In this document: one piece after another, positions 1 to 64,000 of the stretch
Layout of the letters: every line of letters begins with the position of its first letter
Position numbering within the stretch: the first letter of the stretch is position 1
Origin: Kofleriaceae bacterium
GTDB lineage: Bacteria; Myxococcota_A; Polyangia; Haliangiales; Haliangiaceae
Assembly: GCA_046597055.1 (NCBI GenBank)
Contig: JBKJLC010000284.1
Location: 1 to 64,000, forward strand
Length of the DNA stretch: 64,000 bases
Direction: 5' to 3'
The notes under the pieces: generated by a model
Database searches by the model: none
What the model was told of the DNA's origin: nothing
The model's input: only the letters and a program-made list of their open reading frames with translations
Program-made: the position numbers and the translations under genes

Positions 1-783
1 GTCGAGCTCGAAGTCGCCAGCGACGGCGGCAAGGCCGACCACACCGGCAGCTACCAGCTCCGCGCCACGCGCTCCGGGGAGCTATTCGCGGGTCGCCCGG
101 TCACCATCGGCTTCCAGATCTCCGACGCAGCGGGGCGCCCGGTCACCCAGTTCGACGTTGATCATACGAAGCTGTTTCACCTCATCGTCGTTTCCGCAGA
201 CCTCTCGTACTTCACGCACATTCATCCGACCTACCAGGGCAACGGACGCTTCGCCGTGCGCTGGACGCCGCCGGTCTTCGACGATCGCTACCACTTCTAC
301 GCCCAGTTCCACCCGACCGGCGGTGCGGAGCAGACCCGTCAGCTGAACGTCGCGGTGCCGGGCCTTTCGATCAAGACCCCGGTGCCCCTGACTGCCGACA
401 CCACCGACACCAAGCGGATCGGCAACAACGTCGTCATGCTCGACCAGCGCGCGGCCTTCCGGGTCGGCGCGCAGCAGGTCTCGTTCATGGTGCACGACGC
501 GGCGACCGGTGAGCTCGCCAACAATCTTCAGCCGTTCCTCGGTGCGCGCGCGCACCTCATCTCGATCCAGGGCAACGTCGGCGGTCGAGGGTTCCAGCAC
601 GCGCACGACATGGGCGGCGGTGGTGGTGAGCATGGCGGTCACGGTGGTGGTGGGACCCTGGACAGCTCGGGTGCCCTGTCCTTCGACGTGCGCTTTCCGG
701 CCCCCGGGCTCTACCGGCTCTGGGTTCAGTTTCGCCGGACCGGCCGCGACGTGACCCAGTTCTTCACCGTCGACGTTCGCTGA
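1..783 (+). CDS. 5'-truncated His-rich putative metal-binding exported protein
   Basis: Frame 1 is open from base 1 (VELEVASDGGKADH...). Two similar halves with HLIVVSADLSYFTHIHP and HLISIQG...FQHAH, His/Gly linker, C-terminal FPAPGLYRLWVQF. Confidence 0.7.
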   Translation, partial: VELEVASDGGKADHTGSYQLRATRSGELFAGRPVTIGFQISDAAGRPVTQFDVDHTKLFHLIVVSADLSYFTHIHPTYQGNGRFAVRWTPPVFDDRYHFYAQFHPTGGAEQTRQLNVAVPGLSIKTPVPLTADTTDTKRIGNNVVMLDQRAAFRVGAQQVSFMVHDAATGELANNLQPFLGARAHLISIQGNVGGRGFQHAHDMGGGGGEHGGHGGGGTLDSSGALSFDVRFPAPGLYRLWVQFRRTGRDVTQFFTVDVR

Positions 784-968
784 GGTTGCCCTCGCTGCGC
801 GGCCTGGCCGCCGGCCTCGCCACCGGCGGCCAGGGTGACGCTCCCGAGGCTGACGACGCCCCCGACACCTCGGGCGGTTGCGGCGGGCACACCACGGAGC
901 CGGCCGTGGCGAGCCTGCCAATCCTGGTCGGTCTCGCGCGGATGTTCGCCCGACGACCGCCCCGACCC

Positions 969-997
969 TTGACGGGGGCCCGCGCGGTCACGACTAT
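969..997 (+). promoter_or_regulatory. sigma70-type promoter, leaderless or very short leader
   Basis: TTGACG-N17-GACTAT, 9 nt before ATG 1007; no SD. Confidence 0.55.
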
Positions 998-1006
998 GCC
1001 GGTCCC

Positions 1007-1636
1007 ATGGCGTCGCCCGTAGTCGTGACTCCCGAAGATGTCGACCGCACCATCACCGCGTTCACGCGGCTTGATCAGCGCGGCGACAAGAAGGCGATGA
1101 ACAAGCTGGCCGGTCGTCTCCAGCGCGAGCAACCGCACCTGCTCCAGTTCGCCGCCGCCTGCCGCACCGAGCACGGCGACAAGGTCGGCGAGGCCGCCGT
1201 CTTCTACGCCACCCTGGTGTGGGCGATGTTCGATCGCACCCAGGGCGGCACCCTGCCGCGCCTGACCGCGAACAACCTCGCGCAGGCCGATCAGATCGTC
1301 ACCAGCGCGCTCGGCGCGATCGAGGGCATCGGTGACCAGCCGGTCCACGAGCGGATCGCGCCCCAGGTCGCCGCGGTCCAGCCCCACATCGTCGCCAAGC
1401 TGCGCGAGCTGGTCGAAGAAGACGTTCGCGAGGCGGCGATGTCAGGGGACACCGCCGCCGTCATCTACAAGCCGACCCAGGTCGTGGTCGAGGCGTTCGA
1501 CGCCGCCCTCACCGGCCGCCGCCCTGGCGAGCAGCAGGGCACCATCGTCGCCGACCCGGCCAAGCCCGGTCGCAACGACCAGTGCCCGTGCGGCTCCGGC
1601 AAGAAGTACAAGAAGTGCCACGGCGTGGCCGCCTGA
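1007..1636 (+). CDS. SEC-C zinc-binding motif protein
   Basis: C-terminal [20 protein letters not shown]; start re-chosen at ATG 1007. Confidence 0.85.
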
Positions 1637-1708
1637 CCGGGGCCAGGGTCCTGTAGCTCGAGCCCAGGCGCGGCGCAGGCGCCGCCACCTCGGTCCGGCC
1701 GCTGAGCG

Positions 1709-2749
1709 CTACAGCGCGAACGCCTGGCTGGACGCCGACGACAGCCAGATGTCGCCGTCGGCGCCGACCGCCGCGCGAAACTGCCCGTACGTGTAGAGCG
1801 CGCCGTTGCCGTTGGTCGACGTGCGGCTGCCGTCGTAGCCGCACGCGACGCATCCGCGCCACAGGCCGGCGGGGTCGTTCAGGATGAACCCCCGCGGGTT
1901 GTAGCCGACGACGACGAGGATGTGCCCGGGCGCGGTGAACCAGCCGTGCACGATCACGGGGCGCCCGGCGTCCAGCTGCCGCTTGATCATCGCGAACGAC
2001 CCGGCGCGCGTCGATCGGCCGGTCAGGCCGAGGGCCTGGTACAGGCCGACCAGGCCCTCGGGTGACTGCCCGGCGCTCTTGCCGTACTGGACGTAGAGCT
2101 GATCGGCCGAGGTGGGCTTGCCCCAGAAGCGCAGCACCATCGAGGCGGACGTGACCCCGCAGGTCGCGCCGGGCTCGTGCTGGTTGAAGTACTGGTAGGC
2201 GTACGGCGCCGCGATCCAGCGGCGGTCGGCGCCGCCGAGCATGCCGCGCGACCAGCGCAGCCCTTCGCACGGCGCGCCGCCGCCGTCGGCGCGGCAGGCC
2301 TGCACCTCGGCCGCGCCGAACGGCCCGTAGACGGACGGCCCCTCGAAGCAGTAGCCCAGGTAGAGATCGAGCGTGGCGCCGGGCGGACAGCGGCCGGTGC
2401 CGCGGACCGAGCGCGCGAAGCTCGCCGACCAGCGTGCGCCGGCGCAGGCGTCGCCGCCGCCTTCGGCGCGGCAGCTCGCCTCCATTCCCGGCGTGAACGG
2501 GCCGACGGCCTCGGTTGCGGAGGCGCACCAGCGGTACGTGGCGTCGTAGCTCGTGTCGGGCGGGCACCACGGCGCGCCGGCCGCGAGCCAGCCGGCGTCG
2601 TCGCCGCCGGCCGTGCCCTCGGGCGCGGCTGGATCGTCCGTGGGGTTCTCGACGACATCGTCGTCAGCGACGCAGCCCGCGAGTGACAGTGCGAGCGCGA
2701 GCGCGGCGAGGTAGCTGAAGCGTGCGAGGCGGAGGTTCATCGAGTCCAT
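1709..2749 (-). CDS. Lipoprotein with two Cys-rich repeats and a C39-like (papain-fold) peptidase domain
   Basis: Lipobox LAGC; Q...TCGVTSASM, GHILVVVGY, NDPAG catalytic motifs; start ATG 2749 or 2740. Confidence 0.8.
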   Translation of the reverse strand: MDSMNLRLARFSYLAALALALSLAGCVADDDVVENPTDDPAAPEGTAGGDDAGWLAAGAPWCPPDTSYDATYRWCASATEAVGPFTPGMEASCRAEGGGDACAGARWSASFARSVRGTGRCPPGATLDLYLGYCFEGPSVYGPFGAAEVQACRADGGGAPCEGLRWSRGMLGGADRRWIAAPYAYQYFNQHEPGATCGVTSASMVLRFWGKPTSADQLYVQYGKSAGQSPEGLVGLYQALGLTGRSTRAGSFAMIKRQLDAGRPVIVHGWFTAPGHILVVVGYNPRGFILNDPAGLWRGCVACGYDGSRTSTNGNGALYTYGQFRAAVGADGDIWLSSASSQAFAL

Positions 2750-2754
2750 GCCCA

Positions 2755-2770
2755 AGCAAGGCCTGCGCCC
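2755..2770 (-). promoter_or_regulatory. candidate sigma54 -24/-12 promoter
   Basis: GGGCGCAGGCCTTGCT (GG-N10-GC) just upstream of the C39 gene, within a ~450-bp intergenic region. Confidence 0.4.
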
Positions 2771-3203
2771 GCGTCGTGGCGCTACCACGGCTCGTACAAT
2801 GGGCCCGCGTGGCCGCGCCTCGCCGGATGCGCCTCGCCGTGTGCACCTCGCCGGTTGCACCCGGTGCGCGAACCCCCAGGCGCCGCACCTCGACGGCCCG
2901 CGCACCCGCCACGGCCGCCGCGGCGATCGGCCGGGCGTCGCGTCGCCGGAGGGCTGAGCGCCCGAGCGCCGAGCGCCCGACCTCGGAGGAGACGCGGGCC
3001 GCTCACGTCGCACGCCCGGGCTCGTCCGCGGCGACACGGCTGGGAGACGAGCGGCGCGCCGCCACCTCGGCGGGTCGGCCCGCCGCCCTCGGTCTCTCGG
3101 GGCCTCGGAATCCACGCCGGGCTCGCGAGTCTGCGCGCCGTCCGGCGGTGCGCTCAGGGCGACCTGACGATGGGTAGGATCCGGAGAGCGGCCCCTGGCG
3201 GTC

Positions 3204-4010
3204 CTAGCGGCCGAAGCCGTCGAGCTTGATCCAGGGGCCGGCTGTGTACGGGAACGACTGGTCGTAGTGGACATGCGCGACGTACCAGAGGGCGACGTCC
3301 TGGTTGTCGAGCGCCTCGCGCCCGATGTAAGCCGAGGGGAACGGGGCGGCGCCGTCGGTCGAGCGGGGCGAGAACGGAGCCCACTCGCCGTCGTGGTAGC
3401 GGATCGCGAACAACTCGGCGTCGTCCCAGGTGTGCGGCCGCAAGTTGACCGCGGCGCTCGAGCCGAAGTCGATCTGGCGCCACGAGAAGCCGTTCTCGTC
3501 GGCCTCGCCGGTGTGCGGGAACCAGCCCTCCTCGTCGACGCGCACCCAGCTGCCGTCGGCGAAGTACTCGAGGGCGTCGTGGCCGGCGCCATCGATGTCG
3601 AAGTCGAATCGCCAGTGCGGGTGATAGGTGTGCTGGTCGTGCACGCCCGAGCCGTAGATCGTCAGCCACGGGGCCAGCCGGCCGTCGTCGTGGAAGCGCC
3701 ACAGCTGCAGGTAGCTGTACGGCCCGCACACGAAGTTGGCCGACAGCTCGATGCCGCCGCGGAACTGCTGCACGCGCACGTTGCCGGCCAGGGTCCGGGT
3801 GCCGAGCGGCGCCCACCACGGACCGCGGGTCTCGAGGCCTTCGCTCTGGACGTCGAGGGCGTCGCGCTGGTGGTCGATCGTCACGTACGGCAGCGATGCC
3901 TCCCAGATCACGCGCCGGCCGCGATACTCGGCGAGGTAGATCATGATCCCGGCCGACTCGGTGAGCCGCCAGTGAAACTTCCAGTTGGCCTCGGTGATGA
4001 CGTTGCTCAT
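3204..4010 (-). CDS. Copper amine oxidase catalytic-domain-like protein (divergent, stand-alone)
   Basis: NWKFHW, GPYSYLQLWRFHDDGRL (cf. GNYDY..W.F..DG), His cluster + WRFDFDIDG, QDVALWY...H. Confidence 0.7.
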   Translation of the reverse strand: MSNVITEANWKFHWRLTESAGIMIYLAEYRGRRVIWEASLPYVTIDHQRDALDVQSEGLETRGPWWAPLGTRTLAGNVRVQQFRGGIELSANFVCGPYSYLQLWRFHDDGRLAPWLTIYGSGVHDQHTYHPHWRFDFDIDGAGHDALEYFADGSWVRVDEEGWFPHTGEADENGFSWRQIDFGSSAAVNLRPHTWDDAELFAIRYHDGEWAPFSPRSTDGAAPFPSAYIGREALDNQDVALWYVAHVHYDQSFPYTAGPWIKLDGFGR

Positions 4011-4017
4011 GGAGGGC

Positions 4018-4773
4018 TCACCACTGCGCCGCGGGGACGACCGCGGTCACGCTGTTATCGATCAGGTCGACCACCGCGACCACCGAGGGGTGCCCGGCGG
4101 CACGTCCGAACACGACCGCGGCCGAGCGCCGCGAGTACGCCAGGTCGCTCGGGTCCTTGCCCCAGTAGTGCATGGTGACCAGCGCCTCGTCGCCGAGCGA
4201 CAGGGACTCGCGCACGCGCTCGTCGAGCGACGCGATCGACATCGCGACCGCCTCTTCCTCGCGCGACAGCATCGGCTGGGCGCGATTGACGTCGAGATGC
4301 GCGACCACGCCCGCGTCGAGATCGATGCAGGCGTCGACGCACCGGTCGGCGGCGTAGTCGTAGACCACGACCCGCGCGAGGCGGTGGCCCGCCATCCAGT
4401 GCGGCGGCTTCACGACCAGCGGCTCGGTCGCGATGACGCGATAGCGGCCGATCTTCGCCATCCCCATGACCCGCTTGTCCTCGGTCAGGGTGCGGACCGC
4501 GTCGGCGATCTCGCCAGGCGTGAGCGGCTGGAACAGGCCGGGGTCGCTGCCGACGATGTCGGGCGCCAGGACGGCCTCGGGAGCCTGGTCGGGGCGGGCC
4601 TTGGTCAAGCGCGGGGCGGGCTTCGGCGCCCGGCGGTCGGTAGGCTTCGCAGCCGGCTTGGCCGGCTTGGCCGGCTTGGCCGGCTTGGCCGGCTTGGCCG
4701 CGGGTCGGGTCTCGCCACGCGCCTTGGTGGCAGGGGTCCGGACGGGCGCCCGGACCGACTTCTTGGTCGCCAT
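4018..4773 (-). CDS. Copper amine oxidase N-terminal-domain-like protein with Lys/Pro/Ala tail
   Basis: FQPLTPGEI motif, R.ARVVVYD; lies 7 nt upstream of the catalytic-like gene; start ATG 4773. Confidence 0.65.
   Translation of the reverse strand: MATKKSVRAPVRTPATKARGETRPAAKPAKPAKPAKPAKPAAKPTDRRAPKPAPRLTKARPDQAPEAVLAPDIVGSDPGLFQPLTPGEIADAVRTLTEDKRVMGMAKIGRYRVIATEPLVVKPPHWMAGHRLARVVVYDYAADRCVDACIDLDAGVVAHLDVNRAQPMLSREEEAVAMSIASLDERVRESLSLGDEALVTMHYWGKDPSDLAYSRRSAAVVFGRAAGHPSVVAVVDLIDNSVTAVVPAAQW
4651..4698. repeat. 9-bp tandem repeat (GCCGGCTTG)x~5 encoding (KPA)n
   Basis: Directly visible in the sequence. Confidence 0.9.
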
Positions 4774-4908
4774 GACGCGGACTATACACAGGAGATCGCC
4801 GGGGATTCGGCCTGCGGTCAGCAACCGCCGCGCGGTCGGAGCTTGACCTACATGGCCGGTCGCACGCGGCTTTAGATCGGCGCCCGGGTTCGTCCGTCGA
4901 AAGCACCC

Positions 4909-6006
4909 ATGTCGCGTCTCCTCCTGCGGTCGGTCCTCGCGGTCTCGCTGATGTCCTCCCTGGTCACGACCGGCTGCGCGCCGGCCTACGCCGATCGGGT
5001 GGCCCGCCCGTCGTCGCGCGTGCTGGTGCCGATGGCGATCGCGCCCGAGGCGGTCCGGTCGCCCTACCAGGTCGAGATCGTGGGTGATGGCGACACCCTC
5101 GACACCTTCTTCCACAGGGGTCGCTACTACGTGCATGGCGCCAGCGGCCAGCACTACGCGATCCGGGTCTCCAACCCGACCCCGCACCGGATCGAGGCGG
5201 TGGTCTCGGTCGATGGCATCGACGTCATCGATGGCGAGACCGGCGACATGCGCAAGCGTGGCTACGTGGTGCCGCCCTACGGCGAGGTCGTGATCGACGG
5301 CTGGCGGACGTCGCTGACCGACGTCGCGTCGTTCCAGTTCTCGTCAGTGTCGGGCAGCTACGCCGGCAAGAAGGGCAAGGCCCGCAACGTCGGCGTGATC
5401 GCGGTCGCGCTGTTCGCCGAGGACGCGCCGCCGCCCCCGCCGCAGATCATCCTCGACGATCAGCCCTACTACCAGGGCGATGGCTACGGCGACGAGGTCG
5501 AGGGCTATCTCGACCGCCGCGCGCCCGCCGGCGGCGGCGTCAGCAAGAGCAGCGGCGGTTCCGACCGCGAGGACCGGGGTGGTGGCAGCGGCCGCGTCTC
5601 GGCCAAGCGCCCGGCGCCGAGCGCGCCGCACGACTCGGTCGGCGAGGCCGATGCCCCGAGCGCGCCCACCAGCACCGGCGCGGTCGGTGGCGCGCTCGCG
5701 CCGTCGGCGCCGCCGCGGATGCAGCGCGACGAGTGTTGCCCGGCGCCGCCGACCCGCGAGCGCCTCGGCCTCGGCACCGAGTTCGGCGAGCAGCGCTACT
5801 CGGCCGCGAGCTACACCAAGTTCTCGCGCTCGAGCGACCGGCCGGTCGCGATCGCCGAGCTCCGCTACAACGACACCGGCGGCCTCCAGGCGATGGGCAT
5901 CCTGGTCGAGCAGCTCCCCGACGAGGGCGAGCTCATGACCCGCGAGACCGCCGATCCGTTCCCCGGCGACCGCGGCTTTGCCCGCCCGCCGGCCGGCATC
6001 CGCTGA
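4909..6006 (+). CDS. Conserved hypothetical exported protein
   Basis: Signal/lipobox-like N-terminus; blocks EAVVSVDGIDVIDG, GYVVPPYGEVVIDGWR, NVGVIAVALF, LGTEFGE; typical codon usage. Confidence 0.75.
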   Translation: MSRLLLRSVLAVSLMSSLVTTGCAPAYADRVARPSSRVLVPMAIAPEAVRSPYQVEIVGDGDTLDTFFHRGRYYVHGASGQHYAIRVSNPTPHRIEAVVSVDGIDVIDGETGDMRKRGYVVPPYGEVVIDGWRTSLTDVASFQFSSVSGSYAGKKGKARNVGVIAVALFAEDAPPPPPQIILDDQPYYQGDGYGDEVEGYLDRRAPAGGGVSKSSGGSDREDRGGGSGRVSAKRPAPSAPHDSVGEADAPSAPTSTGAVGGALAPSAPPRMQRDECCPAPPTRERLGLGTEFGEQRYSAASYTKFSRSSDRPVAIAELRYNDTGGLQAMGILVEQLPDEGELMTRETADPFPGDRGFARPPAGIR

Positions 6007-6120
6007 GCGCGGCTGGCGCGACCGCGGGAGCGTGAGTGGGCGCCCGGTCGGGCGCCTGTCGCTTTTTCGGCCACGCCGGCGTGCTGTCCGCGATCCGGAC
6101 GTAGAGTCGCGGCCGGAGGG

Positions 6121-7305
6121 ATGATCATGCGAGCTGCGATCAAGATGGGCCTGGCGTGCGCGGTGCTGACGGCGAGCGCCAGTGGCTGCAAGAAGAGCGA
6201 CAACACCGGCGGTGGCACCGGCACGGTGACCGTGACCGGCACCGCGACCGGGACCGGCCTCGGCACCACGGTCGGGACCGCGCCCGGCACCGCGGCGCCT
6301 ACGCCGATGACCGGTGATCAGCTGGCCGCCTGGTACACCGCCTGCTGGGGCCACCTGAACGCGGGTGCGTGGGACCAGTTTCGCGGCTGCTACGCCGACG
6401 ATGCGTCGTCGAGCGGCCCGCCGCCGACCCAGGGCGCCGACGCCATCGTCGCCGCGACCAAGGACTTCAAGGCCGGGTTCCCCGACCTCAAGGGCGAGCC
6501 GCAGCTGACCCTGGTCAACGGTACCAACATCGCCAGCATCACCTGGATGCGCGGCACCAACACCGGGCCCATGAAGGGCCCGGCCGGCGAGATGCCGGCG
6601 ACCGGCAAGAAGATGGGCACGATGGTCGCCCACCTCATCACCGCCAGCGCCGCCGGCAAGGTCGTGACGGAGTCGATGCACTCCGACAGCGCGGCGCTGA
6701 TGGGCCAGCTCGGCATGATCCCGGCCGGGATGCCGTTCCGCGGCGAGGTCACCGAGGGCTGGCCGTCGCCGGTCGTCGTCGTCGCCAAGGGCGATGCGAC
6801 CGAGGCGCAGAACCTCACGGTCTACAACGCCGGCACCGAGGCGTTCAATCGCCACGACCTCGCGGCCGCGGCCGCGACCTTCGCCGACGACATGGTGTGG
6901 AGCGACGCGTCGTCGCCGACCGACCAGACCAAGACCGAGATGCTGAAGGGCCTCGGCGACATGTGGGGCGCCTTCTCGGACATGAAGCTCACGCCGGCCT
7001 CGACCTGGGCCGCCGGTGACTACGTCGTCGCCACCGGCACGATGGCCGGCACCAACGACGGCAAGAGCGTCGCCATGGGCCTCGACCAGACCGGCAAGAA
7101 GGTCGAGGTCGCGTTCCTCGAGATCGATCGCCTGAAGGGCGGCAAGGTCGACCGCGCCTGGATGTTCTTCGACAGCGCCGTCTTCGCCCAGCAGCTCGGC
7201 CTCATGGACCCCCACGCCGCCCACACCGGCCACCCCGGCCCCCCTCCGGCCGCCAAGAAACCCACCCCTCCCGCCGCCATCGATCCCGCCGCCAAGACCG
7301 AGTAG
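6121..7305 (+). CDS. Lipoprotein with two SnoaL/ester-cyclase (NTF2-like) domains
   Basis: Lipobox ASGC; AGFPDL...GTNTGPM...PATGKK and AFSDM...GTNDG...TGKKV; SD GGAGG. Confidence 0.85.
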   Translation: MIMRAAIKMGLACAVLTASASGCKKSDNTGGGTGTVTVTGTATGTGLGTTVGTAPGTAAPTPMTGDQLAAWYTACWGHLNAGAWDQFRGCYADDASSSGPPPTQGADAIVAATKDFKAGFPDLKGEPQLTLVNGTNIASITWMRGTNTGPMKGPAGEMPATGKKMGTMVAHLITASAAGKVVTESMHSDSAALMGQLGMIPAGMPFRGEVTEGWPSPVVVVAKGDATEAQNLTVYNAGTEAFNRHDLAAAAATFADDMVWSDASSPTDQTKTEMLKGLGDMWGAFSDMKLTPASTWAAGDYVVATGTMAGTNDGKSVAMGLDQTGKKVEVAFLEIDRLKGGKVDRAWMFFDSAVFAQQLGLMDPHAAHTGHPGPPPAAKKPTPPAAIDPAAKTE

Positions 7306-7346
7306 CTCATCTCGCCGGGGCGCGAGCGGGCACCGATCCCCGCACT

Positions 7347-7507
7347 CCTGAACCCGAGCGAGGAACCCCGGATGCGAGGCGACGGAGGGGACCCACAGGA
7401 GCGACCGTCTGGTCGTGACGAAGTGGGGAGGACCCGGCAACGACGCAGACGGGGTCCGCAGCCGGGTTCAGGGTCGTGACGAAGTGGGGAGGCCCCGGCA
7501 ACGACGC
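7347..7507. repeat. REP-like intergenic element: two 36-bp direct repeats plus a 10-bp inverted repeat
   Basis: GGTCGTGACGAAGTGGGGAGG(A/C)CCCGGCAACGACGC at 7411 and 7472; CCTGAACCCG (7347) / CGGGTTCAGG (7463). Confidence 0.8.
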
Positions 7508-7529
7508 CCCCCGGGCCCGCAGCAAGGTT

Positions 7530-9467
<1,938 letters not shown>

Positions 9468-9470
9468 GGG

Positions 9471-10853
9471 TCAGGGCGCGCGCCCGGCGCGGACGTCCTC
9501 GTACAGGTTGGTGCGGAAGTAGGTGAAGACCTCGCCCTCGGCCCCGACCATGAGAATGTTGCGATCGCCGGCGCCGAACGGCGCGATCGCGACGCTCTTG
9601 CCGAACCGCTCCTCGTTCTCCGGCTGGGCCGGGTGCAACGCGGCAACCAGGTCGAACCCGAGCGGCGCCTCGCGGAACTTGTAGACGTACGCGGCGCCAC
9701 CGTTGGTGACTCCGTCGGGATCGGACTTGGGCGCGCCAATCACGATCTCGGGCACGCCATCGCCATCGAGATCGCCCACGGCGATCGAGTCGCCGAAGTC
9801 GCTGCCGACCTCACCGGGGACGATCTCGAAGGCCATGCCGCCGCCGAAGCGGACGAACACCTTGTTGAGGCTCGGCGCCGAGTAGATCAGGTCGGCCAGG
9901 CCCGCGGCCGGGTCGCCGTCGGCGACGTCGGGGAACTGCGCGGTGACGATGACCGCGCCGAGGTCGCCGGGTCCCTCGCTCGACGTGATGGTCTCGAGCG
10001 CGGGCGCGGCGCCCACGCAGCTGCCCGACGCGGTGTACAGCGTGGTGATCTGCGCCGGATCGAGCACCGTGATCTGCGAGCTGCCATTGCGCAGCACCTC
10101 GCCGCTGCCAAAGATGACCTCCGGGCCCGGGTGCGCGGCCAAGATGTCGGCGACGACGACGCCAAAGCCCCAGCGGTCGTCGTCGTCGAGCAAACAGCCC
10201 TTGATGGCGAAGGTGGAAGCGGCGCCGCCCTCGCTCTCGGCGACGTCCTGGATCACGACCAGCTGCGGGCCGCGGGTGAAGACCAGCTCCTTCACGGTAT
10301 CCACGCCGAAGCCGGGCAAGGTGGCGAAGGTGATGCCATCCGGCTTGAGGTTGGCCTTGAGCTCGTTGTTGACCATCACCTGGCCGGGCAGGTTGACCGA
10401 CTTGGACCGGTTGGTCTCGGGCAGGTTGCGGCCGTCGTAGATCGCGATGCGGGTCGGATCGTTGTCCTCGCCCTGGACCACGCCGAACGCGATCCGGTCG
10501 TCGGCCTCGTCGACCGCCAGCGCGGGGTTGTCGGGGAAGGTCGCGAACGACAGGCTCTGGCGGGGATCGATCGCGGTCACCGGCAGCCGCCCACCCTCGT
10601 CGTCGTACTGGAGCTGCGAGAGGCTCGCGCGCGACTTGCCGATCACGACCAGGTTGGTGCCAGCGCCGCGGGTGCGAGTCGCCACGATCGCCTCGCCGTA
10701 TTGACGCGAGTCGGTGATGTCGGGCGACTCGACCCGATCGACCCAGGCCTCGTCGGCGAGGTCGTCGAAGGCGCTGAAGTTGCAGCCGGCGAGGCCGAGG
10801 CCGAGCGTGAGCGACAGGCCGAGCGACGGCGACAGGCGGCGACGGATCACCAT
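9471..10853 (-). CDS. FG-GAP / integrin-alpha beta-propeller lipoprotein
   Basis: Lipobox LAGC; FGDSIAVGDLDGDGVPEIVIGAP, GGAAYVY, RFGKSVA; start (10853 or 10850) overlaps the upstream stop. Confidence 0.85.
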   Translation of the reverse strand: MVIRRRLSPSLGLSLTLGLGLAGCNFSAFDDLADEAWVDRVESPDITDSRQYGEAIVATRTRGAGTNLVVIGKSRASLSQLQYDDEGGRLPVTAIDPRQSLSFATFPDNPALAVDEADDRIAFGVVQGEDNDPTRIAIYDGRNLPETNRSKSVNLPGQVMVNNELKANLKPDGITFATLPGFGVDTVKELVFTRGPQLVVIQDVAESEGGAASTFAIKGCLLDDDDRWGFGVVVADILAAHPGPEVIFGSGEVLRNGSSQITVLDPAQITTLYTASGSCVGAAPALETITSSEGPGDLGAVIVTAQFPDVADGDPAAGLADLIYSAPSLNKVFVRFGGGMAFEIVPGEVGSDFGDSIAVGDLDGDGVPEIVIGAPKSDPDGVTNGGAAYVYKFREAPLGFDLVAALHPAQPENEERFGKSVAIAPFGAGDRNILMVGAEGEVFTYFRTNLYEDVRAGRAP

Positions 10854-12298
10854 GACATCTCCATGTTCAGGCCGGCGTACTCGGGGCCGATCGCCGGGGT
10901 CAACGCGAGCGCGCGCACGTCGAGGGTCGCCGTCGACGGCGCGCCCTTGTCGCGGAACGTGTAGTAGATCGCGGCCAGGCCGAGCACGCCCGACAGCGCG
11001 TAGGCAGCGTCGGCGCCGATCGCGAAGTACTTGCCGCGCGTGAAGCGCGGATCGTTCTGGTCGATCGGTGGGTCGCCGGCGGAGAGCTCGGCCTTCAGCG
11101 CGTCGTAGTTCTTGTTGGACTCGAGGCCCAGGTAGATGCCTCCGCCGAGGAACGCCGCGCTGAACACGTACGCGACCACCGCGTCGCTGCGGCCGGGCTT
11201 CTTGGCGAGCGACGCCTTGATCGAGATCTCGGTCTTGGCCTGGACCTCGATGGTCGTGAGGTACGGCTTGTAGCCGGGGCGGCGCACCGAGATCCGGTGG
11301 CGACCCTCGCGGATCGGCTTGCGACACGGGCCGCGCGGACACAGGATCTCGCCGTCGAGGGAGATCTCGGTCGCCTCGATCCCGACGCCGCGGATGTTGA
11401 GGTAGCCGACCGGCGAGCCCTTGAGCGCCGCCGTGATCTCGTGGGTCTCGCCGGCGATCACCTCGATGTCCTGCTCGACCTCCTCGTACCCGTCGGCCGA
11501 GATCCACACCTTGTGCTTGCCCGGCTTGAAGTTGCCCGAGAACGGCGTCTTGCCGATCGCCCCGACCGACTTGTCGTCGAGGAAGATGCTCGCGCCCGGC
11601 ACGTTGGATTTGATCTCGAGCCAGCCGAGGTAGTCCTCCTCGGACAGCACGACCTGCAGCACCATCAGCAGCGACGGGTCGGCCGAGGTGCGGCCCTCCT
11701 TGCTCTTGAAGCCGCGCTTCTCGACCAGGTAGGCGAACTCGCCCTCCATGGTGCCCGACCACGGCGTCTGGGCGAACGGGCCCTTCTCCTTGCCGTTGAT
11801 GTAGATGTTCGCGCCCTGCGGCTCGCTCTCGATCACGATCAGGCCGCGGACCTTGGCATCGCCGAGCTGCTCGACCGCCTCCGACGGCGTCGCGGTGGGC
11901 GGCGTGCCCGGGGTCGCGGGCGCGGCCTTGAGCCGGCGCGATTCTTCCTCGAGCACGCCGATCGCCTTCTGGAGCTTGTCGCGGTCGGGCGCCTCGGGGT
12001 CCTCGGCGAGGTAGCGCTTGTAGTATTCAATCGCCGTGTCGTAGGAGGCAGCGTCGGCGGCCTTCTTGCCCTTCATGTGATAGGCGGCGCCGATGTTGTA
12101 GAGAAACTGCGGCATCTTGCGGGCGTCGTACGCCTTCTTGAAGCCGGCGGCCGCGTCGTCGTACCGGCCCGCCAGGTACTCCTGCTGGGCCTGGTTGAAC
12201 GACGTCTGCGCAGCCTTCCACTCGGGGCTATCGGCTGCGGCGGGACTCGCGAGCGCGCCCAGCACGATCGAAAGGGCAAGCAATATGGATAGTTTCAT
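10847..12298 (-). CDS. Secreted TPR + PEGA-repeat protein (paralog 2)
   Basis: Signal peptide, TPR helices, ESEPQGANIYING and KSNVPGASIFLD PEGA motifs, C-terminal hydrophobic segments ending in W. Confidence 0.9.
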   Translation of the reverse strand: MKLSILLALSIVLGALASPAAADSPEWKAAQTSFNQAQQEYLAGRYDDAAAGFKKAYDARKMPQFLYNIGAAYHMKGKKAADAASYDTAIEYYKRYLAEDPEAPDRDKLQKAIGVLEEESRRLKAAPATPGTPPTATPSEAVEQLGDAKVRGLIVIESEPQGANIYINGKEKGPFAQTPWSGTMEGEFAYLVEKRGFKSKEGRTSADPSLLMVLQVVLSEEDYLGWLEIKSNVPGASIFLDDKSVGAIGKTPFSGNFKPGKHKVWISADGYEEVEQDIEVIAGETHEITAALKGSPVGYLNIRGVGIEATEISLDGEILCPRGPCRKPIREGRHRISVRRPGYKPYLTTIEVQAKTEISIKASLAKKPGRSDAVVAYVFSAAFLGGGIYLGLESNKNYDALKAELSAGDPPIDQNDPRFTRGKYFAIGADAAYALSGVLGLAAIYYTFRDKGAPSTATLDVRALALTPAIGPEYAGLNMEMSW

Positions 12299-12436
12299 AC
12301 CGGCACCTCCCGCCAGGATAAACCGGCTGCCGCCGCGATGCTACGGCGCCCGCCGGCGACGGGCTGGCACGGTCCGGCACGGTCCACCGGTACGCCGATC
12401 CATGGCGCCGCGGTGAATCGACCTCGAACGGTGCCC

Positions 12437-13840
12437 TTAGAAGCGGCCGCCGAGCCCGAGCCCGGCGTAGTCGCGGCCGATCGTCGGCTCGAGCGCGACC
12501 GCGCGCACGTCGATCGACCCGGTCGAGGGCGGGCCCTTGTCGCGGAACGTGTAGTACACAGCCGACAGGCCGATCACGCCGGCGAGACCCCAGCCGGCAT
12601 ACGCGCCGTAGCGGACGAACTTGCGGTCTTCGTAGAGCGAGTCCGTCGGCTCGAGGCCGCGCTCGTAGAGGAACGCGCCGGTCGCGCCGCCGGCGAACAG
12701 GGCCGAGAACACGTACGCGACCACCGCGTCGGAGCGCGACGGATTCTTGACCAGGTCGGGGCGGATCGAGACCTCGGTCCGAGCCTGCACGTCGAGGCGG
12801 ACCTGGTACGGCTTGTAGCCGCCGCGGCTGATGACGACCGTTCGTGCGCCCTCCTTGACCGGCTTGCGGCACGGGCCCCGCTCGCACAGCACCGCGCCGT
12901 CGACGATGATCCGGGCCCGCTCGAGCCCGGCGCCGCGGATGTCGACGTAGCCGACCGGCGAGCCCGACAGCGGCATGTCGAGCGCGGCGACCTCACCGGC
13001 GACGATCTCGACCTCCTTGACCGTCTCGTCGTAGCCGTCGGCCGAGACCCAGATCGTGTGCTTGCCAGGCTTGAAGTTCCCCGAGAACGGCGTCTGACCG
13101 ATCGCGCCGGCCGCCTTGTCGTCGGCGTAGATGCGGGCGCCGGGCACGTTGGACTTGATCTCGAGCCAGCCGAGGTAGTCCTCCTCGGACAGCACCACCT
13201 GCAGCACCACCAGCCGCTGGGGATCGGGCGCGATCGGGCTCTCCTTCGACTTGTGACCCCGCTTCTCGATGATGACCTTGTGCGGGCCGTCGAGGCTGCC
13301 CGACCACGGCGTCTGCGCGAACACGCCGTTCTTCTTGTCGTCGAGGTAGATGTTGGCGCCCTGCGGCTCGGTCTCGATCACGACCAGGCTGCGGACCTTG
13401 GCGTCGAGCTTCTGGACCTCCTCGGATTGCGGCTCGGTTGGCGCGCCGGTGCCGCCGCTGGCTGGCTTGAGCCGCGCGATCTCCTTCTCGATCACGCCGA
13501 TCGCCTTCTCGACCTGCGGCTTGTCCGCGGCCTGCGGCACCTCGCGCAGGTAGTCGCGGTAGAACTTCACCGCGAGCTCGTAGGCCGCGCCGTCGTTCTG
13601 CTTCTTGCCCTTCAGGTAGTAGGCGGCGCCGGTGTTGTAGAGGAGGTCGGGCAGCCGCTTGGCCGCGTACGCCTCCTGGAACTTGGCGGCGGCCGCGTCG
13701 TAGTCACCCTGGATGACCGCGCGCTGGGCCTGATCGAACAGGACCTGGGCGCGCTGGAGACCATCGGGCTGGGCGGCGGCGGGCGCCGCGCCGACCGCGC
13801 ACAGCGCGGCGAGGCAGAGACAGGCGAGGAGACGCTTCAT
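12437..13840 (-). CDS. Secreted TPR + PEGA-repeat protein (paralog 1)
   Basis: Same architecture; shares VLQVVLSEEDYLGWLEIKSNVPGA, TPFSGNFKPGKH and YYTFRDKG with its neighbour. Confidence 0.9.
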   Translation of the reverse strand: MKRLLACLCLAALCAVGAAPAAAQPDGLQRAQVLFDQAQRAVIQGDYDAAAAKFQEAYAAKRLPDLLYNTGAAYYLKGKKQNDGAAYELAVKFYRDYLREVPQAADKPQVEKAIGVIEKEIARLKPASGGTGAPTEPQSEEVQKLDAKVRSLVVIETEPQGANIYLDDKKNGVFAQTPWSGSLDGPHKVIIEKRGHKSKESPIAPDPQRLVVLQVVLSEEDYLGWLEIKSNVPGARIYADDKAAGAIGQTPFSGNFKPGKHTIWVSADGYDETVKEVEIVAGEVAALDMPLSGSPVGYVDIRGAGLERARIIVDGAVLCERGPCRKPVKEGARTVVISRGGYKPYQVRLDVQARTEVSIRPDLVKNPSRSDAVVAYVFSALFAGGATGAFLYERGLEPTDSLYEDRKFVRYGAYAGWGLAGVIGLSAVYYTFRDKGPPSTGSIDVRAVALEPTIGRDYAGLGLGGRF

Positions 13841-13875
13841 ACGGGCGGCAGGATACCCGAGCCGCGTGGCCGTGG

Positions 13876-14550
13876 TCAGGCGATGAAGGTCACGTTGGCA
13901 TCGAGCGGGGCCCGATCGGTCCGGCCGGCGTTGGCTGGCGCGTCGGTCTGCTCATGGCCGAGCGCGAGGCCGAACAGGATGTGGTGGTCGTCGGGGATCG
14001 GCAGCGCCGCGCGCAGCGGCGTGGGATACCCGGCGATGGAAGCCATCGGGCAGGTCGCGATGCCGGCGGCGGTCGCGGCCGCGACCAGGAAGCCGAGCCA
14101 CACGCCGACGTCGAGCAGCGCGTACGAGCCGAGCCGGCGGTCGACCGACACCACCGCGAGGTGCGGGGCGTCGAACAGCTCGTAGTTGCGGATCCAGGCC
14201 TCGTACCGGGCCGCCTTGTCGTCGCGCGCGATCCCCATGGCGCCGTAGAGGGCGAACCCGCAGGCCCGGCGGTGGGCGAGATAGGGCTCGGGATAGTCGC
14301 CCGGGAACGCGACCTCGGCGTGGGGCGGGCCGGCGCGCGCGGCGGCGACCAGGGCGGCGCGCACGGTGTCGGTCACCGGCGGCTCGGTGACGATCACGCG
14401 CCACGGCTGGATGTTGCACCACGACGGCGCCCGCTGCGCGGCGGCGAAGATCTCGGCGAGCGTCGCGCGCGTCACCGGCTCCGGCCGGTAGCCGCGGACG
14501 CTGCGGCGCCCGGCGAACAGGGTGTCGAGCGCGCCGAGATCGACGGTCAT
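13876..14550 (-). CDS. Nitroreductase family protein
   Basis: [27 protein letters not shown]. Confidence 0.92.
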
Positions 14551-14870
14551 GACGCGGCGGGTGGCCTGGCGACGGCGCGCTTCGGGTGCGACGCGTACAG
14601 CTCGCGGAAGCGGTAGATGCCAGTCGAGTGCTTGTCGGAGAACGTGATCGAGAGGCCGTAGTTTCCGACCAGCGTCATGTCGACGATGCTGACGTCGGCC
14701 GGGACCGACGCCGGGTCGAGGATCCGCTCGCCGGTCATCTCGGACTGGCAGTACGCGCAGGCGCAGCGCAGGCGCAGCGTGCGCGCGCTCCAGACGTCCT
14801 CCTCGTCGTCATCCCAGACGAAGCGGACCTCGGGCTGGCCGAGGCCGACGATCTCGAGAGGCATGGGCAT
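14547..14870 (-). CDS. DUF971 / gamma-butyrobetaine hydroxylase N-terminal-like zinc-binding protein
   Basis: [26 protein letters not shown]; 4-nt overlap with the nitroreductase. Confidence 0.88.
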
Positions 14871-14947
14871 GCCGGTGGTCTACCAGTTCTGCTCGCCCGT
14901 GCGGGCGCCCGATCGCGGTTCACCGCGAAGCGGCTGCCCGGTGCGGC

Positions 14948-15487
14948 TCACCCGGGTGGCCGCGGGCACTGGTTCTCGATCGTCGCGCACGAGGCCGGGG
15001 TGTCGATCATCAGGCCGCCGGGCGGGATCGGCTGACCGGCCAGGTTGCACTCGAGCGAATAGCGCAGCTCCTGGACCTCGGCGTCGGCGGCGTCGAGACA
15101 CGCGCGCAGTTGCGAGATCGTGGCGCTGCAGCCGCTCGACTGGTAAGCGAGCCCGCCGCAGCCGACGCCGTCGACCAGCGTGGTGATCATCGTGTCGACC
15201 TGGGGCGGTGGGTTCTCGATACAGTCGCTGACGTAGTCGCCGCAGGCGGCGGCGTCCGTCGTGTTCTCGATGCCGAGCGCCGTGCACGCGACCCGGACGA
15301 ACAGGGACTCGCGGTACTGGTCGTAGAGATAGGCCTCGAAGGCGTCGCAGACCTTGGCGGCGCCCGCGGCCGCGAGGGTCGAGTCCTCGTCCACGTCGGC
15401 GGGAAACCAGTCGCTGCCACCCCCGCACGCGGCGAGGTGCGCGGACGTGGCCAGAAAGACCACAGGAATCAATAGTTTAATTCGCAT
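14948..15487 (-). CDS. Cys-containing hypothetical lipoprotein
   Basis: MRIKLLIPVVFLATSAHLAAC lipobox; multiple Cys. Confidence 0.75.
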   Translation of the reverse strand: MRIKLLIPVVFLATSAHLAACGGGSDWFPADVDEDSTLAAAGAAKVCDAFEAYLYDQYRESLFVRVACTALGIENTTDAAACGDYVSDCIENPPPQVDTMITTLVDGVGCGGLAYQSSGCSATISQLRACLDAADAEVQELRYSLECNLAGQPIPPGGLMIDTPASCATIENQCPRPPG

Positions 15488-15500
15488 GGCAGCCATTGAT

Positions 15501-15516
15501 TCAACCACCGTGCCAG
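15501..15516 (-). promoter_or_regulatory. candidate sigma54 promoter
   Basis: CTGGCACGGTGGTTGA: perfect -24 box, -12 is GA instead of GC; ATG 15487 would fall near +3. Confidence 0.55.
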
Positions 15517-15648
15517 CGGGTAATTCCGCTGATTGCGGTGGGTTGCCCCGACGGCGATGGTAGCCGTCTGACACGGGTGTTGCCAGTCTTCGCCAGGGGT
15601 ACAGCCACCCACGCGGTGAACGGCGGGAGGTGCTAGCTTGCGCGCCGC

Positions 15649-17391
15649 ATGGCGCAGACGTCTCGGCGGTCGGGCAGTGGCAAGGGCACGGGTGCCGGTG
15701 GAGGCACCGGCGGCACATCGCAGCGATCGGGGACGGGAACCGCACCGCGCACCGGCGCGGGGGCGAGTGCGGGACCGCGGACCGGACCTGGCACCGGCGC
15801 GAAGGCGAAGGCGGAACCGCGGACCGGGCCGGGCACCGGACCGCGCGCCGGCGCCGGCGCGGGCGCGGGGGCGAGTGCGGGACCGCGGACCGGGCCGGGC
15901 TCCGGACCTCGCAGCGGCGCCGGCGGCGGGGCCGGGGCCCGCGCGAGCAGTCCGGGCGCGGGGGCGCGCGGCGCCGGTGCCGGCGCTCGTGCCAGCGGCG
16001 ACCGGGATCGGCGGGCGGTCACCACCGGAAACCCGCCCGCGGGCGGCGACCGCGCTCGGCGGTCGGGCACCGGCGGACGGCCGCGCCCGGGGAGCGATCG
16101 CGATCGGCGCGGCGGTGGCCGCGGGGATGCGCGCGATCAGAAGCGCTCGCTGTCGATGCCGGCCGCGCCCGGCCGCACCGGCTGGGGCGGCGAGTCCGCG
16201 CTCGGACGCGAGCTGGTCGACGCGCTGCTCGAGGCGGCGACCGACGACGTCACCGCCGACAGCCTGACCCACCCGGTCCACCCGTACGCGGCCCGCATGC
16301 ACCCGGCGACCGCGCGCGCGCTGGTCGACATCGTCATGCGCGGCCAGGCGCCCGACTCGCTCGTGGTCGATCCGTTCTGTGGCTCGGGCACGGTCCTGGT
16401 CGAGGCCCGGGCGTCGGGCTGGCGCGCGGCCGGGGTCGATCTCAACCCGCTGGCGGTGCGGCTGTCGAAGGCGAAGACCTGGACCGTGCCGGTGTCACAG
16501 CGCCGCCGCGCGCGCGAGCTGGGCCTGCAGATCGCGTCCGACGTGCGGGAGTCGGGGCGCGATGCCCGCCGGGCCGGCTTCGCGCCGGCGCCGTTCCGCG
16601 CGCCCAAGGGCTTCGATCCCAACGCGCGCCAGAAGCGGATCGGCAAGTGGTTCTCGCCGCACGTGCGCCGCGAGCTCGAGGCGATCGCCAACGCGATCGA
16701 TTTCGTCGCCAGCGACGACCCCGAGATCGGCAACGTGCTGTCGATCGCGCTGTCGGCGATCCTCTACAAGGTCTCGCACCGGCGCAGCGACACCGATCCG
16801 ACCTGGATCGAGCGCGCGTGCGCGCGCGGCATGGCGACCCGCCTGTTCGCCGAGCGGGTCGACATGATCATCAGCGGCCTCGACGATCTGGCGCAGACCC
16901 GCGCGCCCATCCCGCAGGTGTACGAGGCCGACGCCCGCACCCTGCCGGCCCTGGGCCTGCCGCCGGCGGCCGCGATGATCACGTCGCCGCCGTACGCCGG
17001 CACCTACGACTACGCCGAGCAGCACCGGCTGCGGTTCGACTTCTTCGGGTTGCGCCACCGGGCGTTCGACGACGGCGAGCTCGGCTCGCGCCGCGCGTTC
17101 ACCGCCAGCCAGGCCACCGCCGGCACCCAGTGGCGGTCGGCGCTCGGCGAGGTGATGTCGGCGATCGCCGCGGGCCTGGCGCCGGGTGGCCTGGCCGCCC
17201 TGGTCATGGGCGACTCGATCGGCGGCGCGTCACCGCGCCAGGCCGACGACGATCTGCGCGCAGCGATCGATGACCGGCTGGTCCCGCTGGCGTGGGCCTG
17301 GCAGGAGCGCATCATGCTCGGCAGCGCCGAGCTGCGCGCGTTCGTCGAGCGGCCCAAGCGCGAGCACCTGGTCATCCTGCAGCGGCGCTGA
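15649..17391 (+). CDS. Amino-type (probably N4-cytosine) DNA methyltransferase with Gly/Arg-rich N-terminal extension
   Basis: HPYAARMHP, motif I VVDPFCGSGT, motif IV ITSPPY. Confidence 0.82.
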   Translation: MAQTSRRSGSGKGTGAGGGTGGTSQRSGTGTAPRTGAGASAGPRTGPGTGAKAKAEPRTGPGTGPRAGAGAGAGASAGPRTGPGSGPRSGAGGGAGARASSPGAGARGAGAGARASGDRDRRAVTTGNPPAGGDRARRSGTGGRPRPGSDRDRRGGGRGDARDQKRSLSMPAAPGRTGWGGESALGRELVDALLEAATDDVTADSLTHPVHPYAARMHPATARALVDIVMRGQAPDSLVVDPFCGSGTVLVEARASGWRAAGVDLNPLAVRLSKAKTWTVPVSQRRRARELGLQIASDVRESGRDARRAGFAPAPFRAPKGFDPNARQKRIGKWFSPHVRRELEAIANAIDFVASDDPEIGNVLSIALSAILYKVSHRRSDTDPTWIERACARGMATRLFAERVDMIISGLDDLAQTRAPIPQVYEADARTLPALGLPPAAAMITSPPYAGTYDYAEQHRLRFDFFGLRHRAFDDGELGSRRAFTASQATAGTQWRSALGEVMSAIAAGLAPGGLAALVMGDSIGGASPRQADDDLRAAIDDRLVPLAWAWQERIMLGSAELRAFVERPKREHLVILQRR

Positions 17392-17453
17392 CCGGGCCCG
17401 GATCGGGGCCGGCGCCGGCCAGCCCGCGGGCAAGTCGGCTATCCTGCGCGGCG

Positions 17454-18536
17454 ATGCCGGACCTGCGACCTCCGGGCGACCAGCTCGACCTGTTCGGCGG
17501 CGAGCCGGTGACGAGCGGTGGCGGCGTGGCCCCGGCCGCAGTCGACGACGACACCCGCGCGCTGGCCGGGCGGCTGCCGCCCGAGGTTCATCTCGGGACC
17601 TCGTCGTGGTCGTTCCCGGGCTGGGCCGGGCTGGTCTACGGCGAGCCGGCAAGCGAGGCGGTGCTGGCCCGGCGCGGCCTGCCCGCCTACGCGGCGCACC
17701 CGTTGTTCGCCACGGTCGGGGTGGATCGGACGTTCTACGCGCCGGTCGAGACCGAGGTGATGGCGGGCTACGCGGCGGCGGTGCCGCCCCGGTTCCGCTT
17801 TCTGGTGAAGGCGCACGAGGCGCTGACCATGGCCCGCTTCCCCAACCACGCGCGCTACGGCGCGCAGCGCGGCCAGGACAACCCGCGGCTGTTCGACGTC
17901 GCCTGGGCCACCGATCAGGTGGTGGCGCCCTACGTCGACGGCCTGGGCGACAAGGGCGGGGTGCTGCTGTTCCAGTTCCCGCCGCAGCCGGCCGAGCTCT
18001 TCGGTGGGCCGCGTCGGTTCGCGGAGCGCCTCTACCGGTTCCTGCGCGACCTGCCGCCGGGCCCGCGCTACGCGGTCGAGGTGCGCACCCCCGACCTGAT
18101 GGGGCGCGACCTGGCGGCGTGCCTGCGTACGGTCGGCGCGGCGCCGTGCGTGGCGGTCATGCCCGGCCTGCCGGCGGCCGACGTGCAGTGGCGGGCGCTG
18201 GGCGGCCCCGACGCCGACCTGCTGGTCGTGCGCTGGCTGCTCGCCGATCACCACGACTACGAGAGCGCCAAGGCCGCGTTCACGCCGTTCGCGCGGCTGG
18301 CGTCGCCCGATCGGCGCACCCGGAGCACGCTGGCCAACCTGGTGCGCGCTGCCACCGCGCGCGGCACCGCCAGCTTCGTCATCGCCAACAACAAGGCCGA
18401 GGGCTCGTCGCCGCTCACGTTGGTCGAGCTGGCGCGCGAGATCCTCGACCCGCTGTCGCAGGCGGAGGTGCCGCCGCCGCCGGGCTCCGAGGACGACCCG
18501 ATGCCAGTGGTCGACGACGACGCGGTCCCGTTCTGA
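17454..18536 (+). CDS. DUF72 family protein
   Basis: LGTSSWSFPGW, TVGVDRTFY, FRFLVKA, LFQFPP, YAVEVR, NNKAEG. Confidence 0.9.
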   Translation: MPDLRPPGDQLDLFGGEPVTSGGGVAPAAVDDDTRALAGRLPPEVHLGTSSWSFPGWAGLVYGEPASEAVLARRGLPAYAAHPLFATVGVDRTFYAPVETEVMAGYAAAVPPRFRFLVKAHEALTMARFPNHARYGAQRGQDNPRLFDVAWATDQVVAPYVDGLGDKGGVLLFQFPPQPAELFGGPRRFAERLYRFLRDLPPGPRYAVEVRTPDLMGRDLAACLRTVGAAPCVAVMPGLPAADVQWRALGGPDADLLVVRWLLADHHDYESAKAAFTPFARLASPDRRTRSTLANLVRAATARGTASFVIANNKAEGSSPLTLVELAREILDPLSQAEVPPPPGSEDDPMPVVDDDAVPF

Positions 18537-18545
18537 GCCGCGCGG

Positions 18546-19367
18546 TCAGCGGTTGGGCGCGAGCGCGTCGACCATGCGGGCCAGGCCGTCCTCGAGCGAG
18601 ATCTCGGCGGTGAAGCCGAGGCGCTCGCGGGCGCGGCTGACGTCGATCGCGACGCGGAACGCCTCGCCCTCCCGGTAGGGTCGGGCGCCGACGTCGAGCA
18701 GCGCCAGCGCATCGGGCCGAACCCGCTCGGCGATCAGGAGCGCCATGTCGAGCACCAGGGTCTCGTGGCCGCTGCCGATGTTGTAGGTGCCGACGGGGGC
18801 GTCCTCGTCGAGGCAGCGCACGACCGCGCGCACCAGGTCGTCGATGTAGATCAGGTCGCGGGTCTGCTGGCCCGGCGTCATCGCGTAGCGCTTGCGGTGG
18901 GCGAGCGCCATGGTCAGCGTCGGCAGGAACGTGGACGGCGCCAGGCCCGGGCCGTACACCCAGCATGGGCGCAGGATCGTCGTGGCCGCGTGTGGGACCG
19001 CGGCCGGCACCGCGTGCTCGCCGGCGATCTTGGCCTGGCCGAGCGGCGAGGCGCCGAGCAGCGGGGCGTCCTCGCGGAACGGCACGTCCTGGAGGCCGTA
19101 GACCTCCGCCGACGACAGGTAGATCACCTTGCGCAGGCCGGGGATCGCCCGGGCGGTCTGCACCGCGGCGTGCGAGTGGTCGGCGACGCACTGCTCGGCC
19201 GAGATCGGCCGCCCGCCGGCGCACCAGATCAGCGCGTCGAAGCCCTGGGGCGCGGTCGACGCGGTGTCGGAGCGTCCGCTGGCCACGGCCTCGTGGCCGG
19301 CCGCGGTCAGGCGCTCGACCAGCGCGCGGCCGATGAAGCCACGGCCGCCAGCGACCAGGATCTTCAT
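18546..19367 (-). CDS. NAD-dependent epimerase/dehydratase
   Basis: ILVAGGRGFIG, YLSSAEVYG, VYGPG, TRDLIYIDD, YNIGSG. The catalytic YxxxK appears as LGQAK. Confidence 0.88.
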   Translation of the reverse strand: MKILVAGGRGFIGRALVERLTAAGHEAVASGRSDTASTAPQGFDALIWCAGGRPISAEQCVADHSHAAVQTARAIPGLRKVIYLSSAEVYGLQDVPFREDAPLLGASPLGQAKIAGEHAVPAAVPHAATTILRPCWVYGPGLAPSTFLPTLTMALAHRKRYAMTPGQQTRDLIYIDDLVRAVVRCLDEDAPVGTYNIGSGHETLVLDMALLIAERVRPDALALLDVGARPYREGEAFRVAIDVSRARERLGFTAEISLEDGLARMVDALAPNR

Positions 19368-19514
19368 CGCAACTCCGCGAGCGCTAGCATCGCTGGGCTT
19401 GTATCAGGACCGGCCGGACCGGCGCAACCGCGCGCCCGGTCGAGGTCCACCGCCGGCGCCGAAAATGACACGACCCGCCAGGGGCGGGCCGCCGTCACAC
19501 CCGCGGGCGCGGGG

Positions 19515-21152
19515 TCAGATCTTCTTGCCGACCAGCGCGAACTGCGACGACGCCGCGTAGCCGCGCACGTTGACGAAGAGCTTGGCGGGGGCGGTCAGCG
19601 TGACCTGGCAGCTCTCGTTGCTGCCGTTCTTGTACGGGCGGCAGTCGTAGGTCGAGGTGGTCGGCGCGGCGCCGGTGCGGACGTAGAGGTCAGCGTCGCC
19701 CGCGGGCGCCGAGCCGGCGTGGGTGAGATCGAACTGGTAGACGCCGGGCGCGAGGGTCGGGGTCGAGAACGCCTGGACCGCGCCCTTGAGGACGGTGCTG
19801 GTCACGGTCAGGCCGGCCCACGCCTCGGGGACGCCGCCGCCGCCGGGGACGAACGCGTTGTCCTGCTCGCCCGAGACCAGGATGACCTGCTTGCGGTCAA
19901 CGTTGGCGAAGATCTGCTCGTAGGTGCGGGGCGCGTCGAACGCGAGCAGCCCGCGGAACAGCGCGACGCTGGCGGCCGGCATCGAGTGGAAGAACGACGG
20001 CATGGCGTTGGTGATCGAGTCGACGTACTTGGTGCCGGTCGGGTCGTCGGGGTTGATCGCCGCGTGCGACGTGTTGATCGAGCCATCGACGTACGCGTAG
20101 GTGTCGCAGCCGTTCTCGAACATGATGAGGTACTGACCGGCGACCCACTTGCCGGCGCGCGACAGCGCCCGGACGTTGGCGCCGAGGCCGGCGTGGCCGT
20201 TGTAGACGATGAAGTCAGCGCGGGTCGACAGGCCCTCGTAGCGGGTCTTGAACGCCGCGGTGCCGAGCGCGGTGCGGACGTTGTCCGTGAGCAGCGCGGT
20301 GACCTTGATGGTCCTGCCGCCGGGCAGCGTCGCGGTGAACTCGACGTCGCGGACGCCGACGCCCGGGCTGGTCGGCACCGTCGCGGGGACGGTGGTGACG
20401 CTGTAGGCGCGCAGCTCGGTCTTCATCGCCGCGATGAACTTGTTGTAGGCGTCGATGCCGGCGTCGGCCGACGTGGTGGCGCCGTCCTCGTACTTGCCGA
20501 AGATCGCGACCACGTTGAGCGCGTTGTCTTCCCAGACCTTGGTGTACTCGGGGAACTTGCCGGTCGTGTTGATCGGCGAGAGCGACGCGGTCGCGGTGGT
20601 GCGCACCACGCTCGCGGCGGGCAGCGTGCAGCCCGAACGCAGCGGCCGGTAATAGTACCACATGCTCCCGGAATCGATGTCGTGGCTCCCGGACTCGACG
20701 CAGGTCGTGCCGTGGTCGGTCGCGAACTTCTCGATCGCCGCCGAGCCCATGTCGCGCGGGAGGATCAGCTCGACGCGCGAGGGGAGGTTGGTCTTGCTGC
20801 CCCACGCGACCGGCATCTTCGCGTGGTAGGTGATCTTGGTGCGGCCGTCGACGGCGATCGCCTTGACGTTGGTCAGCTCGACCTTGTCGAGCCGGCCGAC
20901 CGAGTTCTTTCCGTTGAGCTGACCGATCGTGTAGAGGAGCTGGTCCTCGACCTGGCTCTCCGGGCTCCACGATCCGTCGCTGAGGAGCTCGCCGTCGAAC
21001 TCGAAGTCGAGGAACACGGCGGCCGCGCTGGAGTCGGCCTTGCCGTCCTCGTCCTTCACGATCTCGCTCTCGAGGAGGTCGTCCTCGGTGGTGCAGGCTG
21101 CGATCGGCGCCAGGACGGCACAGGCGAACAGGACAGCGGAGAAGCGGTTCAT
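19515..21152 (-). CDS. Lipoprotein with C-terminal PPC (pre-peptidase) domain
   Basis: Lipobox IAAC, EDGKAD; YNGHAG and ENGCDT (His/Cys, caspase/gingipain-like); GDADLYVR...YDCRPYKNGSNESC. Confidence 0.82.
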   Translation of the reverse strand: MNRFSAVLFACAVLAPIAACTTEDDLLESEIVKDEDGKADSSAAAVFLDFEFDGELLSDGSWSPESQVEDQLLYTIGQLNGKNSVGRLDKVELTNVKAIAVDGRTKITYHAKMPVAWGSKTNLPSRVELILPRDMGSAAIEKFATDHGTTCVESGSHDIDSGSMWYYYRPLRSGCTLPAASVVRTTATASLSPINTTGKFPEYTKVWEDNALNVVAIFGKYEDGATTSADAGIDAYNKFIAAMKTELRAYSVTTVPATVPTSPGVGVRDVEFTATLPGGRTIKVTALLTDNVRTALGTAAFKTRYEGLSTRADFIVYNGHAGLGANVRALSRAGKWVAGQYLIMFENGCDTYAYVDGSINTSHAAINPDDPTGTKYVDSITNAMPSFFHSMPAASVALFRGLLAFDAPRTYEQIFANVDRKQVILVSGEQDNAFVPGGGGVPEAWAGLTVTSTVLKGAVQAFSTPTLAPGVYQFDLTHAGSAPAGDADLYVRTGAAPTTSTYDCRPYKNGSNESCQVTLTAPAKLFVNVRGYAASSQFALVGKKI

Positions 21153-21351
21153 CGTGAATCCGTGCTCAGCAAGGCGGATGCCACGCCAGCCGCGCACCAA
21201 CACCTCGACATCCCACACCGCCACGCCGGCTCCTCGAGTCGCCGGCGCGCCCGCAATCCGGTGCTGCAGTCGCCAGCGCCGTCGCGCCGTCGCCGCCTGC
21301 GAGCGTCGTCACGACTCCCGCGCTCGTTGTCAGCGCCGCTACCAACCGACC

Positions 21352-21417
21352 GGGTGCCTGACACCCAACCGGCCGGGTGCCTGACACCCAACCGGCCCGG
21401 CCAGGTGCCTGACACCC
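21352..21417. repeat. REP-like GGTGCCTGACACC x3
   Basis: Copies at 21352, 21375 and 21403, separated by CAACCGGCC-type linkers. Confidence 0.9.
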
Positions 21418-21558
21418 AACCGGCCGGCCGCCGGCTAGATTGACACCTACCTCGCCAGCCACGCCGTAGCGCGGCCGTCGTCGCGCCGCGGTCATCCCGG
21501 CATCGACAGCGGTCGCCAGCGGTGGACCCGGGGCCGCCGTCCGGTGATGCTGCCGGGC

Positions 21559-22110
<552 letters not shown>

Positions 22111-22117
22111 AGGCAAT

Positions 22118-22133
22118 CGGCGCGTGAGGTGCG
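22118..22133 (+). promoter_or_regulatory. candidate sigma54 promoter of amtB
   Basis: CGGCGCGTGAGGTGCG (GG-N10-GC) about 110 nt before amtB. Confidence 0.45.
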
Positions 22134-22241
22134 CTCGCACAAAGATCTACCACCCGGTTTCGATCTGGACACATGCCGGAAACCTGGCGCCGATAGGGTT
22201 TCTCTCACCGCTCAACGCACCGCGGTAAGGGAGAGACGACG

Positions 22242-23558
22242 ATGACCGAGATCAGCTCCGGCGACACCGCCTGGCTCCTAATATCCACGGCGCTCGTGAT
22301 GCTCATGACACCGGGCCTCGCGCTGTTCTACGGCGGCATGGTCCAGGGCAAGAACGTGCTCTCGACGTTCATGCACAGCTTCTTCGCGCTGGGCCTGGTC
22401 TCGATCCAGTGGGTGGTGATCGGGTACAGCCTGGCCTTCGCCCCGACCCACGGCGGCTTCATCGGTGGCTTCGACTTCCTCGGACTGTCGGGCGTCGGGA
22501 TGGACGGTGCCGGCCGCACGGTGCCGCACCTCCTGTTCATGATGTTCCAGGGGATGTTCGCGATCATCACCCCGGCGCTGATCTCGGGCGCGTTCGCCGA
22601 GCGCATGAAGTTCTCGGCGTACATGCTCTTCACCCTCCTGTGGGCGACGCTGGTCTACGATCCGATCGCGCACTGGGTCTGGGGTCCGGGGGGCTGGCTC
22701 GCCAAGCGCGGCGCGCTCGACTTCGCGGGTGGCACCGTCGTCCACTGGGCGGCCGGCGTGTCGGCCCTGGTGGTCGCCATCGTTCTCGGCAAGCGCACCG
22801 GCTACCCGTCGCGCGCCCACACGCCGCACAACCTGACCATGACGCTGCTCGGCGCCGGGCTGCTCTGGTTCGGTTGGTTCGGCTTCAACGCCGGCTCGGC
22901 GCTCGGCGCCAACGGCCTGGCCGCGCTGGCGCTGGTCAACACCCACATCGCGGCCGCCGGTGGCGCGCTGGCCTGGGGCCTGGTCGAGATGTTGCGGGTC
23001 AAGAAGTTCACCTCGCTCGGCATCGCGTCGGGCCTGGTCGCGGGTCTGGTCGGCATCACCCCGGCGGCCGGCTTCGTCGACCCGATGGGCGCGCTGGCCA
23101 TCGGCGTGCTCGCCGGCGCCGTCTGCTACGGCGGCGTGCTGCTCAAGAACAAGTTCAGCTATGACGACTCACTCGACGCCTTTGGCATCCACGGCATCGG
23201 CGGCGCGTTCGGCGCGATGGCGACCGGGGTGCTCGCGACCAAGGCGCTCACCCCGGCGTCGGTCGGCGGCGGGCTGATCGAGGGCAACGCCGAGTTGGTG
23301 CTCGAGCAGGCGATCGGCCTGGGCGCCGCCGGCATCTGGGCGGTGGTCGCGACCTTCGGCATCCTCAAGCTGGTCGACGCGGTGGTTGGCCTGCGGGTCG
23401 AGAAGGAAGTGGAGGCCGAGGGCCTCGACGGCGCCCTCCACGGCGAGAGCGGCTACTCGCTCGGCTCGGGCGGCGGTGGTGGCATCGAGCAGCACGCCGG
23501 TCACGCGGCGGTCGCGGCGACGATGCCGGTGGTCGAGCGCGAGCCCGCCTACGGCTGA
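22242..23558 (+). CDS. amtB: Ammonium transporter
   Basis: GDTAW, MTPGLALFYGG, DFAGGTVVH, LLWFGWFGFNAGS, DDSLDAFGIHG. Confidence 0.98.
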   Translation: MTEISSGDTAWLLISTALVMLMTPGLALFYGGMVQGKNVLSTFMHSFFALGLVSIQWVVIGYSLAFAPTHGGFIGGFDFLGLSGVGMDGAGRTVPHLLFMMFQGMFAIITPALISGAFAERMKFSAYMLFTLLWATLVYDPIAHWVWGPGGWLAKRGALDFAGGTVVHWAAGVSALVVAIVLGKRTGYPSRAHTPHNLTMTLLGAGLLWFGWFGFNAGSALGANGLAALALVNTHIAAAGGALAWGLVEMLRVKKFTSLGIASGLVAGLVGITPAAGFVDPMGALAIGVLAGAVCYGGVLLKNKFSYDDSLDAFGIHGIGGAFGAMATGVLATKALTPASVGGGLIEGNAELVLEQAIGLGAAGIWAVVATFGILKLVDAVVGLRVEKEVEAEGLDGALHGESGYSLGSGGGGGIEQHAGHAAVAATMPVVEREPAYG

Positions 23559-23594
23559 GCCCCAGCGCTGCTCCGTGGTGGGGAAGCGACTGCC

Positions 23595-24377
23595 TCACCG
23601 CCCCGGAGCTGTGGCCGGTGCGCCGACCGGCGCCGGGTCGGTCGCCGCGCACCGGATGCCGAAGCGGTCGAGGCCCGGCGCGATCACCACGCGCCAGGTG
23701 TCGTCGACCAGGGCGGTGACCTCGGCGCGGGTCAGGATGCCGTAGCGGGCGAGGGGGCCGGCGACCGGCCGGGCCCGCGCGCTGGCCGCGAGCAACGGGC
23801 TCACGTCCTCGGCGAGCGCGGCGGCGCGCATCGCCGGCACGTGGGCGCCGAGCCAGCCGACGTCGGCGCGCTCGGCCTCGGCCGCGAGGTGCGCCCAGCC
23901 GAGCCGGCCGTGCTCGATCTCGTCTTTCACGATCGCTTCGATCGCCGCCTTCACCGGCGCGAAGGTCGCGACCGCGCGCATCGCCAGCAGCAGCGCGCAC
24001 GACAGGGTCTCGGTCACGCAGCCGATCGCGACGCTCGCGTAGAGCGCCCCGCGCCGGCGGTCGAGCCGCGCGCCGGCCGGGCCCAGCACCGGCCGGGTCG
24101 GCGCCAGCGGCGCCAGCCCGGTCACGCAGGCATCGACGATCGCGCGGCAGCGCGCGGCATGGCGGACCTCGTCGGCCGCGGCGGCCCGGGCCCGGCCCGC
24201 CAGCACGCCGTGGCCGGTCGCCGCGAGCTCCTCGGCCAGCGTGGCGAACAGCGCGGCGGCCTCGTGCTCGACGCGCTCGCGGTGGCGCCAGAGCAGGGCG
24301 ACCGCGACCGGCGGTGGGTCGGGCAGTTGACAGCGCGCGGGCCGCGCGGCGCCCGGTGTGGTCGCTCGCTCAGTCAC
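23595..24377 (-). CDS. Ferritin-like diiron-carboxylate protein
   Basis: EHE...DEVRH...GCVTET...DEIEH; GTG start overlaps the stop of the upstream peptide gene. Confidence 0.82.
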   Translation of the reverse strand: MTERATTPGAARPARCQLPDPPPVAVALLWRHRERVEHEAAALFATLAEELAATGHGVLAGRARAAAADEVRHAARCRAIVDACVTGLAPLAPTRPVLGPAGARLDRRRGALYASVAIGCVTETLSCALLLAMRAVATFAPVKAAIEAIVKDEIEHGRLGWAHLAAEAERADVGWLGAHVPAMRAAALAEDVSPLLAASARARPVAGPLARYGILTRAEVTALVDDTWRVVIAPGLDRFGIRCAATDPAPVGAPATAPGR

Positions 24378-24648
24378 AGGTGGTCGCCCAGCAGCACACG
24401 AAGCCGACCTGGAGCTGCGGCGGGTTGGTCGCGTGGTCGCAGCAGGCCTGGCTGTCGCAGAAGCACGGCGCCAGCGGGTTGCCGCCGTCATCGGTGCCGA
24501 CGCCGGCCTCGCCGTCGAGGCTGCTTGGCGGTCCATCGATGATGCGGTCGCGCGAGGTGGTGCCGTCGCCATCGCACGCGCCGAGCCCGGAGGCACCGCC
24601 GAGGACGACCACGACCTGGAACAAGCGATCGAGACGAAGCGAGGTCAT
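24370..24648 (-). CDS. 92-aa Cys-rich lipopeptide (putative precursor)
   Basis: Hydrophobic N-terminus + LGAC, Asp/Gly linker, C-terminus PCFCDSQACC...VCCWATTCD. Confidence 0.75.
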   Translation of the reverse strand: MTSLRLDRLFQVVVVLGGASGLGACDGDGTTSRDRIIDGPPSSLDGEAGVGTDDGGNPLAPCFCDSQACCDHATNPPQLQVGFVCCWATTCD

Positions 24649-25045
24649 GCCGGCATCGTGGGCGCGGACCGTCGGCAAGCAAAGCGAGATGATCTTGCGT
24701 GGGAGACAAGGAAAACTTCCCCGAGCGTCCGGGGTCCGAGCCCCCGCAGCGGCGTGCGCAGCGCCGGGGTGCAGCGCGCAGCTCGGCGCGGTCGCCGGGT
24801 GGCCGCGGCCGAGCCTGGGCGTGCGACGTGATCGTTCGCGGTCCGAACCCACCCCATGCGTTGCACCCGCACGTCCGGCCATGGGGCAACCGCCCAACGC
24901 GTCCCCTCGGGGGTGGGCGCGCGGCGTGGTGGCGAGGTGGGCGCTCCTCGGGCTGGCAGCGGGTGCGAGCGCCCCCGCGCCGGGCGGCGTCATCGCGTCG
25001 GGCTGGCGGCTTGTCGGCGCGCAACGGGAGTGGTGTGCTGCCGGC

Positions 25046-26815
25046 ATGCGCCGCGCGCTCGTCCTGGGTCTCCTTCTCACCGGTTGCGCCGTGCACGCCG
25101 GCACCGGTCCACGTCCGAGCTTGATCTCGACCGCTGAGCAGTCGGGCTTCGTCCGCACCGGTCGTCATGCCGAGGCGGTGACGCTGTGCGACGACTTCGC
25201 GCGGGCCTACCCGGGCCAGGCCTGGTGCGAGCGCTTCGGCACCAGCCTCGAGGGCCGCGCGCTGGTTGCGCTGGTCGTCTCCGCCGACGGCACGCTCACG
25301 CCGGCGCTGGCGGCGGCGCGGCGGCGCCCGGTCGTGCTCGCCGAGGCCGGCATCCACGCCGGCGAGATCGACGGCAAGGACGCCGGGTTCCTGATCGCCC
25401 GCGATCTGCTCGACGGCAAGGTCGCGCCGGGCGCGCTGGCCGCGGTGACGTTCGTGTTTGTCCCGATCCTCAACGTCGACGGTCACGAGCGTTTCGGCCC
25501 CAACCACCGGGTCAACCAGCGCGGCCCCGCGGAGATGGGCTTTCGCACCACCGCCGCCAACCTCAACGCCAACCGCGACTGGATGAAGGCCGAGACCGAG
25601 GTGATCACGGCGCTGCTCGGGCTGTGGGGCCGGTGGGATCCGGTGATGCTGGTCGATCTCCACACCACCGATGGCGCCAAGTTCGAGCACGACATCGCCG
25701 TGATGGTCGGCCCGGTGGCGCGGCGCGACGAGCCGCTGGGGCGGGCGTCGGCGGCGCTGTCGACCGCGCTGCAGGCGCGCCTGGGCGCGCTCGGCCACCT
25801 GCCGCTGCCGTTCTATCCGGCCTTCGTCGTCGACGACGACCCGGCGTCCGGCTTCATCGACGGCGAGTCCCCGCCGCGCTTCTCGCAGGGGTACGCCCCG
25901 GCGCGCGGTCGGCTCGGCGTCCTGGTCGAGACCCACAGCTGGCGGACCTACCGCGAGCGGGTGTGGTCGAGCTATCACCTGCTCCAGGCGCTGCTCGAGC
26001 GCGCGGTCACCGACGCGGCCGGCTGGCGCAGCGCGGCCGACAGCGCCGACGCGGCCGGCGCCCGGCTCGGCGGCACCGACGTGGTCGTGCTGTGGAAGGC
26101 GTCCGACCTGGCGCGCACGATCCGGTTCCGCGGCTATCGCTACCAGCGGGTGCCGTCGGAGGTGTCGGGCGGCACCTGGACCCGCTACGACGAGCAGGTC
26201 CCCGAGGTGTGGCAGGTGCCGCTGCGCGATCAGATCGTGCCCGCGGTGACCGTGCGCGCGCCGGCCGGTGGCTACCTGGTGCCGGCCGGGTTTGCGCCGG
26301 TGGTGGCGCCGCGGCTCGACGCGCACGGCCTGCGATACCAGCGGCTGGCCGCCCCCCTCGCGACCACCGCCGACGTGTTTCGCGCGACCACCGCCGTCCC
26401 GTCGCCGTCTTTCGAGGGCCGGACGCCGGTCGCGGTGACCGGCGACTGGAAGCGCGAACCGGTCGAGGTGGGCCCCGGCGCGCTCTGGATCCCGATCGCC
26501 CAGCCGCGGGCGCGGCTCGCGCTGCACCTGTTCGAGCCGACCCTGCCCGACTCGCTGTGCGCGTGGGGGTTCTTCAGCGCCGCGTTCGAGCAGAAGGAGT
26601 ACATGGATGCGTACATGACCGAGGCGGTCGCCCGCGAGATGCTCGCGGACCCGGCGGTGAAGGCCGCGTTCGAGGCGGCGCTCGCGGACCCCGAGGTGGC
26701 CAAGAGCCCCGAGCGCCGGCTCGAGTTCTTCTACCGGCGCCACCCGTCGTGGGACCGAATGAAGGACGTGGTGCCGGTGTACCGGCTCGCGGAAGATCCC
26801 GTTTTGCTTCGGTGA
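25046..26815 (+). CDS. M14 family zinc carboxypeptidase (lipoprotein)
   Basis: LTGC lipobox; GIHAGE, NANRD, DLHTTDG, LVETHSW. Confidence 0.92.
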   Translation: MRRALVLGLLLTGCAVHAGTGPRPSLISTAEQSGFVRTGRHAEAVTLCDDFARAYPGQAWCERFGTSLEGRALVALVVSADGTLTPALAAARRRPVVLAEAGIHAGEIDGKDAGFLIARDLLDGKVAPGALAAVTFVFVPILNVDGHERFGPNHRVNQRGPAEMGFRTTAANLNANRDWMKAETEVITALLGLWGRWDPVMLVDLHTTDGAKFEHDIAVMVGPVARRDEPLGRASAALSTALQARLGALGHLPLPFYPAFVVDDDPASGFIDGESPPRFSQGYAPARGRLGVLVETHSWRTYRERVWSSYHLLQALLERAVTDAAGWRSAADSADAAGARLGGTDVVVLWKASDLARTIRFRGYRYQRVPSEVSGGTWTRYDEQVPEVWQVPLRDQIVPAVTVRAPAGGYLVPAGFAPVVAPRLDAHGLRYQRLAAPLATTADVFRATTAVPSPSFEGRTPVAVTGDWKREPVEVGPGALWIPIAQPRARLALHLFEPTLPDSLCAWGFFSAAFEQKEYMDAYMTEAVAREMLADPAVKAAFEAALADPEVAKSPERRLEFFYRRHPSWDRMKDVVPVYRLAEDPVLLR

Positions 26816-26849
26816 CCTGGCATCGACTGCCGTCATGGTCTACGGCATG

Positions 26850-26892
26850 TCCGCAACAACGGATTGACGGCATCCGTTACAGCGGATAACTT
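26850..26892 (+). promoter_or_regulatory. sigma70 promoter overlapped by two TCCG-N6-CGGA palindromes
   Basis: TTGACG(26864)-N17-TAACTT(26887); palindromes at 26850-26863 and 26873-26886. Confidence 0.75.
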
Positions 26893-26899
26893 TCCACTC

Positions 26900-27037
26900 A
26901 TGGCTGCCAGCACCGCACGTTCAGGCGATCTCGTGAGCCTCGACGACGACCGGCGTACCCGCAGCGGTCGCGCCGACGAGCCGATGGCGTCGGCGAGCCC
27001 GGCGCGGGCTCCGACCCGGGCGCCGGTGTGGGTATAG
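26900..27037 (+). CDS. 45-aa small ORF (not in ORF track)
   Basis: MAASTARSGDLVSLDDDRRTRSGRADEPMASASPARAPTRAPVWV*; ATG is 7 nt after the -10 box. Confidence 0.5.
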   Translation: MAASTARSGDLVSLDDDRRTRSGRADEPMASASPARAPTRAPVWV

Positions 27038-27129
27038 TGGGTCCCAGTTTGGAACTGGCGAAAGACAAGCGGCGCGGTCACAAGCCGGACCAGACCGGGA
27101 AGGCACTCGTGCGAGCCGCGACTCCAACC

Positions 27130-27837
27130 GTGAAGAATCCCGACCGAACCGCCGAACCGGCGAGCGAGAAGCGCAGCCGGAGACCCGAGAAGCCCGAGAA
27201 GGCCGCGGAGCTTGCGGGGAGCCCGCCCGGCGTGGGCGCCGCACCCAGCGCGGCGCCCGGCCCCGACGAGAGCGCCGACCTGGCGCCGGTGGTCGGCCAC
27301 AACCTGCGTCGGCTTCGCACCAAGCGTGGGCTGTCGCTCGAGCGGCTGTCGCAGCTGTCGGGCGTGAGCCGCGCGATGCTCGGCCAGATCGAGCTCGGCC
27401 AGAGCGCCCCGACCATCAACGTCCTGTGGAAGATCGCCCGCGCGCTCGAGGTGACCTTCTCGGCGCTGATCTCCACGCGGACCCAGTCGGGCGCGCTGGT
27501 GCTGCGCAGCGAGGACGCGAAGCTGCTCACGAGCAAGGACAAGTCGTTCAGCTCGCGCGCGCTGTTCCCGTTCGACGAGCCGCGCCGGGTGGAGTTCTAC
27601 GAGCTGCGGCTCGGGCCGGGTGGTCTCGAGGAAGCCGACGCGCATGCGCCGGGCACCAGCGAGAACCTGGTCGTGACGGCGGGCCTGGTCGAGATCGACG
27701 TCGCCGGTGAGACCCATCGCCTGACCGCGGGTGACTCGATCCTGTTCGAGGCCGACTCGCCCCATGCCTACCGGAACGCCGGCAAGGGCGAGGCGGTGAT
27801 GTACCTCGTCATGACGTACGCCGAAGAAGTCGGCTGA
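27130..27837 (+). CDS. XRE-family HTH + cupin transcriptional regulator (SutR/PuuR-like)
   Basis: NLRRLR..GLSLERLSQLSGVSRAMLGQIELGQSAPTINVLWKIA; cupin H..GTSE...GDSILFEADSPHAY. Start uncertain (27028-27130). Confidence 0.92.
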   Translation: MKNPDRTAEPASEKRSRRPEKPEKAAELAGSPPGVGAAPSAAPGPDESADLAPVVGHNLRRLRTKRGLSLERLSQLSGVSRAMLGQIELGQSAPTINVLWKIARALEVTFSALISTRTQSGALVLRSEDAKLLTSKDKSFSSRALFPFDEPRRVEFYELRLGPGGLEEADAHAPGTSENLVVTAGLVEIDVAGETHRLTAGDSILFEADSPHAYRNAGKGEAVMYLVMTYAEEVG

Positions 27838-27982
27838 GCTCGGGCGAAGGCGCGGCGGCTCGGTGCCGGCCGCACGGGCGCGGCCCGCGGGGATCGAACG
27901 GGAGGCTGGAAGCGAATGCTTCACACCCCGAGCTCGGCCGAGCGCGCGGCGGCTCGGTTGCGCGAGGCGCGACGCGCCCCCG

Positions 27983-28408
27983 TCAGCGTGCGGCGGCGGC
28001 CGCGGCGACCAGCTCGGGCGCGAAGGCCAGGCGCAGCTCGTCGGTGATCCGGCGCGGGCGGCCGTTCGCGAAGTCGATGAACGCCCACAGCGTGGAGCCC
28101 CGGCAGAACTCGGCGCCGTCGGAGGCGCGGCGCATCGACGTGCGGCGCACGGTCGACACCTGCTTGAATGACTCGACCCAGGTGCTGACGATGACCCGGT
28201 CGCCCTCGAGCACCGACTGCAGGTAGTCGATCTCGTGACGGCGGACCACGAACGTCGCGCCGAGCTGCCGGTACGCGGCGGCGTCCCAGCCCAGCGCGGC
28301 CGAGTGCGAGAGGGCGACCTCGAGGACCCAGCGAACGTAGACGAGGTTGGAGACGTGGCCGAGGTCGTCAATATCGGCGGGTTGCGCCGTCAGCTCGATC
28401 GTGTGCAC
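27983..28408 (-). CDS. Acyl-CoA thioesterase (4HBT/YbgC-like)
   Basis: DIDDLGHVSNLVYVRW, VVRRHEIDY. Confidence 0.92.
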   Translation of the reverse strand: MHTIELTAQPADIDDLGHVSNLVYVRWVLEVALSHSAALGWDAAAYRQLGATFVVRRHEIDYLQSVLEGDRVIVSTWVESFKQVSTVRRTSMRRASDGAEFCRGSTLWAFIDFANGRPRRITDELRLAFAPELVAAAAAAR

Positions 28409-28417
28409 GCGCGCATA

Positions 28418-31225
28418 CTACTTTCCTTTGACCAGCCGGGTAGCGACCACGTCCGATGGACGCTTGGAGTAGACCTTGGTCCGGTAGGTGCGGAACCCGG
28501 TCCGCTGCAGCTCGATCTTGTGGTTGGCGAAGCCGGTGACGCGGACCGAGACCGGGGTGACCCCGACCTTGCGGCCGTCGACGAACGCGGTCGCGCCGCC
28601 CGGCGTCGAGACGATCTTGAGCACGTGTTCGGGGCGATCGAGGCGGACCGCGAGGTGATCGTCGGTGCCGGCGACGTTGACCTGGCGGTCGGATGGCGCG
28701 TAGCGCGCCCGCGAGACCTCGACGCGGACCCGGCCGCAGGGCACGGCGACGGCGCGGGCGCCCTCGCCGACGGTGCGGCCGTTGATGCGGACGAGCGCGT
28801 CGGGCGGGGTCGGGGTGATCGCGAGGCGGCAGGAGCCGGCCGGGAGCGGGTCGGCGGTCTCGGCGGTGGCGACGGCCACCTTCGCGGCCGCAGCCGCAGC
28901 GGCCTCGGCCCTGGCGGCTTCGGCCTCCTGCGCCTCGCCGGCGGCGGCGGCGGTGGCCTTCGCGTCCGCCACGGCCTTGGCGGCGGCGGCCTCGGCGACG
29001 GCCTTCGCCGCAGCGTCCGCCACGGCCTTGGCGTCCGCGTCGGCGACCGCCTTGGCCTCGGCCCCAGCGTCGGCGATCCCGGTGCCCACGCCGGCCGCCG
29101 CGTCGGCGGCCGAACCCGTGGCTGAGCCCGCGTCGGCGGCTGAGCCGGTGGCGGTGGCCGGGGTCGACCCGCGGCGAGCGGCGCCCGTCCCGGCGCCCGC
29201 CGCGGTCGGCGGCGCGGTCCCCACGTCGATCCGCGCAGGCGTGCGCGTGATGACCAGCGCGATCACGATCGCCGCCGCCGAGATCGCGATCACGATCGGC
29301 AGCACCAGCGTGTTGCGGCGGGGGCGCTCGTCGTCCTCGAAGCCGTAACGTGCGGGCGGGAGCGAGAAGACCGGCATCGCGGGCTCGGGCGGCGGGTGAC
29401 CCGGTGCGAGCGCGGGGAGCGGCGGCTGCTCGCGCGCGCCGGCGCGCATGGGGATCGGCGTCTGCTCGCGGCCCGGCTCCGACGGCAAGCGCTGGAAGTC
29501 TTCGAGCGGCTCGGTGCCCATGCGGGGCGCGCCGATCGGACGGAAGTCGGGCACTGGCTCGTCGAGCTCCGGGTCCTCGGGCGGCCGTTCGAGCAGGTCG
29601 TCGAACGAGAAGCTCCCGGTCTCCTCCCACAGCGAGCACTCGACGAAGCCGCGCAGCGCGTCGTCACTGAGGTCGGTGAGCGGGTTGGCCGGCAGCACGA
29701 AGCTCGCGCCGGGCGCGCGGGTGACCGGTGCCACTTCGCGGTGGTTCACGGACGTCGTGTCCTCGAACTGATCTGGCTCGTCGTCGCCGGGTTCGTCGGG
29801 CGCGGCCAGGGGCATCGGCACCAGGCGCACCGGCGGCGGCTCCGGCGCGATCGCGACCGGCGCCGCCGGCTCGGGCGTCGGTTCCGTGGCGGGCTGACCG
29901 CTGCCGACGGCGAGCGCGGGCGGCGCGGTGACCGCAGGCGCGGGCTGCGCGTCGTCGAGCCTCGTGGCGGGCGCCGGCTCGGCCTCGACGGGCAGGGGCT
30001 TCGCGTCGACCTGCGCTGGATCGCCCGCGGGCGCCGGCACCGGTGCGCCCGCGGCCGGCGTGCGTCGGTGCCGGGTGACGGGCGCCGGGGTTGGCGTCCG
30101 CGGCGCGCCGGCGGCGGGCGCCGGCACCGGGCCACCCACGATCGGTGTACGACGGTGACCGGCGACCGTTGCCGGCGTCGGGGCCACCGGCGGGCCGGCG
30201 CCGGGGGCCATGACCGGCACGGGGATCACGACCGGGGAGCCCGCGACCGGCGTCCGCCGCTGACCGGGCGTGAGGGCCGTGAAAGAGGGCACCTGGGAGG
30301 CAGTGGCGGGCGTCGTGAGGGCCCCGGGCAGCGGCGCGGCGACTGGCTGCTGGGGGCCGTCTGCCGGCGCGCTCGGGGCAGCCGCCGGCGTCACCGCGCT
30401 CGGCGGCGGTGTCGGCGCGGGCGGCGCCGGGCCGTCCCAGTCGACGGATTCGCGGGCTCGCGTGGCCGCCGCCGGGGCGTCCGACCCGGCGCCTCGGTCC
30501 GGGATCCGGACGATGCTGAGCGGGGTGTTGCGCCGGGGTGCCGGCGTCCCATCGGCGCGCCGCACGGGCAGCGGGGGCAGCGCGGGCAGGGCAGCGCGGG
30601 GCGCGCCGGCGGCTCCCGCCGTCCCGGCCGCGGCGCCGGTCAGGGCCGCGGCGCCGGTCAGGGCCGCGGCGGGACCGTGGGGACCCGCCGGCGCGGATGG
30701 GCCCGGCGCCGGCACCGGCGGTGGCAGCGGGATCGTCGTGGCCACGCGGCCGGCGGCGGACGGTGAGGGCGGGGCCGCGGGCGCGCCCATCGCCAGGGGC
30801 CCCAGGGCGGCGGTGCCCGGCCCGGCCATCGCGGGCGAGCCGATCGCCGACGCGCTGGTCGGGAGGCCCATCATGGGCGGCGGCGACGGCGCGGTCGCGC
30901 GCCGGGCCCGGCGGAGCCGGACGATCAGGGCCTCGCTCTCAGCGTCGAGCAGCAGGAGCTTGATCCGCACGCCGGGGCGTCGGAAGGGGCCGGCCGGCGT
31001 GGTCCACGCTTCGATGACCTCGCAGGTGCCGCGCAGGGCGCGGGCCCCATCGGCGAGGAGCATCACGAACGGTCCCTGCGAGCCAACCTGGCGCGTGGTC
31101 ATGCCGGCAATGAACAAGGTGCGGTGCTCGTACGACCGCGAGAACGTCTCGACGAACTGCTCGAGGTCCGCGCAGCGCGTGGCCACGCGCAGCACCTTGA
31201 CCGGCGCGTCGTCCCTCTCCGGCAC
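28418..31225 (-). CDS. Large Pro/Ala-rich membrane protein with N-terminal PilZ-like domain and C-terminal PEGA domains
   Basis: N-terminal beta domain ending PGVRIKL; TM VLPIVIAISAAAIVIALV; PTPPDALVRING and STPGGATAFVDGRKVGVTP. Confidence 0.75.
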   Translation of the reverse strand: MPERDDAPVKVLRVATRCADLEQFVETFSRSYEHRTLFIAGMTTRQVGSQGPFVMLLADGARALRGTCEVIEAWTTPAGPFRRPGVRIKLLLLDAESEALIVRLRRARRATAPSPPPMMGLPTSASAIGSPAMAGPGTAALGPLAMGAPAAPPSPSAAGRVATTIPLPPPVPAPGPSAPAGPHGPAAALTGAAALTGAAAGTAGAAGAPRAALPALPPLPVRRADGTPAPRRNTPLSIVRIPDRGAGSDAPAAATRARESVDWDGPAPPAPTPPPSAVTPAAAPSAPADGPQQPVAAPLPGALTTPATASQVPSFTALTPGQRRTPVAGSPVVIPVPVMAPGAGPPVAPTPATVAGHRRTPIVGGPVPAPAAGAPRTPTPAPVTRHRRTPAAGAPVPAPAGDPAQVDAKPLPVEAEPAPATRLDDAQPAPAVTAPPALAVGSGQPATEPTPEPAAPVAIAPEPPPVRLVPMPLAAPDEPGDDEPDQFEDTTSVNHREVAPVTRAPGASFVLPANPLTDLSDDALRGFVECSLWEETGSFSFDDLLERPPEDPELDEPVPDFRPIGAPRMGTEPLEDFQRLPSEPGREQTPIPMRAGAREQPPLPALAPGHPPPEPAMPVFSLPPARYGFEDDERPRRNTLVLPIVIAISAAAIVIALVITRTPARIDVGTAPPTAAGAGTGAARRGSTPATATGSAADAGSATGSAADAAAGVGTGIADAGAEAKAVADADAKAVADAAAKAVAEAAAAKAVADAKATAAAAGEAQEAEAARAEAAAAAAAKVAVATAETADPLPAGSCRLAITPTPPDALVRINGRTVGEGARAVAVPCGRVRVEVSRARYAPSDRQVNVAGTDDHLAVRLDRPEHVLKIVSTPGGATAFVDGRKVGVTPVSVRVTGFANHKIELQRTGFRTYRTKVYSKRPSDVVATRLVKGK

Positions 31226-31329
31226 GTGTACGAGCGTACCGGATCGGCGCCAGAAAGTGAAAATCGGAGGCCAGCTGATGGGCGGCCGGGACCTACATCG
31301 GGGAGCGCGGACCGGCGCGCGTGTCGACG

Positions 31330-31352
31330 CTCAGGGGCTGTGATTCTTTCGA
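31330..31352 (-). repeat. Dispersed 23-bp element, copy 1
   Basis: Reverse complement TCGAAAGAATCACAGCCCCTGAG matches 41086-41108 with 2 mismatches. Confidence 0.75.
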
Positions 31353-31441
31353 ATCCCACCCTCCCTTTCGATCGGTCGGCCGCGGGCCAGAGCCCGCGCC
31401 CGATCTGTACGGACCCAGAGCCGCCTCGCCTTCGGCTCGGC

Positions 31442-32881
31442 TCAGGCCAGGCCGAGCAGCGGGCACAGCACGCGCAGCCCGCCGACCACCACGCCAAAGC
31501 CGACCACGTCGAAGATGATCCCGGCGCCCATCATCTGACCCATGGTCACCTTGCCGGTGCCGTAGGCCATCGCATTGGGCGCGGTCGAGATCGGCATCAT
31601 GAAGCCGAACGACGAGCCGATCGTCGCGCCGAGCACGGCCGGCACCACCGACTCGCCAGCCGGCACCATGCCCGCGGCCAGCGGCACGAGCAGGGTCGCG
31701 GTCGCCGTGTTGCTGGTTGCCTCGGACAGGACGATCGCGACCGCGGTCACCAGCGCGACGATCGCCCACTGCGAGCGGGCCCCGGTCAGCTCGGCGAGCT
31801 CGCGCCCCCACGACGCGGTCAGGCCGGTCTCGCGCGCGAGGTCACCGAGCAGGATGCCGCCGCCGAAGAGCAGGATCACGCCCCAGTCGATCCGGGTCGC
31901 CTCCGCCCAGGTCAACGCGGGCCGCGAGGCCTGCGCGGTGCCGCCGGGCAACACGAACAGGAGCCCGCCGGCGAAGATCGCGACGGTCTCCTCGCTGAGG
32001 TGCGCGCGCGTCCACCGGGCGGTCGCGCCGCCCGGGGTGATCAGGTCGGTCAAGCTCGGCGTCAGCCACCCGATCACCGCGACGGCGAGCGCCACCACCA
32101 CCGCGATCTCGCCGCGCGACCACGGCCGCCCCGCGGTCGTCGGCCGCACGGTGGTGCCGACCCCGCGACCGAACAGCGCGAGCAGCACCGCCCACATCAC
32201 CACGAGCATGACCAGCCCGATCGGCAGGCCGACCGCGGCCCAGGTCGCGAAGTCGACCGGCTCGCCGCGCGCGGTGAGCTCGCGCAGGCCGATCAAGTTG
32301 GGCGGGGTGCCGACCGGGGTGGCCAGGCCGCCCATCGACGCACCCCACGCGATCGCGAGCACCATCGCGGCCTGGTAGCGCGCCGGGCCGCGGCTGCCAG
32401 CGGCCAGCGCGATCGGCAGGATGATCGCGGTCGCCGCGGCGTTGGACATCATCGCGGACAGCGCGAAGGTGGTGGCCGACAGCGCGCACAGGAGCGTGCC
32501 CGGACCGCGGGCGAGCCGCGCGGTGGCGCGGGCCGCGCGCTCGCCGAAGCCGTGGACCTTCATCGCCTCGGCGATGAAGAACGAGCCGACGAACATGAAC
32601 AGGAGCGGCGAGCCGAACGCGCCGAACGCCGTCTTCGGCGACGCGATGCCGGCGACCACCGCGAGCGCCGCCGCCAGCAGCGCGACCACCGCCGGTGGCA
32701 GCGCCTCGGTCAGCCACCAGGTCATGGCCAGGCCCATCAGCGCCGCCAGCTTCGGCGCCGGGCCGTCCTGGGTCACGACATAGAGGAGGACCGCGACCGC
32801 GGGGCCGAGCCCGAGCCCGACCAGCCGCTTGCCGCGCTCGAACCGGGCACCGGGCAGGCCCTCGGGAAGCTCGTTGTCCAC
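31442..32881 (-). CDS. DASS/SLC13 family anion:sodium symporter
   Basis: WWLTEALP, MMSNAAAT, ATPVGTPPN, IDWGVILLFGGG, SNTAT, FMMPISTAPNA. Confidence 0.93.
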   Translation of the reverse strand: MDNELPEGLPGARFERGKRLVGLGLGPAVAVLLYVVTQDGPAPKLAALMGLAMTWWLTEALPPAVVALLAAALAVVAGIASPKTAFGAFGSPLLFMFVGSFFIAEAMKVHGFGERAARATARLARGPGTLLCALSATTFALSAMMSNAAATAIILPIALAAGSRGPARYQAAMVLAIAWGASMGGLATPVGTPPNLIGLRELTARGEPVDFATWAAVGLPIGLVMLVVMWAVLLALFGRGVGTTVRPTTAGRPWSRGEIAVVVALAVAVIGWLTPSLTDLITPGGATARWTRAHLSEETVAIFAGGLLFVLPGGTAQASRPALTWAEATRIDWGVILLFGGGILLGDLARETGLTASWGRELAELTGARSQWAIVALVTAVAIVLSEATSNTATATLLVPLAAGMVPAGESVVPAVLGATIGSSFGFMMPISTAPNAMAYGTGKVTMGQMMGAGIIFDVVGFGVVVGGLRVLCPLLGLA

Positions 32882-32886
32882 GTCGG

Positions 32887-33561
32887 TCAGGAGACGTGGG
32901 CGCGGAGGAACTCGACCAGGCGGTCCCACCCCAGCGCGGCGGAGATCGGCTCGTAGACCTCGGGGCGCGCCTCGTTCATGAACGCGTGCTCCGCCTGGTA
33001 GACGTGCAGGTCCATGGGCTGGCCGCGCGCGGCGAGCGTGCGCTGGATCTCCTCGGCCAGCGCCGGCTTGGCCCAGCCGTCGTTGGCGGCGAAGTGGGCC
33101 TCGATCGGCACGTCGACCTGGCTCCAGTCGGCGTGCGGCGGCAGGCCGTAGAACGGCACCGAGGCCGCCAGCCCGCGCAGCGCGCAGGCGGCGGCGAACG
33201 CGTACGCGCCGCCCATGCAGAAGCCGGTGATGCCGACCTTGCCGTTCCCGCGCTCGTGGCCCTTGAGGAAGTCGAGCGCGCCGCCGAGATCGGCCAGCGC
33301 GCGGGCGCCGTCGAGCCCGTTCATGAGCTTCTGCGCCGCCGGGGTGTCCTTCAGATCGGCGACCTCGCCGCGGAAGAGGTCGGGCGCGAGCACGAGGAAG
33401 CCTTCGCCGGCGAGCCGATCGACCATCTGCTCGATCTGCGGCGTGAGCCCCCACCACTCGTGGACGAGGATCACGGCGCCGGCCGTGGCTGAAGCGGGTA
33501 CGGCCAGGGCGCCGCTGATGCGGTCGCCGTTCCTCGATGTGAAGGTCACTCGCTCGGACAT
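32887..33561 (-). CDS. Dienelactone hydrolase family protein
   Basis: HEWWGL, APDLF, GFCMGG, PFYG, HAFMNE; SD GGAGG. Confidence 0.95.
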
Positions 33562-33629
33562 GGAATCCTCCTCCGACAGGCTCAGGATGGGCCGCAGGTG
33601 TGGGCGGCCCGTGTTTATACTGCGCGGCC

Positions 33630-35101
<1,472 letters not shown>

Positions 35102-35105
<4 letters not shown>

Positions 35106-36400
35106 AGTCGCCCATGACCGGACCTGTCTCTCCCGCCGCCGCCTTCGAGTACCGCGGCGACCAGCTGTGTTGCGAGGACGTGCCGCTGGCCGCGATCGCC
35201 GACGCGGTCGGCACGCCGGTGTACGTCTACAGCCGGGGCTCGATCGAGGCGGCCTACCGCGCCTACGACGCGGCGCTCGACGGCCTCGACCACCTCATCT
35301 GTTACAGCGTGAAGGCCAACTCGTCGCTGGGGATCCTCGGCCTGCTGGCCAAGCTCGGCGCCGGCGCCGACATCGTCTCCGGCGGCGAGCTGTACCGGTG
35401 GATGAAGGCTGGCGGCGATCCCGGCAAGGTCGTGTTCTCGGGCGTCGGCAAGACCGAGGCCGAGATGCGGCGCGCGCTCGAGGTCGGCATCCTGGCGTTC
35501 AACGTCGAGTCGACCGAGGAGCTCGAGGTGCTCGACCGGGTCGCGCGCGCCGCCGGCGTCCGCGCCACCGTTGCCCTGCGGGTCAACCCCGACGTCGACG
35601 CCCAGACCCATCCGTACATCTCGACCGGGCTCAAGCAGAACAAGTTCGGCATCGACGGCGCCGCCGCGCGCGACGCGTTCCGCCGGGCCGCGAGCCTGCC
35701 CGGGCTGATCGTGCGCGGCATCGACTGCCACATCGGCAGCCAGCTCACCAAGACCTCGCCGTTCGCCGACGCGATCACCCGCCTGTGCGAGCTGATCCTC
35801 GAGCTGGCCGGCGAGGGCATCGTGATCCGCGATCTCGACATCGGCGGTGGGCTCGGCATCGACTACGGCAAGAGCGGCGACGCGCCGCCGCCGTCGCACG
35901 GCGAGTACGGCGCGGCGGTGAAGGCCGCGCTGGCGATGCTCGGCAGCCATCCGATCCGGCTGCTGGTCGAGCCGGGCCGCTCGATCGTCGGCCCGGCCGG
36001 CACCCTGGTCACCCGGGTGCTGTTCCGCAAGGAGAACGAGGTCAAGCACTTCACGATCGTCGACGCCGCGATGAACGACCTGATCCGGCCGTCCTTCTAC
36101 GGCAGCCACCATCCGATGCGGCCAGTGCTGGCCGGCGAGCGGCCGCTGGCGCCGACCGACGTGGTCGGCCCCATCTGCGAGACCGGCGACTTCCTGGCCC
36201 GCGATCGCGCGTTGCCGCGGATGGAGCCGGGCGAGCTGCTGGCGATCGGCGCCGCCGGCGCCTACGGGTTCACGATGTCGTCGAACTACAACACGCGGCC
36301 GCGGGCGGCCGAGGTGCTGGTCACCGGCGACCGCTGGTCGGTGATCCGCGAGCGGGAGACGCTCGAGCACCTCACCGCCGGCGAGCGCGTCGCCGAGTAG
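35102..36400 (+). CDS. lysA: Diaminopimelate decarboxylase
   Basis: [34 protein letters not shown]. Confidence 0.97.
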
Positions 36401-36406
36401 CGCCGC

Positions 36407-37234
36407 ATGGCGGCGCGCGAGCGGCTCGACAAGGTGCTGGTCGATCGCGGCCTGGTGCCGACGCGGGCGCGCGCGCAGAGCCTGATCCTGGCCGGCAAGG
36501 TCACGGTCGCCGGCCAGGTCGTGACCAAGGCGGGCGCGCCGATCGGCGAGGACACCGAGGTCGCGCTGCGCGAGGCCGACCACCCGTACGTGTCGCGCGG
36601 CGCGCTCAAGCTGGTGAAGGGGCTCGATACGTTCGGGATCGATCCAACCGGGCGGGTCGGGCTCGACATCGGCGCGTCGACCGGCGGCTTCACCGACCTG
36701 CTCCTGCGCCGCGGGGCGCGCCGCGTCTACGCGATCGACGTCGGCTATGGCCAGCTGGCCTGGTCGCTGCGCCAGGACCCGCGGGTGGTCGTGCTCGAGC
36801 GCCAGAACGTGCGCACGATCGATCCCGCGCTGGTGCCCGAGGCCGCCGACCTCGCGGTGATCGACGTCTCGTTCATCTCGCTGACGCTGGTGCTGCCCGG
36901 GGTGGTCGCGCTGCTGCGGCCGCCGCCCGGCAAGCCGATCGTGTGCCTGGTGAAGCCGCAGTTCGAGGTCGGCCGCGAGCGGGTGGGCAAGGGCGGGGTG
37001 GTCCGCGACGAGGCCGCTCGTCAGGACGCGGTCGACAAGATCCGCACCTGGGCCGCGGCGCGCGGGTTCGGCGTGGGCGACGTGGCCGAATCGCCGATCC
37101 GCGGTCCGGCCGGGAACGTCGAGTACCTGCTGCTGCTGCGGTCGCCGGCGGCGGCTCCGGTGGACGTGCCGCCCGACGGCGCGCCGGATGCGCCCGGCCT
37201 CGCGGATGGGGCCGATGCCCTCGACGACGACTGA
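36407..37234 (+). CDS. tlyA: TlyA family rRNA 2'-O-methyltransferase
   Basis: RLDK S4 domain, YVSRGALKL, DIGASTGGFTD, DVSFISL, LVKPQFE, GNVEY. Confidence 0.96.
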   Translation: MAARERLDKVLVDRGLVPTRARAQSLILAGKVTVAGQVVTKAGAPIGEDTEVALREADHPYVSRGALKLVKGLDTFGIDPTGRVGLDIGASTGGFTDLLLRRGARRVYAIDVGYGQLAWSLRQDPRVVVLERQNVRTIDPALVPEAADLAVIDVSFISLTLVLPGVVALLRPPPGKPIVCLVKPQFEVGRERVGKGGVVRDEAARQDAVDKIRTWAAARGFGVGDVAESPIRGPAGNVEYLLLLRSPAAAPVDVPPDGAPDAPGLADGADALDDD

Positions 37235-37329
37235 CGCGTCGGCCGCGGGCTGACGCCAACGACGCCGCCGGACGCGCGGCTGGCCGCGAACCGACCCCGC
37301 TGCGGCCGGCCCCGGGTGGGCCGCAGCGA

Positions 37330-37887
37330 TCAGATCGTGGCGGTACCGCCGTCCCAGCGCAGCTCGAGCCGCGGCCCGTCGCCGAGGCGCAGCTCGATGC
37401 CCAGCGCCGCCGAGCGCAGTACGCCCGCCTCGGGCTCGACCTGTCGCAGCGACGTGCCCCACAGGACGTGCAGCTCGAGCGCACGCGTCCTCGGGTCGAT
37501 CAGCCAGACCTCGCGCACGCCCATGCGCGCGTACCAGGGCAGCTTGTCGCGGCTCTCGTCGTTCGGCGACAGGATCTCGATCACGACCTGAGCCTTGCCC
37601 TCGATGCCGCGCGCCGAGACCTGCTCGGGGACGACGATCGTCAGGTCCGGCACTCGGTGGTCATCGGCGCGTCCGAACATGCTGGTCTCGTAGAAGATCT
37701 CCAGGCCGCGCGCGCGGACCAGCGGTGCCAGGGCCAGGAGCAGGTCCCGGCCGAACCCCATGTGCAACGTCCCCGGCTGCGGCACCATGTGCAGAACGCC
37801 CTCCCACATCTCGTCACGCACATCGATCCCGAGCCGGCGACGCTCGGCGAGCATCGTGGCAGGGACGTCCAGCAGGAGGCCGCGCAT
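37330..37887 (-). CDS. Uma2 family putative endonuclease
   Basis: EMWEG, VPDL, VIEILSP, KLPWYARMGVREVWLIDP. Confidence 0.92.
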   Translation of the reverse strand: MRGLLLDVPATMLAERRRLGIDVRDEMWEGVLHMVPQPGTLHMGFGRDLLLALAPLVRARGLEIFYETSMFGRADDHRVPDLTIVVPEQVSARGIEGKAQVVIEILSPNDESRDKLPWYARMGVREVWLIDPRTRALELHVLWGTSLRQVEPEAGVLRSAALGIELRLGDGPRLELRWDGGTATI

Positions 37888-37983
37888 GACGGCAGCATAC
37901 CGCTGCACGTGCGGGGCCGGACAGCGCCGTCGTGAGGCCGGTCCGCGTCACGCGCGCAAGATGGCGGAAGCACGCGTCGATCA

Positions 37984-38098
37984 GGTGTCACCCACCCGCG
38001 CGCGGGGTGTCACCCACCCGCGCGGCGGGTGTCACCCACCCGCGCGTGCATCCGGCTGGACGGGAACGGGACAGGCTGTCCGGAAGCCGGACAGTCCT
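37984..38098. repeat. REP-like GGTGTCACCCACC x3 plus TGTCCGG-N3-CCGGACA palindrome
   Basis: Copies at 37984, 38006 and 38028 (22-bp period); palindrome near 38077-38093. Confidence 0.85.
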
Positions 38099-38300
38099 AC
38101 GGCCACGCGGCCCGGCCCGCGCCGGTCGCGTTCGGTGTGGCGAGCCGGCCGCGCCGAGGTTGCATCCGCCGGCTGCCCGGTCAGCGCAGACCACTCCCCG
38201 GGCCCCGCAGCGCCTCGCACATCCTCGGCGGTCCCCCCGCGCGCCCATCGACCGACGAAAAGTGCTCTGCGACGGTTGGGCGCGGTGGTAGCTTTTCACC

Positions 38301-39224
38301 ATGGGGGTGACGCTGGCATCGCTGGAACGCGGGGACCTCCAGGCCGCGTCCGAGGTGCTGGCCGCCGCATGCCCCCACGACCGCGCCGCCGAGGTCGCCG
38401 CCGAGAAGCTGTTCGGGGCTTGTCCGCACCGGGAGCCGAGGTCGTTCGGGGCGCGGAAGAGCGGCATCTTTGTCGGCGTCGCGGCGATGTGCTGCGACCG
38501 GGTGCGGGTGCTCGCGGTGCATCCGGCCGCCCGGCGCGAGGGCATCGGCACCCTGCTGCTGCGCGCCTGCGAGGCGGAGGTGTTCGCCAGCGCGGCCCGG
38601 CGGGTCCGGATGCTCGACGAACCCGGCAACTACCTCGCCCCCGGCATCGACGTGGCGAACACCGAGACCATCGCCTGGCTCGAGCGTCGCGGCTACGTCT
38701 GCCGCGACGAGCGTTCCAACCTGATGGTCGACGTCCGGACCAACCCGCGGGTCAGCGCGGCGCGCGCCGAGGAGCTGGCGGGGTGCGCCGAGGCGCAGGG
38801 CTACCAGATCCGGCGGGCGCGCCGGGACGAGACCGACGCGCTGTCGGCCGCGGTCTCGATCGGCTTCGGTGGGGCGTGGCCGTTCGAGATCGAACGGGCG
38901 ATTGCCCACGATCCGGCAGGTTTGCACATCGCCCTTCACCACGACCGGCTCGCCGCCTTTGCCGCCCACGACGGGAACAACCAGGGGCTCGGCTGGTTCG
39001 GCCCGGCCGGGACCTGGCCCGAGCACCGCGGCCTCGGCCTCGGCGAGGCGCTCCTCCTGGCCTGCCTGGTCGACATCGCCGCGACCCACGCCACGGCGGA
39101 GATCGCCTGGATCGGGCCCCGCGAGTTCTACGAGCGCGCGGTCGGCACGACCGTCGAGCGGCGGTTCGCGGTGCTGACGAAGGACAATCCGCAGCGCCGC
39201 CCTACGATCCCGCCGATGATGTAG
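38301..39224 (+). CDS. Tandem GNAT acetyltransferase
   Basis: AVHPAARREGIG and GTWPEHRGLGLG acetyl-CoA motifs, FYER. Confidence 0.88.
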   Translation: MGVTLASLERGDLQAASEVLAAACPHDRAAEVAAEKLFGACPHREPRSFGARKSGIFVGVAAMCCDRVRVLAVHPAARREGIGTLLLRACEAEVFASAARRVRMLDEPGNYLAPGIDVANTETIAWLERRGYVCRDERSNLMVDVRTNPRVSAARAEELAGCAEAQGYQIRRARRDETDALSAAVSIGFGGAWPFEIERAIAHDPAGLHIALHHDRLAAFAAHDGNNQGLGWFGPAGTWPEHRGLGLGEALLLACLVDIAATHATAEIAWIGPREFYERAVGTTVERRFAVLTKDNPQRRPTIPPMM

Positions 39225-39295
39225 GCAAGATGGACGGACGCTTCCGCTCGGCGTGGGCCGCACCGCACGGCACGCGAGCTGCAGATGAATCGCCC

Positions 39296-40063
39296 ATGCG
39301 TGCCGTAGTACTGGCCGTCCTGTTGCTCGCTGCGGCCTCGGCCGCGGCCGAGCCAGGACCGCCCGCGGCCGAGCCAGGACCGCCTGCGGCCGAGTCGGTC
39401 CCGCCGGTCGACCCGCCGCCCACGGCCGAGCCGGCGCCGCCGACGTACGAACCCGCCAGCGCCGAGGCCGGACCGCCGGTCTACGGACCCGGCGCGGTCG
39501 AGCCAGGTCCACCGCGCTACGGGCCGCCGCCGGCCGACCCCGCCCGCGGCCGGCCATCGATCGACTCCCCGCAGCTGTCGCTCGCGCTCGGCGCGTCGGC
39601 CTTCGCCGACGGCACGCTGCACGGCACCCCGATCGGCGTCGCGGTCGGCGCGCGGATCCCGGGCCGACCGCTGTGGGTGCAGGTCACCGGCGCCTACGGG
39701 CCGACCCGCCTGGCGAGCGGCGCCGAGGGCAGCGGCGGCGAGCTCCGCGCCGGGCCAAGGGTCATCCGCTGCGGCTTGCGCGGCTACGTGTGTGGCGGCG
39801 CCGGCGCCGAGATCGGCTGGGCGTTCGAGCGTCACGACGGTCGCAGCCGTCATGCCGTGGTCGTCGACACGCGCGTCCACCTGCTGATCGGGTTCGACCG
39901 CGCCGCGCGGCTCGGCCTCGACCTCGACCTCGGCGTGCGCGGGCGGGTGCCGGTGTCGACCGAGCACCCCGACGACGCCGCCGACGATCCGCGCGCCGAT
40001 CCCGACGTGGTCGGCGCGACCCCGGGCGTGGTCGCCGGTGCCGCGCTGTTCGTGCGGTACTGA
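39296..40063 (+). CDS. Secreted Pro-rich, possibly outer-membrane beta-barrel protein
   Basis: Signal peptide, AEPGPP repeats, amphipathic strands, C-terminal Y. Confidence 0.6.
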   Translation: MRAVVLAVLLLAAASAAAEPGPPAAEPGPPAAESVPPVDPPPTAEPAPPTYEPASAEAGPPVYGPGAVEPGPPRYGPPPADPARGRPSIDSPQLSLALGASAFADGTLHGTPIGVAVGARIPGRPLWVQVTGAYGPTRLASGAEGSGGELRAGPRVIRCGLRGYVCGGAGAEIGWAFERHDGRSRHAVVVDTRVHLLIGFDRAARLGLDLDLGVRGRVPVSTEHPDDAADDPRADPDVVGATPGVVAGAALFVRY

Positions 40064-40095
40064 CGGCCGCGTTCGCGATGTGGCATGGTCGCGTG

Positions 40096-41085
40096 GTGAC
40101 CCGCGCGATGTTGCTCTGCGCTGGCTACGGCTCGCGCCTCGGGACCCTGTCCGACGCGCGGCCCAAGCCGATGCTCCCGGTGTGCGACGTGCCGATCGTG
40201 CGCTACGGGATCGCCCAGCTGGTCGCGCACGGTATCCGCGACATCGTCATCAATCTCCATCATCGGGGCGACACGATCGAGGCCGACCTCGGCGATGGCG
40301 CCGCGCTCGGCGCGCGCATCCAGTACAGCCACGAGGACACGATCCTCGGCACCGGCGGCGGCCTCAAGCACGCGCTCACGCTGCTCGATCCGTCGGGGAC
40401 CGATCAGCCGTTCGTGTCGATGAACGGCAAGCTCATCTTCGACGTCGACCTGACCGCGCTGCTGGCCGCGCACCGGGACGACCCGAGCGTGCTCGGCACG
40501 CTGGTGGTCCAGCCGGTGGCCGACGCCGCGCTGTGGGGCGCGGTCGACGTCCATCGCGACGATGGCCGGCTGCGCGTCCACGACATCCTCGGCGCCGGCG
40601 GCCACATGTTCTGCGGCGTGCACGTGACCCGGCCGTCGGTGGTGGCGCGCCTGCCGCCCGGCGAGGCGTGCATGGTGCGCCAGGGCTACCTGCCGTGGCT
40701 GACCGCGGGCGAGCCCGTCGCCGCCTTCGAGCACACCGGCGGCTACTTCGCCGAGCACTCGACCCCGGCGCGCTACCTCGCCAGCAACTGGGCCCTGCTC
40801 GACGGCACCCCGCTGCGCCATCCGCCGGGGCCGCTGCACGGGGTCGATCCCGACGCGACGGTCGCCGCCGGCGCCACCATCCGTCCGCCGGTCCGGATCG
40901 GCCCGGGGGCCCAGATCGGCGCCGGGGCGGTGGTCGGTCCCTACGCCGTCATCGGGCGAGGTGCGGTCGTGGCCGCCGGCGCCCGGGTGGCGCGCAGCGT
41001 CATCTGGCCCGGCGCGGTGGTGACCGGCGCGATCGACGACGCGATCGTCACGCCGACCGGCGTCGTCGCGGTCCAGCCCGACTGA
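40096..41085 (+). CDS. NDP-sugar synthase (mannose-1-phosphate guanylyltransferase-like)
   Basis: LCAGYGSRL...PKPMLPV, LGTGGG, hexapeptide-repeat C-terminus; start 40078-40096. Confidence 0.9.
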   Translation: MTRAMLLCAGYGSRLGTLSDARPKPMLPVCDVPIVRYGIAQLVAHGIRDIVINLHHRGDTIEADLGDGAALGARIQYSHEDTILGTGGGLKHALTLLDPSGTDQPFVSMNGKLIFDVDLTALLAAHRDDPSVLGTLVVQPVADAALWGAVDVHRDDGRLRVHDILGAGGHMFCGVHVTRPSVVARLPPGEACMVRQGYLPWLTAGEPVAAFEHTGGYFAEHSTPARYLASNWALLDGTPLRHPPGPLHGVDPDATVAAGATIRPPVRIGPGAQIGAGAVVGPYAVIGRGAVVAAGARVARSVIWPGAVVTGAIDDAIVTPTGVVAVQPD

Positions 41086-41108
41086 TCGAAAGAATCACCG
41101 CCCCCGAG
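41086..41108 (+). repeat. Dispersed 23-bp element, copy 2
   Basis: TCGAAAGAATCACCGCCCCCGAG directly after a stop codon. Confidence 0.75.
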
Positions 41109-41180
41109 GGAAGGTCGGCGCCCGACCCTGCCAGATCGATCCGCTTGCACCCCGCCCGGCCCTGCGCGAGTCTTGCCCAC

Positions 41181-41408
41181 ATGCCGCTCTTCGACTGGGA
41201 GTGTAAAGCCTGCGCCCACTGCTTCGAGGCGATGGCCAGCGGGGATCAGAAGCCGCTGTGCCCCGCGTGCGAGGCCGCGGACGTGGAGAAGATCATGAGC
41301 GTCGGCTCGGTGAACCTGCACCTGGGCGGCCGCAACATCCCGCGGGTGGTCGAGGCCAAGCCGCGGGTCCCGAAGATCTACGGGGGCGGCGGCATCAAGG
41401 GCGGCTGA
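41181..41408 (+). CDS. FmdB-family zinc-ribbon protein
   Basis: MPLFDWECKACAHCFE...CPAC; preceded by TTGCAC-N17-GAGTCT. Confidence 0.88.
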   Translation: MPLFDWECKACAHCFEAMASGDQKPLCPACEAADVEKIMSVGSVNLHLGGRNIPRVVEAKPRVPKIYGGGGIKGG

Positions 41409-41426
41409 GCCGCCCGACCCGCCCGA

Positions 41427-41794
41427 TCAGCGGCAGCCCAGCGACGGTAGCTGCGCGGCTTCCTGGATGCACAGCGCGATGATCTTCCGGGCCTCGCGCT
41501 GGGCGCGGACGATCGAGTCGCGGGTCGACGTCGGATCATCGTCGACGCCGAGCGTGAGCGCGAGCGCCTCGGGCTTGGCGTGCTTCAGCTCGCACTGCTC
41601 GGCGAGCGCGGGCTTCTGCTTGGCGCACGCGCACAGCCGCTCGACGTAGGTCGTGCAGGCGTCGGCGCCGCGCTGCCGCTCGGGCAGCGTCATCGGCGCC
41701 GGGCGATCGCTGACCGGTCCCGGCTCGACCCTGGGCGCAGCCTTGCCCTTGCAGCCCAGGCTCGCGACCACCAGCGCGCCCAGCAGGAGGCGGC

Positions 41795-41798
<4 letters not shown>
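41427..41798 (-). CDS. Small Cys-containing lipoprotein
   Basis: MSRLLLGALVVASLGC; ATGA overlap with the phosphatase stop. Confidence 0.7.
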
Positions 41799-42583
<785 letters not shown>

Positions 42584-42685
42584 CGCGCAGGAGTCTATCA
42601 CCCACCTTGCGGGCCCGCAGGGTCACGGCCGGCCCTGACCGTGGAGGTTGACTCCCCCCGGGCGGCCCCTCATCCTCAGGAGGTC

Positions 42686-42841
42686 ATGGAGGACACCGCT
42701 CCCGCCCTGGGCATCTGGTGGTCGTACGCCGAGGCGAACGCGACCGTGCTCGGCGTGGTGGTCGCGCTGATCGCGGCCGCGGCGCTGCTCTTCGTCGGGA
42801 GGCGCGCGATCGGTCAGCGCCGGTCTCGCCGTCGGAACTAG
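42686..42841 (+). CDS. 51-aa single-TM membrane protein
   Basis: AGGAGG before ATG, TTGACT-N17-CATCCT upstream; TM followed by an Arg-rich tail; abuts the next gene. Confidence 0.6.
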   Translation: MEDTAPALGIWWSYAEANATVLGVVVALIAAAALLFVGRRAIGQRRSRRRN

Positions 42842-44524
42842 ATGGCGGTGGTCGCGCGCGGATCGCTCGCCGACCGTTCGGCGCCGCGGCTGGTCGCCGC
42901 GCTGGCCACGCGCGCGTTCACCGGCGAGCTCGTGATCGAGGCCAGCGGGCGCGCCTATCGACTTGCGTGGGCCTACGGCGCGCTGGTCGGGGCCCAGAGC
43001 CCGCACCCGGCCGACAGCGCGGCCAAGGTCGCGCTCACGCTCGGCGTGCTCAGCTCGACCCAGGCCGGCGAGGTCGCCCGCATCATCGCGGCCACCCCCG
43101 GGGTCGACGAGATGGAGGTGGTTGCGCAGACCGCGCGGCTGTCGACCGAGCTGATCGGCCGGCTCGCGCGCCGGCTGGCCGGGGCCCGCGCCGCCCGCGC
43201 GATGTCGGTCGAGACCGGCAGCTTCGTCATCGACGACGAGCAGCCGTACTGGGGCAACGTCACGCCGGTCGATGCCCGCTGGGTGCTCTACAGTGGCCTG
43301 CGCCAGCACTTCACGTTCGAGCGGGCCGCGCGCGAGCTGGCGGGCCTCGCCAGCGCGGTCCGGCTGCGCGAGGGCGTCGACCTCGATGGGTTCGGGTTCG
43401 ACGAACCCGAGGCGCCGGTGCTCGCGCGGCTGCGCGCGGGCGAGCTGGCGCTGGCGCCGCTGCCGCCCGGGCTCGACCCGCAGGTCGCGCAGGCGGTGGT
43501 GCTCGCGCTCCTGCTCGGCGGCGAGGTCGAGGTCGCCCGGGCGCCGGTGCCGGTGGCGGCCTCGGTGACCCCGGTCGCGCCCCCGACGCGCGTCGAGCGC
43601 GCCGAGCCGTCAGGCTCGCCGCCGGCATCGCCGGGGCCGGGCACGACCCAGCCCATGGGCTTCCCCACCCGCGCGACGCCGGCGCACGGGCTCGCGGCGC
43701 CCGCGGTGCCGGCCCGGGCCGCCTCGCCGTCGCCCGCGGCGGCGAGCGCGCAGCCCGACAAGATCCGCGCGCTCATCGCGGAGCGCCTGGCCGTGCTCGA
43801 TGGCACCGGCGATCACTTCGCGCTGCTCGGGGTCGCGCCCGAGGCTGGCCCCGACGAGATCCGCACGCGCTACTTCGCGCTCGCCCGCCACCTGCATCCG
43901 GATCGGCTCAAGGCCGCCGGCGTCGAGGACGAGACCAAGGAAGCGCAGCGCCTGTTCGCCCGCATGAACGAGGCGTTCACCGTGCTGACCGATCCCGACA
44001 AGCGCGCGAAGTACCAGCAGGTGATGCGCGCCGGCGGTGAGGCCGCGGTGCGGGCGCGCGAGGCGGCGACCGAGGCCGCGGTCCGGCGCGCGCTCGATGC
44101 CGAGGAGCGGTTTCGCCTCGGCGAGATGGCGCTGCGCCGCCAGCAGCTCGAGCTCGCGCTGCGCGAGTTCCAAAGGGCGGTCGAGCTCGACCCCGAGGAG
44201 GCCGACCACCACGCGATGCTCGGCTGGACGACCTACGTGGCCGCGGCCAACAAGGCGAGCGCGACGCCGGTCGCGCGCGGTCACCTGCAGCGCGCGCTCG
44301 AGAAGAACCCGAAGAGCGTGACCGCCTACCTGGCGCTCGGCCGGCTGGCGCGGATGGAGGGCCACGACGGCGAGGCGCTCAAGCACTTCCAGCAGGCAGT
44401 GAAGCTCGAGCCCGGCAACCAGGAGGCGACCGTCGAGCTGCGCGGGATCGAGTCGCGCGGCAAGGCAGGGGACGCGGGCGAGAAGAAGGGCGGCTTCTTC
44501 GGCAAGTCGTCCAAGAAGCCGTAG
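42842..44524 (+). CDS. DUF4388-like + DnaJ + TPR protein
   Basis: N-terminal TGELVI; J-domain HFALLGV...LHPDR...NEAFTVL; TPR C-terminus. Confidence 0.88.
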   Translation: MAVVARGSLADRSAPRLVAALATRAFTGELVIEASGRAYRLAWAYGALVGAQSPHPADSAAKVALTLGVLSSTQAGEVARIIAATPGVDEMEVVAQTARLSTELIGRLARRLAGARAARAMSVETGSFVIDDEQPYWGNVTPVDARWVLYSGLRQHFTFERAARELAGLASAVRLREGVDLDGFGFDEPEAPVLARLRAGELALAPLPPGLDPQVAQAVVLALLLGGEVEVARAPVPVAASVTPVAPPTRVERAEPSGSPPASPGPGTTQPMGFPTRATPAHGLAAPAVPARAASPSPAAASAQPDKIRALIAERLAVLDGTGDHFALLGVAPEAGPDEIRTRYFALARHLHPDRLKAAGVEDETKEAQRLFARMNEAFTVLTDPDKRAKYQQVMRAGGEAAVRAREAATEAAVRRALDAEERFRLGEMALRRQQLELALREFQRAVELDPEEADHHAMLGWTTYVAAANKASATPVARGHLQRALEKNPKSVTAYLALGRLARMEGHDGEALKHFQQAVKLEPGNQEATVELRGIESRGKAGDAGEKKGGFFGKSSKKP

Positions 44525-44528
44525 CCGG

Positions 44529-44852
44529 TCAGGCGTCGTCGTCGTCGGTGAGCGCGGCCGGCCCGGCCTCGCCGAACCACCCTGCCAGCGCCGACGCGAG
44601 CGCCTCGGCGACCGCGGCCGAGCCGATCGTGATCGCCGCGTGCTTGCGCCAGCGGTCGTGCTGGCGGCGGAAGCGCACCACCGCGGCCCGGGCCGGCCGC
44701 CAGGTCTCGGTCCGGGGATCGAGCTCCTGGTAGAGGTAGATCGCGGTCGCCCACCCGCGATGCTCGACCACGCGGCGGTCGAGCTGGCGGCGGACCAGCT
44801 GCCCGTCTTGTTCGACGTCGTAGGACAGGTCGTCGAGGTCGTCGATCTCCAT
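44529..44852 (-). CDS. Conserved hypothetical protein
   Basis: MEIDDLDDLSYDVEQDGQLVRRQLD...GWATAIYLYQELD; typical codon usage. Confidence 0.7.
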   Translation of the reverse strand: MEIDDLDDLSYDVEQDGQLVRRQLDRRVVEHRGWATAIYLYQELDPRTETWRPARAAVVRFRRQHDRWRKHAAITIGSAAVAEALASALAGWFGEAGPAALTDDDDA

Positions 44853-44899
44853 CACGGCTCCATCACGGCCATCGGCGCGGGCGCGGCGTTCTGGCCGGC

Positions 44900-45202
44900 T
44901 CAGCCCAGGATGGGGCGGAGCGCCGCCGCGCTGCCGTCGTCGAACACCACGTCGGTGACCGGATCGTCGGGGCCGTCGCCGCGCCGGACCTCGACCACCC
45001 GCGCGCCGAGCTCGACCGCCTGGGCCCCGCGCGCCACGCGCAGCCGCAGGCGCTCGCCGAGCTCGAGGAGCAGCGGGCCGCGCAGGCGTGCGCCGGTCGC
45101 GGTGACCTCCAGCGCGTCGAACATCGCGTAGGGCGCGCGGCCGGCCACGACCACCGCGACGGTGACCGCGTCGGTCGCCGGCGTGGGCTCGGGACGCGCC
45201 AT
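44900..45202 (-). CDS. Degenerate PilZ-like domain protein
   Basis: EVTATGARL, LELGERLRL, ARVV, VVF; no RxxxR. Confidence 0.55.
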   Translation of the reverse strand: MARPEPTPATDAVTVAVVVAGRAPYAMFDALEVTATGARLRGPLLLELGERLRLRVARGAQAVELGARVVEVRRGDGPDDPVTDVVFDDGSAAALRPILG

Positions 45203-45310
45203 CCCCAGGAGCTATCACGCGCGCGCGGGTGGCGACAACCGGGTCGGGCCGCCCGATAACCGGAGCCCTCAGCACTTCCGGCACGGGGGGAGTGGGGGTA
45301 CCCTCTGCCG

Positions 45311-46054
45311 GTGTCGATTCTGAAACCGGTCGAGAAGCAGCGCGTCGCCGAGGAAATCGTCGAGCAGCTCCGCTCCCTCATCTTGACCGGCCAGTACCCG
45401 CCCGGCTCCAAGCTCCCGCCCGAGCGCGACCTGTCGAAGCGCCTCGGCGTGAACCGCGCGTCGCTGCGCGAGGCGCTCAAGAAGCTGGAGCACCTGGGCC
45501 TGGTCCGGATCCGCCAGGGCGATGGCACCCGCGTCACCAACTTCATGGAGACCGGCGGCATCGAGCTGGTCCAGCACCTGCTGCCGCTGGCCGGGCGCAA
45601 CCACCCCGAGCTCATCCGCGACATGCTCGAGCTCCGACGCATCTTCGGCCGCGAGATCGCGCGGTTGGCTGCGTTCCGGGCCGCGCCCGACGCGGTGGCC
45701 CGGCTGGTCGCGCTCGCCGACAAGGCCGATGCCTCGTCCAGCCCGACCGACGTCTTCGAGATCGACTTCGAGTTCTACGTCGCGCTCACCCAGATCGCCG
45801 GCAACCAGGTGATGGGGCTCCTCATCAACACGGTGCGCGAGGGCGTGCGATCGTACATGCCGCTCCTGTCGAACCTGACCGCCTCGTCGGAGTCGGTCCG
45901 CGCCCATCACCGCGCGCTGATCGACGCGATCTCGGCCAAGGATCCCGAGCGGGCCGGCAAGGTCGCCGACGATCACCTGCGGGCCGGCGCCGAGCTGGCC
46001 GGTCGAATGGGCGGTCGGGTCGAGCTGCAACCACAGCCCATGCCCGCGGCCTGA
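45311..46054 (+). CDS. FadR/GntR family transcriptional regulator
   Basis: PGSKLPPERDLS..LGVNRASLREAL, RQGDGT; FCD domain. Confidence 0.95.
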   Translation: MSILKPVEKQRVAEEIVEQLRSLILTGQYPPGSKLPPERDLSKRLGVNRASLREALKKLEHLGLVRIRQGDGTRVTNFMETGGIELVQHLLPLAGRNHPELIRDMLELRRIFGREIARLAAFRAAPDAVARLVALADKADASSSPTDVFEIDFEFYVALTQIAGNQVMGLLINTVREGVRSYMPLLSNLTASSESVRAHHRALIDAISAKDPERAGKVADDHLRAGAELAGRMGGRVELQPQPMPAA

Positions 46055-46081
46055 CCAGGCCGGGGCGGGGAGCGACCGATC

Positions 46082-46372
46082 ATGATCCTGACCCGCGACG
46101 AGGTGGCCGAGATCGCGCAGCTGGCGCGGCTCGCGCTGGGCGAGGCCGAGCTCGACGCGCTGCGGGGCGAGCTGGCGACGATCCTCGATCACGTCGCCGC
46201 GCTCGCCGAGGTCGACACCACCGGGATCGAGCCGATGACCCACGCCGTCCCGATCGCGCTGCGGCTCCGCGAGGATCGGGTCGAGGCATCGCTGCCGGTC
46301 GAGGTCGCGGTCGCCGATGCGCCGATGGTGCGTGACGGCTCGTTCGAGGTGCCCGCGATCATCAAGTCGTAG
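46082..46372 (+). CDS. gatC: Asp/Glu-tRNA amidotransferase subunit C
   Basis: IAQLARL, VDTTGIEP, LRED, FEVPAI. Confidence 0.95.
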   Translation: MILTRDEVAEIAQLARLALGEAELDALRGELATILDHVAALAEVDTTGIEPMTHAVPIALRLREDRVEASLPVEVAVADAPMVRDGSFEVPAIIKS

Positions 46373-46425
46373 CCGGGGTGGGCGAGAGACGACCAGAGCG
46401 GCCGAGGCCGTCCACGAGGAACTAG

Positions 46426-47900
46426 ATGAGCGACGAGCTGGTGTTCGCGAGTGTGGCGGCGATCGCGCGATGGGTGAAGGCGCGTGAGGTGAGCGCGCGG
46501 CAGATCACCGATCTGTTCCTCGAGCGCATCGCCGGGCGCGACGGCGCCCTGGGCGCTTACCTGGCGGTCGACGCCGACGGCGCCCGCGCGCGCGCCGACG
46601 CGATCGACCAGGCGATCGGCCGGGGCGACGACGTCGGGCCGCTCGGCGGCGTGCCGATCGCGATCAAGGACGTGATCGTCACCGAGGGCCTGGTCACGAC
46701 CGCGGCCTCGAAGATGCTCGAGGGCTGGGTGCCGCCGTACGACGCGACCGCGGTCAGCAGGCTGCGCGCGGCCGGCGCGGTGATCCTCGGCAAGCTCAAC
46801 TGCGACGAGTTCGCGATGGGCAGCTCCAACGAGCGGTCCGGCTACAAGCCGTGCGTCAACCCGTGGGACCCGACCCGGGTTCCGGGCGGCAGCTCGGGTG
46901 GCAGCGCCGCGGCGGTCTCGGCCGGGCTCGCCAGCGCCACGCTCGGCACCGACACCGGCGGCTCGATCCGGCAGCCGGCCGCGCTGTGCGGCGTGGTCGG
47001 GCTCAAGCCGACCTACGGGCGGGTGTCGCGCTGGGGCGCGATCGCGTTCGCCTCGTCACTCGATCAGATCGGCCCGCTGACCCGGACCGTCGAGGACGCT
47101 GCGCTCCTGCTCGAGGTGATCGCCGGGCTCGACCCGCGCGACGCGACCTCGATCGACCTGCCGGCGCCCGCGCTGCGCGCGGCGCTCGGGCAGGGGGTCG
47201 CCGGGCTGAAGGTCGGGCTGCCCAGGGAGTACTTCGAGGGCGCGATCGACCCGCAGATCACGGCCGCGGTGCGCGCGGCCGCCGACGCGCTGGTCGCCGC
47301 TGGCGCCGAGCTGCGCGAGGTGTCGCTGCCGCACACCAGGTACGCGCTGCCGACCTACTACCTGGTCGCGCCGGCCGAGGCCTCGTCCAACCTCGCGCGC
47401 TACGACGGCGTCCGCTACGGCCACCAGGCCAAGGCGCCCCGCGATCTCGCCGATCTCTACGCACGCAGCCGGGCTGACGGGTTCGGCCCCGAGGTCAAGC
47501 GGCGCATCATGATCGGCAGCTACGCGCTGCGCGCTGGCTACTACGACGCGTACTACAAGAAGGCGCAGCAGGTGCGCGCGCTGATCAAGCGCGACTTCGA
47601 CCGCGTCTTCGAGGAGGTCGACGTGCTGCTCACGCCCACCACGCCGACCGCGGCGTTCGCGGTCGGCGAGAAGGCCACGCCGCTCGACATGTACCTCGGC
47701 GACGTCTTCACGCTGGCCTGCAACCTGGCCGGCATCCCGGGCCTCGCGGTGCCGTGTGGCCAGACCGACGGCGGCCTGCCGATCGGCGCCCAGCTGCTGG
47801 GCCGCGCGCTCGACGAGGCGACCCTGTGCCGCGCCGGCAAGGTGATCGAGGACGCGCTCGGCGGCACCCGCCGGCCGCCCGGGTTCACCGGAGGTGCGTC

Positions 47901-47904
<4 letters not shown>
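46426..47904 (+). CDS. gatA: Asp/Glu-tRNA amidotransferase subunit A
   Basis: [34 protein letters not shown]. Confidence 0.98.
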
Positions 47905-49350
<1,446 letters not shown>

Positions 49351-49355
<5 letters not shown>

Positions 49356-49458
49356 CCGAGCGACCAGACCTCGCACCCGAGCCGTGCCCCCGGCGTCATG
49401 GTTCGGCGCTCGCGGGGGCGTCTGCTGGCCGCGCTCTGACCGAGCAACCAGACCTCGC
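49351..49458. repeat. 24-bp direct repeat x2 overlapping the gatB stop
   Basis: TCTGACCGAGC(G/A)ACCAGACCTCGC at 49351 and 49435. Confidence 0.85.
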
Positions 49459-49816
49459 GCGGTGTGGACGCCAGCGGGGTGCGCTGGCGTCAGCGCTTGG
49501 GGCGCTTGCCGGGCGGGGCCGGCGGGCTCGGCGCGCTGTCCTTGCTGGTCGGCGACCAGGCCGAGGGCACGTCGCGGTGACTGATGCCGACGCGCAGGCG
49601 ACGGTGGGACGACCGGAGCAGCATCTTCGCGCGAGCGGGAGGAGAGGCCGACATCCTTTGACGGTAGGGTGCGGAGGTGCGGTCGGCAACTCGCGATTTC
49701 GTGCGGTGTGATCTCGACGCGGGTTGCCGCCTGTCCGACTCTCGGACGACACATGTGGGCCCGGACTTCCTGCTATGCTTCGACCCCGCCGCGCTGGGGA
49801 GCGGCCACGTGACTCG

Positions 49817-51064
49817 ATGACCGCTCTGTTCCACGTCTTCATCGAACGGCCGCGCTCGACCGCGGTCGGCGCGGGCGCCCAGCTCGCACGCACGATCGCG
49901 GCGCGCTACGGGCTGGCCGCGGTCGATCTCGAGGCGCGGATCGCCGCGGGGCGCTTCCGGGTCAAGGGCAACGTCGATCGCGCGACCGCCGACGCGTTCG
50001 CCGCCGATCTGATCCAGCTCGGCGCCGAGTGCACCATCCTGTCGGCCGAGGCGCCGGCGGCGGAGGCGGTCAAGGCGACCCCGGTGACGCTGGATCAGCC
50101 GCGGGTGGTGCCGCCGAAACCGTCGGCCCCGGTGGCGGCGCCCCGGCCTGCGCCGCCGCCGTCGCGACCGGCGGCGGCCGCGGTGACGGCCGCGCCCGCG
50201 TTCCATCCCGGCGACGACGACGACGGCGGCCTCGGCGCGCTGTCGGGCGCGATGACGCTGTCGATGCTCGATGGCGGCGACGACCTCTCCGTCGATCGTT
50301 CGGGTGAGCGCTCGACCGGCGCGATGCTGCCGGCCAGCTTCGGCCCGCCGCCCGAGGCCTCGCACGACCTGCGGACCGGCTCCGACCGGGATTCGGCGCC
50401 CCCGTCACGAGGCTCGGCCCGCGAGATCCCGCTGGCCGCGAGCTCCGGCCCGAGCGCGCCGGCGGGCCCGGCCTTCGGCGGCGGCCCGGTCGATCCGTTC
50501 GCGCCGCCCGACGCCGGCGTCGAGAGCGAGCTGCGGCTCGAAGTCGACACCCCGCGCAAGGCCAAGGGCGGCGCGATGGCGCCAGCGCCGGCGCCGGCGC
50601 CGCCACCGGTGTCCGAGCCGGGTCCCGCTAGTCGCCAGGGTGGCGCGCGCGGCACCGCCAACGATCACGGCGCGGCGACCAGCGCGGCTGCCGCGGCGCC
50701 CCGGCCGACGCCAAGCCCCGGCCTGGTCGACCTGGCGCGCGACCCGCGGGCGCGCTTCGTCGCTGGCGTGGTCCTGGCCGCGATCATCGGCTTCATCCCG
50801 GCGGCGCTGATCGCGTCGGTCCGCGAGCGCTCGGCGTTCGCCGACCTCGACTCCGAGCTCGACCGTCGGCAGAACCAGTTCACCGACCGCGCCGAGTGGG
50901 ACGCGCTGGATACGCTGCGCGCCTCGTTCGTCGAGCGCAAGCAGGCCGAGCGACAGAGCGTCGCGCTCACGTCGCTGGTGCTGTGGGCTGCGATCAGCGG
51001 CGGGTTCGCGTGGTTCTGGTTCCGCAAGCTCGACTGGGACCGCCTGGTCGGGCCCGGCCCCTGA
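49817..51064 (+). CDS. Hypothetical membrane protein (small N-terminal domain, Pro-rich linker, 2 TM)
   Basis: [22 protein letters not shown] and [16 protein letters not shown]. Confidence 0.7.
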
Positions 51065-51079
51065 ACGCGGGCACCGCGC

Positions 51080-52402
51080 TCAGGGCTTGCGCGGCCGCGG
51101 GATGCGGAGGAGCGCCAGCTTGTGGACCAGGGTCGCGCGCGAGATGCCGAGCTTGCGAGCGGCGTGGGTCTGGTTGCCGGCGCAGGCCTCGAGCGCGGCC
51201 ACGATGCGCTCGCGCTCGGCGGCCTGAGCGGGCGCCAGATCCGGCGGCGCGGTCGACGGCGCGCTGCGCTCGCGCGGCGGTGGGGACGCGGTCGGCCGGG
51301 CGGCGTCGATCAGGACGTGCTCGGCGCCGATCGGGCTGCCGCCGGCGAGCAGCGCGGCACGCTCGACCACGTTCTTGAGCTCGCGCACGTTGCCGGGCCA
51401 GCCGTGGCCGGCCAGGCGCGCCAGCGCGGCCGGGGTCAGCGCGTCGCTCCGCCCGGTGGCCTCGGCGGCGAACCGGGCAGCCAGGCTCGCGACCTGGTGC
51501 GGACGCTCGCGCAGCGGCGGCACCATGAGGGTGATGCCGGCCAGCCGGTAGAACAGATCGCGGCGAAACTCGCCGGTGGCCGAGGCCTCGACCAGGTCGC
51601 GGTGGGTGGCGGCAAGGAACCGCACGTCGATCGGGATCGCGCGCACCGCGCCGACCCGCAGCACCTCGCGGGCTTCGATGGCGCGGAGCAGCTTGGCCTG
51701 CAGCGGCGCCGGCATCTCGCCGACCTCGTCGAACAAGATGGTGCCACCGGCCGCGCTCTCGAGCAGGCCGGGCCGGGTGGTGGCGGCGCCGGTGAACGCG
51801 CCCTTCTCGTAGCCGAACAGCTCGCTCTCGAGCAGCTGCGGCGACAGCGCGGCGCAGTTGATCGCGATCATCGGGCCCGGGCGGCCCGACAGGCGGTGCA
51901 GCGCGCTGGCCAGCACCTCCTTGCCGGAGCCGGTCTCGCCGGTGATGACCACGTTGACCGGGCTGCGCGCGACCGCGCTCACCAGCGGGCTCGGGTTGGT
52001 CAGCGCGGGCTCGTCGATCATCACGTGCGAGCCGCCCAGCGCGGTGCGCACGGTCGAGACCGAACGCGGCACGATCACGGCGGCGAACGGGCCGATCGCG
52101 AACGGTTCGCCGGGGACGATCTCGACCGGGGTGCCCGCGACCAGCGGCGCGCCGCGGACCTGGGTGCCGTTGCGGCTGCCGAGATCCTCCACCGTCCACC
52201 GCTCGGCGAGCAGCAGGCGCGCGTGGCGCCGCGACACCTTCTCGTGGTCGACCGGCGCCTCGCACATGGGATCGCGGCCGATCACGACCTCGCCCTGCTC
52301 GGGCAGCACGATCGCGCGCACCTCGGCGGCGTGGCTGATGAGGAGCACCCAGCCGCGGTCGTCGCGGAGGCTGGTCTCACCGTCGGTCACCGTGGTGATC
52401 AC
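51080..52402 (-). CDS. FHA-domain sigma54-dependent activator
   Basis: [49 protein letters not shown]; Fis-type HTH. Confidence 0.96.
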
Positions 52403-52414
52403 GGCGGGATTGTA

Positions 52415-53282
52415 TCAGCCGGGGCGGGGCCCGTCGTCAGGCTCAGGCCAGGTCGCGAACGCGCGAACGAAGCGGGCCGGCGCGACCACCCCGTGGTGGA
52501 GCAGCATCGCCTCGGCCTCGGCGGCGAGGCGCAGCCCGGCGGCGCCCGGGGTGATCGCGGCCAAGCGATGGCGGGCGACCGCGCCGATCACCGGGAGGTC
52601 GCGGCCGGCGAGCCGGATCGCCGCCTCGAGGTGCGCGCGCGCGGCGGGGCGATGCCCCTCGAGTTCCGCGACCGCCGCCTCGCACACGCTGCTCATGCCG
52701 CGCAGGTACGACGTGTGGTCGGGGCGGAGCCGGCGCAGGTGGCGCCGCGCGGCGGCGGCGTCGCCACGGCGGATCGCGATCCGCGCCAGCTCGAGCGCGC
52801 GCTCGACCTGGACCAGCTGGATGTGCGCGAGCACGCCGTGGCCGATGAAGCGCGGCAGGTCGGCCTCGGCCTCGGCCATGCCGATCGGATCGTCCTGGTA
52901 CAGCGCCAGCTCGGCGCGGGCGCGCGCGGCGAACCAGTGCTGCAGGTGGATGCCGTCGGCGCGGGCGCTCCAGGTGGCGGCGTCGAGGTCGGCGTGGGCT
53001 CGCTCGACGTCGTCGCAGGCCAGCCACACCAGGTTGCCGATCGACCGGAAGCTGGTCGCCGCATAGCGATCGCCGCGGCGCAGGGCGTCGCGCACGTACT
53101 CGTCGAGCCGGGTCCGCAGCTCGCCGTACGCGCCGTGCCGGCGCAGCGCGAACAGCACGAACATGCGGACGTGGGCGAGGCTCGAAGCGCGGCGTGCCTG
53201 TGAACCGCGGCGCCTGCAGCCTCCCTGCCACCGGCGTCGAGCCGTCCTCCACCGGGTAAAAGCGGGGAGTCGAGCCGTACAT
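52415..53282 (-). pseudogene. Internally deleted, frameshifted kinase/AAA-ATPase-type signalling gene
   Basis: ATG 53282 frame reads ...RFTGTPRFE (resembles the lead-in to a kinase domain); near 53180 another frame continues LAHVRMFVLFAL...RRGDRYA (helical C-terminal region). No kinase or P-loop core. Confidence 0.55.
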
Positions 53283-53346
53283 CACGAGCAGTATCGCGCG
53301 CCGACCCGGTGACACTTCAGGCAGAACACGTGATGTACCTGACGCT

Positions 53347-53812
53347 CGGGCCGCGAGGGTGACACCCGCGCGTCGGGCCGCGAGGGTGACACCCGCGCGT
53401 CGAATGTGTCGGCCCGGTAGACGCGGCACGGCAGGGAAGTCCCCGGGGCACGCGTCGCCCGGGTGGCTGACACCTGTCGTGTCCGGACACCTGTCGTGTC
53501 CGGATCTCGGACACGGGGGGGCGTGCGGGTGGCAGACCCGGGTGGCTGACACCCGCGGTGTCCGGATCCCGGACACGGTGACGCAGGGTGGCTGACACCC
53601 GCGGTGTCGACCCGGGTGGCTGACACCCGCGGTGTCCGGATCCCGGACACGGTGACGCGGGGTGGCTGACACCCGCGGTGTCCGGATCCCGGACACGGTG
53701 ACGCGGGGTGGCTGACACCCGCGGTGTCGCGCGGGGTGGCTGACACCCGGGGTGTCGCGCGGGGTGGCTGACACCCGGGGTGTCCGGATCCCGGACACCC
53801 GGGGTGTCCGGG
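53347..53812. repeat. Mosaic REP-like array
   Basis: 27-bp unit x2 (53347, 53374); GGGTGGCTGACACC x8 (53461-53762); GTGTCCGGATCCCGGACAC x4 plus 1 variant; 46- and 28-bp periods. Confidence 0.92.
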
Positions 53813-53848
53813 GCAGGCAACCCGCGGTGGGCCGAGGCCGGACCCGGC

Positions 53849-54307
53849 TCAGCCGCGGGCGTAGCAGGAGGCGTCGAGGAGGCCGTGGCCGGCGTCAGCC
53901 GCGTCGGCGGCGAGAGCGAGCTCGCGGCGGCGGCGCAGCTCGAAGACGCAGTCGCGCAGGAGGCGGAGGTCGCGGGCGGCCGCGGTCACCAGGCGCAGGC
54001 CGGTGGTGCGGAGCAGGCCGAACCCGCCGCCCTGGCCGGCCGGGGCCTGCCGGATCCGGTCGAAGCAGACCTCGCCGCGCGCCCAGATCACCTCGTCGAC
54101 CGCCGGGACCTCGAGCTCGAAGACGACCTCGTGTGGGGTCGGGCCCGGGACGTACGGGCGCTCGAGACGCATGCCGGCCGGCCCCAGGTCGATCACCATG
54201 GCCGGCTGGTCTCGACCGCCGACCAGCTCGGAGCAGAAGGCCTCCACCTCGATCCGAGGTGCCAGCCGCCGGACATCGAGCCATGAGTACGGATCAGTGT
54301 GCCCCAT
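53849..54307 (-). CDS. PilZ domain protein
   Basis: RRLAPR (RxxxR) and DLGPAG (DxSxxG-like), WARGEV. Confidence 0.82.
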   Translation of the reverse strand: MGHTDPYSWLDVRRLAPRIEVEAFCSELVGGRDQPAMVIDLGPAGMRLERPYVPGPTPHEVVFELEVPAVDEVIWARGEVCFDRIRQAPAGQGGGFGLLRTTGLRLVTAAARDLRLLRDCVFELRRRRELALAADAADAGHGLLDASCYARG

Positions 54308-54352
54308 GTAGGACAGTGTCGGATGCCGCAGGCCCGGGCGCAATAATGCTGG

Positions 54353-55969
54353 TCACCGCGGCGGCAAGTAGCCGTCGCGACGGTAGTTTCCGCGACCGGT
54401 CGGCCACAAGAGGCAGTTGGTCGACGACCCGGGCATCTCGTAGATCTCGACCTGCCGGACCCGGTCCTCGCCGTCCTTGAGGGACACGGTGATGTCGAGA
54501 TCGCCGTCGCCATCGACGTCCGCGATCGTCGGCACTGGCATCGCGCCGCGGCCCGACAGCGCCTGGCGGTGCAGCTCGTTGCCGGCGGCGTCGAGCACGA
54601 CCAGGTGACCGCCGCCGCCGGTCGAGTAGGTCGTGAAGACCAGCTCGGGGACGCCGTCGCCCGATAGATCGGCCGCGACCACGCCGCCGGTCGCGACCGT
54701 CGCGCTGCTGGTGTACCGCCGCGCCCAGACCGGCTGGGCGCGCGCGTCGACCGCGTGGATGAAGCCGTCGAAGCCCGCGAACACGATCTCCGGTCCCGCC
54801 CGCGCCGGGTCCAACTCGACCACCGTGGTCTGGTTGGTCATGCCGACGACGTTGTCGCCGTAGTCCCACAGCCCCGACAGGAAGTCGGGGAAACGCGGCG
54901 GCGCCACCCACGGGTCGGGCCGGCTGCCGTCGGGGCGCACCACGAACAGGCCGACCCCGCGCTCGCGGTCGTCCTGCGCGGTGTTCTGGATCGAGCCCAG
55001 CACGATCAGCTCGCCGGTGCCGTCGCCGTCGAGGTCCGCGATCGCGGGCGCCGAGTTGGTGAAGTGAGCCTGCTCGTCGACCGCCTCGTCGTCGGCGAAG
55101 CCCTGCTGGGCCAGCGCGTAGTCGACCATGAAGCGGATCCCGGAGAACTTGGTGCGGTTGCGGAAGATCGCCGCCGCGTCGAACGCGCGCCCGGTGCCCT
55201 CGTGCAGCGACAGGTACGCGTTGTCCTGGGTGATGAACACGTCGCTCCGACCGTCGCCCGAGACGTCGCCGAGCGCGAGGTTCTGGTCGTAGCCGCCGGT
55301 GACGTAGCAGGCGGCGTCGCAGCCGCTGGTGCCGGTGGTGTTGGGCGGGAACCCGGCGACCACGCGCCCGTCGGCCTCGTACGCGATCACGATGTCGCGC
55401 TGACCGCCGCCCGCGAGCGGGCTGTTGGTGACCGCGACCAGCTCGAGCGCGCCGTCGCCGTCGATGTCTCCGGCGGCCAGGCTGCGCATCTCGTCGCGGA
55501 AGGTGGTGGGAAACCCGGGCAGCGGCGCGCCGCCCGCATCGAACGCGTGGATCTGGCCGCGGGCCGCGATCGCCACCTCGAGCCCGGGTCGCCCCGGCAC
55601 CAGGTCGACGACCACCGGCGACGACCAGATCCGCCCGCCGACCGTGGCCTGCCACGCGACCGTGCCGGTCCCGGGCCCGACGTGCCAGACCAGCAGCAGC
55701 TCGTCGCGCGGGATGACCAGCTCGACCCGGCCGTCGCCGTCGAGATCGGCCACCGCCGGCGAGGCCAGCCAGCCCTCGTGCCAGCGATCGGCCAGCGTGT
55801 AGACCAGGGCCGGGGCTGCCACCGTCGTCGAGCCACCCGCCGCCGCCGGCGCGCAGCTCGGGCTCGGCAGCGGCAGCGGTGGCCCGTCAGGACCGTCGTC
55901 GTCGCCGCCGCCGTTGTCACCGCCGCAGGCCGCCACCAGCGCGAGCGCGAGAACGCGTCGTATGCGCAT
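54353..55969 (-). CDS. VCBS/FG-GAP repeat lipoprotein
   Basis: LVAAC lipobox; about 7 SPAxADLDGDG-type repeats. Confidence 0.9.
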   Translation of the reverse strand: MRIRRVLALALVAACGGDNGGGDDDGPDGPPLPLPSPSCAPAAAGGSTTVAAPALVYTLADRWHEGWLASPAVADLDGDGRVELVIPRDELLLVWHVGPGTGTVAWQATVGGRIWSSPVVVDLVPGRPGLEVAIAARGQIHAFDAGGAPLPGFPTTFRDEMRSLAAGDIDGDGALELVAVTNSPLAGGGQRDIVIAYEADGRVVAGFPPNTTGTSGCDAACYVTGGYDQNLALGDVSGDGRSDVFITQDNAYLSLHEGTGRAFDAAAIFRNRTKFSGIRFMVDYALAQQGFADDEAVDEQAHFTNSAPAIADLDGDGTGELIVLGSIQNTAQDDRERGVGLFVVRPDGSRPDPWVAPPRFPDFLSGLWDYGDNVVGMTNQTTVVELDPARAGPEIVFAGFDGFIHAVDARAQPVWARRYTSSATVATGGVVAADLSGDGVPELVFTTYSTGGGGHLVVLDAAGNELHRQALSGRGAMPVPTIADVDGDGDLDITVSLKDGEDRVRQVEIYEMPGSSTNCLLWPTGRGNYRRDGYLPPR

Positions 55970-56058
55970 GCGGCGATGCTACCTCTGCGCCCGCGCGGCG
56001 GGGAATGCATCGGCGCCGGCCGCTTGCACGAACGCGACCGGCAGCACACCCTGCGCCG

Positions 56059-56841
56059 ATGCTGCCGCGCCTGCACGCCTTCGAGTTCAACGATCTGGAG
56101 CGCGCTCCCGAGGCGCTGCGCGACGCGATCGTCGGCAGCCTGTCGCGGTCGCTGCGCTGGGGCCGCATGCTGACCGGCCTGGTCGCGCCGTTCCGCGAGT
56201 TCCTCGCCGCCGCCGGCACCGACGAGGTGCTCGACCTGTGCGCCGGCATGGGCGGCCCGGCCCGGGTGCTCGCGGGCGAGCTGGCGCGCAAGGGCGCCGC
56301 GGCGACCTTCCTCCTGACCGACCTGTTCCCGCGGGTGTCCGAGTGGGAGGAGGCCCGCGCCGAGCACCCGGGGATGATCGACTTCGTCCCCGACCCGGTC
56401 GATGCCACCGCGATCCCGCCCGCGATCGCCGACGGCCGCGCCCGGGTGGTGATCAACGCGTTCCACCACTTCCGGCCCGCGCTCGCGCAGGCGATCCTCG
56501 CCGACGCGGTCGCCACCTCGCGCGGGATCTTCATCTCCGAGGCGTTCGTCCGCAATCCGCTCGCGTTCCTGTCGTTCGGGCCGGCCGGCCTGGCCGCGCT
56601 CGCCGCCGAGCCGCTGCTGTCGCGCAAGCACCGGCTGGCCAAGGCGCTGCTGATCTGGGCCACGCCCGTCGCGCTCGCCACCGGCGTGTGGGACGGCCTG
56701 GTCTCGACCCTGCGCATCTACGAGGAGCGCGACCTGCGCGCGATGGTCGCCCCACTCGGCGATCGCTTCCGCTGGGTCTACGGCCGCTATCGGTTCCCGC
56801 TCGGCGGGCGCGGCCAGTATTTCTACGGCGTACCGCGCTGA
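56059..56841 (+). CDS. Class I SAM-dependent methyltransferase-like protein
   Basis: VLDLCAGMGGP, LTDLFP, VDAT, AFHHF. Confidence 0.78.
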   Translation: MLPRLHAFEFNDLERAPEALRDAIVGSLSRSLRWGRMLTGLVAPFREFLAAAGTDEVLDLCAGMGGPARVLAGELARKGAAATFLLTDLFPRVSEWEEARAEHPGMIDFVPDPVDATAIPPAIADGRARVVINAFHHFRPALAQAILADAVATSRGIFISEAFVRNPLAFLSFGPAGLAALAAEPLLSRKHRLAKALLIWATPVALATGVWDGLVSTLRIYEERDLRAMVAPLGDRFRWVYGRYRFPLGGRGQYFYGVPR

Positions 56842-56908
56842 CCCAGGCCGCGGCCGGTCACCCAGGCTGCGGCCCGAGTTTCCTGCACCTGGCGCTCTGC
56901 CACGCTGC

Positions 56909-56990
56909 CCTTCGACTCGGCGCGCCCGCGCATCCTGAGCGAGGTCCGGCGCGTAGCGACGGCCGAGTCGAAGGACGGCGCCGGCTCAGG
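56909..56990. repeat. Interleaved inverted repeats between convergent genes
   Basis: CCTTCGACTCGGC/GCCGAGTCGAAGG (13 bp) crossed by CCTGAGC/GCTCAGG. Confidence 0.75.
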
Positions 56991-57072
56991 GCCACCGGGA
57001 AAGAGTGAGCGCTTCCGTTCACATGGCGGCCACCGGAACACGTGCCAGATCCGGAGGCTGGCCTGTGAGACC

Positions 57073-57726
57073 TCAGTCGGGGACGCTGCGGGTCATCGGC
57101 ACGAACCGGACCGGGAAGATCGTCCGCTCGGTCCAGCTGTGCTCGGCGGTGCGGACCACGAGCTCGAGCTCCTGGTGCTCGACGCCGACCGGGATCACCA
57201 GGCGACCGCCGATCGCCAGCTGCCGCAGCAGCGCCGGCGGGATCGCCGGCGGCGCGGCGGTGACCAGGATCGCGTCGAACGGCGCGGCCTCGGGCCAGCC
57301 GGCGTGGCCGTCGCCCCGGCGGAGCCGGACGTTGACGTAGCCGAGCTGCGCGAGCGTCGCGGCCGCGCGCGCGGCCAGCTCGGGCACGATCTCGATCGAG
57401 TAGACCTCGACCGCGAGCTCGGCGAGCACCGCCGTCTGGTAGCCGCAGCCGGTGCCGATCTCGAGCACGCGCGCGCCGGGGCCGAGCTGCGCGAGCTGGG
57501 TCATCGCCGCGACCACGTAGGGCTGGCTGATCGTCTGGCCGCGGCCGATCGGCAGCGGGGCGTCGTCGTAGGCGTGGGCGTGGAGCTCCGACGGGACGAA
57601 GGCGTGACGAGGGACCGCGGTCATCGCAGCCAGCACCAGCGCGTCGTGGACGTCGCGGCCCTCGAGCTGGTCGACGACCATCCGGTGGCGCTGCGCGCTG
57701 GTGTCGAGCTCGGTGGCGAGGCGCAT
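57073..57726 (-). CDS. pcm: Protein-L-isoaspartate O-methyltransferase
   Basis: [43 protein letters not shown]. Confidence 0.97.
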
Positions 57727-57778
57727 GCCGGAGCTTACCCCCGGCGCTCGGGGGCGACGACCGGCGATTGCGCCCCGA

Positions 57779-58411
57779 TCAACACTGGTTGCAGGTGCCG
57801 GCCGCGGTGCAGCCCAGGCCGTCGCGGCACTGGTTGCCAGCACCGGTGCAGCGCACCGACGCCGCACAGGCGCCGTCGCCGGTGCAGGTCGCCGCGCACG
57901 AGCACGCGTCGCGGCAGTCGACCGCGCCCCCGCAGCTCTGCATGCCGGTGCAGGCGATCTCGCAGGCGCCGCCCCGGCAGGTCACGGGACCCGCGCAGCT
58001 CGCGGTGCCGCCACAGGTGAGGTTGCACGTCGTCGCGGTCGTGCAGGCGATGCCACCGGCGCAGGCATTGTCCCCGCCACACTCGACCCGGCACGGCCGG
58101 CCCGGCGGGCAGGTCACCAGGCCCGCGCAGTCTCCCGAGCCGGGACAGGTGATCACGCAGGTGTCGCCCTCGCAGCTCGAGCACTCGGCCGGACAGGCGG
58201 TGCTGCCATCGGGCCCATCGCCGCCGCCGGCATCGATGGCGACGTCGCCGCCCACGCACCAGCCATCGACGCAGGCCCGGCCGCCGGCGCAGGTGCCCTG
58301 ATCACAGCGATACCCGTCGGAGCGCGGCTCGATGCCACAGCCGGGACCGGCCGCGATCACCGCGGTGGTCGCCAGCGCGGTGGACACCATCGCGAGCAGC
58401 AGCCGGTTCAC
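57779..58411 (-). CDS. Very Cys-rich lipoprotein (33 Cys in ~210 aa)
   Basis: Hydrophobic N-terminus + GPGC; C-x3-C-xG-x3-C repeats; GTGA overlap with the upstream gene. Confidence 0.85.
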
Positions 58412-59346
58412 CAGCGGCCCTCCATCACGATGCCTGCGCCGTCCGGGCTCACCGCCGGGACCACCACCACGTCGGTGCGCCGGGTCCGGTACCACCAGAC
58501 CGCACCCCCGGCGATCACGACCGCGCCGCCGACGACCAGCACGTTGCCGATCAGCGCGTTGCGGCGTCCAGTGTCCTCGAGGTCGGCGAGCCGGTCGAGA
58601 TCGGCCGTGGTCTCGGTCGGCGCGGCGTCGATGTCGCCCTGGGTGGCCAGCGAGAGGCCCCAGAACGCCGCGCCGGCCAGCGCCACCGCGCCCCCGGCGC
58701 CGACCGCGATCGCCGGGCCCCGCCAGGCGTCGGAGCGGCCGGTCCCGGGGTCGACCGGCGGACCGACCGGGGGGCCGGTCGGGATCGGATCGGGCGGGCC
58801 GCCCGAGGGCGACGGCGCGCCAGTCCCCTCGGGCGGCAGGCCGGCCCGCGCTTCACCAGCCTCGAGCATGTCGGGCACCGCGGTCTCGATCGCGGCGAGG
58901 TCGGCCTCGCGGGTGGCCGGGCGGACCCGGAACCGTCGGGTGACCGGGGCGGCCTCCCGGGTGGCGGCGGTGATCTCGACCTCGGCCCCAGCGGGGACCG
59001 ACGTGATCCGCACGATCAGCAGCTGGTCGACGTTGAGCGCGGCCGCGACCGCGTCCAGGCAGTCCCGTCCGCTCGGATCACAGCCCACGACTGCCGCCGT
59101 GTCGGCCAGCGTGGCCGCGGCCTGGGCCACCGTCGCGGTGGTCCGCCGCGCCCCGCGCGCGACCGCGGCGGTCAGCGCGTCGGCGAGCCCGGCCAGGGTG
59201 GCCGGCGCCTCGCCCTCGCTCGGCAGCACCATCACGCGCGAGTCGAGCGAGCTGGCCCGGGCCGGAGCGACGAACCCGACGGCCGCGGCGAGCGCGAGGG
59301 TCCACCCGGCGGCCGACGTGCACAGGCGTCCGGATCTGCCCGACAT
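58408..59346 (-). CDS. Secreted partner protein with C-terminal hydrophobic hairpin and beta-strand
   Basis: Signal peptide; C-terminus [19 protein letters not shown] resembles the ends of the PEGA proteins. Confidence 0.75.
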   Translation of the reverse strand: MSGRSGRLCTSAAGWTLALAAAVGFVAPARASSLDSRVMVLPSEGEAPATLAGLADALTAAVARGARRTTATVAQAAATLADTAAVVGCDPSGRDCLDAVAAALNVDQLLIVRITSVPAGAEVEITAATREAAPVTRRFRVRPATREADLAAIETAVPDMLEAGEARAGLPPEGTGAPSPSGGPPDPIPTGPPVGPPVDPGTGRSDAWRGPAIAVGAGGAVALAGAAFWGLSLATQGDIDAAPTETTADLDRLADLEDTGRRNALIGNVLVVGGAVVIAGGAVWWYRTRRTDVVVVPAVSPDGAGIVMEGRW

Positions 59347-59368
59347 CCGACTGCGCAGGGTACGCCGA

Positions 59369-61108
<1,740 letters not shown>

Positions 61109-61295
61109 TTCCCGCCATGATAGCCCCGCAAGCCGGCGCGCCGACCGACAAACCACGGCGTGTGCATGACCTGCCATGGTTGTATGCCCGGACACCTCCG
61201 GATCATGGCGGGATCGCTAAGCGTTCCGGCAACTTCCGGCCCTCGCGCCCGGCGAGTCCCCGGACTACGGTGTGCGCGGAGACAAGGAGATACCC

Positions 61296-61931
61296 ATGAA
61301 GAACTTCCTGCGTACTGCGATCGCGATGACGACGATGGTGAGCCTGGCGACCGTGGCCAGCGCCGGTGACGACAAGGCTGTCGGCAAGCCGGTCCCCGCC
61401 GCCAAGGTCGAGCCCACCAAGACCGCGCCGACCCCGGCCAAGATCGACGGCAAACCGGCCGTCCCGATGACGATGCCGACCCCGCCGGTCGAGGTCGCGA
61501 CGATGGCCAAGGGCGCCGCCGGCACCTGGAAGTGCAAGGGTCAGGCGATCATGCCCGACGGCACCGCGGTCCCGATGATGGCGACAATGAAGGTCAAGCT
61601 CGACCTCGACAAGTACTGGCTGCGCAGCACCTTCGCCGAGACCGGCAAGAAGGCGGGCGCCTACAAGTTCGAGTCGTTCACGACCTACGACGCCGGCACC
61701 AAGAAGTGGCATCGGCTCCACGCCGACAGCATGGGCAACTCGGAGACCACCACCTCGGACGGCCTCAAGGACGGCAAGGTCACCTGGGAAGGCAGCTCGC
61801 GCAGCCACATGGGCGCCGCCAAGGTCCGCCACCACGAGGAGATGGTCGGCAAGGAGCTCAAGATGGTCGGCGAGTATTCGATGGACGGCAAGACCTGGTC
61901 GAAGGGCTACGAGGCCGCCTGCAAGAAGTGA
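61296..61931 (+). CDS. Secreted DUF1579-like protein
   Basis: SD AGGAG, signal peptide, GTWKC, TYDAGTKKW...DSMG, DGKTW. Confidence 0.8.
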   Translation: MKNFLRTAIAMTTMVSLATVASAGDDKAVGKPVPAAKVEPTKTAPTPAKIDGKPAVPMTMPTPPVEVATMAKGAAGTWKCKGQAIMPDGTAVPMMATMKVKLDLDKYWLRSTFAETGKKAGAYKFESFTTYDAGTKKWHRLHADSMGNSETTTSDGLKDGKVTWEGSSRSHMGAAKVRHHEEMVGKELKMVGEYSMDGKTWSKGYEAACKK

Positions 61932-61935
61932 CCGT

Positions 61936-61974
61936 CCGCGGGGCGCGCGTCGGCGAGCCCGACGCCCCCGCGGG
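61936..61974. terminator. GC-rich hairpin between convergent genes
   Basis: CCGCGGGG..GCGTCGG-loop-CCGACGC..CCCCGCGG; no U-tract. Confidence 0.35.
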
Positions 61975-61995
61975 CCGCGCCGCTCGGTTATCTGG

Positions 61996-62583
61996 TCAGT
62001 AAAACCAGAGGCCGAACAGCAGGTGCACCCCGATCGCCGAGGTCTTCGCGGCCTCGGTATCCTGGCCGCTCTTGGCGGTGAGATCGCGGTCGTAGGTCGG
62101 CCCGATCCCCACCAGCACCTGCGGGTAGGGCTGGAACACGAACGGCGCTGACGCGTTCAGCCGGAACGCGCCGATCGTGATGCTGCGGCCGAGCGCGTCG
62201 AGGCCGCTGGTGTTGCGATACGACAGCCCGACCCGGGGCCACCAGGTCGTGGCACCGCCGAGCGGGACCAGGTAGCCGGCGCGGCCGCCAAACAGGAACG
62301 ACTTGAGCGAGTCGTCGTCGTCGCTGGAGGTGCCCTCGAACCCGATCAGGCCGCCGAACGAGACCCGGGCCGCGACCGTGTAGTCGGCGGCCAGCCGCAT
62401 CGCGTAGTCGGTCCTGACGCCCGCGTCCTCGTCGGCGAGCGACGTCGAGGTGCGCTGGTAGTCGAACCGCGCGTCGCTGGTGATGATGTATTGCTCGGGG
62501 CTGGCGCCGAGCGGCTCGGCGGTGGCGGCGGCCGGCGCGGCGACCACCAGCGCGCAGGCGAGGACGAGACGGGAGGGACTCAT
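61996..62583 (-). CDS. Small outer-membrane beta-barrel protein
   Basis: Signal peptide, alternating strands (GGRAGYLVPL, WWPRVGLSY), aromatic C-terminus GLWFY. Confidence 0.78.
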   Translation of the reverse strand: MSPSRLVLACALVVAAPAAATAEPLGASPEQYIITSDARFDYQRTSTSLADEDAGVRTDYAMRLAADYTVAARVSFGGLIGFEGTSSDDDDSLKSFLFGGRAGYLVPLGGATTWWPRVGLSYRNTSGLDALGRSITIGAFRLNASAPFVFQPYPQVLVGIGPTYDRDLTAKSGQDTEAAKTSAIGVHLLFGLWFY

Positions 62584-62706
62584 GGCGGCGGGAACATAAC
62601 CACGTCGCCGCACATGGCGGCAGATCCCGGCGCCACATGCCGACCCTCGCCAGCTCTAGCCTTGCGTGAAGCGCGCGACCGCCACCCGCGCGGCCGCCAC
62701 GAGGCG

Positions 62707-64000
62707 CTACTTGCGGGTGCGGGCGACCGGCAGGGTGCCCTGCTCCATCATCCGCTTGACCGGGCCCGAGAGCGCGTACAGCAGCGCCGCGACCACGAGC
62801 GAGAACAGGATGAGCAGGTAGAAGATGCCGGCGAAGTGGTGCTGGGTCACGGTGCCATCGGTGGCGACCGTGGTGATCGCCGGCCCCAGCTGCATCGAGT
62901 CGGCGAGCTGGCCGAGCTTCTCCTCGGCGCGCCCGGCCAGGTAGTAGCCGATCGAGGTGGCGAGGAACCACATGCCCATGACGAAGCCGGCGAGCCGCTC
63001 GGGGGCGAGCTTGTTCATCGTCGACAGGCCGACCGGCGACACGCACATCTCGGCGGTGGTCGCGAAGAAGTAGAGCGCGAACAGCCACAGGCCGCTGGTC
63101 TTGAGCCCGTCGGCGATCGGGCCGAGCAGCGCCGGCAACAGCACGACGAAGGACACCGCGATCAGGACCATGCCGATCGCGAACTTGGTCACCGCGGTCG
63201 GCTCGCGATCGCGCTTGCGCAGGCCGATCCACAGGGCGGCGAACACCGGGGCCAGCAGGATCACGAAGCCGGCGTTCACGAACTGGTACTGGCTCGACGC
63301 GAAGTCGAGGCCGAACACCAGCTCGCGGTGGACCCGCTCCTCGGCGAAGAAGGTCAGGGTCGAGCCGGCCTGCTCGAACAGGCCGAAGAACGACAGGCAG
63401 CCGATGAACAGCACGCCCATCGCGCGGACCCGGCGGCGCTCGTCGGCGTCGCGGGCGACGAAGCGGTGGAGGACGACGAAGATGACGATCGAGATGACGC
63501 CGAGGCCGATGCCGAACGCGTCGGCGATCGTGTCCTTCGAGACCCCCGAGGTCGAGAAGATCCACGCGGTCGAGGCGGCGACGACCGCCACGCCGAGGCC
63601 GATGATCGCGAGCGCGGTCGGGGTCAGGGTCGCGGCCCGGCCCGGCTCGGGCGGGGTCGGGTAGCGGCCAGCGTCGCCGAGGTCCTTCCAGCCGAGGACG
63701 AACTGGATGAGCCCGATGCCCATGCCGACCGCGGCGGCGCCGAAGCCGAAGTGCCAGCCCATGTTCGGGTCGATGCCGTTGTTGGCGAGGATCGCGCGGA
63801 ACCCGGGGTCCTGCGCGAGGTACCCGCAGACCAGCGGCGCGATGAGGGCACCGATGTTGATGCCCATGTAGTAGATCGTGTAGCCAGCGTCGCGGCGGAT
63901 GTCGTTCTTGTCGTAGAGCTGGCCGACGATGGTCGACACGTTGGGCTTGAGGAAGCCGGTGCCGATCACGATCAGGCCGAGCCCGGGCAAGAACGAGGCG
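62707..64000 (-). CDS. POT/PTR family peptide:H+ symporter (5'-truncated)
   Basis: GTGFLKPN, YYMGINIG, FEQAGS, EMCVSPVGLS. Confidence 0.96.
   Translation of the reverse strand, partial: ASFLPGLGLIVIGTGFLKPNVSTIVGQLYDKNDIRRDAGYTIYYMGINIGALIAPLVCGYLAQDPGFRAILANNGIDPNMGWHFGFGAAAVGMGIGLIQFVLGWKDLGDAGRYPTPPEPGRAATLTPTALAIIGLGVAVVAASTAWIFSTSGVSKDTIADAFGIGLGVISIVIFVVLHRFVARDADERRRVRAMGVLFIGCLSFFGLFEQAGSTLTFFAEERVHRELVFGLDFASSQYQFVNAGFVILLAPVFAALWIGLRKRDREPTAVTKFAIGMVLIAVSFVVLLPALLGPIADGLKTSGLWLFALYFFATTAEMCVSPVGLSTMNKLAPERLAGFVMGMWFLATSIGYYLAGRAEEKLGQLADSMQLGPAITTVATDGTVTQHHFAGIFYLLILFSLVVAALLYALSGPVKRMMEQGTLPVARTRK

What the first reader, a model, noticed from the sequence alone, without database searches (positions are those of the whole stretch)
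3204..4773. Split, minimal, cytoplasmic copper-amine-oxidase-like two-gene system with a rewired cofactor site
Seen: two co-oriented genes 7 nt apart, one like the N-terminal domains (FQPLTPGEI) and one a 268-aa catalytic-like domain; neither has a signal peptide. Known: copper amine oxidases are single ~650-750-aa chains with N-Y-D/E (Tyr becomes topaquinone), an HxH copper pair before RxDxDxDG, and a third His after DxVxW. Here the Tyr is kept but the context is GPYSY; the His region is HDQHTYHPHWRFDFDIDG (HxY at the canonical spacing, plus extra His); the end is DVALWYVAHVH. Inference: a heterodimeric CAO-fold protein with a different cofactor or metal site, or a non-enzymatic copper-binding role.
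Basis: partly seen in the sequence, partly recalled or inferred. Interest (0 to 1): 0.7.

Follow-up and report, generated by a model that had tools for sequence, protein, structure and literature searches.

The report
Split amine-oxidase relative without its cofactor
A family of soil myxobacteria keeps, almost without exception, a two-gene miniature relative of copper amine oxidase that has lost the residues needed to make and use the enzyme's built-in quinone cofactor and has gained new, strictly conserved histidines, so the old fold has probably been re-purposed for a different, still untested metal-dependent job.

Summary
Gene 1 (4018-4773) folds like the D2+D3 domains of copper amine oxidase (CAO). 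Gene 2 (3204-4010) is an arm-less D4 domain (Z 25, 257 residues aligned to AGAO). The split is real: 79 of 79 related loci with room upstream, none fused. A heterodimer is predicted (0.82, best control 0.00), though likeness to solved CAOs may drive this. The pair is near-core and single-copy in the window's family (111 of 117 genomes).

It is probably not a topaquinone enzyme. Mapped on E. coli CAO, the base Asp383 is absent (0 of 158), Tyr369 is His, His526 is Tyr, His689 is Tyr/Phe, and the cofactor Tyr is Phe or Ala in 27 of 158. Conserved instead are pocket residues H47/H124/H127/Y129 and a cross-strand pair H130/H246.

It nests within a wide family of mini-CAOs. Many keep the full copper triad. 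A split sister clade keeps both Tyr and the Asp and lies beside tyrosinase, multicopper-oxidase or galactose-oxidase-like genes (14 of 17 loci).

Best reading: a quinone-free, His-rebuilt metalloprotein, most likely an enzyme. Metal and substrate are untested. New variant of a known kind.

The parts
4781..4786 (-). -10-like hexamer TATAGT, 7 nt before the ATG of gene 1 (probable leaderless promoter)
   Evidence: TAnnnT-type box within 17 nt of the start in 68 of 71 regions examined, strict form at -12 to -15 in 59 of 71; no shuffled control was run. The two-box sigma-70 scan found nothing.
4018..4773 (-). Gene 1 (P0002, 251 aa): CAO D2+D3-like chain
   Evidence: Z 10.3 to ECAO, 8.8 to AGAO 9-194; Foldseek E 8e-8; PRK11504 positions 16-145, E 2e-5; AGAO-like_N2 in 21 of 40 members, best E 0.015
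4564..4773 (-). Lys/Ala/Pro-rich basic low-complexity N-terminal tail of gene 1 (about 70 aa); not a signal peptide; role unknown
   Evidence: a basic tail of varying length precedes the core in the orthologs listed
4011..4017 (-). 7-nt intergenic spacer, where canonical CAOs have a linker
   Evidence: TGATG stop/start overlap in 33 of 79 orthologous loci (counted by hand from the table), suggesting translational coupling
3204..4010 (-). Gene 2 (P0001, 268 aa): arm-less CAO D4-like beta-sandwich
   Evidence: (pLDDT 84, pTM 0.84); 35- and 25-residue deletions against ECAO 418-454 and 494-520
3870..3872 (-). His47, at the position of ECAO Tyr369
   Evidence: His in 158 of 158; Tyr in 86 of 87 other mini-CAOs
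3810..3812 (-). Ala67, at the position of the catalytic base Asp (ECAO Asp383); lost
   Evidence: no Asp or Glu at 64-69 in 158 of 158; the aligned column is Asp in 26 of 26 sister-clade proteins
3717..3719 (-). Tyr98, at the topaquinone position (ECAO 466); variable
   Evidence: Tyr 131, Phe 26, Ala 1 of 158
3615..3641 (-). His124-His132 segment: H124 (new), H127 (=His524, kept), Y129 (=His526, replaced), H130 and H132 (opposite face, new)
   Evidence: H124 157, H127 158, Y129 157, H130 158, H132 156 of 158; one genome left out by the motif filter (L118) has Gln at 127
3264..3287 (-). Trp242-Tyr249 strand: H246 and H248 (opposite face), Y249 (=His689, replaced)
   Evidence: H246 158, H248 151 of 158; position 249 is Tyr 87, Phe 66, His 5

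Best explanation
The two chains form a cytoplasmic heterodimer that rebuilds one CAO protomer (D2-D3 plus D4) without the arms that make canonical CAOs homodimers. It makes no topaquinone and is not an amine oxidase. The old copper pocket has been rebuilt: H127 remains, and H47, H124 and Y129 most likely form a new His3-Tyr site for a divalent transition metal (copper by ancestry; Zn, Mn, Fe or Ni not excluded). D3 caps the channel through which a small molecule reaches that site, so the most likely role is a housekeeping, quinone-free metalloenzyme. A second, surface pair H130/H246, flanked by H132 and H248, could capture or relay metal. Shown: fold, split, conservation, residue mapping. Predicted: the heterodimer. 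Inferred: metal binding, site geometry, catalysis. The substrate is unknown.
For: Fold. Complex score 0.82, best of 3 controls 0.00; that mark was reached by 116 of 157 solved complexes and 2 of 215 mismatched pairs; runs agree in at least 75% of contacts, partner pLDDT at least 89; interface covers D4 residues 61-68, 95-98 and 121-124, the pocket mouth. Five canonical catalytic residues changed. The register is self-consistent: H127+Y249, H130+H246, R134+W242 and D138+D238 all sum to 376, as their ECAO equivalents all sum to 1213, and in 87 other mini-CAOs His at 129 goes with His at 249 (55 of 56 against 4 of 31) and His at 130 with His at 246 (39 of 51 against 6 of 36) (kin are not independent). 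Six His are at least 156 of 158 conserved at 69% mean identity. Near-core and single-copy. The sister clade sits beside copper oxidases and 17 of 26 of its proteins carry His-rich tails.
Against: No coordinates were available, so no metal-site distances were measured; the geometry rests on strand-register arithmetic. The complex may pass by likeness to solved CAOs. No copper-oxidase neighbour in 0 of 99 loci of this clade, and no amine-catabolism gene among the recurring neighbours, so context gives neither metal nor substrate. One small-genome member has Gln at 127 and another Cys at 132. Invariant His could equally serve acid-base catalysis or ligand binding without metal.
Confidence: 0.42

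Rival explanations
1. Non-catalytic metal-handling protein (copper buffer, chaperone or sensor), descended from an accessory factor of a copper-oxidase gene cluster.
For: Many invariant His in two clusters. Sister clade adjoins tyrosinase, multicopper-oxidase or galactose-oxidase-like genes in 14 of 17 non-redundant loci of 2.5 kb or more and often has His-rich tails. A triad-keeping relative in Variovorax lies between a tyrosinase-domain gene and a galactose-oxidase-like gene.
Against: No such neighbours in this clade (0 of 99); tyrosinase found in only 3 of 41 genomes of the order; no galactose-oxidase E-set match in the own genome (whose controls also gave none). No repeat or palindrome in the upstream region. 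A conserved D2-D3 cap over a buried pocket is more than a chaperone usually needs (inference).
Confidence: 0.25
2. Metal-free enzyme or ligand-binding pseudoenzyme: the His and Glu residues act as acid-base catalysts or bind a small molecule, as in the structurally related mutarotase-type supersandwich proteins.
For: Two of three copper ligands are lost; E199 is 157 of 158 and Q102 158 of 158 conserved; after the CAOs, many of the next structural neighbours are galactose mutarotase-like proteins (Z 13-14).
Against: Mutarotase hits are far below the CAO hits (Z 22-25) and show only a shared fold. Two separate clusters of invariant His are more typical of metal sites (general knowledge).
Confidence: 0.18
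3. Still a quinoprotein amine oxidase, with copper held by new ligands and Tyr98 converted to topaquinone.
For: Tyr98 is kept in 131 of 158; three pocket His (47, 124, 127) could replace the triad; the Ca-site Asp residues and the D2-D3 cap are kept.
Against: Phe or Ala at 98 in 27 of 158 across about 16 changes, whereas it is Tyr in 86 of 87 other mini-CAOs and 26 of 26 sister proteins; no base Asp; Asn465 is Pro; Tyr369 is His. PMC3382800 (passages read) calls these residues strictly conserved and reports that only Glu could replace the ECAO base, with kcat down 6.4 x 10^4.
Confidence: 0.08
4. Dead subunit that pairs with an active CAO or mini-CAO encoded elsewhere in the genome.
For: An earlier scan note (e1-6830091, unchecked) describes such an enzyme/pseudoenzyme pair in another family.
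Against: Broad profiles find only this gene in the own genome; 38 of 41 family genomes match and show only the ortholog; a full-length canonical CAO was found in 3 of 61 order genomes, two of which lack the pair; both dimer arms are deleted.
Confidence: 0.03

Closest known systems
Topaquinone copper amine oxidases (EC 1.4.3.21; Pfam PF01179; E. coli ECAO/TynA, Arthrobacter AGAO, Hansenula HPAO)
   Same: D2, D3 and D4 folds in the same gene order; His524 kept; Asp533/535/678 positions kept (that these form the buried Ca site is recalled); R-x-D-x-D and D-x-x-x-W motifs.
   Different: Two chains; D4 of 268 aa against about 385 aligned in AGAO; both arm regions deleted; Asp383, Tyr369, Asn465, His526 and His689 replaced; cofactor Tyr dispensable; new invariant His at 47, 124, 130 and 246.
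Uncharacterised mini-CAOs that keep the copper triad (e.g. Variovorax WP_162487223.1, fused; Kitasatospora WP_033213704.1; Microvirga ossetica, split)
   Same: Arm-less D4; the extra H130/H246 pair; fused, stand-alone and split forms all occur.
   Different: 55 of 87 representatives keep HxH, the third His and the Tyr, so they may be true quinoenzymes; this clade does not.
Split sister clade from soil metagenomes (P0146, P0142; one named Vicinamibacterales)
   Same: Two genes in the same order (32 of 33 upstream ORFs match the gene 1 profile); His526 to Tyr; third His lost; H127, H130, H246 and E199 mostly kept.
   Different: Keeps Tyr369, the base Asp and the cofactor Tyr in 26 of 26; often has a His-rich tail; lies beside copper oxidases.
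His/Tyr-ligated metal sites (galactose oxidase Cu His2Tyr2; 3-His cupins) - recalled, not tested
   Same: Precedent for His plus Tyr ligation of a redox metal.

Membership tests
CAO structural superfamily | D4 beta-sandwich fold | tested here: met
   Z 25.0, rmsd 2.7 A, 257 aligned to AGAO 234-618; Foldseek E 1e-10
CAO structural superfamily | D2 and D3 domains | tested here: met
   Present as a separate chain: Z 10.3, rmsd 4.1 A, 170 aligned; Foldseek E 8e-8, TM 0.66
Topaquinone copper amine oxidase (enzyme) | T-x-x-N-Y-D/E motif with invariant Tyr | tested here: not met
   G-P-Y/F-x; Tyr in 131 of 158
Topaquinone copper amine oxidase (enzyme) | Three copper His (ECAO 524, 526, 689) | tested here: not met
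   H127 kept; Y129 (157 of 158); position 249 His in only 5 of 158
Topaquinone copper amine oxidase (enzyme) | Catalytic base Asp (ECAO 383) | tested here: not met
   No Asp or Glu at 64-69 in 158 of 158; Asp in 26 of 26 sister proteins at the aligned column
Topaquinone copper amine oxidase (enzyme) | Conserved Tyr that binds TPQ O4 (ECAO 369) | tested here: not met
   His47 in 158 of 158
Topaquinone copper amine oxidase (enzyme) | Single chain, homodimer through two beta-hairpin arms | tested here: not met
   Split in 79 of 79; 35- and 25-residue deletions at ECAO 418-454 and 494-520 (that the arms lie there is recalled). Homodimerisation itself was not modelled.
Topaquinone copper amine oxidase (enzyme) | Bound Cu, quinone, amine-dependent H2O2 | not testable with these tools
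   Needs protein
Metallochaperone or metal-storage protein | Metal binding and transfer; metal-responsive expression | not testable with these tools
   Indirect only: His clusters; copper-oxidase neighbours in the sister clade but not here

The most novel reading that the evidence does not exclude
The family records a stepwise exit from self-processing quinone chemistry. Arm-less mini-CAOs keep the copper triad. One clade swapped His526 for Tyr and lost His689 but kept both Tyr and the Asp, and its split branch sits beside tyrosinase, multicopper-oxidase and galactose-oxidase-like genes, which may install its Tyr quinone in trans. The Kofleriaceae branch then dropped the quinone altogether and built a new His3-Tyr centre, giving the first cofactor-free CAO-fold metalloenzyme, with a new reaction in the core physiology of these myxobacteria.
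Probability: 0.22. Interest if true: 0.82.

Novelty: new variant of a known kind. Interest (0 to 1): 0.62.

Why it matters
CAOs are the textbook self-processing quinoenzymes, and the review passages read here describe their Tyr, Asp and three His as strictly conserved. This family is a natural, strongly selected experiment in which most of those residues are replaced while fold and channel cap stay. It is annotated by databases as 'Cu2+-containing amine oxidase' or 'hypothetical', probably wrongly. The small two-chain, arm-less scaffold and its graded relatives (full triad; His-to-Tyr with Tyr and Asp kept; quinone-free) make directly testable which residues topaquinone biogenesis needs, whether dimer arms are needed, and how a metal site is rebuilt. 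As a near-core gene pair it is also a marker and a lead for the physiology of the mostly uncultured Kofleriaceae.

Tried and rejected
Frameshift or assembly artefact: rejected (a contig of another study bridges the junction, X4 record 19, 3725-4194, 10 other letters, no gaps). Fused close orthologs: none found; longer-protein searches gave 5 proteins of at most 344 aa for gene 1 and 3 distant fused proteins at 22-26% identity for gene 2; the tool calls such blanks weak evidence. Active paralog in the same genome: not found. Alternative ORFs over the region were not pursued, since conservation follows the two genes. Sequence-only searches of gene 1 against PDB found nothing useful, and hhalign to single-sequence ECAO was weak (probability 18% and 0.3%), so the residue mapping rests on the multiple alignment and the fold matches. 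Promoter and terminator scan: nothing. Expression: no RNA holder listed. Neighbourhood in this clade: a divergent lipoprotein-like gene of unknown function (87 of 99 loci; no Pfam or NCBIfam match, DUF7918 on 11% of one Atlas cluster), a Ser/Thr kinase, PEGA-like and SEC-C proteins; read as general synteny. Literature: nine searches found no description of this family; supplements were not searched and most subscription papers are not held. One paper on the Kitasatospora cluster was not held, so whether that distant member has been discussed is open. Zinc rode along in the complex job, but its position is not reported, so it gave no site information.

Full report
Observation. The window encodes two co-oriented minus-strand genes, 4773-4018 (251 aa) and 4010-3204 (268 aa), 7 nt apart, with the quoted motifs. 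The closest named relatives are Kofleriaceae and other Haliangiales genomes, so the window is taken to be of that family (inference). Neither chain has a hydrophobic N-terminus (crude test). Gene 1 begins with a basic Lys/Ala/Pro-rich tail. A TATAGT box lies 7 nt before its ATG, and a box of that type recurs in 68 of 71 regions examined (no shuffled control), which fits a leaderless, constitutive-type promoter.

Fold. The AlphaFold2 model of gene 2 (pLDDT 84) matches CAO D4 domains: Z 25.0, rmsd 2.7 A, 257 residues against AGAO 234-618. The top eight rows are all CAO-family chains and the next fold scores 14.9 (Foldseek). The model of the gene 1 core matches CAO D2+D3 (Z 10.3; Foldseek E 8e-8). 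Against E. coli TynA the D4 chain lacks 35 residues at 418-454 and 25 at 494-520, where I recall the two dimer arms to lie. PMC3382800 (passages read) says the arms hold the dimer and form part of the partner's active-site wall.

The split is conserved. Of 80 genome loci, 79 had room upstream; all 79 carry the partner as a separate ORF (33 with a TGATG overlap, counted by hand; one, L073, has an early stop in the partner). All 19 further, more divergent loci of the order do too. Gene 2 was found in 115 of 125 genomes of the order and in 111 of 117 other genomes of the family, almost always once (two of these genomes, G332 and G333, are unpublished, and they enter this tally, the tally and possibly the set). 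In a phylum-wide sample only 7 of 301 matched. A full-length canonical CAO was seen in 3 of 61 order genomes, and no active mini-CAO paralog was found. The complex prediction supports binding without showing it: score 0.82, best control 0.00; the mark was reached by 116 of 157 solved complexes and 2 of 215 mismatches; runs agree in at least 75% of contacts, partner pLDDT at least 89. Likeness to solved CAOs may explain the pass. The interface places partner residues 127-136 (core numbering) on D4 residues 61-68 and 95-98. PMC12714705 (passages read) puts the AGAO substrate pocket at the boundary of the three domains.

Active site. Mapping to ECAO: H47 = Tyr369, P97 = Asn465, Y98 = TPQ466, H127 = His524, Y129 = His526, Y249 = His689, D136/D138/D238 = Asp533/535/678. 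A67 aligns with the Asp that is invariant in the sister clade (26 of 26) and corresponds to the base Asp383; this one position is mapped through the sister clade, not directly. From 251 sequences, 158 remained below 90% identity (mean 69% to the query; the motif filter dropped L118, which has Gln127 and Pro248). Among them Y98 is Tyr 131, Phe 26, Ala 1, with about 16 changes on the tree; no Asp or Glu occurs at 64-69; 249 is Tyr 87, Phe 66, His 5. Conserved are H47 (158), H124 (157), H127 (158), Y129 (157), H130 (158), H132 (156), H246 (158), H248 (151) and E199 (157). Cross-strand sums are constant (376 here, 1213 in ECAO), so H127, Y129 and Y249 face the old copper pocket, while H130 and H246 are direct neighbours on the other face, flanked by H132 and H248. 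H124 lies in the short loop that replaces the second arm. These placements are inferred from register; no coordinates were available.

The wider family. A search of 1.84 billion representatives gave 370 hits, of which 150 were listed. Of 159 proteins aligned, 99 passed a coverage filter, and 87 remained after removing four canonical CAOs, seven of this clade and one truncated row. Tyr369 and the cofactor Tyr are each kept in 86 of 87; 55 keep the whole copper triad; His at 129 and His at 249 go together (55 of 56 against 4 of 31). A FastTree tree rooted on canonical CAOs shows triad-keeping mini-CAOs at the base and a single His526-to-Tyr clade (support 1.0) that contains this clade (0.998); the grouping with P0142/P0146 has no strong support there (0.36), so 'sister' means closest by search score and shared architecture. 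That group is also split (32 of 33 upstream ORFs match the gene 1 profile). It keeps Tyr369, the Asp and the cofactor Tyr in 26 of 26, has His-rich tails in 17 of 26, and lies beside multicopper-oxidase, galactose-oxidase-like or tyrosinase genes in 17 of 21 loci of 2.5 kb or more, 14 of 17 after merging near-identical loci. The same queries hit 0 of 99 loci of the Kofleriaceae-type clade. Cultured carriers of triad-keeping forms include Variovorax (fused, between tyrosinase-domain and galactose-oxidase-like genes), Nonomuraea, Bacillus, Microvirga (split) and Kitasatospora.

Mechanism. A residue that must become the cofactor does not toggle to Phe many times, and a CAO without its base is all but dead (PMC3382800, passages read). 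So this clade is very unlikely to be a topaquinone amine oxidase. Yet 44 of 268 columns are at least 99% conserved, the new His residues sit in and behind the old pocket, and the partner keeps conserved residues at the predicted channel mouth (Y132 95 of 96, W133 96 of 96). The simplest reading is a rebuilt His3-Tyr metal site acting on a small molecule, with a second surface His site (0.42). Metal handling without catalysis (0.25) and metal-free catalysis or binding (0.18) remain open. Against all metal readings: nothing was measured, and the genomic context of this clade is uninformative.

Prior knowledge. Nine literature searches found no description (listed under Tried and rejected; search listings only, apart from passages of PMC3382800, PMC12714705 and PMC6769254; supplements not seen). 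Earlier notes of this scan describe split mini-CAOs that keep the copper site and copper-less CAOs beside di-haem enzymes; these are leads, not support, and none matched this clade by sequence or place.

Verdict. Real, conserved and apparently undescribed. It works like a CAO protomer in architecture but fails the membership test for the enzyme family on five residue-level or architectural features. New variant of a known kind; interest 0.62.

Noticed in passing
L154-L192 (metagenome loci), e.g. L177:1243-4383, L154:225-3278: About 1000-aa fusions of multicopper-oxidase domains (some with a cupredoxin) and a galactose-oxidase-like propeller, with no obvious signal peptide, beside the split sister-clade pair and often a tyrosinase: a probable cytoplasmic copper-oxidase gene cluster.
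   Followed up: partly
L149:3821-10785 (Variovorax sp. WDL1 plasmid): A fused triad-keeping mini-CAO flanked by a gene annotated only as FG-GAP repeat protein, which has an N-terminal tyrosinase-like domain, and by a galactose-oxidase-like gene.
   Followed up: partly
window 4909-6006 (+): Divergent lipoprotein-like gene of unknown function (DUF7918-like by a weak Atlas lead), adjacent to the pair in 87 of 99 loci and often only about 60 nt away, suggesting a compact bidirectional promoter with a conserved GATCTA box.
   Followed up: partly
window 1709-2749 (-): Lipoprotein-like peptidase C39 family protein downstream of the pair; not among the recurring neighbours.
   Followed up: no
window 2815-2861 and 2949-3152: Three 19-nt direct repeats at 14-nt spacing and imperfect inverted repeats in the intergenic region; 3006-3181 resembles sequence on other contigs of the same runs, possibly a dispersed repeat element.
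   Followed up: no
P0212 (AKO69632.1, Kitasatospora phosalacinea): A triad-keeping stand-alone mini-CAO whose accession may come from a biosynthetic-cluster deposit (recalled, not verified; paper not held).
   Followed up: partly
P0149, P0169, P0235, P0296-P0298: Secreted-looking fused D2-D3-D4 mini-CAOs of the His-to-Tyr clade, several Cys-rich, that keep the Tyr residues but have lost most or all copper His.
   Followed up: no
window 10847-13840 (-): Tandem paralogous TPR/PEGA-like genes next to a Ser/Thr kinase (7530-9467), syntenic in many Kofleriaceae loci.
   Followed up: no
L152:4966-7751 (Bacillus wiedmannii plasmid): A mini-CAO match in two pieces next to a group II intron reverse transcriptase gene.
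   Followed up: no
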